Below the pieces are notes generated by a model. The model saw only the letters and a list, made by a program, of their open reading frames with translations. It ran no database searches and was not told where the DNA came from. DNA of 62,687 bases, filler included, from Rhabdomonas costata (lineage: Eukaryota), in NCBI GenBank assembly GCA_019059605.1. It is 37 parts of 37 records of this genome, joined end to end, with 100 filler letters (N's around TTAATTAATTAA, not from the genome) between each part and the next. Parts side by side here need not be neighbours in the genome. Positions count along the whole stretch, not along the records: positions 44,124 to 45,720 come from JAHMHO010012323.1; 36 more parts are not named here. One strand, written 5' to 3'. How positions within the stretch are numbered: the first letter of the stretch is position 1; every line of letters begins with the position of its first letter. Below are positions 1 to 62,687 of the stretch, piece after piece. A program made the position numbers and the translations under genes.

Positions 1-433
1 GGGTTGTGTGGCAATTGTCCCACTCAATGAGGGGCCGAGTAAACTGCTTTTGCGTTTTATGCCAGGTAAAACCCTGGCAGCGCTCTTGTTTTGACTACCC
101 TTGTCCTGACCGTCCACCCGGTGGGCTGGTTTTTGAGCTTTTACCAGCCGTGGCGGTGTGCATGTACTTTTCACATGTGTGTTGCACGTTCACTCGTTCT
201 GTGGTGAATTTTTCTCTGCTCTAATTTCAGTTGTTGTGTACGATGACCAGAGTATGGGGAGATGGTGTTGGTTTGAGTCTCGTTGCAGAGGAGGGTTTGG
301 GTTTGTTCAAGCTTACTGTTTTTCAATATTCACAATAATTGAAAAATGGACGAAAATTGTTGGCATCAGGTGGGGAGGACAGTTATTCATCAACATCAAG
401 GCATTCTTCTCTATTACCCTGAGGTCCCCGTAA

Positions 434-1295
434 CCGCGTAGCGGGGAGCGAACGAACAACGCATCTAGGGAGGAATGATGCGAGCGCAGCGAGCATCATG
501 ACGACCAGCATAAACCCTTCTTCTGAGTTAGAGGCTCCCCGTCGGGTCGCAGCCTTACACCCCTTGCGGGCCCCATGACCGTAGGGAATGGGGATAGTAG
601 GAGGGATGGCATCGAGGCACGAGATGACATCCCGACATCAAGGAATCCTGACGTCGAGAGGAACGAGCGGGTAGCGAGTGACGAACCGTGAACGGAAGCG
701 CGTAGCGGTGGAGTGAACCAGCATCAGAGGAAGGATGCGAATACCTGCAGCATCCTGACGTCTTGGTGAGGGAGCGTAAGCGTCTTAGGACGGTGGAGCG
801 ACCGAACCACGCATCTAGGAGGAAGGATACGAGCGCAGCGAGTATCCTGACGACAGCAAAGAACCCCCGGAGCATGCGAGGTACCGAGCATGCGACATCA
901 AGGCATTACTCTCCTGGTCGGCATGCCTCTCGGTCCCTCGAGTCACTCCTCCTCCTCCTCACCACTCACTCCACCACCATAAGGTGCCTACGTTCGGTCA
1001 TCTTTTCTTCTTCTCTTCTAGGGGCCCCACGAAACGCAGTGAGTGGGGATAGGAGGCATGAACGCAGTGAATGCCGACAAGAATACCCAAGAACAGGAGG
1101 AACGAGCGCAGCGAGTGACGACAAGACATTATTCTGTATCTGTGAATGCCCGTAACCGTGAAGCGGTGGAGGGCATGAACCATCACATTTAGGAGGAACG
1201 ACCGAAGGGAGTGACGACCTGGTAAACTAAGCGAGGAGCGCAGCGACGAAGCGTTAAAGAAAGGGGCCCCATGAACGCAGTGAATGGGGATAGCA
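434..1295 (+). repeat. Non-coding array of strand-specific hairpins (stem-GA-NC-GNA-GN-GA-stem)
   Basis: Examples: 475-499 ATGATGC-GA-GC-GCA-GC-GA-GCATCAT; 571-593 CCCCAT-GA-CC-GTA-GG-GA-ATGGGG; 824-848 AGGATAC-GA-GC-GCA-GC-GA-GTATCCT; 1055-1075 GGCAT-GA-AC-GCA-GT-GA-ATGCC; 1267-1289 CCCCAT-GA-AC-GCA-GT-GA-ATGGGG. Confidence 0.9.
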
Positions 1296-1595
1296 TCATG
1301 TATACGTGTCACTCCGCTCTCATGATGGTCCCTTCACTTCCCTCAGGGCCCATCATGTTCACTCCGTCCGGGCGTAGCCATGCAGAATACCTAACTCAGG
1401 GTTCAGCTTACACCTTAGCCCTTACGTTGGGTTCATACATTGGGTTAGCGTAGGATTAGCCGTTACATTAGCATCAGGTATTACCCTTAGGCTTATGCTT
1501 AGCGTATTCCTAACGCATTGCCCTTCGATGCATAGGGTTAGCGTACCACCATGAGGCATTGGCGTTACCCTACTGCATCAACCACACCAAAACCC

Positions 1596-1695
1596 NNNNN
1601 NNNNNNNNNNNNNNNNNNNNNNNNNNNNNNNNNNNNNNNTTAATTAATTAANNNNNNNNNNNNNNNNNNNNNNNNNNNNNNNNNNNNNNNNNNNN
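1596..1695. other. Artificial contig spacer N44-TTAATTAATTAA-N44 (first of 36, recurring about every 1.7 kb)
   Basis: The same 100-nt linker recurs throughout. Its core gives stops in all six frames, and the flanking contigs are all about 1.59-1.60 kb, as expected for a length-sorted concatenation. Confidence 0.99.
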
Positions 1696-2314
1696 AAGTG
1701 TAGGTGTGACCCACCAGCGCGATCAGCTCCAGCTGCAAGGCAAGCCTTGGGATGGGGATGGGGGGTGGGTGGAAAGCAACAGAAGGCACGAGGTGGGCAG
1801 TGACACAAACCCATACGGAGGTCTCCTTTGGCAGTAACACCCGGTATCGTCATTGCTGCTATGCTGTGAACACGGTTGATGCCAAGGTTGATGTCAAGGT
1901 TTGCGCTGTTAGTAGGCCGAGGGGAGCGAACAGAGTGAGTGAAATTATAGTGCTCGCTAAAGGTTGATTTTGTCGGGGGCTGACGGCGCAGTGAAGTGTT
2001 CTTTCGTTTAGGAAGCGCGAGAAAACAACCGATCGGAGGCAAAAAAAAACCACCAACCTCTGTAGAGCATCCTAACGACTAACGACCGCAACAAGGTGGG
2101 ATATACTGTATGTTCCGATGTGAAGAAAGCGTTACTGGAACATGAATCACAGAGTTAAAAGGGCGATATGGAGTACACAAAAAAACCTCAGCAGAGGGTA
2201 TTTATTTGGCATAGCTGCACTATGCTCGGCATACAAAGGAATACGAAGGATCACGGTAGTCCAAACTCCTTGATATACTGTAAAAGTAAGAGTAACATGG
2301 CTGTAAAGTGGAGG

Positions 2315-2360
2315 TAGGCATCGCTCCTTAACCCTATAAAACTTGCTGGGGGGGACCCCG
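2315..2360 (-). mobile_element. Second copy of the putative Merlin-like terminal sequence
   Basis: Minus-strand CCCCCCCAGCAAGTTTTATAGGGTTAAGGAGCGATGCCT aligns with CCCCCCCAGCAACTTTCCCTAGGGTTAGGGTGCGGTGCCT at about 6638-6677. Confidence 0.5.
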
Positions 2361-3730
2361 AGCCGGCTCCGTATGCGCATAGCGTAAGTGTAAGGTAAAT
2401 ACGTTCATCCAAAGTGTGCCGGGTTAGTGCAGAAGCGCCATTTATTTGAGCCGTATTCGAAGAGTACGGCACAAACTCGCAATAGGACCTGGAGGAGGTG
2501 CTCGCATGCTCGGCGCGAGACAGCAGCTCCGAGCACAACGTGTCGCAGCGCATCAGTACCCCCATTGCCTGTGCCAAAAGGGCGAGGGTCAACATAATTT
2601 TGCGAAACCATGCTGCAGACACCGCCTCGTAATTATATCCGTCCACCTTTTGGAGGGCGGAGCACCACGCCAGCGGTTTATTTCTTGTCAGATAACGGTT
2701 ACCAACTTTTCTTTCAACAAAACCTTGCCATACATCTCTACTTTGGAGATGGAGAAGCGGGCTGGAGTAGCGGGCTGGCACACAGTATTCCAGGGATTTG
2801 CAGCTGAAGTACCTGCTCAATAGAGCGCACCACGACGGGCAGGCTATTGAGGTTGGCGATGGTGGGCATTTGGGGCTCAAAGCTGCGACCTGCGTAGCGC
2901 TCCACGCTGTCCTCCCGAAGCAGCAGGCCCAGCCCAGAGAAGGGAGGGCCTGCAGTGGTCTCCGATGCTGAAGCAAAACGAAGCATCACAAAAAAGGTGC
3001 ATGTGCCACACCCCTCAAAACCTGAATTATACCGGTGCGTAATGCAAGACTCTGATGTCCAACAAACCATCGTGCATACTACCGACCGAACCGCGTGTCC
3101 AAATGAGCCCATCCGATGGGAAGTCCGCAGGGAAGAACACAATTTGTGCTCACCAATTTCAGCCAAGCCCACAACAACCCAACAGCCACAGTCCACTTCA
3201 CACCACAAGCACAAGCACCGCATTGACCCACACACCACGCCGCGACACCCAACGCCAAGACCCACAGACCACAGCAGAACAGCAGCACATCCGNNNNNNN
3301 NNNNNNNNNNNNNNNNNNNNNNNNNNNNNNNNNNNNNTTAATTAATTAANNNNNNNNNNNNNNNNNNNNNNNNNNNNNNNNNNNNNNNNNNNNGTTTTGT
3401 GGGGGCTTCTGATTTCTGACCTGTATATTTTAAACATCGCGCTTGTGTGGGCTATGCAGTATCGTGGCTGGTTGTTGGTGTTTTGGAAGAAGTTCAAGTG
3501 ATCAGTTTCGTTTTTATCTGTCTTCCGCCCCTGAACTTTCCCTGCACTGGCTCCTCTGCACCTTAGATGTCGCTGAAGGTGCAGTTCAAAGCCTCCGCAG
3601 AATTTCGCCGAATTGGTGTTCTGGCTAGTTCCACCTACAACGAGATCTTGGCGATTCTGAAGGAGGAGTTCGGGTTTTTTTTTGGTGGTTTTGCATATGT
3701 TGATCAGGTATGCCGGCGAGGACTCTGAGC

Positions 3731-4703
3731 CTTTGTCGTGGAGGTACTGCAGCCCCTCAAGCACCTGCCCCAGATAATTTCGGCACCTCCCGGTGTCGAT
3801 CTTACCCGCCCATTTCAAGACGTCGTCCAAAGAGCCGCTCAACCGCTCCATCACAATCAGCTGCTGCGATGGAAGGTCAATCACGTCGTACAGGTGGACT
3901 ATGTGGTGGTGCTGGATCCGCTGCAACGTTCTCGCCTATTTTTCGAGTAAAGGCAACAAACGCCAATGAAGCAACAAGGAATCCCATGACGTGTACCTGC
4001 TGCTGTGGGATTACTTTCGGGCTTTGGGATGGGCGTCCTCGCCTTTTTGGGGTTGTTTGTGAATTCAAGATGACAGCAAGAAACCTCGCAAATAGCCAAA
4101 CGCTGCCTTTCCATGCTTTTGAGGCACAAAGACACCAAAAACATCAAAGAGAAACCTTGAAATTTGATCTTTTAGGCTGCCAGAAAGCGTGGATTCCGTG
4201 GATTCAGAACAATTTTTCGAAGTCTGAAATCGTAAACATTACTGTACAGCGAGCAATCTAACTTTTGTAAAGAAAACGGGAAACGAATACGTTTTCGTAC
4301 TGGCTGCAGGGAGGGAAGGTCGGAGCCACAAAAAGGAAGCAAATCCAGTTCCAGCGAGAAATGAGAGAACGCCCAACAAAAGGGTGCTTTTGCCATGGTC
4401 ATGGACAACGAGACAACCAAACGGCACGCCCAGCACCTCTCGCAGATGAATCGTACGGTCACTCCACCCGGCCACCTCCTTGATGGCCACCTGGATCCCG
4501 CGCGTCTTCTCCATCCCAGGGTACACGACACCGTACGCCCCCCTTCCAAGCACCTCCTGACCAAGCACGTAGACTCGACCCTCTGAACCCTTCACCTCCC
4601 GCTGGGTCATGTACAACGCGAGCACATCCGGGGAGTCAGTGCCGAGTGTGCTCGCAGAGGAGAGTCTTCGAAAAGTGGAACAGGGCTCGCCGTCCGCCGA
4701 CAT
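3731..4703 (-). CDS. Ser/Thr protein kinase, N-terminal two exons (4703-4437, 3935-3731), partial
   Basis: GT-AG splicing gives LGRGAYGVVY...VAIKEVAGWSDRTIHLRE|ARTLQRIQHHHIVHLYDV...LEGLQYLHDK(G), covering subdomains I-VIa. The HRD exon is not in the contig. Confidence 0.92.
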
Positions 4704-5219
4704 CTGGGAGGTGGAAGAGCCTTCTGTGGAAAGATGATGGAAAATAGAAGCTCTGAGTAGGGTCACGGGAATGAAACACACACGCACACAAACAACCACA
4801 AAATCAAAAAAGGCAAACACAGGTGCTGCAGCGGGAAAAGAGAACGAAGTGGTGGCACACGCTCCGTTCACATAGCATGGATACTGGTATGAACGGCTTT
4901 CCTCAACAGGGCCTCCAAGACTTAATTTGCACCACATTCAGGCAGAAAAAACAAGCTGCAATTTCTGCATCACTAGTGCCAACCACAACCCNNNNNNNNN
5001 NNNNNNNNNNNNNNNNNNNNNNNNNNNNNNNNNNNTTAATTAATTAANNNNNNNNNNNNNNNNNNNNNNNNNNNNNNNNNNNNNNNNNNNNTTTGTGTGG
5101 GAAGACGTCTCTGAACTCCTCGCCAATATTTTGTAATTCCTGCAAGCTTGCCAGCAGGTGCGGAAAAGACATTGATTGGTCTCATCCTACACCACTTTCC
5201 AAAGTTGAGAACAGCATGT

Positions 5220-6055
5220 TCACAAAACATGCCACCGCACCTGTACCAGAGGAGATCACTAAACTTGTAGAGGAGTTCAGAGACGTCTTCCCAGACAAGC
5301 TTCAAGCCGTATTTTCCACGTGCAGATGAACATATTACAAATTGACATTGAACTCAGTACGAAGCCGCATGCCTACCGGTTGTACCGGATGTCTCACATT
5401 GATCAGAAGGATGTCCGGAAGCAACTAGACGAGGTATAATCCCACCTTCTTTGAGTCTATTCGGAGAGATCGTCCTGCTAATGGAAAAGAATGACAAGTC
5501 CAGTTGAATGGTCATTGATTACCGTGTCCTAAATTGAATCGCTGTCAAGAACACGTGCCCGCTGGTGAGGACTGATGATATGCTGTAAAGTTTAGATTCG
5601 AATCCGCGCCTAAGACAAGCACAAGACATCATTCCAATTCGATTAACCAATCCAATACACATTCCAGAGAACAATTGACGTTGCATTTGACGACGTGGCG
5701 TACTTCACCGACATGTACATGTACGCTGACTAAATTGGTGTCTTTTATGAAACCTTTAAGTAGCATTTTAACCGCATACGGCGAGTCCTGGACCGCATCC
5801 TCCGAGAGCAACTCTTTTGAATCTGAAGATGCGCTCTTTTGCACAGCCGTAAATCTAATTCTTTGGTTACATCTTTTGCATCGGATCCGCCAAGTTCCGG
5901 AAAAATTGCAGTCAATCTCGGAGTGGCCAGCCACCCGGAATGTCAAAAACAACAGAAGTTTTCGTGGACTTTGGGGCTTGTACCATCGGTTTTTCCCGCA
6001 GTTTGCAACGGTGGTTACCCCTCACAAATTTGCTGGTGAAGAAGAATCCGTGGCA
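5220..6055 (+). mobile_element. Ty3/gypsy LTR retrotransposon pol (RT) remnant with stops and frameshifts
   Basis: Fragments LVEEFRDVFPDKL, MVIDYRVLN, TFQRTIDVAF and ISEWPATRNVKNNRSFRGLWGLYHRFFPQFA occur in gypsy RT order. Confidence 0.88.
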
Positions 6056-6274
6056 CATAACAGCCAAAAAGCAAGCGGCATACCTTTACTTGTACGTAAC
6101 AGAGAAAATGGTGAGTAAGTAACTAAAAACAACCATCCTTGATGCACAACAGTAGCAAAATGAAATGGTCATAGTCCTTTTCTAAGTTCCTTTGCCACTG
6201 TAACTCCTTCACACAGCTCTCTAATTTGTCAGCGGAGCAACCACCACGAGCTCTGAGAAAGGTTTTCAAGTTTC

Positions 6275-6680
6275 CCCAGTAGTTGATACAGTAGTAGCAC
6301 CATAGCCAAGCATATGCTCAGCTCTAACACCGGCAGAGTTGTGCGCCCAGATATAAGTTAGGTGCAGCCACTACTTCAAAGACAGATGACAACCCTCCAG
6401 GATGCCGTCGCTCTTGCCATATATCTTCATGTTACAAGAACGGTCAGAGCATCTCCTGTACGATTGACACCGATCCGTATACCACTTAACACCCACAGGC
6501 TCGCCACAAGAACAAGTCTTCACGGAAACCAGCACTCCATACTTGATTAATAAAGCCCTCAATTTCTTCTCATCACCACACAACTCTTGCAAGTCAAAGA
6601 GGGTAAACATAGCTGAAAAGAGCATAAACGAGGGTAAAGGCACCGCACCCTAACCCTAGGAAAGTTGCTGGGGGGGATCT
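6275..6680 (-). mobile_element. Merlin/IS1595-like DNA transposon 5' end: terminal sequence plus N-terminal Zn-ribbon, pseudogenised
   Basis: KTCSCG...RRCSDRSC...SDGILEGCHLSLK*WLHLTYIWAH...LGYGATTV resembles the N-terminus of Merlin transposases. There is one in-frame stop and no DDE domain. Confidence 0.6.
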
Positions 6681-8823
6681 ACCACAACCNNNNNNNNNNN
6701 NNNNNNNNNNNNNNNNNNNNNNNNNNNNNNNNNTTAATTAATTAANNNNNNNNNNNNNNNNNNNNNNNNNNNNNNNNNNNNNNNNNNNNTGGTGCTTCCA
6801 GTTTTTCTTGACCGCTGTCCCTAAAAGACCTTCACGTCAACAATTCGTCGAGGACGTGGTGTGTTCTTTTAGGGACAGCGGTCAAGAAAAACTGGAAGCA
6901 CCTTTCAACTCCCGCTAGAATGCAACTCTTGCGCTTTGGAAAACTAGCGGTGGTCCCAGAGGTATGGACGGCACTAGTAGGACGATTTAAATCCAGACTA
7001 GTCAAGCGAAGTAGAAAAATAATGGAACAAAGGTACAATCTGGTGGTGTTGTGCACTCAGGGCGAGCTGTGTGACAATTGTGAATGGCGTTGTCGCCGAC
7101 GAAGTGGCAAGCATTTTGGTGCTTTTACCGCGCAAATACAATTGGAGAAATACCAAATCCTGCCAAAACTGTACCTGTGTAGTTCCGGGGATCCGTTGAT
7201 GCAGTTTCTGAACATGCGCACACCTTTTTTGCAATTCTCCACTTCATCTCATTAGGTGCATGATAGTGAAGAGGAGGAGGAGGAGGGCGCGGGGGACGTG
7301 TTCTCGATGATGAAGTCCGAGCAATGAGCATCCTGCTTCCACCGCCCGCTTCCCGTCCGAAAGCGTCGGTGGTTGCATTTGCTGTCTGTTTGTTTTCACG
7401 TGTGGTGCCTTTTTCGTGTTGTTTGTTTCCCTCTGCTGGGAGTGTAAAAATCATCATTTCTGTTTCACCCCACACCTCATTTCATGTCTGTGCATGACGA
7501 TTACTGCTTGTAAGAGACTGTGTGCTTGTTGATTGTGCTACCGGCGTGCTGAGGAAGAAATTGGATCGTCCAAAAAATGACACAGATGTTCGTGTACAAT
7601 CTTAAGTCATTACGATCTGGCGTGCTAAAGGTATGAGAAATATCCTATCACATACCGGGTGTTCCATTTATAATGGACCAATATGATGTTTGAGTTAAAT
7701 TCGCCGGTTTCATTATCAGTCTGATCGGTTTCCAGTAAGCAGGTACTTGATTGCTATTTCTTATTTGAGTATGTGGCGGGATAGTGCAGTGAATACGGAG
7801 AAGGACACGGAAACTTCAGTTTCAGTATACAGATGAAAGTTACAGATACGTCCGAGAATTGACAATGACGAAGTAGAGTGGTCTCCAGGTGTCCTCCGTG
7901 AACGCGGAGGCACTCGCGAGCCCGAACCCTGACGTTGTCGATGGCGTTGCGGAGAGCGGAGACAGGGAGGCTGACCCACTCCGCTTCGAGGTGGCCCCAA
8001 GCACGCTACCTTCATGCCGAAAGGTCTCCACCCGCCTCATAAGGGTGTGCTGTACAGGAGTTGCCCGTCGGCCCCACTCCCGAGCAAATGGAAAAAAGGA
8101 CACAGAAAATAAAAAAGTCCCCCCAAAGAAAAAAGAAAGAAACAGTCTGAATCAATGAAAAAATGTGGTCTTTGCAATCAACAGCAGAAAAAAACACTCA
8201 ACCTGTTCTGGAAGAACGACTCCGGCTCTCGGCGGCGCGTTTGGCACGTGTGACAAGGAATTCTGCGTACAGCTTGGCGTAATGCGGATCTTTCAGGCCC
8301 TCCTCCTGCATCCCACGTGGACAAGAGAGAGAGAGAGAGCGAAGTGACGAGAGAACAAAAAACCCAACTGTCCCTAAGTAAAAAAAACCNNNNNNNNNNN
8401 NNNNNNNNNNNNNNNNNNNNNNNNNNNNNNNNNTTAATTAATTAANNNNNNNNNNNNNNNNNNNNNNNNNNNNNNNNNNNNNNNNNNNNCGTCTCACTCA
8501 TGCAAGAGTTATTTTCGGTCTTGGTGTTGGGAATTGAGAGAGTTGGCCTCGTGTCCACTTCCTGTGGGCCTACTTTGTTGTCTTGGTCTTCATGATAGGT
8601 TTCTTGCGAGGTTTCCTGTTTCCACTCAAATCTTTTGTGCCTGCTGGATGCGTCAATCATCAAGAGTGCTCTCTTTGAAAAATCCACGTTTGAGGGTTGC
8701 TCGTCATCTTGGATTCGCTATTCTCCGAACTTTAGTTCCGCAGTGCTCTCATTGGCGAGGTTTGTTAAAAAAAAAAACTTCGGCTAAAACGCCACGACCT
8801 AACGCAGCCTCAGGCACACAGAC

Positions 8824-9869
8824 CTGCAGCTCCCGTTCTCGTGGCAAAGCAGGCGCTGTGGCGGACAGAAACGCCTCCGCAGTGGCAAAAAGGAAACCTG
8901 GCTCAACGTTCTGCACGTCCTGAGGGAGGGGTAGGTGGTCAGGGTGCCATTTCACTCCATTTCACTCCATGCATGGCACTGCATCACTGTTCGGTGAACA
9001 AAAATGGTGAGCACCACGTTTACAACAAGCACACAGACACAGCAAACACAGGCCGGTTGGGTTGGTGTTAAAGAGGAGAAAACTCGCGCAGTGCGCAAGT
9101 TTTCGGTCTCTAAACGGTCTCTAAACGCAATAAATAAATAAAAATAATCAGAGCAAAATGGACATGGCGGCAGAGAGGAACGGAAACCACAACACAGACA
9201 CAGCCTCAGAGAAGGCGAGAAAGAAACGCAAGCCAGGACGGGAGACGCAAGACAGAAAGGCCTGACAAGCGAGCGAGCGTGGTGTATGCTCAACTCCATT
9301 CAACTGGCGTTTCGCCGCCTTTCCTCTTATCATGACAAACTTGTCCTCCTGTTTTGGAACCCCGAAAAGTGCGAAAAAAAATGGTGCTTGCTGGAAGAAC
9401 TCTGCATTGACGCACCACAGCATCCTTGCTGCCCTGCGCCTTCTTTCGCCGTCGCTCCCGGCGGTCCAGGATCTCGTCGATCTTTTTAAAGCTGGTGTCG
9501 GTCAGCGCTAGGTAGATAAGCCGGTCAACCTCCTGGCGCACCAATGCAAGGCATGCAAAGAAAAGAAGTGAGCCAGCAAACGCTTAACGCGCAAGCCAAA
9601 AAAACGCGCATTCACCAAAAAGAAGTCAAGGAAAATGTTAAATGCGACCCTAGAGCTTCTTTCCCCGACGTGAACTGGGGTTGAGGTTGTGCCACCTGTC
9701 CAGCCGAAGCTACGTAGGAGTTCTGCTGCTTCTTCCGGACCGCCGTGAGAGCCCCTGGGAGCGCCGGGGTTCCTGTGGTGGGTCTGCTGGAGGGAATGGA
9801 GGGTGCCAGGCGCGACGGCTTCTCCGAGGAAAACACGGGCATTCTGTCCAGGTACTGCTTCCGCGCTTT
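8824..9869 (-). CDS. Hypothetical protein, at least three internal exons
   Basis: GC-rich exon-like segments after AG acceptors: KARKQYLDRMP...SAGQ, EVDRLIYLALTDTSFKKIDEILDRRERRRKK and DVQNVEPGFLF...RELQ. No family recognised. Confidence 0.55.
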
Positions 9870-10450
9870 CTGCGCACACAAAAAGGGAGGGCAAAGATCC
9901 GTGTTTTCGTTTCGTCTCATCACCAAGTGCTGGCAATACACAGTGGCACCAATAAAAAATAAACATTTCATCACCTTTCATGCTCGCCAGTGAACGGTAA
10001 AGCACCCAAAAATGCAGCGGAAAACACAAGACGGAAAAGTTTTTTTTTGAAAAACAAAAAAAGAGTGAACAAAAAACANNNNNNNNNNNNNNNNNNNNNN
10101 NNNNNNNNNNNNNNNNNNNNNNTTAATTAATTAANNNNNNNNNNNNNNNNNNNNNNNNNNNNNNNNNNNNNNNNNNNNGTGGTGGGTGTGTTTGGTTGGG
10201 GGTGGCAGCGGTTGTTAATTTGGCCTTGTAGTGAGATGCCCCACCCCCAAAGAAACAGTTGCTTCATAACAGCTAATGCAATTCCAGAGATCCTGAAAGG
10301 TGGAACTCTGCAAGTGGAACTTTGGAAAAACCACATGAAAATGTGTTATTTCTGCACCGGCGTTCGTTTTCCTGCAGATACTGGAACTGGGTGATGCGTG
10401 CATGCGTGATGTGCGTGATGTGTTTGCTCAGTCCCTGTGCCTCCCCCGAG

Positions 10451-11303
10451 CGGCGTGCAGAGCGCCCGGCGGAGGTTCGTGGCGGAGCAGCAGCGGGCGG
10501 TGTTCTCGGCCGTGCCCCCGCCCACTGGTGTGGTGACCTTCGTGTTCACGGACGTGCAGAACTCCACGAAGCTCTGGGAGGAGTGCACCGAGGGCATGAT
10601 GGAGGCCATACACACCCACAACACCAAGCTCCGCGAGCTCCTGGAGGTCCACGCGGGCTATGAGGTAACGGAGTGGATTGCGGGGGGGGGGCGCTTCCTG
10701 TTGTGAGGGGCTTTTGCGGGTGCGGGCCTGAGTGCAACCTCCTGAGCTTTCCTTTTTGAGGAGGTGTGTTGGGGACGTTAATCGGTTTTCGGTTTAATCG
10801 TTTTGCACCACAACTCACCCCGAATTCGCCGCACCCAATGTACAGCATGCTGGTGGTTGTTAGCAGACCGAAATCTTGCATATGACAACATACAGAAACG
10901 CCGCAAACAAACAGACATGACTGTCAAAGAAAAAGACGAGCTGGCCGCGAAAAAAAATAAAAGATGATGGGAAGGAACTTTTCCATCTTGGAGCTTGGGG
11001 ATCGTTCTCTTTACAAACATATTCACTGTCCTAGTGACCCAACCCAAGGGGATTGTTCTCTATGCGTAGAAAGCGTGGTACGAAAGGCAGCTGGCCAGAC
11101 GCTTGAAGATGGGCGCCAACTGGCCGAGGTGCAGGTGGAAGGTTCCTTGCTAGATTTGAGCACTGTCTGCGGGGTGGCGGGATATTTTCACAGGTCAAGA
11201 CAGAGGGGGATGCCTTCATGGTCACGTTCGGGGACCCCCTATGCGCTTTGCGATGGTGTGTGGAAGCCCAGCAGCAACTGCTGACCTTGGAATACCCTGA
11301 CAG
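10451..11303 (+). CDS. Class III adenylate cyclase catalytic domain (kinetoplastid receptor-type-like), exons about 10451-10664 and 11194-11303, partial
   Basis: Spliced PPTGVVTFVFTDVQNSTKLWE...HNTKLRELLEVHAGYE|VKTEGDAFMVTF...AQQQLL. Both metal-binding Asp residues are present and the intron is a phase-0 GT-AG. Confidence 0.95.
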
Positions 11304-11677
11304 GTGCAGCAGGACCGCCCCCCCCCCCCACAGGCGAATTCATACATACACATACACACAAGACTGGTGTCTGGGCTATGGCAAAGTAAGCGCTGATGTA
11401 GAACGAGCCGCACACAGAACATTCAGCTGGCAAACACACATACATAGGGAGTGCAGAAGAGCGGCGATGCACGGGAGGGAGGGGGGACGTCGCTGCAGGT
11501 TTGGGCTGTCCTGCAACAGAAAGGATGCAGCCTCGCCAACACCGTAGCGCCAGCGAGGAGTCCAACTCGAAGCGACAGGAGTGATGACAGCGCGGCACCC
11601 TGCGGACAAGTCAGGCCCAGTGGGGGGGGGCAACAGCAGCTACAACAGCATCCGTGCACGGATGCTGTTGGACGGAG

Positions 11678-11763
11678 CTAACCCTAACCCTAACCCTAAC
11701 CCTAACCCTAACCCTAACCGTAACCCTAACCCTTACCCTTACCCTTACCCTTACCCTAACCCT
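11678..11763 (+). repeat. Interstitial telomere-like tract (CCCTAA)n with CCCTTA and CCGTAA variants
   Basis: About 14 hexamer units read directly from the sequence. Confidence 0.95.
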
Positions 11764-12013
11764 TGTGTACCCCAAACCNNNNNNNNNNNNNNNNNNNNNN
11801 NNNNNNNNNNNNNNNNNNNNNNTTAATTAATTAANNNNNNNNNNNNNNNNNNNNNNNNNNNNNNNNNNNNNNNNNNNNTTTGTTTCTACCTATGTTTGCT
11901 AGACTCATTTGTTAGGCTCTTCATTCTGTCTCTGTTTGTGTCCCCAACCCCACTCCCACCCTCTTTGCCTGCCTGAGCCCTTCTGTGAACTCCCTTTCCC
12001 TCTCCCAGACGGA

Positions 12014-13090
12014 ATGTCGGAAGCTGGGCAGCCTGAGCTAAACCGGATCAAGGTGATCCTTCGGGTGCGGCCTCCCAACAAGCAGGAGGAGGAGTGGTTC
12101 CGGACCCGCGAGTACGCCCCGATCCTCCGTGATGTCCTGCAGACCCCCAACCCAGACACCCGTATCATCGTTGAGAAGACCAACAAGAGCTACACCTTTG
12201 ACAAGGTCTTCCGTGGGGAGGCCACGCAGAAGCAGCTGTTCCGGGAGGCAGCCATCCCCACCCTGGAGAATGTCTTTGAGGGGTACTGCGGGGCGGTGAT
12301 GGCCTACGGGCAGACCGGCACAGGTCCTGTAGCTTTCCTCGCGAGTCTTGTCGAAAGTTGTGAGTCTTTCTGAGTCATTGTGCGCCCCGGCCGTCAGCTT
12401 CCAGCTATAGCTTCTGTTGTTCTGTTGTCCTGCCGAAGGCTTTCTGTTTTTTTTTTTGCGAGAAACTTGTGGACTGGTGAGCTGGTCCGTTAGGGGTCCG
12501 TATATAACTTGTCGGGGCTAAGCCGAAAGCCCCCCCCCATACACACCGTGAACCACGTGGCTCACCAAATCTCTTCCGGAACTGAGCGCGCTTTACTTAG
12601 CAACGCAGCGATACTCGCACGTCGGACCTTCCATTAGCAGATTGCATCCCCCGCATTCACTGTCAGCATCGTTCAATACCTCGCATTGTTCACCTTCACC
12701 CTTTTCCACCGTCGCCCTAAATATGTGTTATGGTGCTGCAGATGCTTGCCGGGTCCCTCCCCCGTTCAGCATGTTTTTCCTGTTTCTTTTTTGTTTGCGC
12801 GCAGGGAAGACCCACACGATGCAGGGCTATGCCCCCACCATGGGGCTGGAGGAGCGTGGGATTGTCCCGCGGTGTGCGGAGTACATCTTCGGGAGGCTGG
12901 CGCAGAACCGCGCCGTACGGGCGAGCATTCGGATCAGCTTTGTGCAGATCTACCTGGACAAGCTGCAGGACCTGTTCAAGCCCGAGGCTCCGGAGGTGAT
13001 GATCAACCCGGAGAGCCTCCGGGTGGAGCTCCCCGGGATCACGGAGCACGAGGTGGCCTCCCCGGAGAGCTTCATGGAGCTGTTCTACTG
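12014..13090 (+). CDS. Kinesin motor domain, first two exons (12014-12323, 12805-about 13090), partial
   Basis: RIKVILRVRP, YTFDKVF, P-loop AYGQTGT(G)|KTHTM across a GT-AG intron, RGIVPR, SFVQIYLDKLQDL. Confidence 0.96.
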
Positions 13091-14019
13091 GTCCATGCTC
13101 TGGCCCTTCCCCCAGCTCCCCATCCCCAACATACACTGGGTGTTAACCTCAACTTGGCTGACGAATTGGTGACGTTAAACGGAAAAGCGAAGGAAGTTTT
13201 GTCGTGGGCACTGACCCTCAGATTTCTCTTTCTCTCTTTCCCTCTGACTCATTTGCCAGGTACATACAGCAGATGGATCGGGGGGAAGCCATTTGGCGAT
13301 CGCACTGTCTCCCTCAGTGTAGCTCGCAATCTTCATTTGGGCCCACTATCTTCTAAATTGGTTGGTGCCCCATCGTTCTCTTCACGGGTAGCTTTTCATA
13401 TTTGATGGTTGCAAGCCCACCCAGAGGGTGAAACTGTTGGTTGTACACCTGTTGGGTGGGCTTGCAACCACAAAAANNNNNNNNNNNNNNNNNNNNNNNN
13501 NNNNNNNNNNNNNNNNNNNNTTAATTAATTAANNNNNNNNNNNNNNNNNNNNNNNNNNNNNNNNNNNNNNNNNNNNGGGCGGAATGAGAACAGAACAGTT
13601 GATGCGTATTTGTCACCATATTGGAGGTTAGGGTAATGGATCTTCCGACCAACCACGCACACAAACCCCACCCCCTCGCGGGGTGAATATCATTTTTTGA
13701 ACAAATGCTTGCAAGTGTGGACATGAGTCACGTGAACACTGCTCAAATTCAACAGAACTGGGAACACTTCGGAACGCCCCGCGTGCCCCCACTACTCCCC
13801 ACTACTGGGTTAAAAATGCAAAAAGAAAAAAAGGGGGGGGGGCTTATCTCCTCAGCACATGTCACTCAAGGAGGCGTGACGGCTCCTGCTAACTTCTAGG
13901 ACAATTTGTTCACCACAGCCCTCAATGTGAATGCAAGCAACGAACGTCATCTCCTGGACAACTCGATTGCGAAGCAGGCCAGGAAAAAGGGGGAAAGGTC
14001 TGGGCCACGGAACTGCAGT

Positions 14020-14978
14020 GACCAAGAAAGAGACAGCCAGGGAAGTCAGACCAGCAAGAGCAACCTTTTCGAGCCATCGCGCGGTGCGGTCCAGGGGCTT
14101 GGCCTCCAAATGAGCACGAAGCAGCCCGGCAGCGACCTCGTGATCACCGGCTATCATCAGGGCAAACATTCGCCGCCATTCTGCGAACTCGTCCGAGGCG
14201 TTTTGCTGTTTTTGGGCAAAATGGAAAAATGAAGGAGCAATAAGAGGCAAACAGCATCACAGTTTAACTTCTTTGCACCCCAATCATCGAACAAAAATCG
14301 TTCTGGCCGCACATACGAAAAGGATGGCGTACATCCACTCCGCCTCGGGAAGCTGCTTGCGCCCGCACAGCTCATGTACGACCACTCGAACAAGAGACTG
14401 TCCGGGCCTCGACCATAAAACCTTTGAAAGGTATCACAGAAATTTTTGTGCTCGAATCGAACCTCAACAGTAGCGAATACGGTGACAGGACAGTAGAAAA
14501 GCGTATAGTTACGCATGCAGAGCTGCAACAAAACGTACAACACAAAGCCAAAAAGGCGGCAGAAACAGCCTCAAAACGAAAAATAAGCATAATCATAACT
14601 GAGAAAAGTGATGAAAAAGAGATGACGGAGGAAAACCTTGCGCAAGCAAATTCCCTTCCAACGGGCCCATGCCATCCAAACTTAATTTCTGACCAATCTC
14701 AAAAGAACAGCACTCCGTTGCGGTGAACACAAACATTGCAAAATGAAAAGTTGTTGCCTCGTAAGTTCTGCTTTTGTGTGGAGAAGAAAAGCCTCAACCT
14801 CAAAAGTAGGTGAGCAGCATCAGTGACAAAGAGGGGCAAGTACCACGTCAATGGGCCGCGTCAGGTAAGCGTGCTGCACAGTTTTGTACACCCCTTCGTC
14901 GATCACGGCCTCCACAGTGGCCTCCGCCGCGACCTCCAGCAGACACTTTGATAGCTCGAGGGCACAGCTCATGGTGAC
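14020..14978 (-). CDS. C-terminal part of a divergent class III cyclase-like protein (exons 14978-14844, 14421-14317, 14205-about 14020)
   Basis: Two phase-0 GT-AG introns join VTMSCALELSKCLL...VIDEGVYKTVQHAYLTRPIDV|VLWSRPG...VHELCGRKQLPEAEWMYAILF|QNASDEF...HLEAKPLDRTARWL. The RPID and EWMY motifs resemble protist cyclase C-termini. The 3' end is uncertain. Confidence 0.65.
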
Positions 14979-15765
14979 CTAAGAGGATAGAACGTGTTCC
15001 AGCGGTGCAATGGAAGCTGTGAGCCAACTGGACAAGGGAATGAAATTTTTTTGGGATTTGTAATGAATTCTTTTTGATGCTGTTCGATGCCGGGAAGGGG
15101 TTATCGTCATTGCGTCTTTGTGTCCAGCGAATAAAATCGCACCCTTCGCAAACGTTTTTCTGATCAAACAAAAANNNNNNNNNNNNNNNNNNNNNNNNNN
15201 NNNNNNNNNNNNNNNNNNTTAATTAATTAANNNNNNNNNNNNNNNNNNNNNNNNNNNNNNNNNNNNNNNNNNNNGTTGTGTTGGTAAAACTGGCTGAGAT
15301 CACAGGCGACAACAAATTGGAATGGAGAACCACGTTTGCACAATCACTCTTGGACGACGCGGTGCAGCGTGGTGCACGTGGGTGTTTTTACTGCGTGTCA
15401 CAAGACCATTTTATGAATAATTGCCCGTAAATCATGTAGAGAGCATGGCAGTCCACACAAACCACATTGTCAGGAAGCACAAAGTTTCAGGACGTGGAAA
15501 CTGTAACTGTAAAGAAGTAAAACCCAAACTTAAGACGATTGGAATAGGCGAATCCAACTAGCGAAAATGATCCCAAGAGTATTGACCAAGTGTTTTAATC
15601 AGAGCAAGAAGTAAACTGTGTGGGTAATTTGGCATTGTAGCTGTTTTTTTGGTGAAGCGGTAGGCCAGAGATATAAGGAGGAATGTTGTGAGGTAAGCAT
15701 AATATAAAGCGATGAGCAGTGAAAATACCAATACAGTGTAAAACCTGGTAGCCAGTCAACCAACA

Positions 15766-16800
15766 GTGGGAACGCGCTGCGAGTCAGTGGCACCACGGAT
15801 GATCTCATATCCGTCATCCGAATCCTCTCTGTCAAAGAGGAAGTCCGGGTGCGCACTGGAACGCCATGTGTCCTTTAAACCTACAGCAGGTGTCAGCCAG
15901 GGATGTGTCCTTTCGCCGACGTTGTTCATTCTCATGTTTGAATACGTCATCATGATGGAGATGCGGTGAGTTGCAGACTGGCCCTAACGGACGCACTGGC
16001 CATCGGATGGTCCCACCTGGACCTTCTGGGCTACGCAGATGATATAGAACTCATATCACTAAATAAGCCGGCTCTCTGCGCTTGCATGGTACAGTTCGAA
16101 TCACATGCACCAGAGCTGGCCTTAATCTCAGCACGAAAACCAAGCTCATCCAATTTCCCGCTGACTCAAACCCAAGAAACTACGGCCTGCAGCTTGGTGA
16201 CCTTTATATTGGAGACTCCGCCCCATTCACTTACTTAGGCAGGAGTGTGAACACAGAGCAGGACATAACACAAAAATTCGTCATGGACCGTGTGGCAAAT
16301 GCCGACGCCGTATTCGAACTTCTGCACACGATCTGGGACTCCGCAAAACTTCCAAATCTTCTCAAAGCAATGATGTACCAATAGATCGTCCGACACATTG
16401 CCTTGTCTGGGCCGAGGCATGAACGCTGCTACACGCCCACGATCAGATACTTAATTTGGCGGACATGCGATGGATCAGGAGGCTGGTGAATGTTTCGCGT
16501 CGACAGGTAATACCAAATACCGAAGTCCGCCGGCGCTCCCAGTGCATCTTCCCACTTAGCAAAGACTGCCGGAAGGCTAGCCTTAGATAATACGTATATT
16601 TCAGCCGAAAACCGGCCATACTGGAAACGACAGTCGCGCTGCAGAAGCCGCAACAGTCACAGACATTCCAGGACGTCCACGCCTGCAATGGACGCAGCTA
16701 CTGGCGGCGGATGCGGCCACTCAAGTAATGTCATTGCTGGAACTACGCCGCATGGCCCAGTACAGTGAACAGTATCGCCAGCATGTATTCAGCGCCGCAC
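15766..16800 (+). mobile_element. Non-LTR retrotransposon RT remnant (RTE-like), frameshifted
   Basis: GVSQGCVLSPTLF, LGYADDIEL, GLNLSTKTK, FTYLGRSV and a C-terminal GRPRLQW are spread over several frames. Confidence 0.9.
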
Positions 16801-19229
16801 GCATCGATGGCCAATCCGTCAGTTCATGCGGAAGTCATACAACCATCATGGACGTGGTGACAACACCCCAACNNNNNNNNNNNNNNNNNNNNNNNNNNNN
16901 NNNNNNNNNNNNNNNNTTAATTAATTAANNNNNNNNNNNNNNNNNNNNNNNNNNNNNNNNNNNNNNNNNNNNGTTGTTTTGTGAGTGACTGCCAGCCAGC
17001 TCCCTTTGTCCTTGGACGACCTCCCTTGGGATTACACCGGAAAAAGGGAGCTGGCTGGCAGTCACTCACAAAAGAAGCACACAAAAGGTGCAACAGAAAT
17101 GTGAATGCCCGATCCGAAGCGATGTGATACCGGACCCACGGAATATTTCGCTCGGTAGGTGCTCTACAGTCGCAGTCCCTCGAGGACAGCATCTGTAAGA
17201 GGTAGGCAGAAGGACTCCAGCACAAGAGAAAATAAAGAGACCAGGAACTCGCTCATGCTAACGAAAGCGTATGAAGGATACACTAATTGTGTTGCATCAT
17301 CCGAGAAATCTTCATACAATTCGCAGCATGACACAGTGAGATAAGGGCCCCCAAAATGGGAAGACAGGTTGCGAAAATGAAAGAGGAATATTACATAGGG
17401 TTACAGGGCGTGGAATTCCAATAGACGGGGTAATAAAGCTTCACCCCATTCAGAAACGTGGCAACATAAAGCTGTGCAATGTGCGAGCCCTCTCGGGAAC
17501 TGGGGGGGGGAACTCCAATAACAGGCGCGGAACTGGCCGATGTTGCGTCAGTTGCGTCGCCTTCTATCATGACGATGCGCGGCAATCAACTCAACAAGAC
17601 TACTGACGGCTACTGAGAAAGTCATCTGAAAACCAAGTAAATTAGATGCTCCAGCCGCACAAAGGAGACAGCCTCTTCCTCTGATAGCCTGCTCCATCTG
17701 AACATCTGGAGCATGTGGCAAGGGACCTCTTCCTATCTACAATCTACTAAACCCGAAGACAATGCAACCCGGGCCAAGTTGGGTGGGGGAGTCTCTCGCC
17801 GACGGGAAACATGGATTTTCACGCTGCCAGAAAGAAGGGGATGGTGAGAATACCAAAAGCAAAAGCGCCGGCGGAGGCCTGATCCCCGGGACACGGTGCG
17901 GGAGGGTCACCATCGAGAGTGAGGGAGGGAACCTGCCATACCCCACAAGGATAAAGCGCGGAGCGCGTGGCTCAGCAGAACACAACAAAACAGAACTAAC
18001 AGCGACAAGCAGTGCACATCCACCCAGAGCCAAGCAACATCCTGAGACTGAGACAGGAATGACAGGAATGGGCAGTAGTTACATCTATGAATCTACGAGG
18101 GGAAAATTAAAAAGAAAAATTCCCAAATCCTCATGCCAATGACCCGTTGCTCTGGATTTCTCCGGAAGAGTACGACCAAAGCGACGAGCCCTGCCGGCAA
18201 TAGGAGCTGAACAGAAAACTCCTCTCAATGGAAAAGGAACCAGACCGCACCCGTGTGATACGAGCATTCTCTCCTTGTTACAGCAAGGCAATGCACCACA
18301 TTTGGCAGGTGGGAACCTTTCAATCAAATCCACAAATTTCGAAGCGGGGAAATGAATGGGGGAGCAATACAACCTCCTCTTGAATTTCGTATCCGCAAAT
18401 ATTCCAATAATTAGTTCTTCCGAAAACTCCAACCTGCATACACAGGAAAAACCCTGAGTTGGCTCACCTATTTCCAATCGTCAAACGTGCCCAACAAGGA
18501 TCTGGATCTTATCCTCGTCCGAAACGGCCTGCAGGACGCAGTCTAGTTGCGTTGCTATCCCCCACCCCCNNNNNNNNNNNNNNNNNNNNNNNNNNNNNNN
18601 NNNNNNNNNNNNNTTAATTAATTAANNNNNNNNNNNNNNNNNNNNNNNNNNNNNNNNNNNNNNNNNNNNATTGAGCGTAATTGACGGAAAAGCTTAAAGA
18701 AAGATACATGTATTTAGTCGAGATCGACTTTATCTACCAAATTGCAAGTCGTCTTTGATGTTATGTCGCGGAAAATCATTTGCGACCGCCCAAACCTTAG
18801 TGCAAGACGGGCGAAAATTTTCGGATAGTCTTTTAGGTCTTTGATTTTGCGTCACTTAGTTTGTGAAAGCTTGAACTTGGATTTTTTAGGCTCAATCGTG
18901 TTTTTCCAAAGCCTTCTGAGCTTGCCAATGTCTGCTGACCTCAAGGTGTTTGCTGTGTGTAGTTTGCTGCAGGTCTGAGAAGATGAAAGCTCAGAGTTGA
19001 GGTATAATTACGTGCACAGCATGAAGATTTCGCTCGGATTCCAGTATAAGGGTGCTCTCCATCTTCGATTCATGGTGTTTTAACCGCGAAGACGATCTTC
19101 ACAGCCAAGGACGGCATCCTGTGGACTTATTGGAACCACTTTAATTCTTGGTCACTCCCCGAGCGAAGTTCCGTGGTGCTTTATCCAGTGCACATTCGGC
19201 TGTGTGAGGGGAAGGGGGGGATTTCGCAG

Positions 19230-19915
19230 CTGATGCAGACAATCGGTTTTCCTGGGTACACCTCCCACCTGGCGACACACCGGGGGTTCACCGATCAGAC
19301 CTTGCGGTGGTTCACGGAGTTTCAGGAAGGCAAGCTCGACCCCAAGGTCGTGCTGGAAGCTGTGGTGCAGGTGTGACTCCCTGTGGTGGCTTGGGTGGCT
19401 TGAACCCCGTACAATATACCCCCTATATGTACCTGGGCTCGCGTCAGGCTCTGCCCGTGGACCTAAGGCAGTCGATCTTTTTTCTCGTGCTGAGGTGCTT
19501 TTTATGGATTTTTTCCAACACTATCACCGTTGGTTTGTGTTGGATTTTGCTTTCTCTCTCCGAACTGATGAGGCCGAAACAATGGCGTTACGGTGGTTAG
19601 CTTTTGATGATAAATAAGGAGCAGTGAAGGGGTATGAACTGCCCGAGGATGAAAGTGCTTGCAACACACCCCTGTCTGTTAAAGCATCCAGGCCTGCTTT
19701 AGCTTCGCCCTCAAATATTGAAGATATTTGTTCGTTTTGCGATCATTCTTTCCCTGGCGCAGTGGCTTGTCAACCACATCCGGGGCAGCGACTCCCAGAT
19801 AGCGCTGTGCTGCGCGGCGAAGGGCATCGACCCCAACCGCTTTGCGCAAGTTGAGGACGCCGTGCCGGTCTCTCGCCGCTCCTCGGTTCAGGAGCATCCG
19901 CTTCCTATCGGTTGA
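19230..19915 (+). CDS. Hemerythrin-domain protein, exons 19230-19370 and 19763-about 19910, partial
   Basis: Spliced LMQTIGFPGYTSHLATHRGF...EAVVQ|WLVNHIRGSD contains the LM...(Y/F)P...HxxxH and WLxxHIxxxD di-iron motifs. The intron is a phase-0 GT-AG. Confidence 0.88.
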
Positions 19916-20932
19916 GCTGCATGCCCTCTCGTTTCTCTGCCTCCAAGTGGCCTGTTCATGATCTTATTCCATCCGTATCCTCATTTTTTCTTTGAATTAA
20001 AATCAGCAAGAAGCGCACCTCGAGAGACAGGCATGCCGCGGCAGGCAAGAACGGGACGTGATTCAGCGTTGTCATGGATGCGGTATAGGGGGGCGTTTCA
20101 CTCAACCTTTGTTGGCCAGAAGCCAGCAGCAGCCAGAAGCAAGTGGGGATGCGTTTTTGGCGACTGACTGGTTTTGGCCATGTGCAGCTGAGATGAAGCC
20201 CTTCTCAACCCCCCGGGGCTTTTTATCGCCTTTTCGCTTTTCACTTTTCGCTTCGCACAACCACCNNNNNNNNNNNNNNNNNNNNNNNNNNNNNNNNNNN
20301 NNNNNNNNNTTAATTAATTAANNNNNNNNNNNNNNNNNNNNNNNNNNNNNNNNNNNNNNNNNNNNATGTCCGATGCGCGAAGCGGGTGTCTGGGGTATAC
20401 CCAGCTTCTCAGGTGTGAGAGACCATGTGCTAGAATGTTTGCATCTTATCGATCATGTATTATGTCACCTGCACATTCGTAAGGATTGGTTCGGGAAGGG
20501 GAAATCACGGAGTGCTGTGCAATTCATGTGTGTGGATCGCGGACAGAAACCGGCCCCACTTCATTTGATACATTGCTGTCATGTGCAGGTTTGTTTCACT
20601 GAAGATGTTCCCTTTTGTTATTTTTTTCCTCGCGTGCGCGCTTAAGTGAGACGAAAGAGCAACCACCACAGAAAAAGATATGTGCTTTTGCACATCTGAT
20701 TGTGTGGGTAGGTGGAGCGAGAGGTCGTTCGGAGTGTGTATTGTGTATTGGAAGTTTGGAACGTTTTTGCCTCCCTTTTTTTTCCATAATGAAGTTTGTA
20801 TTTTTCCTCGATTCCACTTCCCTGTTCTCGCTGAAAGCTGAGGAAGATGCAAGGATTGCTGGGAATGATCGGCAGTAACTGTGGGTTTTCTCTTTTTTTT
20901 CTTCGTTTTTTTATTATCATTTGCTAAACCAG

Positions 20933-21025
20933 GTGAAGCTCTGGCGAACTCACGAGGAGATGGTGATGCCCCAGGCTGTGCCGCTTTTCCCTCCGAACAT
21001 GCTCTCTTACCTGCAAAACCTCGAG
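20933..21025 (+). CDS. Probable internal exon of an unknown protein
   Basis: A pyrimidine tract and AG precede VKLWRTHEEMVMPQAVPLFPPNMLSYLQNLE. The donor is ambiguous. Confidence 0.35.
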
Positions 21026-21621
21026 GCATGTGTCGTGCGGGTGCGTCGCTTTATGGTGATGTTGTTTTGCGAGCAGTTTTGCTCTATCAGCGGAGCGGGA
21101 TTGGGAATATTATCCCTGCAGTCCCCACGAAGTCATTGATATCACATACTTTTGAACTGAGAACGGCCCCACCCCCTCTTCGTCTCTCTTTTTGTCCACG
21201 TCCACTTTTCTTCCTTGAGGAATGGTGGAATGGGTTAAATTGGACAACTGAACTTGCAGGGTTAGGGTGCCAAGGGTTCCAGAGGTGCCAAAAGTTCTCT
21301 AAAGTGCAGCGGCTGACTTGGTGGTCAACTGCGTAGTCGTCAGCTGCGTAGCCAACCTTTTTATGGAAGTCCAGCTGGGGCTGTCCCGAGCGTTATCTTG
21401 TTTGACTTCGGGACAGTTGTGTCTGTTTGTTCGCGTTTGCGAATGTTTGTCCGATGAAAAGAGGGAAAAGAAACACACACGCACACACGTGAAGGAGAAG
21501 GAGGAGGAGGAGAAGGAAGCCAAAGTACTCGCAGACACATCAGGGCAAGGAGTCAGTGAGGCAACCTCGAGGTACCCGAGGCTCAGCTGAAGAGGGCAGG
21601 AATAGCCCGCAACCCAACGAT

Positions 21622-21712
21622 AGAGCGATGTGCTGGCACGGCAACGCCTGTAGATACCGGTGCTGCCCGTTCACCCATCCGAAAGAAAAGCCCCAAGGGT
21701 CGTTCCCGCGAG
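21622..21712 (+). repeat. Dispersed repeat encoding a CCCH zinc finger (copy 1)
   Basis: Translates as RAMCWHGNACRYRCCPFTHPKE and is closely similar in DNA to the minus strand of 52640-52729. Confidence 0.8.
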
Positions 21713-22063
21713 AATAGGCCCCAGCCCCCCAAGGAAGGAGTGTGGAGTCGCAGAGATCTGAGCAGTAATGGAACAATGCAGGTAGCCGCTGGAAAAGAGC
21801 AGCTGCGCGACAATGGCCCGGGACCGGTGGGGCAGAAGGGAGGTTACCAGATGTGCAACGTTCGGCGGTGAGCAGGTTTCGGTTCCCCACGGCACCGTCC
21901 GCTCCAACGACACGTCTCGCGAGCACCCCTGGCCAACAGCGCGTGCGCCCGTCAGTCCAACCANNNNNNNNNNNNNNNNNNNNNNNNNNNNNNNNNNNNN
22001 NNNNNNNTTAATTAATTAANNNNNNNNNNNNNNNNNNNNNNNNNNNNNNNNNNNNNNNNNNNN

Positions 22064-22570
22064 CCTGTTGACAGAAGGAGCACTTCTACGGGTTGGCAAA
22101 GAGATCGTTCTTGTCAAGTCGTTTGTACACGTGTAGGATGGCGTGCAGGTGTTCCTCAAGAAGATTAGCACATCGCCAATGTACGCTACGGCAAACTTAC
22201 GGAGAGCTGACAGGACAACGTCCATCGTCCGTTGGAAGGTAGAGGTGGCGTTACACAACCCAAAGAGCATGACCCGGTAGTGAAACGTGCCATACTTAGT
22301 CTTAAATGCAGTGCGGTGGACGTGCTTCTGGTAAACTCGGATTTGGTGAAAGCCATAGTGGAGGTCAAGCTTGGTGAAGTAGCAAGCATTCCACACCTGG
22401 TCAAATATTTCATCAATCCTCGGTAGGTGGTACGCGTCTACTGTATTGATTGTGTTCAAAGGTCGACAGTCAACACAAAGTCTAAGTTTTCCGTTATCTT
22501 TGGGCGCAAAAAGGATGCCTGCTCCGTAAGGAGACACAGTAGGTTCAATGAATTCAAGATCCGTTAGTTA
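22064..22570 (-). mobile_element. Ty3/gypsy RT remnant, inactive
   Basis: SPYGAGILFAPKDNGKLRLCVDCRPLN...LPRIDEIFD...KLDLHYGFHQI...TAFKTKYG...FGLCNATSTFQR...YIGD. YxDD is mutated and a frameshift follows. Confidence 0.95.
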
Positions 22571-23807
22571 CCTCTGAGGAGTCTGCATTTAAGTTACTCC
22601 TGAGGTTTCCGTCACACGCCCCCACCTTCTGTTTTTGCTTTCGGCCTACCTGCGCATTGTTTTCGGCCGGGCGCCCGCTTGTAAAAGATGGTGCACTCTC
22701 TTGGCGTGCCATTTTTTTTGCTCTTCGTCTTTCCGGCTTCTGTGTATGTTTTCCCCGTGCCGTGGTGGGCTTTGGTCTTTTCTAGCTACCCGCGCCTTGG
22801 CGAGAGACTTGCGGCTTCCACCCCTTTTTTGCCCCCTCACGCGCCCACTTTTTTCCCCTTACCAGTGACTCCGGCCGCTTCCCTCGGACCCTTTGTCCCC
22901 CGAGGTGTTACTCCCACTTCTTCCGTTACAGCCTCGTGTTTCCTTCGTTTACTAAGGCGCCACGGGGAAAGTTTTCGGGTAGTTCTCATCCAGAATTCGT
23001 TTTTTCCACAACGGCAACGCTGGCGAGGATTTCATGTGCGACCGATGGAGGGGCTGGGACACTTCCCCTTGGCTCGCCAGCGCGCCACAGAAGTACCACG
23101 AAGCACTAGAAACGCGACGGAAAACGCGGAAACCGAAAAAAACTGTTGGCGGTCGCGTCAGCCGTGGGTAATCCTGGAGACCTCCATAACAAAATCATGA
23201 TATCAATAACCTAATAATTTCAACAAATTACTTACACTTCCACGACTGAATGACACGCATCGCATTTGGACTAATGCGCCAACTCTTTCAAATTTCACGG
23301 GGAGGAGACAGCATGGTTTTCTTCGAATTTTGGCCCATCTCACTGAATCCGCCAGACTTGGCTCCGTACTTTAGTTGTGCTTGACCTGTCTCTGTGGCAC
23401 CTCCTCTTTAGCCGCCGTGCCACATGCCATAAGATGCTCTTGAGCCTGCTCTTGAGTCATCCCACGAGCCGACGATACCGCCAGTGGTGCAGGGCAACCT
23501 GCGGATCGACCGAAACCAACCCCCCCCCCTTGTGCCGAAGACGAGCAAAAAAGAGAAGTTTGGGCGCGAGAAGACAGTTTCGTTCTTGAAGGAGCTTAAC
23601 GGCACTCAAATTGTACATGAAGCAAATGAATGTGCGAAGAAACCTCTTGGGGGTCTCGCTNNNNNNNNNNNNNNNNNNNNNNNNNNNNNNNNNNNNNNNN
23701 NNNNTTAATTAATTAANNNNNNNNNNNNNNNNNNNNNNNNNNNNNNNNNNNNNNNNNNNNGGTGTTTTGTGAGTTTCACCTCAACCTTTTGTTTTTGATG
23801 GGTTCAG

Positions 23808-25162
23808 GCCCCCGAGGTGGTTGCGGACCAGGGCGGGTACAACGGCTTCATCGCGGACATCTGGTCTTGTGGAGTCATCTTGTACCTCATGCTCGCTGGG
23901 CGGGCTCCCTTCGAGCACGCCAACGTCACCGGACTCCTGAAGAAGGTCCCCTTGGGCCTCTCTCTTTCTCCTGATTCCTCTTCTCCTTCACAGCTATTTC
24001 CCTCTGACTACTTTGATTTTCCTTCTTTTTTTCTGTTGGTCTCGGGGTCTTGTTTAGCAGTTTGGGAAGAGAAAGGCCCTTTCGGGAGGCTATTACTTTT
24101 ATTGGAAGGAAGGAAAGGAAGAAGAAACGAATGGAAGAAGCTTTTGTGCAGAAAAAAGGAGGAGGGGACGGCAAGAAGAGAAATAGAAACCAAACACTGC
24201 TTCAGATCTTCTTGTAAAAACGGAAATAAGGTCACCCTACAGACAGACTACTTTGTCATGGGATCTCGGGACACCCCACCCGCCTACCCACCATCGGGTT
24301 CGGAGTCTTGTATATTGTTGGTTGTAGAGTACCGCTGGGGCGTTGCGGATTTGTTGCCCTGAATCGTGGCTCCTCTCATTTCAAAGGTTATGTCGGGGAA
24401 GTACGTTATGCCGGACTACTTCAGCCTGGGCGCGCGCAGCCTGATCACCCGGATGCTCGTGCTGCAGCCGGACAAGCGTGCCACCTTGGCGGAGATCATC
24501 GCCCACCCCTGGTTTCAGGTAGGTGCAGACAGATCCATGGGGTGCTAGTTTTAATCACTTCCACCCAAGCCGTTGCCATTGCCCTTGGAGTCCGTTGAGT
24601 GAAGCATCGCTTTTTGAGCTCCTCGCAGTCTAACGGATGGGAGATAGTTGCGGAGTTGGTGCAAAAGTGTGGCGGCGAAGGAAGCTAAAACTAAGACAAC
24701 GTCGTACTGAAACTCAATCCCTACAAATACAAGGGAAAACCTTAACAGACCTGCAGCAAGCATTGTTCCTGACTTTTTGCTTTCCTTTCCGCTCCACAAA
24801 CACCTACGGGAAAACAGAGCCTGAAAACCTCTTCAAAACACCTCGTCAAGGACTATCACAGTTGCCACCTCACCAAATCGTGGCGAGGTTCTTTTTTGAT
24901 TCGCCCCCCCCTCCGATGAACCTGTGAACGATTGGGGCGTCCCCGTGAAAATCCAAGAATGCCGTGGCCCTCGCCATGTGTGGATGGGATTTATATTGCT
25001 TTCTCTAAGATCCGTCCTTACTGGCTTTTGGCAGCACGTACCTCCCCTTCTGTCGCCACCCCTCCGCACCGATGCACTGCCACTCACGCGGACGGTGGAC
25101 GGTGTCCTGCTCCGCACCTGCAGGTGGACTTTGACCGCTCCAAGTACGACCAGGTGATGCAG
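23808..25162 (+). CDS. CAMK-group (CIPK/SNF1-like) Ser/Thr kinase, exons 23808-23945, 24387-24518, 25124-25162, partial
   Basis: APEVVADQGGYNGFIADIWSCGVILYLMLAGRAPF...LKK|VMSGKYVMPDYFS...PDKRATLAEIIAHPWFQ|VDFD, joined by phase-0 GT-AG introns. Confidence 0.95.
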
Positions 25163-25458
25163 GTCACTGCTAAGAGGGGGTCCCTTCCACCTGCCTCCAA
25201 CGATCTGCCCCCATCGGTGCGTACTTTGTGGTTGGTTGTCGCGTGGCCCTTGGGTGGCCTTGCGGGGTCGGGCACGGTTGCAAACCGAAGTTTCGCACGT
25301 CACCAATCAGACATGAATCCCTCTCTAGCTGTGTGTGTTCCCGAACAGAACCCACAAANNNNNNNNNNNNNNNNNNNNNNNNNNNNNNNNNNNNNNNNNN
25401 NNTTAATTAATTAANNNNNNNNNNNNNNNNNNNNNNNNNNNNNNNNNNNNNNNNNNNN

Positions 25459-27028
25459 ACCAAGACGTGCAGCTTCAGCTGTGCCGTGGGGTACACCGGA
25501 GGAGGCACTTTGACATGTGGCTTGAATGGGGCCTGGTCTCAAAGTGGGAGCTGCTCAGGTCTGCAGGCATTATGCATGCGATGGAGCGGAAATGATTGTG
25601 AGCGGGTCGCTGAACCTTCAAGGTCAATCTGGCTGAAAAGTTTGCAAACCGCTTGTCTTATGTTGCCTTTTTTTGAACCTACCATTTATCCGGAAGTCTC
25701 ACGATCCAGCCAACCTCATCGACCCCTCATCTCTGCTCAATGCCCTTTTTTTGCATAATAGTGTGGAGAAGTACTCGTTGCCCTGTCATCGTGTCGTTGC
25801 CGTTGGGTGTGCGTGTTATTCAAATAAATGTCCCTGAGAGCATTTCGGGAGAAAGGCGTGGTCTTGATTGGACTCCAGCTTGCTGTGGGCCTCCTCTGGT
25901 TCATCGTCCCAGGTAAGGTTTTGAACGGAAGCGGGGGATCTTATTTGGACTACATCTCATCCCATCCAGGAGCTGGGGCGGCCATCCCTTCCTCGCTTGT
26001 CGGTTTTCCGTAGTGGTAAACTGCGGCACTCCCGGAACTCCTTCCAACGCCGCCGCCCCGGCATGCAGCTCCGGCACCACGTACACCACGACGTGCAGCT
26101 TCGGCTGCGCGACGGGATACACCGGAGGGGGCAGTCTGACGTGTGGCTCGACTGGGGCCTGGTCGCAGAGCGGCAGTTGCGTAGGTGTGGAGGCAAGCGC
26201 TGTGGTCAGTATTCCGTGGAAACTGAAGAGTACCTGCCGTTCAGTTTGACTTTCAACGGTCCAGGGTCTTAGAGAGGGCAGCTATAGATGGGTCCCGGTT
26301 CTTTTCTTCGTGTCTATGTCTGTGCCTATGATAGTTTGGATTTTAGTTGTGCCCCAACCCCAACTCAATTGTAGCCCTGAACCTAAACCCACTGCAATGC
26401 TGTCTGAGTGCAATGTAGTGTTGAGTTGATGCCAGCACCGCATTGTCCCCCTATTGGCTGTGAAAAGGATGTCATCTGGGTGTTAGTGCGACCTCTAATC
26501 CTGCCGAAACCATCAGCCTGCAAACGGAATGTCATTCTGCCAACCATGCCTTGGTTCCAGATCCCTTTGGCAGAGCTCCTGTTGCTTAGTCTGAACAAAA
26601 CCAAGGCAGTATATAAGTTGTGAACATCCTCAATCCCCGGTAATTTACGGTGGCTTGTGGAAGGGTGTGGGTTTTTTGTTGTGGGTGCCTTCGATATATA
26701 CTCCACTGCGCTGGATAAAAAAAGCGGCAGAAGAATTAAAAGAAATTGAATCCGGGGGATCGTATGGTTCACATCTCATCCAAGAGAGGGGGGCGGACTT
26801 CGTTCCCATCTTTTCCGGTTTTCCTCAATGGTCCCTCTCTCGCTTCTTCTCTTCCAGAGGTGAACTGCGGCACCCCCAGCACTCCTTCCAATGCGGCCGC
26901 CCCGGCCTGCGCCTCGGACACCACATATACCAAGACGTGCAGCTTCAGCTGTGCCGTGGGGTACACCGGAGGAGGCACTTTGACATGTGGCTTGAATGGG
27001 GCCTGGTCTCAAAGTGGGAGCTGCTCAG
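25459..27028 (+). CDS. Sushi/CCP-repeat protein, one domain per 171-nt exon (..25558, 26014-26184, 26858-27028)
   Basis: VNCGTP...C......TTCSFGCATGYTGGGSLTCGSTGAWSQSGSC matches the C-x-F-x-C-x-x-GY...C...G-x-W-S...C pattern. The exons are phase 1-1. Confidence 0.85.
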
Positions 27029-27055
27029 GTCTGCAGGCATTATGCATGCGATGGA
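25459..27055. repeat. Exact 127-bp direct repeat at both contig ends (25459-25585 = 26929-27055): collapsed 1470-bp tandem unit
   Basis: Direct sequence identity. The length is consistent with a k=127 de Bruijn overlap. Confidence 0.9.
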
Positions 27056-28122
27056 NNNNNNNNNNNNNNNNNNNNNNNNNNNNNNNNNNNNNNNNNNNNT
27101 TAATTAATTAANNNNNNNNNNNNNNNNNNNNNNNNNNNNNNNNNNNNNNNNNNNNGTTTTGTGTGGCTCCTGAGTGCTGGCATGTGAGGCAGATGCGGAA
27201 CAGCCGCCTTGCGCTCCGGAAATGTTAGCTGATACATCGACTGTGACGACACAAATTTGGTTGACAGTGCAGCGTGTGACGATATACAAGAAGAAGCACT
27301 CTCTAATTCTGGAGCTTCCTAGATGGGAGATGCCGCATGACGTATGTCCAAATTCCGTGTGAAGTTTGTTTTGTGGTCGATCACTTCTGGTGTTAGCTCA
27401 AATGAAACAAAAAAAGCGGCCTGTTGTTCCCAAACAACTCCAGATGTTACAAACCCACCTTCATTTTGCTCGCGCCTCTGCAATTGTGGAAAAACGCGCA
27501 CTGGTGGTTTACATTGTACTCCAACAGCAATGCGCGACCCAACCACCCTCCTTGACGTGCTAGTCAATAATTACGTGGTTTTACAGGAAAATCTTTGCAT
27601 TAACTCTTAACTCGGTAGTATGAAACAATTACTCCAGCTCCAACCGATGTGTAGTACTTCAAGGACAAACAAATGCGCAGGGTAATGCGCCCATGCATGC
27701 CGGTAGGTGCGGCAAAGGACGGGGGTCATATGCGCTTGAAATCATCTACCTTTAATCGCACACAATATCTTTTGTGGAAGAGTGTCATACTCAACCACTT
27801 TAGCTTTAGGCAAACCTGATAACGCTCAGGTGTATACTTTATCATCGCCCGTGGACCTGGGACCACCGTTATGTTGTTGTAACCTTTTCCTGGACATTAG
27901 ACATTCACTGCCATGCTCCAGAAAGTTTTTCCTTTGCCCTTTGACCGGGAGTCTACAAAGTTTATCATCTGGAAGTTTTTTCCAGAGCTGCGCTTCATCT
28001 TTGTGCTACTTTAGCATATTATTTGCCGATTGCAACGTTTTGACAGCAAAATTTTACTTGGGTTGGAAACTGATGTACGCACTTTGGCCTAATAACCATA
28101 GATTTCTGTAAACCTCATATAT

Positions 28123-28123
<1 letters not shown>

Positions 28124-28161
<38 letters not shown>
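28124..28161 (+). repeat. (CA)n microsatellite
   Basis: Perfect dinucleotide run. Confidence 0.95.
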
Positions 28162-28163
<2 letters not shown>

Positions 28164-29970
28164 GTGATTTTCTTCCTCAATCTCGGCGGATAAATGCTAA
28201 CCAATTGCAATGTTTTTAACGCGCAAACCGCTCACACATCCATCCACGTGACGGTTTTGTGTTACCAGTTGAAACCACGCATCTGTAGCGAATCATTGGG
28301 CTACTATTCCGCTACCAACATTCGCGGCTTCTCATCTACCGCTGCCCATCACTGCCGTGTTTCTAGGACCCCACCATCCCGATCCTACCTGGAAGTCGTA
28401 TTCTTCTGCCTAGAACAAAATACCCACTGCTTTCTAATTTGGTGCGGGCGTGTCTCTTTTACTTTCCGTTTACCGGAACCATAAAAACGCTAACGTGGTG
28501 CCAAAACGTGCGTTTCGGTGGCGCAATCTCTTTTAAGTTTTCTTTTCCGGATTTTATCCTACCTGGACGTCATAAGCGGCTCCGTTCACTTTTTGCCTCT
28601 GGTCAAAAATCCCCAAACACGTAGTTGGTTCACAAAAAACACCGCGACTTCGAGTTTGCTTCTGTTTGTTCTTTTGATAAAAAAAACAAATTGAAATGAA
28701 AATTCCTTTTTTTTCATCGCCCTTACTTACATTTTTGTTTGTGACCACCACAAANNNNNNNNNNNNNNNNNNNNNNNNNNNNNNNNNNNNNNNNNNNNTT
28801 AATTAATTAANNNNNNNNNNNNNNNNNNNNNNNNNNNNNNNNNNNNNNNNNNNNGGGGTGGTGTGGCTTACATTTGTGTTCACCAAGTACCTGGATTTGA
28901 TTAGACCGTTTTTCAGGTGGTGTAGGAAGCGATGCGCGTGCCCCCTGGGATTCAAATAGAAGCTTTCGCGGAGGTCCAAGATGTTTCATACGTCTGGGGT
29001 GCAAAGCGCACTTGAGTGAGCTCACTTGATACTCAGCCCCGGGCTGGCGAATAAGTTGTCGTGCGTCAATAAGTCAATAACCCGACAACTGTCCTCATCA
29101 TTGCCAGTCCTGGCCGTGTATATTAGGCTGGTTAGGTTGCATTCACTGAGGAATTGGTGTGAGAAGTGGATTTATTAACGCAGTGGCGAGCTTATTTTTG
29201 GGCGCCTTACCACGCGACCTTACCAAACAATAAGGTATCCCATCCTTCAGTTTGTCATGCGCCCGGACACGGACGTTGTGATTACTTTGCCCTTCCGTGT
29301 GGCCTTTCTAAAGGCTCCTCCTGGACTGCAGCGAACTCTGGCCCACCCCGCTTCTTGACGGGCTGCTCCCCCCTTCCACCCCTGCCCAGGGGTAAGGGCT
29401 ACCCTGCAATGGCTCTTGCCATGGATCATCCACCTGTGGATAGTTTTGTAAATCAGTGTACAAATGAAATAATGCACCGCGGGTTTCGCCACTGTTTAGC
29501 AATGATGTCAAGTTCATGTTGGAGAAGTTTCGGAATTCCCCTCAAAAGCATACAGTTGAAATGTTGCGGAAGGAGAAAGCGATGGTACAGCATTGGGAGG
29601 GGGTATCACGTGCTACTCTGGGACCGTGCTCTCATAATGCTCAATTAGGCTTTGGCGCGACGCAGGTAATTGTGCGGCATCAGTTCTCTTTCCTGTCCAA
29701 ATCCTTTGCACTTCGATTTGCCCACCCATTTTCAAATTTTTCGGGGAGTTTGCCGATGTTCTTCAGCCATTTCTCAGCGTCCTTAATTGCAGACATTGCT
29801 ATGGAGGAAGGTTTCGCGTGTTCTCCGAATAATTTTGGTCTGAAGTGTGGTATCTCCTGCAGCATCGGTTCTTCCTTGGTGAACCCCAAGGCAACTTTTG
29901 TGCCCTCCCCTTGAGCCTTTCCCTTTTTCCGTGTGAACGGTTTGGGCCAGTCCCTGTCCCAGTTCCTGCG

Positions 29971-30088
29971 ATGTCGCAGAAGTCATTCACAAAAGATGAG
30001 GTGGCAAAGCACAACACCGAGGGTGACCTTTGGGTCATAATCCGCGGCAAGGTGTATGACATTACTCAGTTCACGGAGGAACACCCAG
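29971..30088 (+). CDS. Cytochrome b5-like heme-binding domain, first exon
   Basis: [39 protein letters not shown](G), followed by a GT donor. Confidence 0.95.
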
Positions 30089-30556
30089 GTGTGTTTGTGT
30101 TTTGAAACTTATGTGTGCACAACTGCGCGCGCACCCTACATGATTTATGTTGCGCGTGATTCCTTTTGCATTCGAAAAGCTTCCATAGCAAGCGGCGTTG
30201 CACACAGCATTTGATCCATTCATAATGGTGGGTTCCAGTGCCTGTTTGTCTGCAAATGCTGCGAATGACAACCCCGTGGACTCGTGGATTGGAGTAGTGG
30301 ATATACGTACCAACTTGTTCCAGCCCGGTGGTTTCGGTTCGTTGTTCAGAGATGCCACCGAGATACCGCCCAGCAATGCCTCTCCTTCACTTCTCCGCAG
30401 CTCCACCCCGACCCCCCATGTAGTGTGTCGCAACACGTAGACCCACAAAACNNNNNNNNNNNNNNNNNNNNNNNNNNNNNNNNNNNNNNNNNNNNTTAAT
30501 TAATTAANNNNNNNNNNNNNNNNNNNNNNNNNNNNNNNNNNNNNNNNNNNNATTAG

Positions 30557-30744
30557 GAAATGCGCAGTACCGCGGCGCGTGGGACGCGTTTAAGCGGCTG
30601 TGGAGGGCAGAGGGCCTACGTGGGCTGACCCGTGGCCTGGGCCCAGACTTGATGACTGGCTCCCTCATGGGAGCCTGGGCGGCGTTCACGTACGAGTTCA
30701 TGCTCCACCTTAGTGTCATCCCAAAGGCAAAGGACAAGTCCTAG
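30557..30744 (+). CDS. Mitochondrial carrier (SLC25) family protein, last exon
   Basis: QYRGAWDAFKRLWRAEGLRGLTRGLGPDL...FTYEFM...* matches the Y-x-G-x-x-D...EG-x-x-GL-x-RG carrier motif. Confidence 0.85.
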
Positions 30745-32656
30745 CGTGCAGTTTGGGGGACAGGGGGAAGGATGTGGATTTTTCGCATTGTTGTGGAATG
30801 TAAATACTTCGGGTTTGCGAGGTATTGGTGGAAGCCCGTTTGAGTGCGTTGGGTGGGGAGAGAGGAGGTGGGTATTGTGGCATCAACCACGGAGTCGGGG
30901 GTAGCGAAGAGATGGTTGGGATGGTGGGGATTGTCCCCTTCACCAGAGACGTCCCAATAATGGCGCCCGCCTCTCTCGCATTGCGTTTGGGAGTGCGCGC
31001 GCTGTGTGTCGGGTGCTTCTTCGGCGAGAATGGGCGGGACATCCCCGTGCTCATCTGAGGTGATACCTTCGGTGACTTCGTCCCCTACATATCCAAGCAA
31101 AAATCGGGCTAAAGGAGGTAGCATGTAGCAGTGGTGAGAGGTGGGGAAAAATGGGATGGTCTCGGTTGCATCGTGTGAACCACGGCGGCGCATGTGAACT
31201 CTGTGGCATGTGATGGTAGTGGGTGGGATGGCCTTGCGGGCACGAAAGGGGGTTGTTGTGCAGGACTTGAGCCTCTTTCGGGGGGTTTGTCTGTTTTGAT
31301 TCCTGGGCCCCACGAATCTTCCCTTGTTTTTCTAGGGGCCTTTTTCCGCATATTGTGCCACTGCTGTGCCACGTTGCTGCCGGGACTGTTCCATGGGTTG
31401 TTTGGAAAACGATCTTCCAGCGGAGTTCCGAGGTCAGCGGGTATTTTTTATTGTTCTTGAGGGTGAATGTGATCACATAGTCACGTCAGTGCTGTGTGCG
31501 GTCACTCATGTTCATAAAAGAAAAGGAAGTGTTTGCTTCGCAAACTTTTGCTTCACTAAAGAAGAGGACAGATACGGACACTCGTGTCATAACCAGAGGC
31601 CCCGCGGGCACATGGTACAAAAACCGCGCCTGTGGGAGAAGTTCCGGAACACGAAGGACATGAGAATGCGGCAAAACATCAGTTACCGAAAGGAGGACCT
31701 TTTTTTGGGGCTTGCACAGGTTTAGAAAGAGCAAAAACCTCACAAATGCCAGCAAATGATTGCTGTTCGAACTTCAGATTTCTCTGCGTGTGACAGCTTG
31801 GGCCATATTGCTTTCAGGCAGAGGTGATCTATGAGGCCGCCGGTTGAGCGCCAGAATGTCAGAAGGCGCTCTTTCGCAGCTGCCGCATATTTTGCGCTAC
31901 AATGCACAATGCACGACCCCAGCCCCAGATTTAACTTCACAATTAACTTCACCACGGTTACTTACGTCCTGTCTTTTCTTTCCTTTGCTTTCAAGGCGGT
32001 TACGGAACCTTGTGCATATCTGGTGTTATCACGTTGGGAGAAGGCAATTGTAAGACATTCTAATTCTTATGCTTAAGAACTTCCCCCCAGACTGTCTCTT
32101 CAGGAAAAACGTCACCAGGCCTGACCCATCGATCCTACACCCCCCCCCNNNNNNNNNNNNNNNNNNNNNNNNNNNNNNNNNNNNNNNNNNNNTTAATTAA
32201 TTAANNNNNNNNNNNNNNNNNNNNNNNNNNNNNNNNNNNNNNNNNNNNGTGGTGGGTGTGTTTGGTGTGTTTTGTGCTTTATAGCCTTTGTTTCTTTTGT
32301 GCTTAGTTTCCCCTGCAAATCTCTCTCGCGTTCCTGTGTTGCACTCTTCACGAACTCTTGTGCCTGTACCGCAGTGCCGTGAAGTTTTCTTACTAAAGAG
32401 AATCTTTTAATCTTTTTTGTTTTGATACTTAGGGAGAAAGCGAGCAACAAACTCTGCCAGTGCATCCGAGATGCGTTTTTTGTTTTCAAGGGTTTTTCAG
32501 ACACTTTTGGGTGGGGTTGCTGCGGCGTATGTATTAGCCCGTTTCATGGGCTTTGTTGGACAAGTGTGACAGGATATGGGATGGGGGCGACCACACCAAA
32601 AGTCTGTTTTCTGTCTTTCCGCCCGCCTGCCCACACGCCCGCGCATCCACCCACAG

Positions 32657-32836
32657 GGAACAAGGGCCTGCTGCCGCTGCTCGAGGTGGTTCGGGTGAAC
32701 CCTGGGATGAGGGTGCTGAGTGTGGCTGGCAATGGCATCAAGAACACCGGGGTGGAGGCCCTGGTGCACATGGCCCTGGAGCACCCCTCGCTGGCATCCA
32801 TAGACCTCAGCGACAACCGCGTCACCAATGCCGCCG
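32657..32836 (+). CDS. Leucine-rich-repeat (RNI-like) protein, internal exon
   Basis: AG/GT-bounded GNKGLLPLLEVVRVNPGMRVLSVAGNGIKNTGVEALVHMALEHPSLASIDLSDNRVTNAA, resembling kinetoplastid LRR proteins. Confidence 0.85.
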
Positions 32837-35800
32837 GTCTCAACCCTACCCCCCCCCCTCCTTCACACACGCACGCACCCCACTCCTTCCCGCGTGCAAT
32901 TAGGCGCGGTGTTTTTTTCCCTCAAAATGTTCCCCATCTGGCCTGCCCGTTTAATGGTGCAGACGACACAACTTATGCAAACAGCTCTCAGTGCTACACT
33001 GTGTCAAGAGTCCTCATTTTGAAAGTGTCAAAGAGACGTTGGAATGAAGTTGTGAAGAGAAAAACGTGCTGCGCACTGAACTTCGTACGCTGCTTTCCTT
33101 CATTTCATTTGATTGGATACCAACCAGATCAATTTTTCAGCGCATTCCAAGGCATAAGTATTAAGTATTTTATCTGACCTTTGGAGGACGATAAACGCAT
33201 GTAATACTGCTGGAAAACTTTGAATCGTACTCACCGATACACGGGGGAAACGTCTCTGGAAATAGAGATTTGAGTATCGCTTGTTTTTATTATTATTGTG
33301 AAGTTACATAAACGTTAGAGTGAGGATATAATTGAAACTACCATATTTCAGAGTGTATGTATCGACCACATCTACGATGGTGCGACGTCCAATTTGCCTT
33401 TAATACAAATGGAAAGTTGTTTACGTTTATGTCCGTGGTTATCGTGTGTATCGTACGCTATTCTATTTCATGTTCTCCAGTCTTCCTCTGTTTTAAGGGC
33501 GCTTCGGCTTGCTTGCGTCTCTGCCGGTATAATGAAGGCTTTTGTCTATATAGCACTTGAAACCACTAAAAGGTCCACAAAGAACCAAAAGAAATCAACT
33601 TCAGCAATAGAACTTTGTGCCTGGTTGGTTAGATCTGCACTCCGATCTACGCCTCGTGACCTTCCCTCCAGTTTTGGCGTGGGCTTTGGCTTTCGTTGAT
33701 TTCGTTTCGTTTGTTGATCCATGATTGTTTGATGAAGCCCCCTACACCCTGGATGGCCCTCAATATTTAGGGCTATCCAGGGTGTAGGGGGCTTCATCAA
33801 ACGATCATGGATCAACAAACGAAACGAAATCAACGAAAGCCAAACCNNNNNNNNNNNNNNNNNNNNNNNNNNNNNNNNNNNNNNNNNNNNTTAATTAATT
33901 AANNNNNNNNNNNNNNNNNNNNNNNNNNNNNNNNNNNNNNNNNNNNTGTTGGTTGGTGGGACGAGTTCCCATGTTTCTGTGTTTCTGTGGTTTGAATCTC
34001 ATGCGAGGAACGCAAATGATGCCCCCTCCCTCCCATTGCCTCTGTTGTGTGAGAGGTAGGGGTGATAGATAATCGGTGAGTACTTAAAATACGACTTCTC
34101 CGTTACCCTAGATCGCGCTAGTATTGAACGGGCCTGTTGTTTTCTTAATGCTGAGCACTGGTGGTCGACAGTTGTGTCCAAAATGCACAAAACGCAAACT
34201 AGCACGTCTAGCGTCTGTGCGGGCATGCCCGTGATTACGTTTCTTAAACGCAAAGCAGTTTGCAGCGGAAACACAAGGCCACGAGACCTACACGGGCATA
34301 GGATGGAAAAGGAGGCATGGGAAGGTTAACAGTTGAAGCTAACGAAAAGCACCTACGCTCCCCTTCCCAGCGCAGCGACCGCAATGTGGACGACCCTTGA
34401 CGCTGACATTGACCCTTATTTCTTCAAAGAAATTGGTCAAACTTGATCTTCCGTGGTGTAGGAAACCCAGCCAGGTAACTTGTCACGGCGATCGAGTTGT
34501 TAATTAGGACCAGGGGAGCATTTTGCGTTCACCCCGTCTCCGCTTTTGCATTGTAGTCCTCGCTCTTCGCCTCGGGAACGGGGGTCCTGTGGGGAAACTT
34601 CGGCGTGAAAGACGCTGGCCGTTGGTACAACGCTGTCGTTCTTTTCCGCTGCTGTGAAAGGGCATCAGGATTCGCGCCTTCTGTGTGTTGTTGGCTGAAA
34701 TGCAAAAGGAAAGGACAGCGGATGTGAATCCTTGGGGGGCGGATTCCAATAGAAAGGGCCTGAAAACGATTGGGAGGACGAAACCAATGACTGTTTTTAG
34801 AACTTGCAAAAAAGAATTACGGGAAATTTTCCGGCGGGGCAATATTTGAATATTTGGTGCAGCTTGTGACGTCGAACACAGGCACCGTTGGTTAGATCTG
34901 GAGCTTGAGTTTTTGAAGGTTCTGGAAGGACGTTCTTTCCCCCCAATGGGCAGAGAAACCCACCAAGTGGAAGGAAAGTGTTAAAGTGTGCAGGGTACGG
35001 CAAGGAACGAATTGGGTGAGTGGTTTTTTTGCCTTTTGGGGTCTTTTTTTTGGCCTGAGCTCGTGAAACTACTCAGCGCCATAACATCTCAGCGCCATAA
35101 CATCTCAGCGCAGCCGTGAGGTGCCAGCACGTCACGTCGCGGAGTTCTGGTGGATCCTCTAACCGGACCCCGATATAAGTTTAAGATCGCCACCATGAAT
35201 GATGAAGTTGAAGTTGAAGTATTGTCAACAGGGTTGGCAACAGCACGCCACCCAGACTCACTGGTCATAGCATTCGAATAGATCATCCTTGTGGATTCAG
35301 AGGGGGTCGCATCAGGTTGAGGAAGCGGCTGTTCTCCGCGCTGGCCTTTTTTTTGCAGCTTTTCGGTGCACTCATTCACGTGTTGTCAAAAACGTTGTGA
35401 TGGCCGGTATCTATTATTGCCCCGAGATCTTTCGCATTGGCAAACGAAACTAGATGACACGCCTCTTTGGTGCTCCCCTTTTACAGCTTTCTCCAAAGCA
35501 GCTGCACTTATCATCCGCCGTGCAGCTGCACTAACACCCCCNNNNNNNNNNNNNNNNNNNNNNNNNNNNNNNNNNNNNNNNNNNNTTAATTAATTAANNN
35601 NNNNNNNNNNNNNNNNNNNNNNNNNNNNNNNNNNNNNNNNNTGGTTTTTGGGAGACATGCGTGCTACCTTATCTCTCGCAAGCATGCCTGCCACTCGCGG
35701 AAGCAACGAGACGCATAACATTCCAGACCCCCCCCCCTTCTGTGTTTCACTGCGAAAGAACTCTCACCCACACGCAGCCCTATTATACAAAGCTCTGTTG

Positions 35801-36912
35801 CACCCACAGCAGAGTGTGACCGAAAAGGTGGCAAGGAGAGAAAGAGACGGAGATAGATTCTGCTAGTTGTTGTACACTGTGCGGGCATGCAGCGTAGGGG
35901 CGGGGTAGCGATAAAATAAGCCAAGGCTCGACGAAAGAGAGCCGTCAGAGGGGGATGGTCCCTTCTTCGACTTTCGGAGACAGGCTAGGCAAACAAAATG
36001 GAGAGGGAATGCTCGAACTTCCGTTTCCCTCTTTTGTCAATTGCTCTCTCTATCTCTTGCTAGCTATTTTTGCCCGTATATCGGACGCAGCTCAGCAGAA
36101 GTGGACCTAGTGGTGGCTATGTGGCGATGAAATGAGGAGAGGCTGAGTGGGGGGTGGGGGAGGCAGCAGATGTGAGTGAGAGAGGGAGGCTCATTTCTTC
36201 GCAAGCGCGTTCGGTGAGTGGACAAGAGACTGGACAAGGCTGAAGGGCATCGATGGCTCTCGCTAAAAACTGAAAGAGAAAGAGCGGGAGCAAGCCATTC
36301 ATTGCTGGAAAAGGAAAGACAAAAGGAGAGGGTAATATTACAGGAGGTGGGGAAAGACGACTCCTCCACAACGGCAGCAAGCTCGTGTTCGTTTCAAGGC
36401 TGCTCATCACCAGAGTCGGCATCATCGTGCATGTCGAGAAAGGGCAGCACGTTGTCTGCGTCGCTGGAGTCCTCCGTGTCATCCTTCCCCCCAACCCACC
36501 CCCAATGTCGTCTCACCCATTGGATGGGGTGACCTGTTTCTGTATTTTAAGCAGTTCTTTTGCATTCTTTTGCGTGACCGGGGACAGAACCCGGCTACTT
36601 GTTGCTGCTTTGGAACAATAAGTTGTTTTGATGTGTAGGTTTTGCTTCTACTGAATAAATCCCCTCCCCTGCGCTTTCAATTCGCAACATAGAAAGAACT
36701 AAAAATCAAAGACGGTAACGAGGTAGCTCGTGCATCGTTGAACCTCCCAGAAGTTTTAGTAAGTCTATCTAAAGCTTTTGTTTCAGTTACTGCACTTTTC
36801 ATAAACGGCAGTTTCGCTCGCGGCGGCAGTTGAAGGTCGGTCAACGTGCCATAGTCCTCAGTTTGCAGTGCCGTTTTCTCGTTTTCTCAGGGAAGAAAGA
36901 ATCTCTGCTTGC

Positions 36913-37104
36913 CTGAGCCATGTCAGTGTCCCCGTCCCTGTCGGGGACGCAGGAGGGAGTGGTGGCTTCGTGATGTCCTGGAGAGGCTCCGCACTCAGAG
37001 GCCGGGCTGGCGCCCAGTGTCGCCTCCGCGGGGTGCCGTGCCGCACGGCTCAGCAGCGCCAGCCGCAGGTGCAAGCTCTGCACCTCACCCTCCAGTTCGG
37101 CCAC
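36913..37104 (-). CDS. Probable exon of a coiled-coil/low-complexity protein
   Basis: CAG|VAELEGEVQSLHLRLALL...DMAQ|GCAAGC, 192 nt, with a GC-type donor. Confidence 0.5.
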
Positions 37105-37454
37105 CTGTGTACCAGACCCCACCTCCAAAACCCCACGGCTGGTTGGGGACATAAGTTGACTGAAAATGACCGGAGTCTCGAGCAGTCGCGGGTCTTAAAT
37201 TGACAAGTGAGAAAGGTCTAACTCTCTCCCACAACACANNNNNNNNNNNNNNNNNNNNNNNNNNNNNNNNNNNNNNNNNNNNTTAATTAATTAANNNNNN
37301 NNNNNNNNNNNNNNNNNNNNNNNNNNNNNNNNNNNNNNGGGGGGTTTGTTGCCAGGAACCAGAACGAAGTGCATAATCTGAGGAGAGATAAAGCCGCTTT
37401 GCGGTCAGGGACGCTCGTTTTCGATCGTCGCTGGCCGAAAAGCGGCTTTATCTC

Positions 37455-38534
37455 TCCTCAGATTATGCACTTCGTTCTGGTTCCTGGCAACAAACCTTTG
37501 ACAAACGAAACAAGCTCTTCCTGGACAAGTATTCTGGGCTCACGGGGGACGTCAAAATCATCCTCGGGGAACGCATGACAGTCACTTACAACATCTGGCC
37601 TGCTGGTCACCTGTTGCCAAATGGTGCTCAGGGTACAGTCACCAGGCTTCTGGAGGATTCAGTCCAACTGCTGCTTGACGACGGCAGGGCGGTCACCGTT
37701 TGTCAAGCCTGCTCCGATGTATGCACACATCCCTCTGTTGTTATCTCTTCACACAACTTTGTATGAGCTCTTTTGATTCACTATTTTCTATTATCCCCAT
37801 TGCAGATTTCTCTACGCCGCTCTTCCGACCAGCTTCGGCGAAACCAACTTCCCCTTGAGCTGGCGTGCGCGAACACCATCCATGGCTGTCAAGGGGAAAC
37901 AGTGCCCTGCATGGCGACCACGGTTGACGACTCCAAGGAGAACCACTTCTGGAGCAGATTAATGTTATTCACTCTGATTACCAGGGTGCAGCGATTACGG
38001 GATATTTACTTTTGCGGCACACTGTCCACCGCTGCGCTGGGAAGACTTTTGTCTCAAAGGACCCACTGGCACGCTGCGGCAGACTGGTGGCTCCTTCAGC
38101 GGAACATGATCTCAACTTCTGCGCTGCCGGCGACTACCGCACTCGACCACACTGCACAACCATCCCCGTTCTACGAGAAAAGCATCTTGCCTCCTCCTGA
38201 AGGACTGTCCACGGTCTACGTGCTCTACTCCGCCACTGTGCAGGACCATTACGTTGGCTCAACGTGCAACATGCCGAAACGGCTGGCGCAACACCGCTCC
38301 GGTCGTGCTGCTGACCGGACATTCAATGTATACGACTGGATCCTGAAGGCCTGTGTCCTGGGGTTTGACTCCTCCCCCGGCGGTTTGCAGGAAGCACGCT
38401 CCTTTGAGACGCGCTTGCAGATTAGATGGTACCGCTCTCATCCTGGACTGGATCACATCCTGCTGGCGGCAAAGCAGCTTTGTGATGAGCTACGTGCAAC
38501 CAAGAACCTCTTTCTATGGATTGATTACGTTTGA
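37455..38534 (+). CDS. Pif1-like SF1B helicase C-terminus fused to an SLX1-like GIY-YIG nuclease (intron 37719-37805), 5' partial; possibly a Helitron-like element
   Basis: Spliced frame: GLTGDVKIILGERMTVTYN...LPNGAQGTV...SD|ISL...RNQLPLELACANTIHGCQGETV...LFTLITRV (Pif1 motifs IV-VI). It continues without a stop into TVYVLYS...HYVGSTCNMPKRLAQHRSG...W...VLGF...ARSFE (GIY-YIG with the conserved R, H and E). Confidence 0.85.
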
Positions 38535-41500
38535 GAGCTGAACTGTACAGTGCATTGCCGTGCTCGTGCTTTTCATGCCGCGCTTGGTGCAGCCCACCAC
38601 ATTTTCAGAGTCAAACACTCCTCATAATACAAACCGGTTGCTTCAGGGTGTATTCCGGGATTGATACGTTTGCGAACCTAATCCTGGGCTTGGACATGGT
38701 GATGGGGAGGGGGGGGGTGCAGTGGTACCATATTACCTTTTTCCCAGCCTTTCTTCTGCCTGTCTTGTTGTCTCCATACCACCTCATGATTAAGGATATG
38801 TTGCGGAACTCCCACCCAACTCCCCGCCGCAGGCTATGGCCAAAAAAGGGGGCACCCGCAGGGCCTGAGGGGCAGATCCTCAGCGCGCTCAAGGGTGATC
38901 TTTTACTCCCCCCCCCAACCCAAACACACCAACACNNNNNNNNNNNNNNNNNNNNNNNNNNNNNNNNNNNNNNNNNNNNTTAATTAATTAANNNNNNNNN
39001 NNNNNNNNNNNNNNNNNNNNNNNNNNNNNNNNNNNTGTGTTTGTGAAGTCGCAGCTTATGGCGACGTTTCCAGAACTCAGTGGTTTGTTCATGAGGACAA
39101 CAACTTAGGATGATTGTCCATGAGGTTCTTCGGGTCCTTGAGAATCTTTGGTGAATCGCAAGCCTCTGGCCACGCCCACACATGACTTCAAACTATCACG
39201 CGTGCAGACCATGCCAGATCGGATCGCTCATGCCGCAAACGTGGTGCGAATAAGGTACTGAACTACTCGTCCTCGCACCCTGGCAAAATAATTTTCGTGC
39301 TTGGTGCCGGAAAAACCACCCCAGTGCCGGAAAAACCACCCCAGTGCTTGTTACACCTGCACACACGATCCCTTTTTCTCCAGAAATTCCACACAAAAAG
39401 CCGGGGGAACTGGATATGTTACCCACGGGAATCGATTACTACATGCTGCAGAAGAGACAAAACTTGCATCTGGAAGATGCCATCTACAAGCTGAAGTACC
39501 GTCAACTCCTGTAGTTTCAGAAAATGGATGCATTCCCAAACTCTCCAACACACAGAAACGGGAAAGACGATGCACACCGACAAGCGTGCCAGGAGGAGGG
39601 GGGGCGCACGACCGAAGACTGGGCGCAATAGTAGGGGTAGAAAAAACACAAAACATAAATATGCTGAATACGCGGGCGCGGCGGTGTAGAACGAAAGGGC
39701 AGATTGAAATAAAACCGTGTCATGTTGTGCGCCGGTATGGGGGGCCGCGGTCGCGGTGAGGAATACGGGGTTTGCTTCGCGGCGTGTCACCGACCGGCTT
39801 GGTAACCGGCTACAGTGATGGCTGCTACGCCCGGAAATCCGGAAACCAAGACCGACGGATTCGAACCGCTGCTCGGTCCAATCCTCAACAAGGGATCGGG
39901 ATAAAATCCCCCAAAGCGTCGCCAATGTCGCCAATAAGATGAAGCCGCTCTTCATTCCCGGCGGCCGCCGAGGAGCAAAATGCAGGCACGAAAAAGGGCC
40001 GCAACAAGCCAGTCGGGCACAAGGTGCCCTAGGTATGGAATGCCAAGCCCCTTGGGGCAAAGGATTCCGGCCCACCGGGGTTTGGTGGGACCGGTGCGGG
40101 AATTTCAATGTCAAAGCTGCTCCTTTTTGATCCCTGGCTTCTTGTTTTGAGCTCGCAAGCCGTGATTCAATTTCATCCTCATCCTATAAATTGGCTTCTT
40201 TGAATCATTTTGTGAACGGGAAGAGCCACACCAGAGTGGAACGTCAAGATGTTTCCCCTGAGGCAGGCAAGGTTCACACCCACCCGCCTGCACTTTGGGT
40301 GGGAATATGTGTGCGACGGGCAGCAATGGTGGACAGCGGATTCCACTCATCTGCTGCCCAGCGAAAGAGCGAGATGGCTACTCCGGCTGATGGTGTGACC
40401 ATCCATCGGCTGGAGGGAAAAAGTGCCCCTAAATGTATCAGCTAGCCAGCAAGAGGTTGACACTTTGTAATGTGAGTTTTCCAGAAGGAAGCGGTTTCTT
40501 CAACGCGCAGCTCTTGCTCGTATGTTACCATTTCCGAATGTCGTGGGCTTGACCGAAGACGATGAAGAATGGTAACATACGAGCAAGAGCTGCGCGTTGA
40601 AGAAACCGCTTCCTTCTGGAAAACCCACACCCNNNNNNNNNNNNNNNNNNNNNNNNNNNNNNNNNNNNNNNNNNNNTTAATTAATTAANNNNNNNNNNNN
40701 NNNNNNNNNNNNNNNNNNNNNNNNNNNNNNNNGCCCGCCTGCGAGAGAGACGGTGGCAGGGAAGCCTAGATGGGGTGAATCTTGCAGCCTTGCCATGCAC
40801 AGGTTGCGCTTACATCGCAGTATGCCCTCCCCCTGGTTGGTTCCCTCTCTCTCATGCGTTCTCTTTCCTCCTTTGGCACTGCCCTGGACCCCGGACGCTG
40901 AAAGATATACTTCCCATGGAGTCCCCCCTTCGGCCTTGTTTCTGTGGGTATGCGGCCCCCATCCACTGACGCCTCCAACGTCGTGACCTCTCCTCTCTCT
41001 GCTCCTCGCCTCCACAGCGACGGTTCAGCGGATAGCTTGCGGTAACCAATTTTGTGCAAGTAACAGAAATGGGGGTCAGCAAATGTCAAGGCTCAAGCGA
41101 AACAAGCTTCCACACTCCGTACGCGGCATTGCTTGGTCCTGGGCTGGGTCTAAGAACAATTCGCCCAAGAAATAGTGGTGCATAAACGCACAAACCAAAT
41201 TTGCTTAGCCACTGTTTCATTTTAGTCTTGCTGGTTCGTTTCTTTGGAGACTGCGGTCTTTCTGCTGAGCCCATGACCACATCACATTCCCTTCAACATG
41301 TACACACCACCTCAATCTCCTGCACAGTGCGCGCTTTCCCCCTCGGCGTTTCATAATGGGGTGGCTCCTTCACAAGTGCCTTATGTTGATCCGTGGGTTG
41401 GTCCGTGCCTTGGCATCCTTGCCGTCTTGTGCTTTTTCTGTGCTGTCGTTGTCCCCTTCTTTTTTTATCTCTGCTACGCAAGCCACTGATTGCTGTTGGC

Positions 41501-44123
41501 CTGCCGATGCCCTCCCCTCCGTGTGGCCTCCGGTCATGCTGTATGATTTGGGAGGGCCACGGCTCAGCCGAAGAAAAGAGCGTCCTGGCTGGAGCTCTGG
41601 GGAGGCGACGAGAGTTGGGAGTGAAAGAGAGTTTTTTGTTCGGTCTTCCATCCAGAGTGGTGGCCACTGTGCGCAGGAGAGAAGGAACGGGGGTGTAGGG
41701 GAGGGCACCCGGGTGTCTCCTGCATGCGCCATCGCTGGGCGCCAGAAGGAGTGGGATGGTGGCTCCACTCTAGCGGGAGAGTAATGTACCATGAGCTGCA
41801 CTTGACAATGATGGCTTGCTTGCTTCAGCACTTGTTTCTTCGTTCGTGCGAGTGTGTGGATTCACGGAGCATGTTTTTGGGAGACTCCGTGATGGCTCTG
41901 TGCTCTATTCGCAGTAGTAAAGGGGAACGGCTTTCGCCAATTCATGCACAAGCATGCACAAGTCTGACATTGACAGCGTTTTTGTAATTGGTATGCTGCT
42001 GATAATTCCTGGCTCCAATTCGCAACAACCAAAATATCCGCCCGAATCGAGTGGCAACAGAAATAACCCCTTCCATTCCTGGTGTATTTCGATTGGTAGC
42101 ATTAAGGGTGTATTCTTGCCCGTATTCTAACCCCAAACTGCTGTCCCTTCATGGCCATTTTCAGGTGCAGCACACACGCAACGGGCTGGGAGATTTTTGA
42201 CAGGTTTCATAAAAAACACTTGCTTACAGCGCGGGTATATGGCATCAAGAGGAAAAAAACGAACCCGCTACTGGCCAATTGTAGGACTGCTTTAGTTAGA
42301 AAAAAGCGCCCGGACCCCCCACACCANNNNNNNNNNNNNNNNNNNNNNNNNNNNNNNNNNNNNNNNNNNNTTAATTAATTAANNNNNNNNNNNNNNNNNN
42401 NNNNNNNNNNNNNNNNNNNNNNNNNNTTGTGGTTTTGTGCCGCTGGGCTTAGGTAGCATATGCTGTCTCTTGGTGAACACGCAAGGATGCAAACTCTCGA
42501 TTTGCGGTGTAGCCTGCTATAGTATAATAGCCTTTTTTCCGTAATACATTATACTGTATTATCATTATACTGTAATGATATTATAGCGTATAATACCATA
42601 ATACGGCCCGTATGATGCCATAAAAGTATAATGGCTATCATACCCCATTATACGGGGCAACCCATCCTCCCAAGTATCTTTTCACCGAGCTTAACATGGC
42701 ATGCCACATTTGTATATGCCAGACTCACCAGAGTATTTAAATGCGGTACCACGTGGCGTGCGCTGCAAAATTCGGCATGAATAATTACGTATTTTAGGTC
42801 CTCCGCCATGTCTTTTAGAGCACTTCTGACGGCCCCACACCCTGGCTTCTTTTGTTTTCGCCAGCCTTGATAGTTCCATGTGGTAGTTCCATGTGGTCCA
42901 TACCACTTGCATCTCTCTAAGTGCACATGCGCGTGCGTTTGTGTGAGGGAGTTGGTTCCACTCAGCGCTGGCTGCCTTCCAGTGTCATCGGTGGACGGGG
43001 CCGAGTGGGTTTGGGGTGTTGCCGGGCAAGCCTGCTTGACCCTTGAGAATTCCTACTGTTGTGTGTATCTGTTTTTATGCCACGCTGTACAGGGCGGCCC
43101 TTTCCTACACCCAAGTCACCACAAGGTACATGCGTGGCTGGGGAGCTTCCTTGTGGAGTTGACGTTTTTGTGCCTAGAGCTCCCTTCCTTCCGATTTTCT
43201 TTTTGGTTTATTCCGCACATCGCTCTCGACACTTTTGAATACTCGATTTTTTCAACTGCTGATTCGAAGATGCGATATAGGCTATGGCTTGAAAATATGC
43301 CAATTAAAATAATCCGATTTGCAAGCTATTTTAGATATCCAGGACTTAGACGCCAAGGAGCCATGATCTAACACCCTACAAAGAAATATCCCCACAAATT
43401 TGCAGACATTATTCCCCGCATTAATTTTCCACTCAGAAACCTGGTTCTGGTCAATTATGCGTCGCAGGAACATGTCAGCGCGGGGATTTAAGTCAAAGTC
43501 AAGCATGGATTTCATGGCGCTTTTTGTCCCCAATAGTCGATTTTTAGTAAATTCCAGCGCTAAGTTTTCTGTCACCGTGCCCTTCTCCTGGCCACTGGCC
43601 GGAATATCCCGTTCCCGGTGAACGCCAGCAAAAATCGAACACGTTTGTCCACGGCGAGGAACATCAACGGGTATTTATGTGAATTTTGGCGTTCCGTTGT
43701 CCGCGCTTTCTTCCGCGACGAGTGTGCCGCTCCTTTCTCCACCTTTTTTCTAAAACAGCGCAGCCGCCTTGCCCTCGACCAGGCTGCGCAGTGGACGCAC
43801 CCACTCCCGTTTTACCTACCAGAACCCGGCCTTTTAGAACTTTTTTTTGCCCTCGGGATCTTTCCCTTCACTTTGGCGGGCAGCCGGGAACCAGGAGCCG
43901 GGCTACGCCGCCACGCCAGGAAATTCCGGGAATTGAACCCGAGCGGCCACGCACCCAGGACAGCCGGACATAACGCCGCCCTGGTCCGAATCCAGAAGGG
44001 AAAAATGCCAATGACAAAAAAAANNNNNNNNNNNNNNNNNNNNNNNNNNNNNNNNNNNNNNNNNNNNTTAATTAATTAANNNNNNNNNNNNNNNNNNNNN
44101 NNNNNNNNNNNNNNNNNNNNNNN

Positions 44124-45720
44124 CACCAGCAGCCATTCCCTGGGACCAGGTGGGCCCGTGCCAGTGCGGCTCTCTGCCTGACTGGGTCCGCCGATTCCAA
44201 GGGCATCTGATATGACGGGAATGGCAGAAGATTGTTGCCGTGAGCTTGCGCGAACGAACTACCCTGTTCGACGTTTCACTGAAGGGGACGGCGCTTCCGC
44301 AGGGCGTGCAAAACTTTCTGAACCAATGTTCTTTGCAGGGAATTTCTTAAATGTGTTGAAGCGAGGTGTTTATACTGTGGTGGTGTAGGAGTGAGCAGGG
44401 AGTTTTGTTGTGAACGTTGGTGGAACCACAGCGGACTTTCATGACAGAGACCCAGCACTGACAAAAAACGACATTGACAGCGGGCTGAACAAGGCGTTGG
44501 GGTAAGGACCTTAGCGGGCGCTCTGGAGCTTGACTGTTTCGAGATTACCGTCTGCGAGGTACGAGATGACACGACGACGTCAAGAATACCCGAGGGAGGA
44601 GCGCAGCGACGACCGAGTAGTGAATGTAGGAGCGCGGAACGCAGTGACGAGCGACCGAGACATTACGAACGAAGTGACGAGACGTCAGTCGAGGAACGTA
44701 GTGAGAGCCGGGCCGGAGGCCCTCTTCAACATCACTATTAGCGGTTCCCTCGGCATACGCCTCAGTCACCCAACATCATGAGTTAGGAGGAGGGGCCGGA
44801 GCGTAGCGGAGGACACGACGACGTTAGAAGAAGGAGCATGAGACCGTAGGGCTCATGCGACGTATCCTCATCGTCACTCCCTCTCACGAAGCAAGGGTAT
44901 CATCATGTCGGGTCTCTCAGTCCTTGGAGCCCCTCCCATCATCACATATACGTGTCACTCCACTCGTTCCACCACAACAAGGTGCTTCCACTCGTTTCGT
45001 CCTTGGCGAAGCCACGCGAATACCCCTCAGGAAGGGTTCAGGTTGAGTTCTGAGTGAGTGGTTGACATCAGAGGGTGCCTGTGGGCTCAGAATCACCCCT
45101 TGCGTCAGGAAAAATTCAACCTTTGTCACTCCCTCATGCTTCCTCTACACCCCCCCCCCCTCTCTCTCTCTCAACGTCCGCCTGTCTCAACCATCGGAGT
45201 GGGTAAGATGCATCGGGTACCTGTGGTAGTGTGGGTTCAGTCCCTCCTGCTACCATCATCCCTCAGTATGGGTGTGACGGTCAGCAGGGTACCGGTAGCC
45301 CCTCACGACCACCATCAGGTCTCAAGCACCAACAACGCATAGCATTCAATCATCACCCTCGGAACTCCTACGCTCTGACCACCGGAGGTAGGAATGGGGA
45401 TGGATGTTGCATGCCGCCCTCGGCGGGCTCCACTTCGGAGTTTGTCACCTTGCGGCTATGCTGATCTCAAAGCTTCGGGCGGAGGTTCATGCTGCGCTGA
45501 TGGCACTGCCTTTTGTGAGGCGGACACCGCAGTTTACGGTAATGGTAGAGGCCACGGCAGTGTGCTGGGAGCGGTCTGCTGAGGTAATGCTGGCACCAGC
45601 AGCCATTCCCTGGGACCAGGTGGGCCCGTGCCAGTGCGGCTCTCTGCCTGACTGGGTCCGCCGATTCCAAGGGCATCTGATATGACGGGAATGGCAGAAG
45701 ATTGTTGCCGTGAGCTTGCG
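44124..45720. other. Self-closing contig: 1470-bp circle or tandem unit
   Basis: 44124-44250 is identical to 45594-45720 (127 bp). Confidence 0.85.
44550..44870 (+). repeat. GA-zipper/GNA-triloop hairpin array related to 434-1295
   Basis: 44594-44614 GG-GA-G-GA-GC-GCA-GC-GA-C-GA-CC; 44710-44722 GGGCC-GGA-GGCCC; 44836-44858 GCATGAG-A-CC-GTA-GG-G-CTCATGC. It shares GAGGAGCGCAGCGACGA, CAAGAATACCC and GACCGTAGGG with contig 1. Confidence 0.85.
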
Positions 45721-47549
45721 NNNNNNNNNNNNNNNNNNNNNNNNNNNNNNNNNNNNNNNNNNNNTTAATTAATTAANNNNNNNNNNNNNNNNNNNNNNNN
45801 NNNNNNNNNNNNNNNNNNNNGTGTCGCTGGAGCAACCCGCTGCGCATCGAAAAACCGGACTGCATCCCGAGGACACACGCACACCGGTTTTCGAGCTTAG
45901 CGTTGTATTGAAAAGCGGTGAAAAAGGGTCCTCGGGGATTAAAACAAGAACCCAAAATAGAAGGGGCATAAAATGGACAACAATACTACCGTGTTACCCA
46001 TTGTTTACCACAGAGTTTTAAAAACCTTCCACCTCCACCGACGATGGCATGCCTTATTTGCCTTATTTTTGGTCCATTGCCCACCCTCTGCACCCATATC
46101 GTCGACGTTGGATTGGATGCTACCAGGCTAGTGGGAAAAATCAAAACATGAACAAGAATCATTGTTCAATCTTTCCACAATAATGGCCCCAGTTTAAATG
46201 TGAGATATTATTGAGCTACAACCTCTTCCGTTGGGCCAGCCGGCAACGCTGTCCCTAGAGCAGGAAAAGGGTGCCTGCCTTTACTGTCTCCGACGGCTCG
46301 AGAGGCGGATATGTACAAAAGGGAATGCTCAAACTGCCACCCATGGCATCCGAAATCGGCACACCCAACAAACAGATACGCAGCAGTGAAGGAGAAAGAG
46401 CTGAATGAGGGTACCTGAGTTGATGGCGGAAGAGTACTCGATCGCCCACGCACAGGCCGACCCGCACGCAGGACCAGTGCCAGCACTATTCCCCGTGGCG
46501 CATTGGCCGGTTCCCCCCGAGCCAAAGCCCCACCCACAGACTGCAGAGTTCGTAATGCAGCTGCTATAAGTCGAATACGTTGAGCACCCTTTTTGCAAGC
46601 GATGGGGAGAGCAGAGTACCTTGGGGAAGGAAGGGACGTGACCCTAACGCAGATCCAGTGCCTTGAGAAAGGTCCCCCTAGGTCCTGGCATATGCAAGAG
46701 GTCCGGAAAAAAGCAGCCCTTCCAGAGCTAAATTCCTGAGATCCCGCTCAGATTCACCAGAGCGAAGTGCAGCCGGGGGGAGTAGCCTCCATTTAAGGCC
46801 AAAACCATCAGAAATCGGGTCAGCTGTTCAAAAGAATGTGTCTAGTGTGTCCAAAAAGTTACTGGGATGGTATTATTTCGGGGTTGCAGCGGAAAGGAAA
46901 GATGGATTGCCAACTCACGAAAATGAAACCAAAAACAAGCACAACTTCAACAGGTTCTCAACCTGCGATGCAGATATAAGGTTCGGTTATGAATGATGGC
47001 ATCGATGCAGTAAAAAGACAGAAGGGGTTCGCGACACACACCACGCTGAGATGCATTTTCAGTGACACGACACATATCATGGCATTCCTTCCAGCGCCGT
47101 CTTCACCACATTCACCACACCAACCCCATTCTCTGCCGACGTTCAAAAGCGCCTGTACATTTCATCTGCGCTCATGCATACCTTCCTGTATCTGTCGCTC
47201 CCCACCCTCCCTCATTAGCAACAGATCAACTGGGACATCTTCTCTTCCACACTGCGCTCTTTTCTGCTTGGCGTGCAAGCAATAAAATTCCCATCATCGT
47301 CAACATTCGCAAGGTGGAGACCCGAAAGCAAATCAAGGCGAACAGTGAAGAGGTAGATAGGGGTGGTCCATCGAGGGTGGGATATGGGGACTGCAGCCAA
47401 GGTCCCCCTATCCCACCCNNNNNNNNNNNNNNNNNNNNNNNNNNNNNNNNNNNNNNNNNNNNTTAATTAATTAANNNNNNNNNNNNNNNNNNNNNNNNNN
47501 NNNNNNNNNNNNNNNNNNGTGCTCACGTCAGCTCTTTTTCTGTTTTTTG

Positions 47550-48797
47550 GTATACACGGATGATCAGGACTGGCATGTTTGGCAGAAGAAAGGTGATCCT
47601 GTGCTGCACATTGACTTGGTCCGGTGGGCTGACATGCTACTTATCGCCCCGCTCTCTGCAAATACAATGGCAAAGGTGAGCTACGTGACCCCCACCGGGC
47701 AACACCCCATAGAATTTCTTGTTTCCATTCGATTTCTTTTTGTTCCTTCCATCCTGAATGTAAGCGTTGCCGGAATCTTTGGAATATCAGCAAACCATTA
47801 ACCTTGGGGGTGTTTTGTTGAATGTATTTTGCCGCTTTCTTGCATCGCAAGCATGTCTGGCTGTCTGTCTGGGCAGCGTCGGCGTAGCCGTCACCTGCAG
47901 TGAGTTTGCTTCGGCTCCCCCATCCCTCCATCCGCCTCTTTTGTGTGGGTCCTGGGTCCTGCACCTGCCGAAGGAGCAGTTCCCTCCCCATCTCATATTT
48001 TTCTTCACTTCCTCCCCCTCCCTTTTCGCTTCTGTGTGTTTCGGACAATGAAAACTCCAGTTATACATACGTTTGCTGTTTACCTGCCCTGTGGGCACTG
48101 GCGCCCTGTCTGCGCGGGCTTGCCTAGAGTGAAGCAACAGTGTCCTAAAATAACCAAGTCATGATAACTGTGTCAATGTGCAGCAAATATATCACAGTTT
48201 AAGGCCGAGCATTTTCACACGACTGGTAGCCGAATCCAAAATCATCGATCAGCACAGCGTCTGCTCAGCGTTTGTGACTACGTTTGTATCTTTATGTGAT
48301 GGAAAACACACAGCCCTTTCTCTTTTGTGAACATTTGGGTGGTGATACAGCTCGCGCATGGGCTGTGTGACAACCTGCTGACCTGCGCAGCTCGAGCCTG
48401 GCCTGTGCGGCGAAAGCCCGTGGTGGTGGCTCCCGCCATGAACACGGGGATGTGGACCCACCCTCTGACTGCACCGCAGACTCGGGTTCTGACCGAAGAC
48501 CTGGGGTTTACCATCGTCCCTCCCATTGTTAAGACACTGATGTGTGGAGACCATGGTATTGGAGCCATGGCCGAGGTTGGGCAGATCGAGGAAACGGTGA
48601 GGAGGACTTGGGCGGCGTCTGGTGACCACTTGGCAGCAGTGGAAGCGGCAAGGTTTGGCCCGTGTGATATGAGTGAGCTCGAGGATAACTCCGGGGTTCC
48701 TGACTCCCTGGAAGCGAATTCAAGCGTAAAGCCTGGAACCGTGGATCAACGGTGGCTGACAATGGAGGGAGGACAGAGTAGCGATCGCCGAGTTTAG
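47550..48797 (+). CDS. PPCDC: Phosphopantothenoylcysteine decarboxylase (HFCD flavoprotein), exons about 47550-47675 and 48351-48797, 5' partial
   Basis: YTDDQDW...GDPVLHIDLVRWADMLLIAPLSANTMAK|LAHGLCDNLLTC..RAW...APAMNTGMW...KTLMCGDHGIGAM. The catalytic His, Asn and Cys are present. Confidence 0.95.
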
Positions 48798-49333
48798 CGA
48801 GGGGCTTGTCGCGAGAATCTCTGTTTTACTCTCTCACTCAAGCACGCGCGCGCGAGGCGAGAAATATCGAACAGAAAGGGACTTCTTCAGCGAAACACAA
48901 AAAACCTGCACAGGACAGAGGCGCAGCTGTTTTCTTGTCGTTGACCTCCGTTGCGGAGCATTGTTCGATTGAAATTTTCGGGAACGCGATGTTTTGGATT
49001 CAGCTGGCCGTCCTTCCTTTGCGATGAGTTGACAAACTGTGCAGTCTGTATACAAACGCAGATAACGATGAAGCAGTTCATGAATTCAGCGCAGGGGAAG
49101 GACGGCCAGCTGAATNNNNNNNNNNNNNNNNNNNNNNNNNNNNNNNNNNNNNNNNNNNNTTAATTAATTAANNNNNNNNNNNNNNNNNNNNNNNNNNNNN
49201 NNNNNNNNNNNNNNNCAACTGGTGAACAGCAAATTGAACCCTTACCTCTGGTTCCAACAAAAGAGGGCTGTTTGCAACTGTTAAGGAAGACTTAGTGACA
49301 GCCACGTAACAGCCACGAAAAAAGACCCCTCCC

Positions 49334-49336
<3 letters not shown>

Positions 49337-49364
<28 letters not shown>
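49337..49364 (+). repeat. (AC)n microsatellite
   Basis: Perfect dinucleotide run. Confidence 0.9.
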
Positions 49365-49367
<3 letters not shown>

Positions 49368-49375
49368 AAAGACAC

Positions 49376-49489
49376 CAGCTCCTCGAGGTACCGCTGGATC
49401 TTCATCTCAAGAAGCGCGACTTTCTCGTAGAAGTTCCGCCGCCGCTGCTTCCGTGACTGCTTGGCCAGCGGCCCGGCCTCCGCCTCCCC
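49376..49489 (-). CDS. Probable internal exon of an unknown protein
   Basis: TTGCAG|GEAEAGPLAKQSRKQRRRNFYEKVALLEMKIQRYLEEL|GT, 114 nt, GC-rich. Confidence 0.6.
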
Positions 49490-51722
49490 CTGCAAGGAAG
49501 CAGCCAGTGAGGTTACACACAAGCACCCATAAGAAACAAGAAAACCGGATCCAAAGTAAAACACCGAACGCCAGAAACGAGGAGCTATGGATGCAATATA
49601 AGGAAAAGAGAACGTGTGCCATTCAGCATGTATGCAAGAATGAGCAGGGGGTGGTGTATATTTGAGGTCAGAATAAAGAAGCAGAAAAACAAAAAGAAAA
49701 AGGAAGAAGGAAAAAGAGAAAGGAAAACACATAAGGTCGAAAATCAAAGCATTTCGATATGGTTCCGGGGAATTCTTGCAGTAGCAGGAGTCAGCACAAA
49801 CAAAAACAGGAAGAAGAAAGGCAAGGAAAACCAGTGTGGATACGAATGTAGCAATGACACAAAGCAGAGGGTTGGATGCACACGGGATGCACACGGCAGC
49901 GACAGTGGCGCAAAAGCGCAAAAGTACAGTTGCGTGGGGAATACAATGGGCAGAAGGCGGGGAGAGGGAGGTACTTAGAGAAAATCGGGAATATGGTTCC
50001 GGACAAGATGGGCTCAACCAACGCAACCCAGCACAAAATATCCGGCAAAAGCTTCAAATGCACGCCGTACCTGGCCGTCTTTCATGTCCTCCCACCCCAT
50101 CACCTGCCCAGCCGTCCACCGTTCGGAAAAGTCTCGCTCTGCCTTTATGATGGTGTCCTCGATTGTACTCAGCGGCTGATGTTGCGAGGAGAGCACATTT
50201 GGGGGAAGGGGAAGGGCTAACACGAGCCAGGGAAACCGTCTAAATTGCTGGGGCAGTGGGGCCTGCGTTTCAAAATCAACTGTGATGTGAAGGTCTCAGG
50301 GATCTGTCTGCCACTTCCGCGATAACCGCTCCGCGTTAGCACTGCGGAAGCACGCAAACTGGGTTGAAAAATGAGACAGATACGAGTCAAATGGCCATTT
50401 TTGTGCTATTCTGCGCCGAAAGAGGCACTTGACATTATGGATGAGTATCAGAGACATAATAGCCTAAATAGTCTAAAAGTAGCCTGGAATAAGACCCAAG
50501 GACTAGAAACGAGGGGAAAACGAACATTAAAATGATGTTTCTTGCAATAAGCGCGAACAACCAGCGCTAATTCCTCACTGCTTTGCGTTTTCCACAAACA
50601 AACGGTGCCCAACACAATTTTTTTCTCGATACCCCGTTATTTTGGACGATTTTTATTTGTAAAGGGTCGTCCATGTTCTGTCTGCTCAGCACTGGCGTTG
50701 TCCTTGCAAAGGAAATCGTCGTGGATGTGGGTGAGGGTACGGAAGTCGACAAGCCTTGTGGCACAGTGACTCCGGTGAGTGGGCAAACAGCGGACAAACA
50801 GCAGCGGGGGGGGNNNNNNNNNNNNNNNNNNNNNNNNNNNNNNNNNNNNNNNNNNNNTTAATTAATTAANNNNNNNNNNNNNNNNNNNNNNNNNNNNNNN
50901 NNNNNNNNNNNNNGTGGGGGTTGGTTGGATTTCTGCCTCATTGCGGAGGGAGAAAGCGGTGTGCCCTCCCGCACGTCCCTTCGCGGTTGGATTTTATGTC
51001 TTTCCGCTGCTCACGGAAGTTCGCATGCTGGTGTCTGCACTTGATCGTGCTTTTCGTTGCATTCCTATTCCTGGGCGCTTTATCAAATGGAGAGCTGCAC
51101 GATGTGGGCGGAATTTTTTCGATTCGAGTTCGCCACTAAGCTTTGCCACAACATTTATAAGGTGTTTCACCACTAGCGGCTGGCGGCAGGCAGTCATATT
51201 TACACCCGATGGGCGGAACAAGGGCTCGGAAGGAGAGTACAGACATAAATGCAGAGCCGGAATAGACCATTGCTAACTCCCTACAGGCACGGGTTTGGGG
51301 GTGCCGGCTTTCCCTCGGCTTTATCACCGGATCACCTCGGGACAGCACAGTAGTATTTATGGAAAGCGCCTCCGACACCTGCATGTGGAACATCTTGATT
51401 GGCAGTAGCAACTGATGAGGCTAAGACACTAATTTAAGACTACGGGCCATTATTACGGGCCCTTATTTGAACGAGGTACTAATTGAGATGCTAATTTAAA
51501 ACCAGGGGTCAATTTTTCTGGTGGTGGTAGTGGTGGTGGTGCGTACTATCGTGCTTAAATTTGATCACCTTAGCGTAGGTTTTTTGGTACCTGACTGAAG
51601 TTTACAGCTTATTAGGATTCGACTTAAGACGAGGCACCAGTATCATGGACCCCCCCCCGTCCTCAACATCTATATCACAAGACTTCTTCACCCCTACTCA
51701 TGCTTGTGTGTTCGGCGCAAAG

Positions 51723-52416
51723 GTGTCTGGCTGAAGGTTCAGGCCACCCTTCAGACACGGCTATTTGTACTGGAGCTTCTACGGGGGATGCTGCTGACCT
51801 ATTCAGAGGTTTGTGTGGTAACCGGAATTGGAGTGGTGCTGGGGTGATGGGAATGGGTGTTTTGGATGTGCTTTTTCATTTATCGAGAAGCTCTTCCCTC
51901 GTCGCAGCGTCGTCGGTTGAAACAGGGTCCGAAGTTCAAGTGTCTCGCATAAGTGCCGTTTTATTCTTGGTGTCTTTCGTGCGTGTGTTGTACCATCAAA
52001 TCCCCAAAGTTTTTAGTCTGTTAGGCGGTCTTGTAATGGTGCATTCTTGACACAGGCGATTCAACAGCTCCCTGGGTTTCCTCAAGTGCTGCAGACCAGG
52101 CTGTGCCCCTTACTCACGGAGAGCATCAGCGAGCCCCCCAGCGATCTCAGGTGTGCTCCCAGGCGTGTGATATTTCTTCTCTGTTCTGCCCATTCCACAG
52201 GAAAGGGAAGGCTTTAATTAGGAGTCTGATCAGCGACTTTTAACCATATGTTTTGGTGACCTTGACGCTTCTCTGGGCGCGGATGTGCTGCTTTCCTTGA
52301 GGCCTCAAAATGAGCCCAGGATGGGGATCGTTTGGATGTATTTCTTCTGTTTCTTTGATGTGACTGGTGTGGAATACACTCTCAGGTGGCTGCTGCAGAT
52401 CCTTCGTGTGGCTGAG
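51723..52416 (+). CDS. MON2-like (Sec7/BIG N-terminal HUS region) protein, exons 51723-51808, 52056-52150, 52386-52416
   Basis: Phase-consistent GT-AG splicing gives VWLKVQATLQTRLFVLELLRGMLLTYSE|AIQQLPGFPQVLQTRLCPLLTESISEPPSDLR|WLLQILRVAE, resembling the MON2 WL...RxFxLELL...RVCPL...LLRV segment. Confidence 0.7.
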
Positions 52417-52639
52417 GTCTGTGCAACGTTCAATTTAGTATTTTTTCTTTTTATCTCCGCTGCCTTGTCCTGCACCACTGCCACTGGGCAAGCTTTTATT
52501 CCACCCAACANNNNNNNNNNNNNNNNNNNNNNNNNNNNNNNNNNNNNNNNNNNNTTAATTAATTAANNNNNNNNNNNNNNNNNNNNNNNNNNNNNNNNNN
52601 NNNNNNNNNNGTTTTTGTTGGGTGTGGCTGGGGTCTTTC

Positions 52640-52729
52640 CTCGCGGGAACGGCCCTTGGGGCTTTCTTTCGGATGGATAAAAGGGCAGCACCGGTATCTG
52701 CAAGCGTCGCCGTGCCAGCACTTCGCTCT
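52640..52729 (-). repeat. Dispersed repeat encoding a CCCH zinc finger (copy 2)
   Basis: RAKCWHGDACRYRCCPFIHPKE, homologous to 21622-21712. Confidence 0.8.
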
Positions 52730-54943
52730 GTCTTTGCGGTACGGGCTATTATGAGTGTGTGTGTGTGTGCGTGCGTGCACGTAAGTATTTCTGTGCTGAG
52801 CAGCTCATTTTTTTTTACAAATAGACTCTCATGCAGCGGCAAAACGACACAAACCCAAGCTGTGATGCACTTACACTGCGTTATGTGTGAAGCGGAAGAG
52901 GTGGTTCAGCTGGGTACATCTATGCAAATGGGACATAAAAGTGTGTGTCTTGGACTTACCTATACAATTGGACTTACCAGAATTCATAGACTGTGAGCGA
53001 CCTTCCGGAACGCCATGGTAAACAATGACCCGTTTGCAGTGCAGAACGCTTGAGAGGCGCCCCCAGAGCGAAATCGAGCATTCCAAAGGGTGTGGTCAAC
53101 CGAACTGACAGGACGCTGCACTCTGTGGCCTTAACAAAACATCCAGGGGCGGAGGGACTGAAAGGGGCCACAACTGAGCAGGAGCACCTGACTTTCACTT
53201 CAAGTACAACAGAAACAACACGCGACGGTAAATCGTATGCGACTAAATGAGCTAGAGATACGAACAGCTGACAGGCGGTGGAGGGAGAGAAAACCATCTG
53301 AGAGATTCCCTTTCCAGTGTACAAAACAAAAAACCCTCGTCATCTACAGGGCAACAAAATGCCTGGACCGACAGTCAACATACTATCAGGATCAAACACA
53401 ACAGAAAAAAAACCAGGCGCGCCTCACCCTCGACCCACGTAACCGCAACCTTCTCCCAGTTACCAAATGATTGCTGCCAATCACAGCTTTGTGTCCCAGC
53501 TCTGTTTAATAGCTCGAGCGGAACAGCACAGCCACAGTCATGCACTCAACCGCAGCATGCATGGCGGGTGCGCGTATCACCCAGGAAAAAAGGGAAGGGT
53601 CCAGAAACAAGCAAAACGCAGGCCAAACCTGCGGACATAAAAGCGGAGGGATGGCGGCTGAGATAAACGGACAAATCATGCTCCATGCAATCCAACCTCG
53701 TAACCGAGATCGGGAGTGTTCAAAATTGTGTGAGGTAGTGAGCAGGTGAAAACGGGTAAAAACTTCGAGAGATTTCACCGAGGTGATAAAAAGCAGACTA
53801 TACAAAAGCATGGCACAACGTGGCACAACGCACATCAACAAAAAGTGCACACAAAGAAGAAAACCCCCAAGATGTCTACACACTGCTGGCTTATGCCCTG
53901 AGCACCGAGGAAATTGTATGTAACCGCTACCACTATGCAACCTGTGAGGGCAGATATTCGGGTGCCATGTGAACAAAGATTCCATGCGATAGGCCATCGG
54001 CAGAATTTGGAAAACGCTCAAAAATCCAAAAGCTGGCGAAATCAAGCACAGAGAGCACCTCCGCAGCGTTTTGAGAAGAGCTGAGGGGGACATCATCCAC
54101 ATCCACACAGGGAAAATCCAAATCGAGCGGGGAAGAGGGCAAAGAGAAAAGAGAAGAGAAGCCCGAGCCAAAAGAAAAGGACAAAAAACCCCACACACAC
54201 CCAACACNNNNNNNNNNNNNNNNNNNNNNNNNNNNNNNNNNNNNNNNNNNNTTAATTAATTAANNNNNNNNNNNNNNNNNNNNNNNNNNNNNNNNNNNNN
54301 NNNNNNNTTGTTGTGGTGCATTCCTCTCCGTTTTCTTGTGTTGCACACCACCATTCAGTTGGGAGCAGCTAGCTTTGTACCCCAACTGAATGGTGGTGTG
54401 CAACACAAGAAAACGGAGAGGAATGCACCACATATCGAAGTTGTTGGAAACCAATCGATCAACGTTAGGAAAGGAGCCAGCAACTTTCTCAACAGAGTGC
54501 CGTGAACATAAGAACGCAGACCCCAAAACTCCGTTGTCGTAGTTAGTACGGGTCGTCAACTTTCTCGGGGTTTGGGAGCTTCGAGAGGGGACAGCATCAC
54601 CCCATTTGGTGACAAAACAGTAGAACGTCGTGGCCATCCATTTCCTCTATCCTTTCTATCCCTTTCTTCTATCCGTTCCATGTGTCTGTCAAGTTACGCG
54701 CTCAATTCACATAAAAACCCCCCGTGAATTTGCAATTTTCGTTCAAAGCAACCTTTTTGTGCTCGTGCAAAGCGGCACTAGTCAGAGCATTACGTCCGGC
54801 CCAGGTCCATAGATAGCTCAAATCAAAGAGCAAACAGAAAAAGTCAGAACCATCCGATACGTTCGGGAGCATCCGAAGAAGGATGGGAAAAGCTCCTTCC
54901 TTCTCCGATCAAACCATGCAACCAAAAAGAATCGGGCGCCAAC

Positions 54944-55402
54944 CTGCTCTTCCGTGCGAAGCCGATTGTAGCACGGCTGCTGCAGGACGGACTGCAGCAG
55001 GTGCAAGGTGGCGGCCTTCTTCCCGGTCAGCTCCCTGGCCGGGATCACAGGCGCCAGCTGGAAGGTCCCCAATAACCCCGAATTCGCCTCCCCTGGGAAA
55101 GAAGCGGAAGGACCACAGGCAAACCACGCGCAGCAAGGACCAAGACACTGAACTGAGAGTGCAACAGAAACCAATACCCAAGGGAACCAGTCGCTGAACA
55201 AAACCATCTCGGTCAACTCAAAGAAAAGAAGAAAAGGAAGAAAGAAAAAGCCTGAGCACAGGGGAGGTGGACTGAGATGGCTGTCAGGACTTAGTGTAAG
55301 TGGGCGGGAGCGGGTCGGGGGACAGGAAGAAAAGAGAACAGTACCTGAGTTAGGCGCCGGGATCGTGAATGCTGTGCTGTTCTCGGGAAGAACAACTGCG
55401 CC
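54944..55402 (-). CDS. Insulysin-like (peptidase M16A) C-terminal region, exons 55402-55345 and 55092-54944
   Basis: Spliced ...IPAPNS(G)|EANSGLLGTFQ...LLQSVLQQPCYNRLRTEEQ matches the P-x-(F/Y)-x-x-LRT-x-EQ(LGY) motif. Confidence 0.8.
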
Positions 55403-56799
55403 CTGACGACAAAAAAAGCCGATTGGTCCATTCGAAGGAAAATTGCGTGGAGTTTGCGTTGGACCCGGGTGCCGGCTTACGGAGTACAAATATTCACCGA
55501 GACGGAGCAAAAGCAGAGTAAATCAGTTACACCCCACCCCAACACACACCCTATCCCAACGCCTTGCTCCAATACCAACACCTCCATCCGCAGATGCAGT
55601 AGACAAAAGAGGTTACAGAAATTAATTGGCCCCTCTAACAGAACACGGCAAAAAAAAAAGGGACAAAGTCACACCAATCTCGGACTCACGAGCAAAGCGA
55701 TATCAAACAAGCGAAAGAGCCACCATACGCAAAATCCACAAGGGAGAAAGAACGCATACACGCCCCAGTTCACGCCAACCATGAGAAAGCATTTACGCCC
55801 TCGACCCCGCGCCTGGGAAGGGAAAGAGGGGGGAGGGGGTAGAATACGTCACGGACCAGCTCCTCGGGCTCGCGGGCGCCTTCGCCGCTCTGTACCCCAC
55901 CCCNNNNNNNNNNNNNNNNNNNNNNNNNNNNNNNNNNNNNNNNNNNNTTAATTAATTAANNNNNNNNNNNNNNNNNNNNNNNNNNNNNNNNNNNNNNNNN
56001 NNNTTTTGTTTGTACTTCATTCACACACAAGAGAGAGATATGTCTTCCATTTCCATGAGCACCGTTTACATTTTTCTTAATGTCCGATCCACCTGAGGGG
56101 AAAGGACATTAAGAAAAATGTAAACGGTGCTCATGGAAATGGAAGACATATCTCTCTCTTGTGTGTGAATGAAGTACAAGCAACAATAAAACTAGTCGCA
56201 GCTGCGAAAAAAGATCAAACGAAAAAGAAGGCACCAAAATCAGCGCATTATTCGCCTTCTCCTCCTTTGAGCTGGGTACAGGCTAAGGGAACCGCCTGCA
56301 CACCTTCGGGGCCTCTGCTCCGGAGGAGACATCCACGGTCAACTTGTCAGCTAGCGTTCGCACCACGTGTGTGGTCAGCCCCTCCGCCTGAAAGGTTTCC
56401 GGCGAATCAGATGTAGCGGCTTTTCGTCCAGGGAGAAACCCAAGAAGATGGATAGCAGCGAAAATAAGAAAGCCCTAACCCTCCTCTGCATGCCAAAAGA
56501 AAGCAACGTGCTGGGCAGAACAAGCACAACGACAATGGAGTGCTAATAGGGAAAGGGAACGGGAAGACGAAGGGAAAAGTTTAAGCATCCAGTGAAAAGT
56601 CAGAGCGAGAAAAAAAAAGACTCGACGAAGGGGAAGCGAGACGCGAGCAACGACAACCCACCACAAACCTCGTTTTCCATCACGATGACTTCCTCGAGGA
56701 GAAGTTGTGGAATCTGAAAGAGCATAGAGCAAGCCAGTCACAGTCACCTTCCCCTCAGGATAATACCCACCCACCCTATACCCTTTACACAGGAGGAAC

Positions 56800-56877
56800 C
56801 TCCGTGGTCTTATCCACTTGCACGACGAACTCCGTCACTTTGTCAATGTACTCGTCTTGGGAGATCGGGTCCGTCAT
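56800..56877 (-). CDS. Probable first exon of an unknown protein
   Basis: CAG-TGCG-ATG, then MTDPISQDEYIDKVTEFVVQVDKTTE and a GT donor. Confidence 0.45.
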
Positions 56878-57717
56878 CGCACTGCGGGATGACTCCTTTG
56901 GGAATTGACCCCCCACCCATCTTGGCATACGGAATGGGCTTGACCCCATATCAAACAATAAGGAGGAAGAGAAGACGCAGGAGGAAAAGAAGGAAGGCAC
57001 TGTGTTCTGGGTCGTGCCCGTTGTCACTTTTTTTTTAGCTAAGATCTGCTAACACGAGGAAAAGTACGCAAGCCCGAAATCACGAAACGTACAAGGAACA
57101 GTTCAACTTCACCTTGCACAAAAGTTAGAAAATAATCATCAGGCAATCAACCACACCACCCAAAATCATTGGGGCAACGAAGAACAGAAAATGACAACCA
57201 CCCTCACCCTCACAGATGCTCCATTTCCGCGTTCTTCCATACCTGGGCTCGCGTGGGCGTAACCCCAGCGCCGGTACCACGCAGGGACTTCATCCCTGAG
57301 TGGGTGGCCTTATCTAAACAAAAATGAAGGGCAAGCCCTTTGCACGACAGAAGTTGGAAACAATTATAGTACAGAGGAAAAGGCAAGATGGCGGCAGGGA
57401 AGAGCGAGGTCTTCGTGTCACGAATGCGATAACGGTATCAAAGACAACGACCGCCGTCTCCTCGCCATGAAATCGCGAGCGGTTCATCAGAGCAGATGTT
57501 CACCCTGAAATATCCCAGCACCGGCACAGTGAGGGTGTCTTCCAAACGGGAGGAAAGAAGTGTCCCCATTTCTTCAAGCTCAACTATAATCCCAAAACAA
57601 NNNNNNNNNNNNNNNNNNNNNNNNNNNNNNNNNNNNNNNNNNNNTTAATTAATTAANNNNNNNNNNNNNNNNNNNNNNNNNNNNNNNNNNNNNNNNNNNN
57701 TTTTTTTTGGGTTCCAG

Positions 57718-57788
57718 ACCTGGCTGCTGTGATATCGAAGACTTGGTGCACCTTGCAAAGGAGCACACGTTTTGCCCGTTTTTTCTGG
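57718..57788 (+). CDS. XPD/RTEL1/FANCJ-family helicase (DEAD_2 region), single exon
   Basis: CCAG|...CCDIEDLVHLAKEHTFCPFFL|GTGAGT matches the DIEDL...CPY(Y/F) motif. Confidence 0.8.
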
Positions 57789-60497
57789 GTGAGTCCCTCC
57801 TCCCATACACTTTTATTTTTGCTCTGGCTGTGCAGAGCGTCGCCACCCCCTCCTACTTTTACGTACAGCGTTGGCCTTTCCCTCCTCAGCATGATCAGGC
57901 GCAGCTTTCTTCAACTGGACCTGCCCCTTTTCACGCCTCCCGCCTTTTTTTTCATCCCCTAGAGCTCCACGTCTCGGTCGCCCAACTTGTGTGCCTTCTT
58001 GCACGTCCTGCGCAGCAGTCCGTTGCGTTTTTGGCCCGATGTGCGCCCTCATTCATTGGAAAAAGCCCTTCTGCCTTTCATTCACGGTGCCGGGACGGAC
58101 ATCATCTTGAATAATAAACTCCACTCTGCTGCAGCATTCTCTCCCCGCGAGTCCTGGAATAGTGCTAGGTAGTCCCCTGGGGCAGCAGAACCAAGCGTAC
58201 CACACAGACGGCAAATTGCAGGACTCCAAAGCATCTCGTCAGCCTCCTTCATTGGTGGTGCTGCTCATCCGCACCACTCCCCACAAAGAAAGAAAGGGGT
58301 GTCAACAATTTCTCTGCCTCTTTGTGCCTCTTTGCAAACCGTGGTGAACCGCACGTTAGAACGGGAACCCCTGTCCAAACTTTTCTGACCTAATTAAGAA
58401 ATGCAAAGCTTCCCTCTGCTCACAGGGGTTTGTTGTGCTCTGAAGTTGGTTGTTGAAGCGCACCTGGCCCTAAGAACGAATTCAGTTTCTCTTTGTCCCC
58501 CAGGTTCTTCTCTTCGTCAACAGGGTACTCCTCTACCACCCCCAGGGGGGTCCCTTTTGTTTCGTTTTTTTGTGCGCTTTCAGAGGTGCTGCCCCGCTTC
58601 TGCCTTTCTCTTTCTCTCTCCCTCGATCTCCTCCTCCCCTATTCCGTTGACGAAGATGACTCGCGTCGACGGCTCAGGATCCGTGGTGGCGCCCCCAACC
58701 CTGACTCAGCTGCAAAAGGTTCCCTTCGCTTTGAAATTCACAGCCATGCAGAGCAGCGGGGTGTGGTGGGTTGGGTCGTCAGTTCCATCAGGATGAAACC
58801 ATAATGAAAGGCTTTTTCAGCGGCCCTCGCAGGTTTTCTGTTTTTTTACCTTAAACCCCAACTCCTGGGTGTTTGACACTGGGTGTGTTCTCAGAATGCA
58901 GGTAAGACAGACAAGTTCGCGTGTAAAAATACAGTGTAACAAGCACAAGGTTCGAGGGCGAGGTCAGGGAGACAGTTGCTCCCCTCGAGGAAGGGCTCCC
59001 TGCGTAGGAAGCATCCTTCTCCGTCTGTTCTGCGCGTCTAATCTCAAATACTGCTCACACAGCCATCGTCATCAGATAATTTCCTCCACCCTGAGGCTGC
59101 GGAAGGCAGCTATTAATTTGCGTGTAATTTTTCGGATTACTGTGGACGGCTTTGGGAAAAAGAGGTCCAACCAAATTGGCTTGCGGTGCAGGGGTTGAAA
59201 TCGACCTTTGCTCTCCGGCAAGGTGGTTATGACACTCGGGTTGACGAATTCGCGAGAAGTTTTTCGAATCCCGCGGCTTACCGCGCCCTTAGCTGGNNNN
59301 NNNNNNNNNNNNNNNNNNNNNNNNNNNNNNNNNNNNNNNNTTAATTAATTAANNNNNNNNNNNNNNNNNNNNNNNNNNNNNNNNNNNNNNNNNNNNAACT
59401 GTACCACAACACATGGCTGGGTTTAAACCCTACCTTTAAGTACCCTTCTACAGGAACAGCCGGTTGAAGAACAAAAAACTTGCAAGAAAAGTTGTGTGGC
59501 AGCAGCCCACAGTAGGCCTCACAGGAAGACGTGCCCAGCAAGCTGAGCAAAGCATGCGCCCCTTGTGGCCTTACTGGAGGCACTCGAAAACCCGGTTTTC
59601 AGGTGCATCTTTGACAGGCTAGATTCAGGCAGAATTCACGCCACCTCAAAAGTGAGAGTTTCAGAAACGTCAAACGGAAGAGTTTTGCCTTAAATGGGCG
59701 ATGAGTTTGGCTTAAAAGGAAAGTGCACCAATGACGGTGCACTTGGAGCGAATAGCAATGCTCCATCGCTGGTGTGGTGCCCCACATTTCTGGGCCGCTG
59801 GGAGTTGAGTTCTTTTTTCGCCAGAAATACCTGCAAACACTCACTTCTTGGCTTATGGAGCGAAAATTTCGCTACACGGCCAAATCCGTCACATACCATC
59901 GAAAAGTACGTTACACTGTAAACTCAGAACTGTACGACAACATGGACAACATATGGCAGGGTTTCCGGGTTCTTCTCACAGCATGTCCCCAGACAACGGC
60001 ATTTCTATAGGCTACAAAGATTTCCAATGGAAAACAGTCACATACCATTTTCTGAGTTTCCGTAAGTCAATTACCTTATAAACAGCAACTAAATCCCCAG
60101 AGCCCCCTTGCAACTTCTCGCAAGGTTGAAAGCAGAAAAAACTGAGCGCAAGGGCGAACAAATCCATGGTCCGGATTTTTATTGATTGGGATTTTTGGAC
60201 AATTTGGACGAGCGCAGCTCGCAGCGCGTGGCTCTGGCAGCTATTCCTTCTCCTGCCGGTGGGCGACGGCGGGGGTGCGCGTTCGCGAACCGCTTACGTA
60301 CTTCGCAAAAGAACACCGGCATAAAAATGTCGGATGTTGAACCAAAAAGATGGTTCAGCCCACCAAAAAAAATGCAAGCGACAACCAAGAGGCTGTTCCT
60401 GGACGGGAGGTGATAATGTGGTGTGGTGTTGGTGCTCTGGTGTCTGCATTTAGTGCGTAGGAAGGCCACCTCCCCCGAGCACACACCCTCACAGCAC

Positions 60498-60596
60498 CTC
60501 TCTCGTCTGCAACTCAGAGAGCTCGAGCTGTCGCCGGCTGGCCTCCTCCTCATTTACCAGGAACTCCGCCACTGCGTGGGCCAACTTGGCAAACCG
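60498..60596 (-). CDS. Probable exon of a coiled-coil protein (a further upstream exon is likely near 60913-60980)
   Basis: A pyrimidine tract precedes CAG|RFAKLAHAVAEFLVNEEEASRRQLELSELQTRE|GT, 99 nt. Confidence 0.55.
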
Positions 60597-61179
60597 CTGA
60601 CAGACAGAGAGAGAGAGAAGAGAGGGAGAGAGAACGAAGTTGATGAGAAGCAGCTTAACACCTTCCAGGACATCTATCCCCCGTCGTCCACCACAGTAAT
60701 AATGAAGGTTAAAAAAGTTGACAACTGGACTTCTGTATCTCTTCCCTTCTCCCAAAATAAGATATGAACCGCAGAAATCAAGAGAAAACGGGACCGAAAA
60801 AGGGGTGTACAGTCTCTAAAGAACCTTTTTCTACCCCCCTTCGACTGGAATTACACCCTTTGCGTAAAAGAAGGGAGAACACGTGCGGGAAACGAGAAAA
60901 CGTGGAGCTAACCTCAAACTCGAACTGCAGCCTGCGCTCCAGCTCCTCTGCAGTGCTCCCTGGTGTGGCCTCCGCCAGGCCCCACACCACCCNNNNNNNN
61001 NNNNNNNNNNNNNNNNNNNNNNNNNNNNNNNNNNNNTTAATTAATTAANNNNNNNNNNNNNNNNNNNNNNNNNNNNNNNNNNNNNNNNNNNNGCCTTCTG
61101 GTCCGTTGGGTTGAGACTTCCGCTTCAGGCGGACTTCCACCTTGGTGCGCTCCCGAAATTGATCCCACTTCTGAAACCT

Positions 61180-62630
61180 GCGGGAGGCTTGAGACCGGTG
61201 GCCGTGGGGCGATTCTCACTTCAAAGGTATTACAGCGGCGTTTCTCCGACTCGCTCAGTGCAACTTTAGCTCCCCTGCAGCTCGGTGTTGGGGTCGGAAC
61301 AGATCAGCAGAAAGTTAGAGCGAATTCTGCATGACCATCCGGATTGGCATGTCCTCCAGATTGATCTTTCCAACGCGTTCAACTGCGTAAGTCGTCAAAG
61401 CATGCAACGGGCACTTTCTGAGCTTGCCCCCGACCTCTTGCCCTGGTTTGAGTTTACGCACGGACAGCCCTCGCCCCTTTTCTGCCAATCTGAGCTCTTG
61501 TGGTCATCTCAAGGCACCCAGCAAGGGGACCCGCTGGGACCCGCTTTCTTTGCTCTTGCCATTCAGCGAGCGATCAGCTGCCTCGGGGAAGTGCCAGGTC
61601 TAGAATGGCAGGTATGGTACCTCGACGACGGAGTTTTGGTTGGTGAGCCGAGCTCCCTGACTGGCGTGCTGGAGGAGCTTACCCACCAATTTCTGCAACT
61701 CGGCCTTCGAGTTAATCTCGCCAAGTGCAAACTGTGGAGCCCGCAAGGAGTGGCACACGACACCCCGTTTTGGGGACCCCATTTGGCTCGGATGCGGCCG
61801 TCTCCCAATTCCTCAGCGAGGTTCGGTCCAAACATCATGCATTACTGCAGCGACTGGCAAAGTTCCCTGATCCTCAGGTTGCACTGAGTTTGTTACGCTA
61901 TTGCTTGGGGGCGCAGAAGATCAATCATCTTCTGCGCCTGCTGTGGTCCCCCATCTGCAGTGCTTTCGCTGACGAGACTGAGCAAGACCTCCGGTCCACT
62001 CTAGATTGCATCCTGGGAACCTGTCTGCCGGATGCCGCGTGGAAGCAGTGCTGTCTTCCCATTCGTCTCGGAGGGTTCGGCATTCAAAGCCCTTCCCTGA
62101 CCCACGGTGCCGCCTACTTCTCTTCGGCTTTGGCCGACTACTCTGGAGCGTTCTCCACAGAAAGTGAATCGTCACTCTCCCTCCCTCAGCCGAGTCAGAA
62201 TGTTAAGGATCAGCTGTTTGCTCAGCACTACTGGGCTGACAAAGTGCATGTGTTCCTTCACTTCTAGCAGATGCCCCTCTCCGGGACAAGGTGAGACTTC
62301 TGAGCTTGGGCAACCGTCCTGCAGGTGACTGGCTGGGTGTGGCTCCAAACGCCAACCTCGGGTTCCGTTTTGACAAAGGGGAGAACTAGCTGCTAACTCA
62401 CTTTCATCTTGGACTTCCGCTTCTCCCAGCTGCAGCGGCCGGTACTCCTGTGATCTTTGCGGTCAGCCTCAGGACGTGTTTGGGGATCATCTAGTCGCGT
62501 GCCCAAAGGCGGGGACGTGGAAGCGACACAACAGCTTTTGCGCAGCTGTCGCGGAATTTGCGGATAATGTCGGCCTCCTCGTGGACACAGAAGTCCAGGT
62601 TCAGGGTCGGGAACGGCCGGGCGAGATACC
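61180..62630 (+). mobile_element. CRE-like non-LTR retrotransposon (RT, Zn knuckle, start of restriction-like endonuclease), frameshifted
   Basis: PLQLGVG, IDLSNAFNCVSR, GTQQGDPLGPAFFALAI, WYLDDG, GLRVNLAKC, VLGTPFGS, LPIRLGGFGI, CDLCG...GDHLVAC....KRHN, RERPGEI. Confidence 0.9.
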
Positions 62631-62687
62631 GCTGTTGGGGCTGTTGATCCAACCGTCATACACAGCCTGAATCCTACACACCAAAAA

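Follow-up and report, generated by a model that had tools for sequence, protein, structure and literature searches.

A 1470-bp unit of Rhabdomonas costata DNA, probably a nuclear composite repeat, joins a dead Penelope-like element fragment to a mini-hairpin array

Contig 27 (JAHMHO010012323.1; positions 44124–45720, 1597 bp, no strand assigned) is probably euglenid nuclear repetitive DNA, that is, a 1470-bp composite unit arranged head to tail and made up of decayed pieces of mobile elements. The window, as we call the whole stretch of 62,687 nucleotides that was analyzed, consists of 37 contigs of the Rhabdomonas costata assembly GCA_019059605.1, of 1589–1600 bp each, with spacers of N between them. 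An earlier note on this DNA had proposed that contig 27 is a small circle carrying captured DNA, either an organellar minichromosome or an ssDNA satellite. The presence of captured, foreign DNA in the unit was supported by our analysis. The minichromosome and satellite readings were not, since the cassette is a pseudogenized fragment of a Penelope-like element (PLE) and the replicon signatures that were tested are absent. With this result, a tempting false lead, the minicircle, is removed.

The first and last 127 bases of contig 27 are identical (44124–44250 and 45594–45720), which confirms that the contig closes into a cycle or repeat unit of 1470 bp, as had been noticed before. This closure is an assembler k-mer overlap: the contig was closed because the k = 127 graph comes back to its own start, and a direct or tandem repeat yields the same outcome equally. 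Among the 37 contigs, self-overlapping ends were found only in contigs 27 and 16. Contig 16 shows the same kind of closure, and each of its units carries a pair of diverged exons for the sushi domain (in Pfam, Sushi with E = 8.8e-5, its 23.3 bits exceeding the cut-off of 20.7, and with E = 0.042), so that closure by tandem repetition does occur in this assembly. Within contig 27, Tandem Repeats Finder detected nothing. In amplified protist DNA assembled from short reads, a terminal overlap of k-mer length is no proof of a circle.

As judged from its sequence, the cassette of contig 27 is a dead, nuclear-type PLE fragment and not a whole element. On the + strand, 45428–45720 matched positions 495–585 of the 1146 of profile A1 (E = 2.4e-30) and represents the first part of a pseudogenized piece of CxC linker from a PLE with an N-terminal endonuclease. 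The same ORF fragment continues across the closure in 44124–44314 (+ strand), the first 127 bases of which duplicate 45594–45720. It stays in frame straight over the junction, across which residues 62–178 of P0095 could be aligned, and the homology fades at ~44314, giving a size of ~355 bases (45428–45593 plus 44124–44314). The 97-aa ORF at 45392–45685 had 14 homologs at E ≤ 1e-3 among the 1.84 billion representatives searched, the best of them with E = 4e-26 and 72% identity. Its CxC motif reads VGPCQCGSL and is aligned with C552/C554, two columns that do not vary within the family. The decay of the fragment is seen in an in-frame TGA at 45686–45688 (= 44216–44218), past which the homology continues, in a 2-residue deletion, and in the loss of the conserved PCC motif.

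What contig 27 keeps is only an internal piece of ~90–118 residues of the PLE protein. Profile A1 had no match in this contig beyond positions 495–585 of 1146, it revealed no remnant of the endonuclease (EN) or the reverse transcriptase (RT) there, and no other contig of the window matched it. Because an ordinary 5'-truncated copy would retain the 3' end, a deletion derivative or a mosaic must be assumed. Two statements of the earlier note have to be revised in this light. Of the 620 bases described as ordinary unique sequence, ~355 are a retroelement ORF fragment, and the remark that no RT is recognizable needs correcting, in that the cassette comes from the ORF of a retroelement, while the fragment itself is without the RT part.

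The full-length relatives of this fragment, proteins of 1100–1200 aa, have a putative GIY-YIG-like N-terminus followed by the CxC motif and then by a C-terminal domain. On the basis of a predicted structure, that of P0118 (pLDDT 82.3), the C-terminal domain is a TERT-like RT; the 10 best PDB matches of the model were all telomerase reverse transcriptases (E = 1.2e-9 to 4e-7). The RT was identified by fold search only: searches of the PDB by sequence with P0098, P0110, and profile A1 returned nothing relevant, and Pfam RVT_1 was not detected in the relatives scanned. The Pfam signal of GIY-YIG was weak, with E = 0.016 in P0096 and none in P0110 or P0098 (three proteins scanned, E ≤ 10), and the GIY-YIG motifs are discernible by eye. 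In the neighbor clusters of the Atlas, which serve as leads only, GIY-YIG is present in 16–50% of the members, with scores of 0.85–0.90. The family is sizeable, its proteins of 1100–1200 residues have no Pfam annotation, and it occurs in many assemblies of environmental DNA. This architecture, in which a short linker domain with the CxC motif separates EN and RT, is the one described, with no canonical hammerhead, for the Naiad/Chlamys PLEs, which are also reported to form partial tandems and head-to-tail non-autonomous copies and to have (C)n/(CA)n targets (PMC8557442). PLEs with an N-terminal endonuclease appear, from these sequences, to exist in euglenids.

The second part of the unit is the block at ~44540–45390, which the earlier note had called compositionally distinct. 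This was borne out, as its dinucleotide distance was 0.244 against a background maximum of 0.209 in the 35 other contigs. The structured part of contig 1 had a distance of 0.196 (99th percentile), and the 620-bp "unique" part of contig 27 one of 0.071 (23rd percentile), which is typical of nuclear DNA. The description of the block as hairpin-rich does not hold for ordinary Watson–Crick hairpins, but it does for C-GNA-G mini-hairpins. Watson–Crick hairpins with a stem of at least 6 numbered one in contig 27, 13 in contig 1, and 1–11 in the other contigs, and 44520–45160 folded no better than shuffled sequences (z = +0.72; 15 of the 20 shuffles folded at least equally well). C-GNA-G mini-hairpins were found 12 times in contig 27 (shuffle mean 3.2, maximum 7), 10 of the 12 on the PLE-sense strand, and 13 times in contig 1 (shuffle mean ~3). 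The mini-hairpin motif has 14 occurrences, with 1.49 expected, and contigs 1 and 27 hold 13 of them. The base pair adjoining the loop (N3:N9) covaries, being paired in 12 of 13 instances with three pair types.

The mini-hairpin tips of contig 27, of the form GA-N-C-GNA-G-N'-GA, make up a purine-rich array at 44540–44860 (+ strand) in which the stems are mostly decayed. Tips are located at 44599–44609, 44637–44647, 44667–44677, and 44694–44704, tip variants at 44801–44807 and 44836–44858, and a single G.A-stabilized rod at 44591–44617, all on the + strand. The array of contig 1 (434–1290, + strand) is well preserved. It has eight rods, one of them at 468–506, in which Watson–Crick stems are combined with tandem G.A pairs, and duplicates within the array differ by compensatory stem changes. 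A long inverted repeat was also considered and was rejected, the purine-rich and pyrimidine-rich arms being unpaired (score 12 vs. 11.2 ± 1.4 in shuffles). With its strand-biased caps and covarying stems, the repeat can be used to ask what keeps the hairpins paired, which might be intrastrand repair or selection on a single-stranded sense-strand intermediate.

Contigs 1 and 27 belong to one non-coding repeat family and are related beyond chance, as had been suspected. They have 29 same-strand 10-mers in common, against 0–11 for any other contig, and three words previously listed as shared were located exactly where they had been placed. A module of ~105 bp is found at 44940–45044 in contig 27 (+ strand; exact 15-mer at 44947–44961 and mini-hairpin at 45004–45014) and, from the alignment with contig 27, at 1294–1409 in contig 1 (+ strand). 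Its alignment score was 21, compared with a maximum of 15 in the 35 other contigs and with 10.7 ± 1.3 (maximum 17) in 300 shuffles. In addition, the patch at 44555–44584 (+ strand) is homologous to 613–642 of contig 1 in 25 of 30 bases. No shared constant region emerged, only short diverged patches of 20–115 bp, and an all-against-all blastn at E ≤ 1e-3 gave no match between the two contigs. The shared 17-mer, which had been taken as a sign of kinship, is weak evidence by itself because the hairpin grammar that includes it recurs in phages and bacteria, but the separate module of 105–115 bases does relate the contigs. In contig 1, the array adjoins DNA unrelated to contig 27, and there is no PLE homology.

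A metagenome scan with two gap-joined hairpin caps matched >116 loci. Comparison of contigs 1 and 27 with 230 hairpin-cap loci detected no homology outside the cap, and there was no PLE match in these 230 loci or in viral contigs. A 15-mer had three matches in viral contigs, none of which resembled contig 1 or 27 in later comparisons. The 1470-bp unit had no match in plasmids and phages by blastn in "distant" mode, and no occurrence of the hairpin words was found in the literature. That the euglenid repeat, phage contigs, and bacterial palindromic repeats share the cap points to convergence on a very stable single-stranded DNA structure.

A nuclear composite repeat, the reading we consider probable, would have three kinds of pieces in each unit. 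One would be the dead internal CxC-linker fragment of a Naiad/Chlamys-type PLE. Another, on the same strand, would be a decayed copy of a repeat composed of the mini-hairpin array and the module of ~110 bp, of which contig 1 would hold a better-preserved copy. The third would be the C/CT microsatellite at 45150–45172 (+ strand), a run of C11 followed by (TC)6; (C)n-type microsatellites are insertion targets for many Chlamys-type PLEs (PMC8557442). The unit would stand head to tail at least ~1.09 times, and a direct repeat of at least 127 bp spaced 1470 bp would suffice for this. Partial tandems in head-to-tail order, or pseudo-LTRs, are characteristic of PLE-type integration, and non-autonomous derivatives form multicopy tandems; since PLEs typically insert in this way, they would produce such an assembly closure. 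The arrangement in contig 27 would be chromosomal. The hairpin block may come from the element that gave rise to the PLE fragment, perhaps as its 3' untranslated region; the two co-occur once, in contig 27, and the block of contig 1 is without PLE homology. A retrozyme, a non-autonomous PLE derivative that spreads through circular RNA, was considered as well and was rejected, as the defining hammerhead of each unit is missing: Rfam at E ≤ 1 gave no match of any kind, hammerhead ribozymes included, in contig 27 or in contig 1.

An ORF for kinesin in contig 8 shares 99% identity with the EukProt entry RCo030468, followed in the search by other RCo entries and transcripts of Euglena gracilis, and a scan of 123 ORFs identified pieces of kinesin, kinase, RVT_1, and GIY-YIG in further contigs. 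Spliced leaders (dinoflagellate and published Rhabdomonas) had no match at up to 3 mismatches, and Rfam had none in the whole window at gathering thresholds. R. costata has no plastid (PMC8219788). At least 10 bases of G/T only at the start, or of A/C only at the end, are present in 29 of the 37 contigs, and these primer-like ends fit single amplicons of whole-genome amplification. Terminal fold-back palindromes of 77–179 bp occur in 9 of the 37.

That contig 27 could be an organellar minichromosome in the style of kinetoplastids or diplonemids, or an ssDNA satellite replicon, is extremely improbable. Its size and two-part layout agree with this, and in one heterotrophic euglenid, circular and linear mitochondrial DNA, unsequenced, was observed by electron microscopy (PMC7238167). 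However, the cassette derives from a retroelement of nuclear type, the GC content is 56.7%, the unique part is nuclear-like in its dinucleotide signature, and the regions common to contigs 1 and 27 are patchy and diverged. The universal 12-mer of minicircles, CSB-3, is conserved in those of kinetoplastids; it had no match at ≤1 mismatch in contig 1 or 27, and the two matches at 2 mismatches in contig 27 correspond to background frequency (12 in the window, 4.95 ± 2.38 expected). Satellites of the CRESS-DNA/nanovirus type have an origin formed by a stem-loop with a conserved nonanucleotide, and the CRESS-type nonanucleotide was matched three times in the window and not once in contig 1 or 27. 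The test for a CRESS-type Rep found no ORF >128 aa in the standard code, and with regard to mitochondrial genes, seven read-through frames in code 4 with TAG = Tyr matched no Pfam family at E ≤ 0.1.

That the unit exists as an extrachromosomal circle of 1470 bp, either as eccDNA derived from the repeat or as a small replicating circle, is unlikely. The exactness of the closure speaks for it, and in Euglena gracilis ~1000 eccDNA candidates are reported, many of them repeat-derived (bioRxiv 10.1101/2023.11.29.569251). If the circle replicated, the mini-hairpin array may provide a signal for single-strand initiation or for priming, given that mini-hairpins of the GCGNAGC/CCGAAGG type are located at primase-dependent ssDNA phage origins and at a plasmid ssiA site (PMC13037366). 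Direct or tandem repeats, however, close equally well, as in contig 16, what the unit carries is a dead piece of a retroelement, and Rep, origin nonanucleotide, and conserved region are all absent. Moreover, primer-based amplification favors no circles, and because the contig-end signatures point to such a method, circles would have had no advantage here. We consider it very unlikely that the unit is a true circle of 1.47 kb, derived from a euglenid PLE and non-autonomous, with contig 1 as a piece of a sister, and that it persists or spreads by way of a single-stranded intermediate of the sense strand. If true, a strand-specific, G.A-clamped C-GNA-G array would play the role of the retrozyme hammerhead or of the priming signal of an ssDNA replicon. 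An amplification chimera or a mis-joined graph path, in a genome without any 1470-bp periodicity, is quite unlikely: the fold-back palindromes and primer-like ends indicate heavy amplification, and a published assembly of the species has a coverage of only 10–20x (PMC8219788), but the cycle requires reads joining end to start across 127 exact bases, the adjacent A/C and G/T runs that mark the junction of ligated or concatenated amplicons are missing from contig 27, and the ORF fragment is in frame directly across the closure.

In its small size, and in being divided into a shared and a unique part, contig 27 resembles the minicircles of kinetoplastids and the mitochondrial chromosomes of diplonemids. 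Unlike diplonemid chromosomes, contigs 1 and 27 are without a long near-identical constant region, and the cassette of contig 27 is not a piece of a mitochondrial gene. The likeness to the Naiad/Chlamys PLEs, as these are described by Craig et al. (2021, PMC8557442), lies in the CxC linker, in the TERT-like RT of the relatives and their putative GIY-YIG-like N-terminus, and in a (C)n-type microsatellite inside the unit; the closure is compatible with a head-to-tail or partial tandem, and Rfam detected no hammerhead. The fragment of contig 27 differs from those elements in having a stop and in being without endonuclease, RT, and defined termini. Its host is a euglenid, whereas the main text of that description mentions neither euglenids nor Discoba, and these PLEs are not known to carry an array of mini-hairpins. 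The array has the same cap as the d(GCGNAGC) mini-hairpins, a C-GNA-G triloop with flanking tandem G·A pairs (PMC13037366), and the 17-mer of contigs 1 and 27 is the same as that of the prokaryote and phage hairpins of the form gtcattgc-GAGGAGCGCAGCGACGA-agcaatc. In contrast to the known mini-hairpin repeats, the array described here is strand-biased and lies in what is probably a eukaryotic nuclear repeat.

The first 127 bases of contig 27 (44124-45720, 1597 bp) are identical to its last 127, so that the contig closes into the 1470-bp unit previously proposed as a minicircle. Of the 37 contigs, only contigs 27 and 16 close on themselves. The 1470-bp unit of contig 16 (25459-27055) contains a diverged pair of sushi-domain exons (Pfam Sushi, E = 8.8e-5 and 0.042), with internal repeats of 79-80% identity. 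Because contig 16 is a tandem exon array inside a gene, and not a circle, repeat-derived closure does occur in this assembly.

The contigs, separated by N spacers, are 1589-1600 bp long, and their ends share several features. A start of at least 10 bases in G/T only, or a finish of at least 10 in A/C only, was seen in 29 of the 37 (e.g., 10179-10205 and 32249-32276), an identical 17-mer opens contigs 7 and 20, and nine contigs (5, 8, 11, 20, 23, 24, 29, 33, and 34) carry terminal fold-back palindromes of 77-179 bp. These features look like amplification-primer remnants and snap-back chimeras, and the outermost contig bases are therefore not genomic. We take the signature to be that of primer-based whole-genome amplification, each contig representing about one amplicon. 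The largest default k of SPAdes is 127. A published Rhabdomonas costata draft is described as assembled from amplified DNA of this kind with SPAdes 3.7.0 and 250-base reads (PMC8219788). With amplicon-sized coverage, a direct repeat of at least 127 bp at 1470-bp spacing would collapse to a cycle after clipping of the short primer-derived tips. The closure of contig 27 is most likely not that of a circle.

The window consists of interrupted eukaryotic nuclear DNA, as seen from the Pfam pieces matched among the 123 frames of at least 110 aa scanned: kinesin, protein kinase, RVT_1 (twice), GIY-YIG, and parts of flavoproteins. The kinesin ORF of contig 8 is 99% identical to EukProt RCo030468, the next best matches being further RCo entries and transcripts of Euglena gracilis, which points to a euglenid source, probably R. 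costata. The RVT_1 ORFs are a non-LTR-like one in contig 37 (61270-62264) and a second on the minus strand of contig 14 (22064-22567); like the GIY-YIG ORF of contig 23, they are parts of other mobile elements. A 126-bp repeat, 86.5% identical and in opposite orientation in contigs 13 (21601-21726) and 32 (52626-52750), is another dispersed family, unrelated to contig 27.

Contig 27 carries dead retroelement DNA as its payload. The frame at 45392-45685 is 97 aa long, and a search of 1.84 billion representative proteins gave 14 homologues for it at E <= 1e-3 (best 4e-26, 72% identity). Once stops are treated as X, this homology extends from 45428, past an in-frame TGA (45686-45688) and over the closure, as far as 44314. 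A 1146-position profile built from 22 relatives (A1) matched only over its positions 495-585 (E = 2.4e-30). Beyond this it had no match in contig 27 and none in the remaining contigs, and it did not hit the ORF of contig 23 (37767-38531) that was identified as GIY-YIG at E = 1.8e-6. The relatives are proteins of 1100-1200 residues without Pfam annotation, from environmental contigs of 3-6.7 kb. They have a GIY-YIG-like N-terminus, weakly so (Pfam E = 0.016 in one protein), an invariant CxC motif, and a C-terminal domain; all ten of the best PDB matches to the model (pLDDT 82.3) were telomerase reverse transcriptases. The Naiad/Chlamys Penelope-like elements (PLEs) have this architecture. At least 34 clusters (P0110, P0113-P0145) of proteins from environmental contigs, which are roughly 700-1770 residues long and lack Pfam annotation, form a family that combines a CxC linker with a GIY-YIG-like N-terminus and an RT fold like that of telomerase, and that probably represents N-terminal-endonuclease PLEs of protists.

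The block at 44540-45390 was confirmed to be compositionally distinct (dinucleotide distance 0.244, against a background maximum of 0.209), while the remaining 620 bp resemble ordinary nuclear DNA (23rd percentile). Contrary to the earlier note, the block is not rich in hairpins when these are counted in the usual way: Watson-Crick hairpins with stems of at least 6 bp number one here and 13 in contig 1, and the folding energy of the block was not better than that of shuffles (z = +0.72). What it does contain is the motif GA-N-C-G-N-A-G-N-GA, of which the window has 14 copies where 1.49 would be expected; none of 100 shuffles had as many. Contig 1 accounts for nine of them and contig 27 for four, and the remaining one lies within a GA microsatellite in contig 5. 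Bases three and nine are complementary in 12 of the 13 copies of contigs 1 and 27, with three pair types, which makes the core a mini-hairpin with a C-GNA-G triloop; tandem G.A pairs flank it. The d(GCGNAGC) class is reported to be extraordinarily stable as DNA (PMC13037366). The special stability of these caps is present only on the sense strand of the PLE fragment; if the hairpins act single-stranded, the strand would be the transcript or plus-strand DNA.

When both Watson-Crick and tandem 5'-GA/5'-GA pairs were permitted, long rods numbered eight in contig 1, one in contig 27 (44591-44617), and none in the other 35 contigs. Counting every instance with a stem of at least 2 bp, there are 12 C-GNA-G hairpins in contig 27 (10 on the plus strand) and 13 in contig 1 (12 on the plus strand), compared with shuffle means of about 3, shuffle maxima of 7-8, and 0-9 in the other contigs; the nine of contig 13 are dispersed and lack GA flanks. 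The duplicated units of contig 1 are 86% identical, stem differences being changes on both sides. In contig 27 the stems extend 1, 2, 0, and 0 bp beyond the cap, so its array is a decayed copy. The hairpin block may be part of the PLE: in contig 27 it is on one strand with the PLE fragment, at a distance of 225 bp. Contig 1, however, has the hairpin block without PLE homology.

The three words reported as common to contigs 1 and 27 were recovered in place, but no constant region was detected between them by blastn at E <= 1e-3. The two contigs have 29 same-strand 10-mers in common, where other contigs have 0-11, and a collinear module (1294-1409 in contig 1, 44940-45044 in contig 27) scored 21, compared with at most 15 in the other 35 contigs and 10.7 +/- 1.3 in 300 shuffles; in one patch of 30 bases, 25 match. 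Judged by these comparisons, the relationship between contigs 1 and 27 is real. Just 3' of the module, contig 1 (1420-1560) has seven TTAG words and one CTAA in about 130 bp (GGGTTAGCG, GGATTAGCC, and similar), which has the look of degenerate repeats of telomere type; Tandem Repeats Finder made no call there.

The cap is also found outside this genome. The 17-mer GAGGAGCGCAGCGACGA occurs in 98 IMG/VR stretches from phage-like contigs (L120-L217), and in 15 of the 60 matches listed it sits inside 'gtcattgc...agcaatc' hairpins. Two caps with a gap matched more than 116 metagenome loci, and the contig 1-style unit with outer clamps occurred 15 times in 13 prokaryote-genome loci of GTDB (L218-L230), ten of these belonging to one palindromic repeat of Thermoanaerobaculia/Acidobacteriota, which is larger than the near-identical clamped hairpin that it encloses; such a hairpin is also present in Gordonia, Williamsia, and Aquihabitans. 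None of these loci resembles contig 1 or 27 beyond the cap, so sharing the 17-mer says little about common descent. Our literature search found no paper with the 17-mer or the clamped-hairpin words.

Since the payload is a dead retroelement and the non-structured part is nuclear-like in its dinucleotides, we favor, with some reservation, a chromosomal composite repeat of mobile-element origin, arranged head to tail. The earlier observation held in part, and its minicircle interpretation is not supported. eccDNA candidates have been reported in Euglena (bioRxiv 10.1101/2023.11.29.569251), yet a real circle, eccDNA included, seems unlikely here, as the same closure arises by tandem repeat in contig 16 and the unit carries dead retroelement DNA. 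We consider it quite improbable that the closure is an artefact, and an organellar or satellite replicon can be given hardly any weight, none of the defining features sought of kinetoplastid minicircles, diplonemid chromosomes, and CRESS-type satellites having been found.

Among the loci compared, L080 (3318 bp) consists of a 1598-bp unit repeated 2.08 times at 100% identity; the unit has five of these GA-flanked caps in a purine-rich stretch and a 224-aa ORF whose start is F-box-like. The layout is analogous to that of contig 27, without sequence homology, and the locus could represent either a small circle or a tandem. Naiad/Chlamys PLEs are described as inserting as partial tandems (pseudo-LTRs), with non-autonomous derivatives forming multicopy head-to-tail arrays that have the same 3' ends as their masters (PMC8557442). 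According to the same source, these elements lack canonical hammerheads and frequently have (C)n or (CA)n repeats as their targets; contig 27 has no Rfam hammerhead and carries a C11(TC)6 run at 45150-45172.
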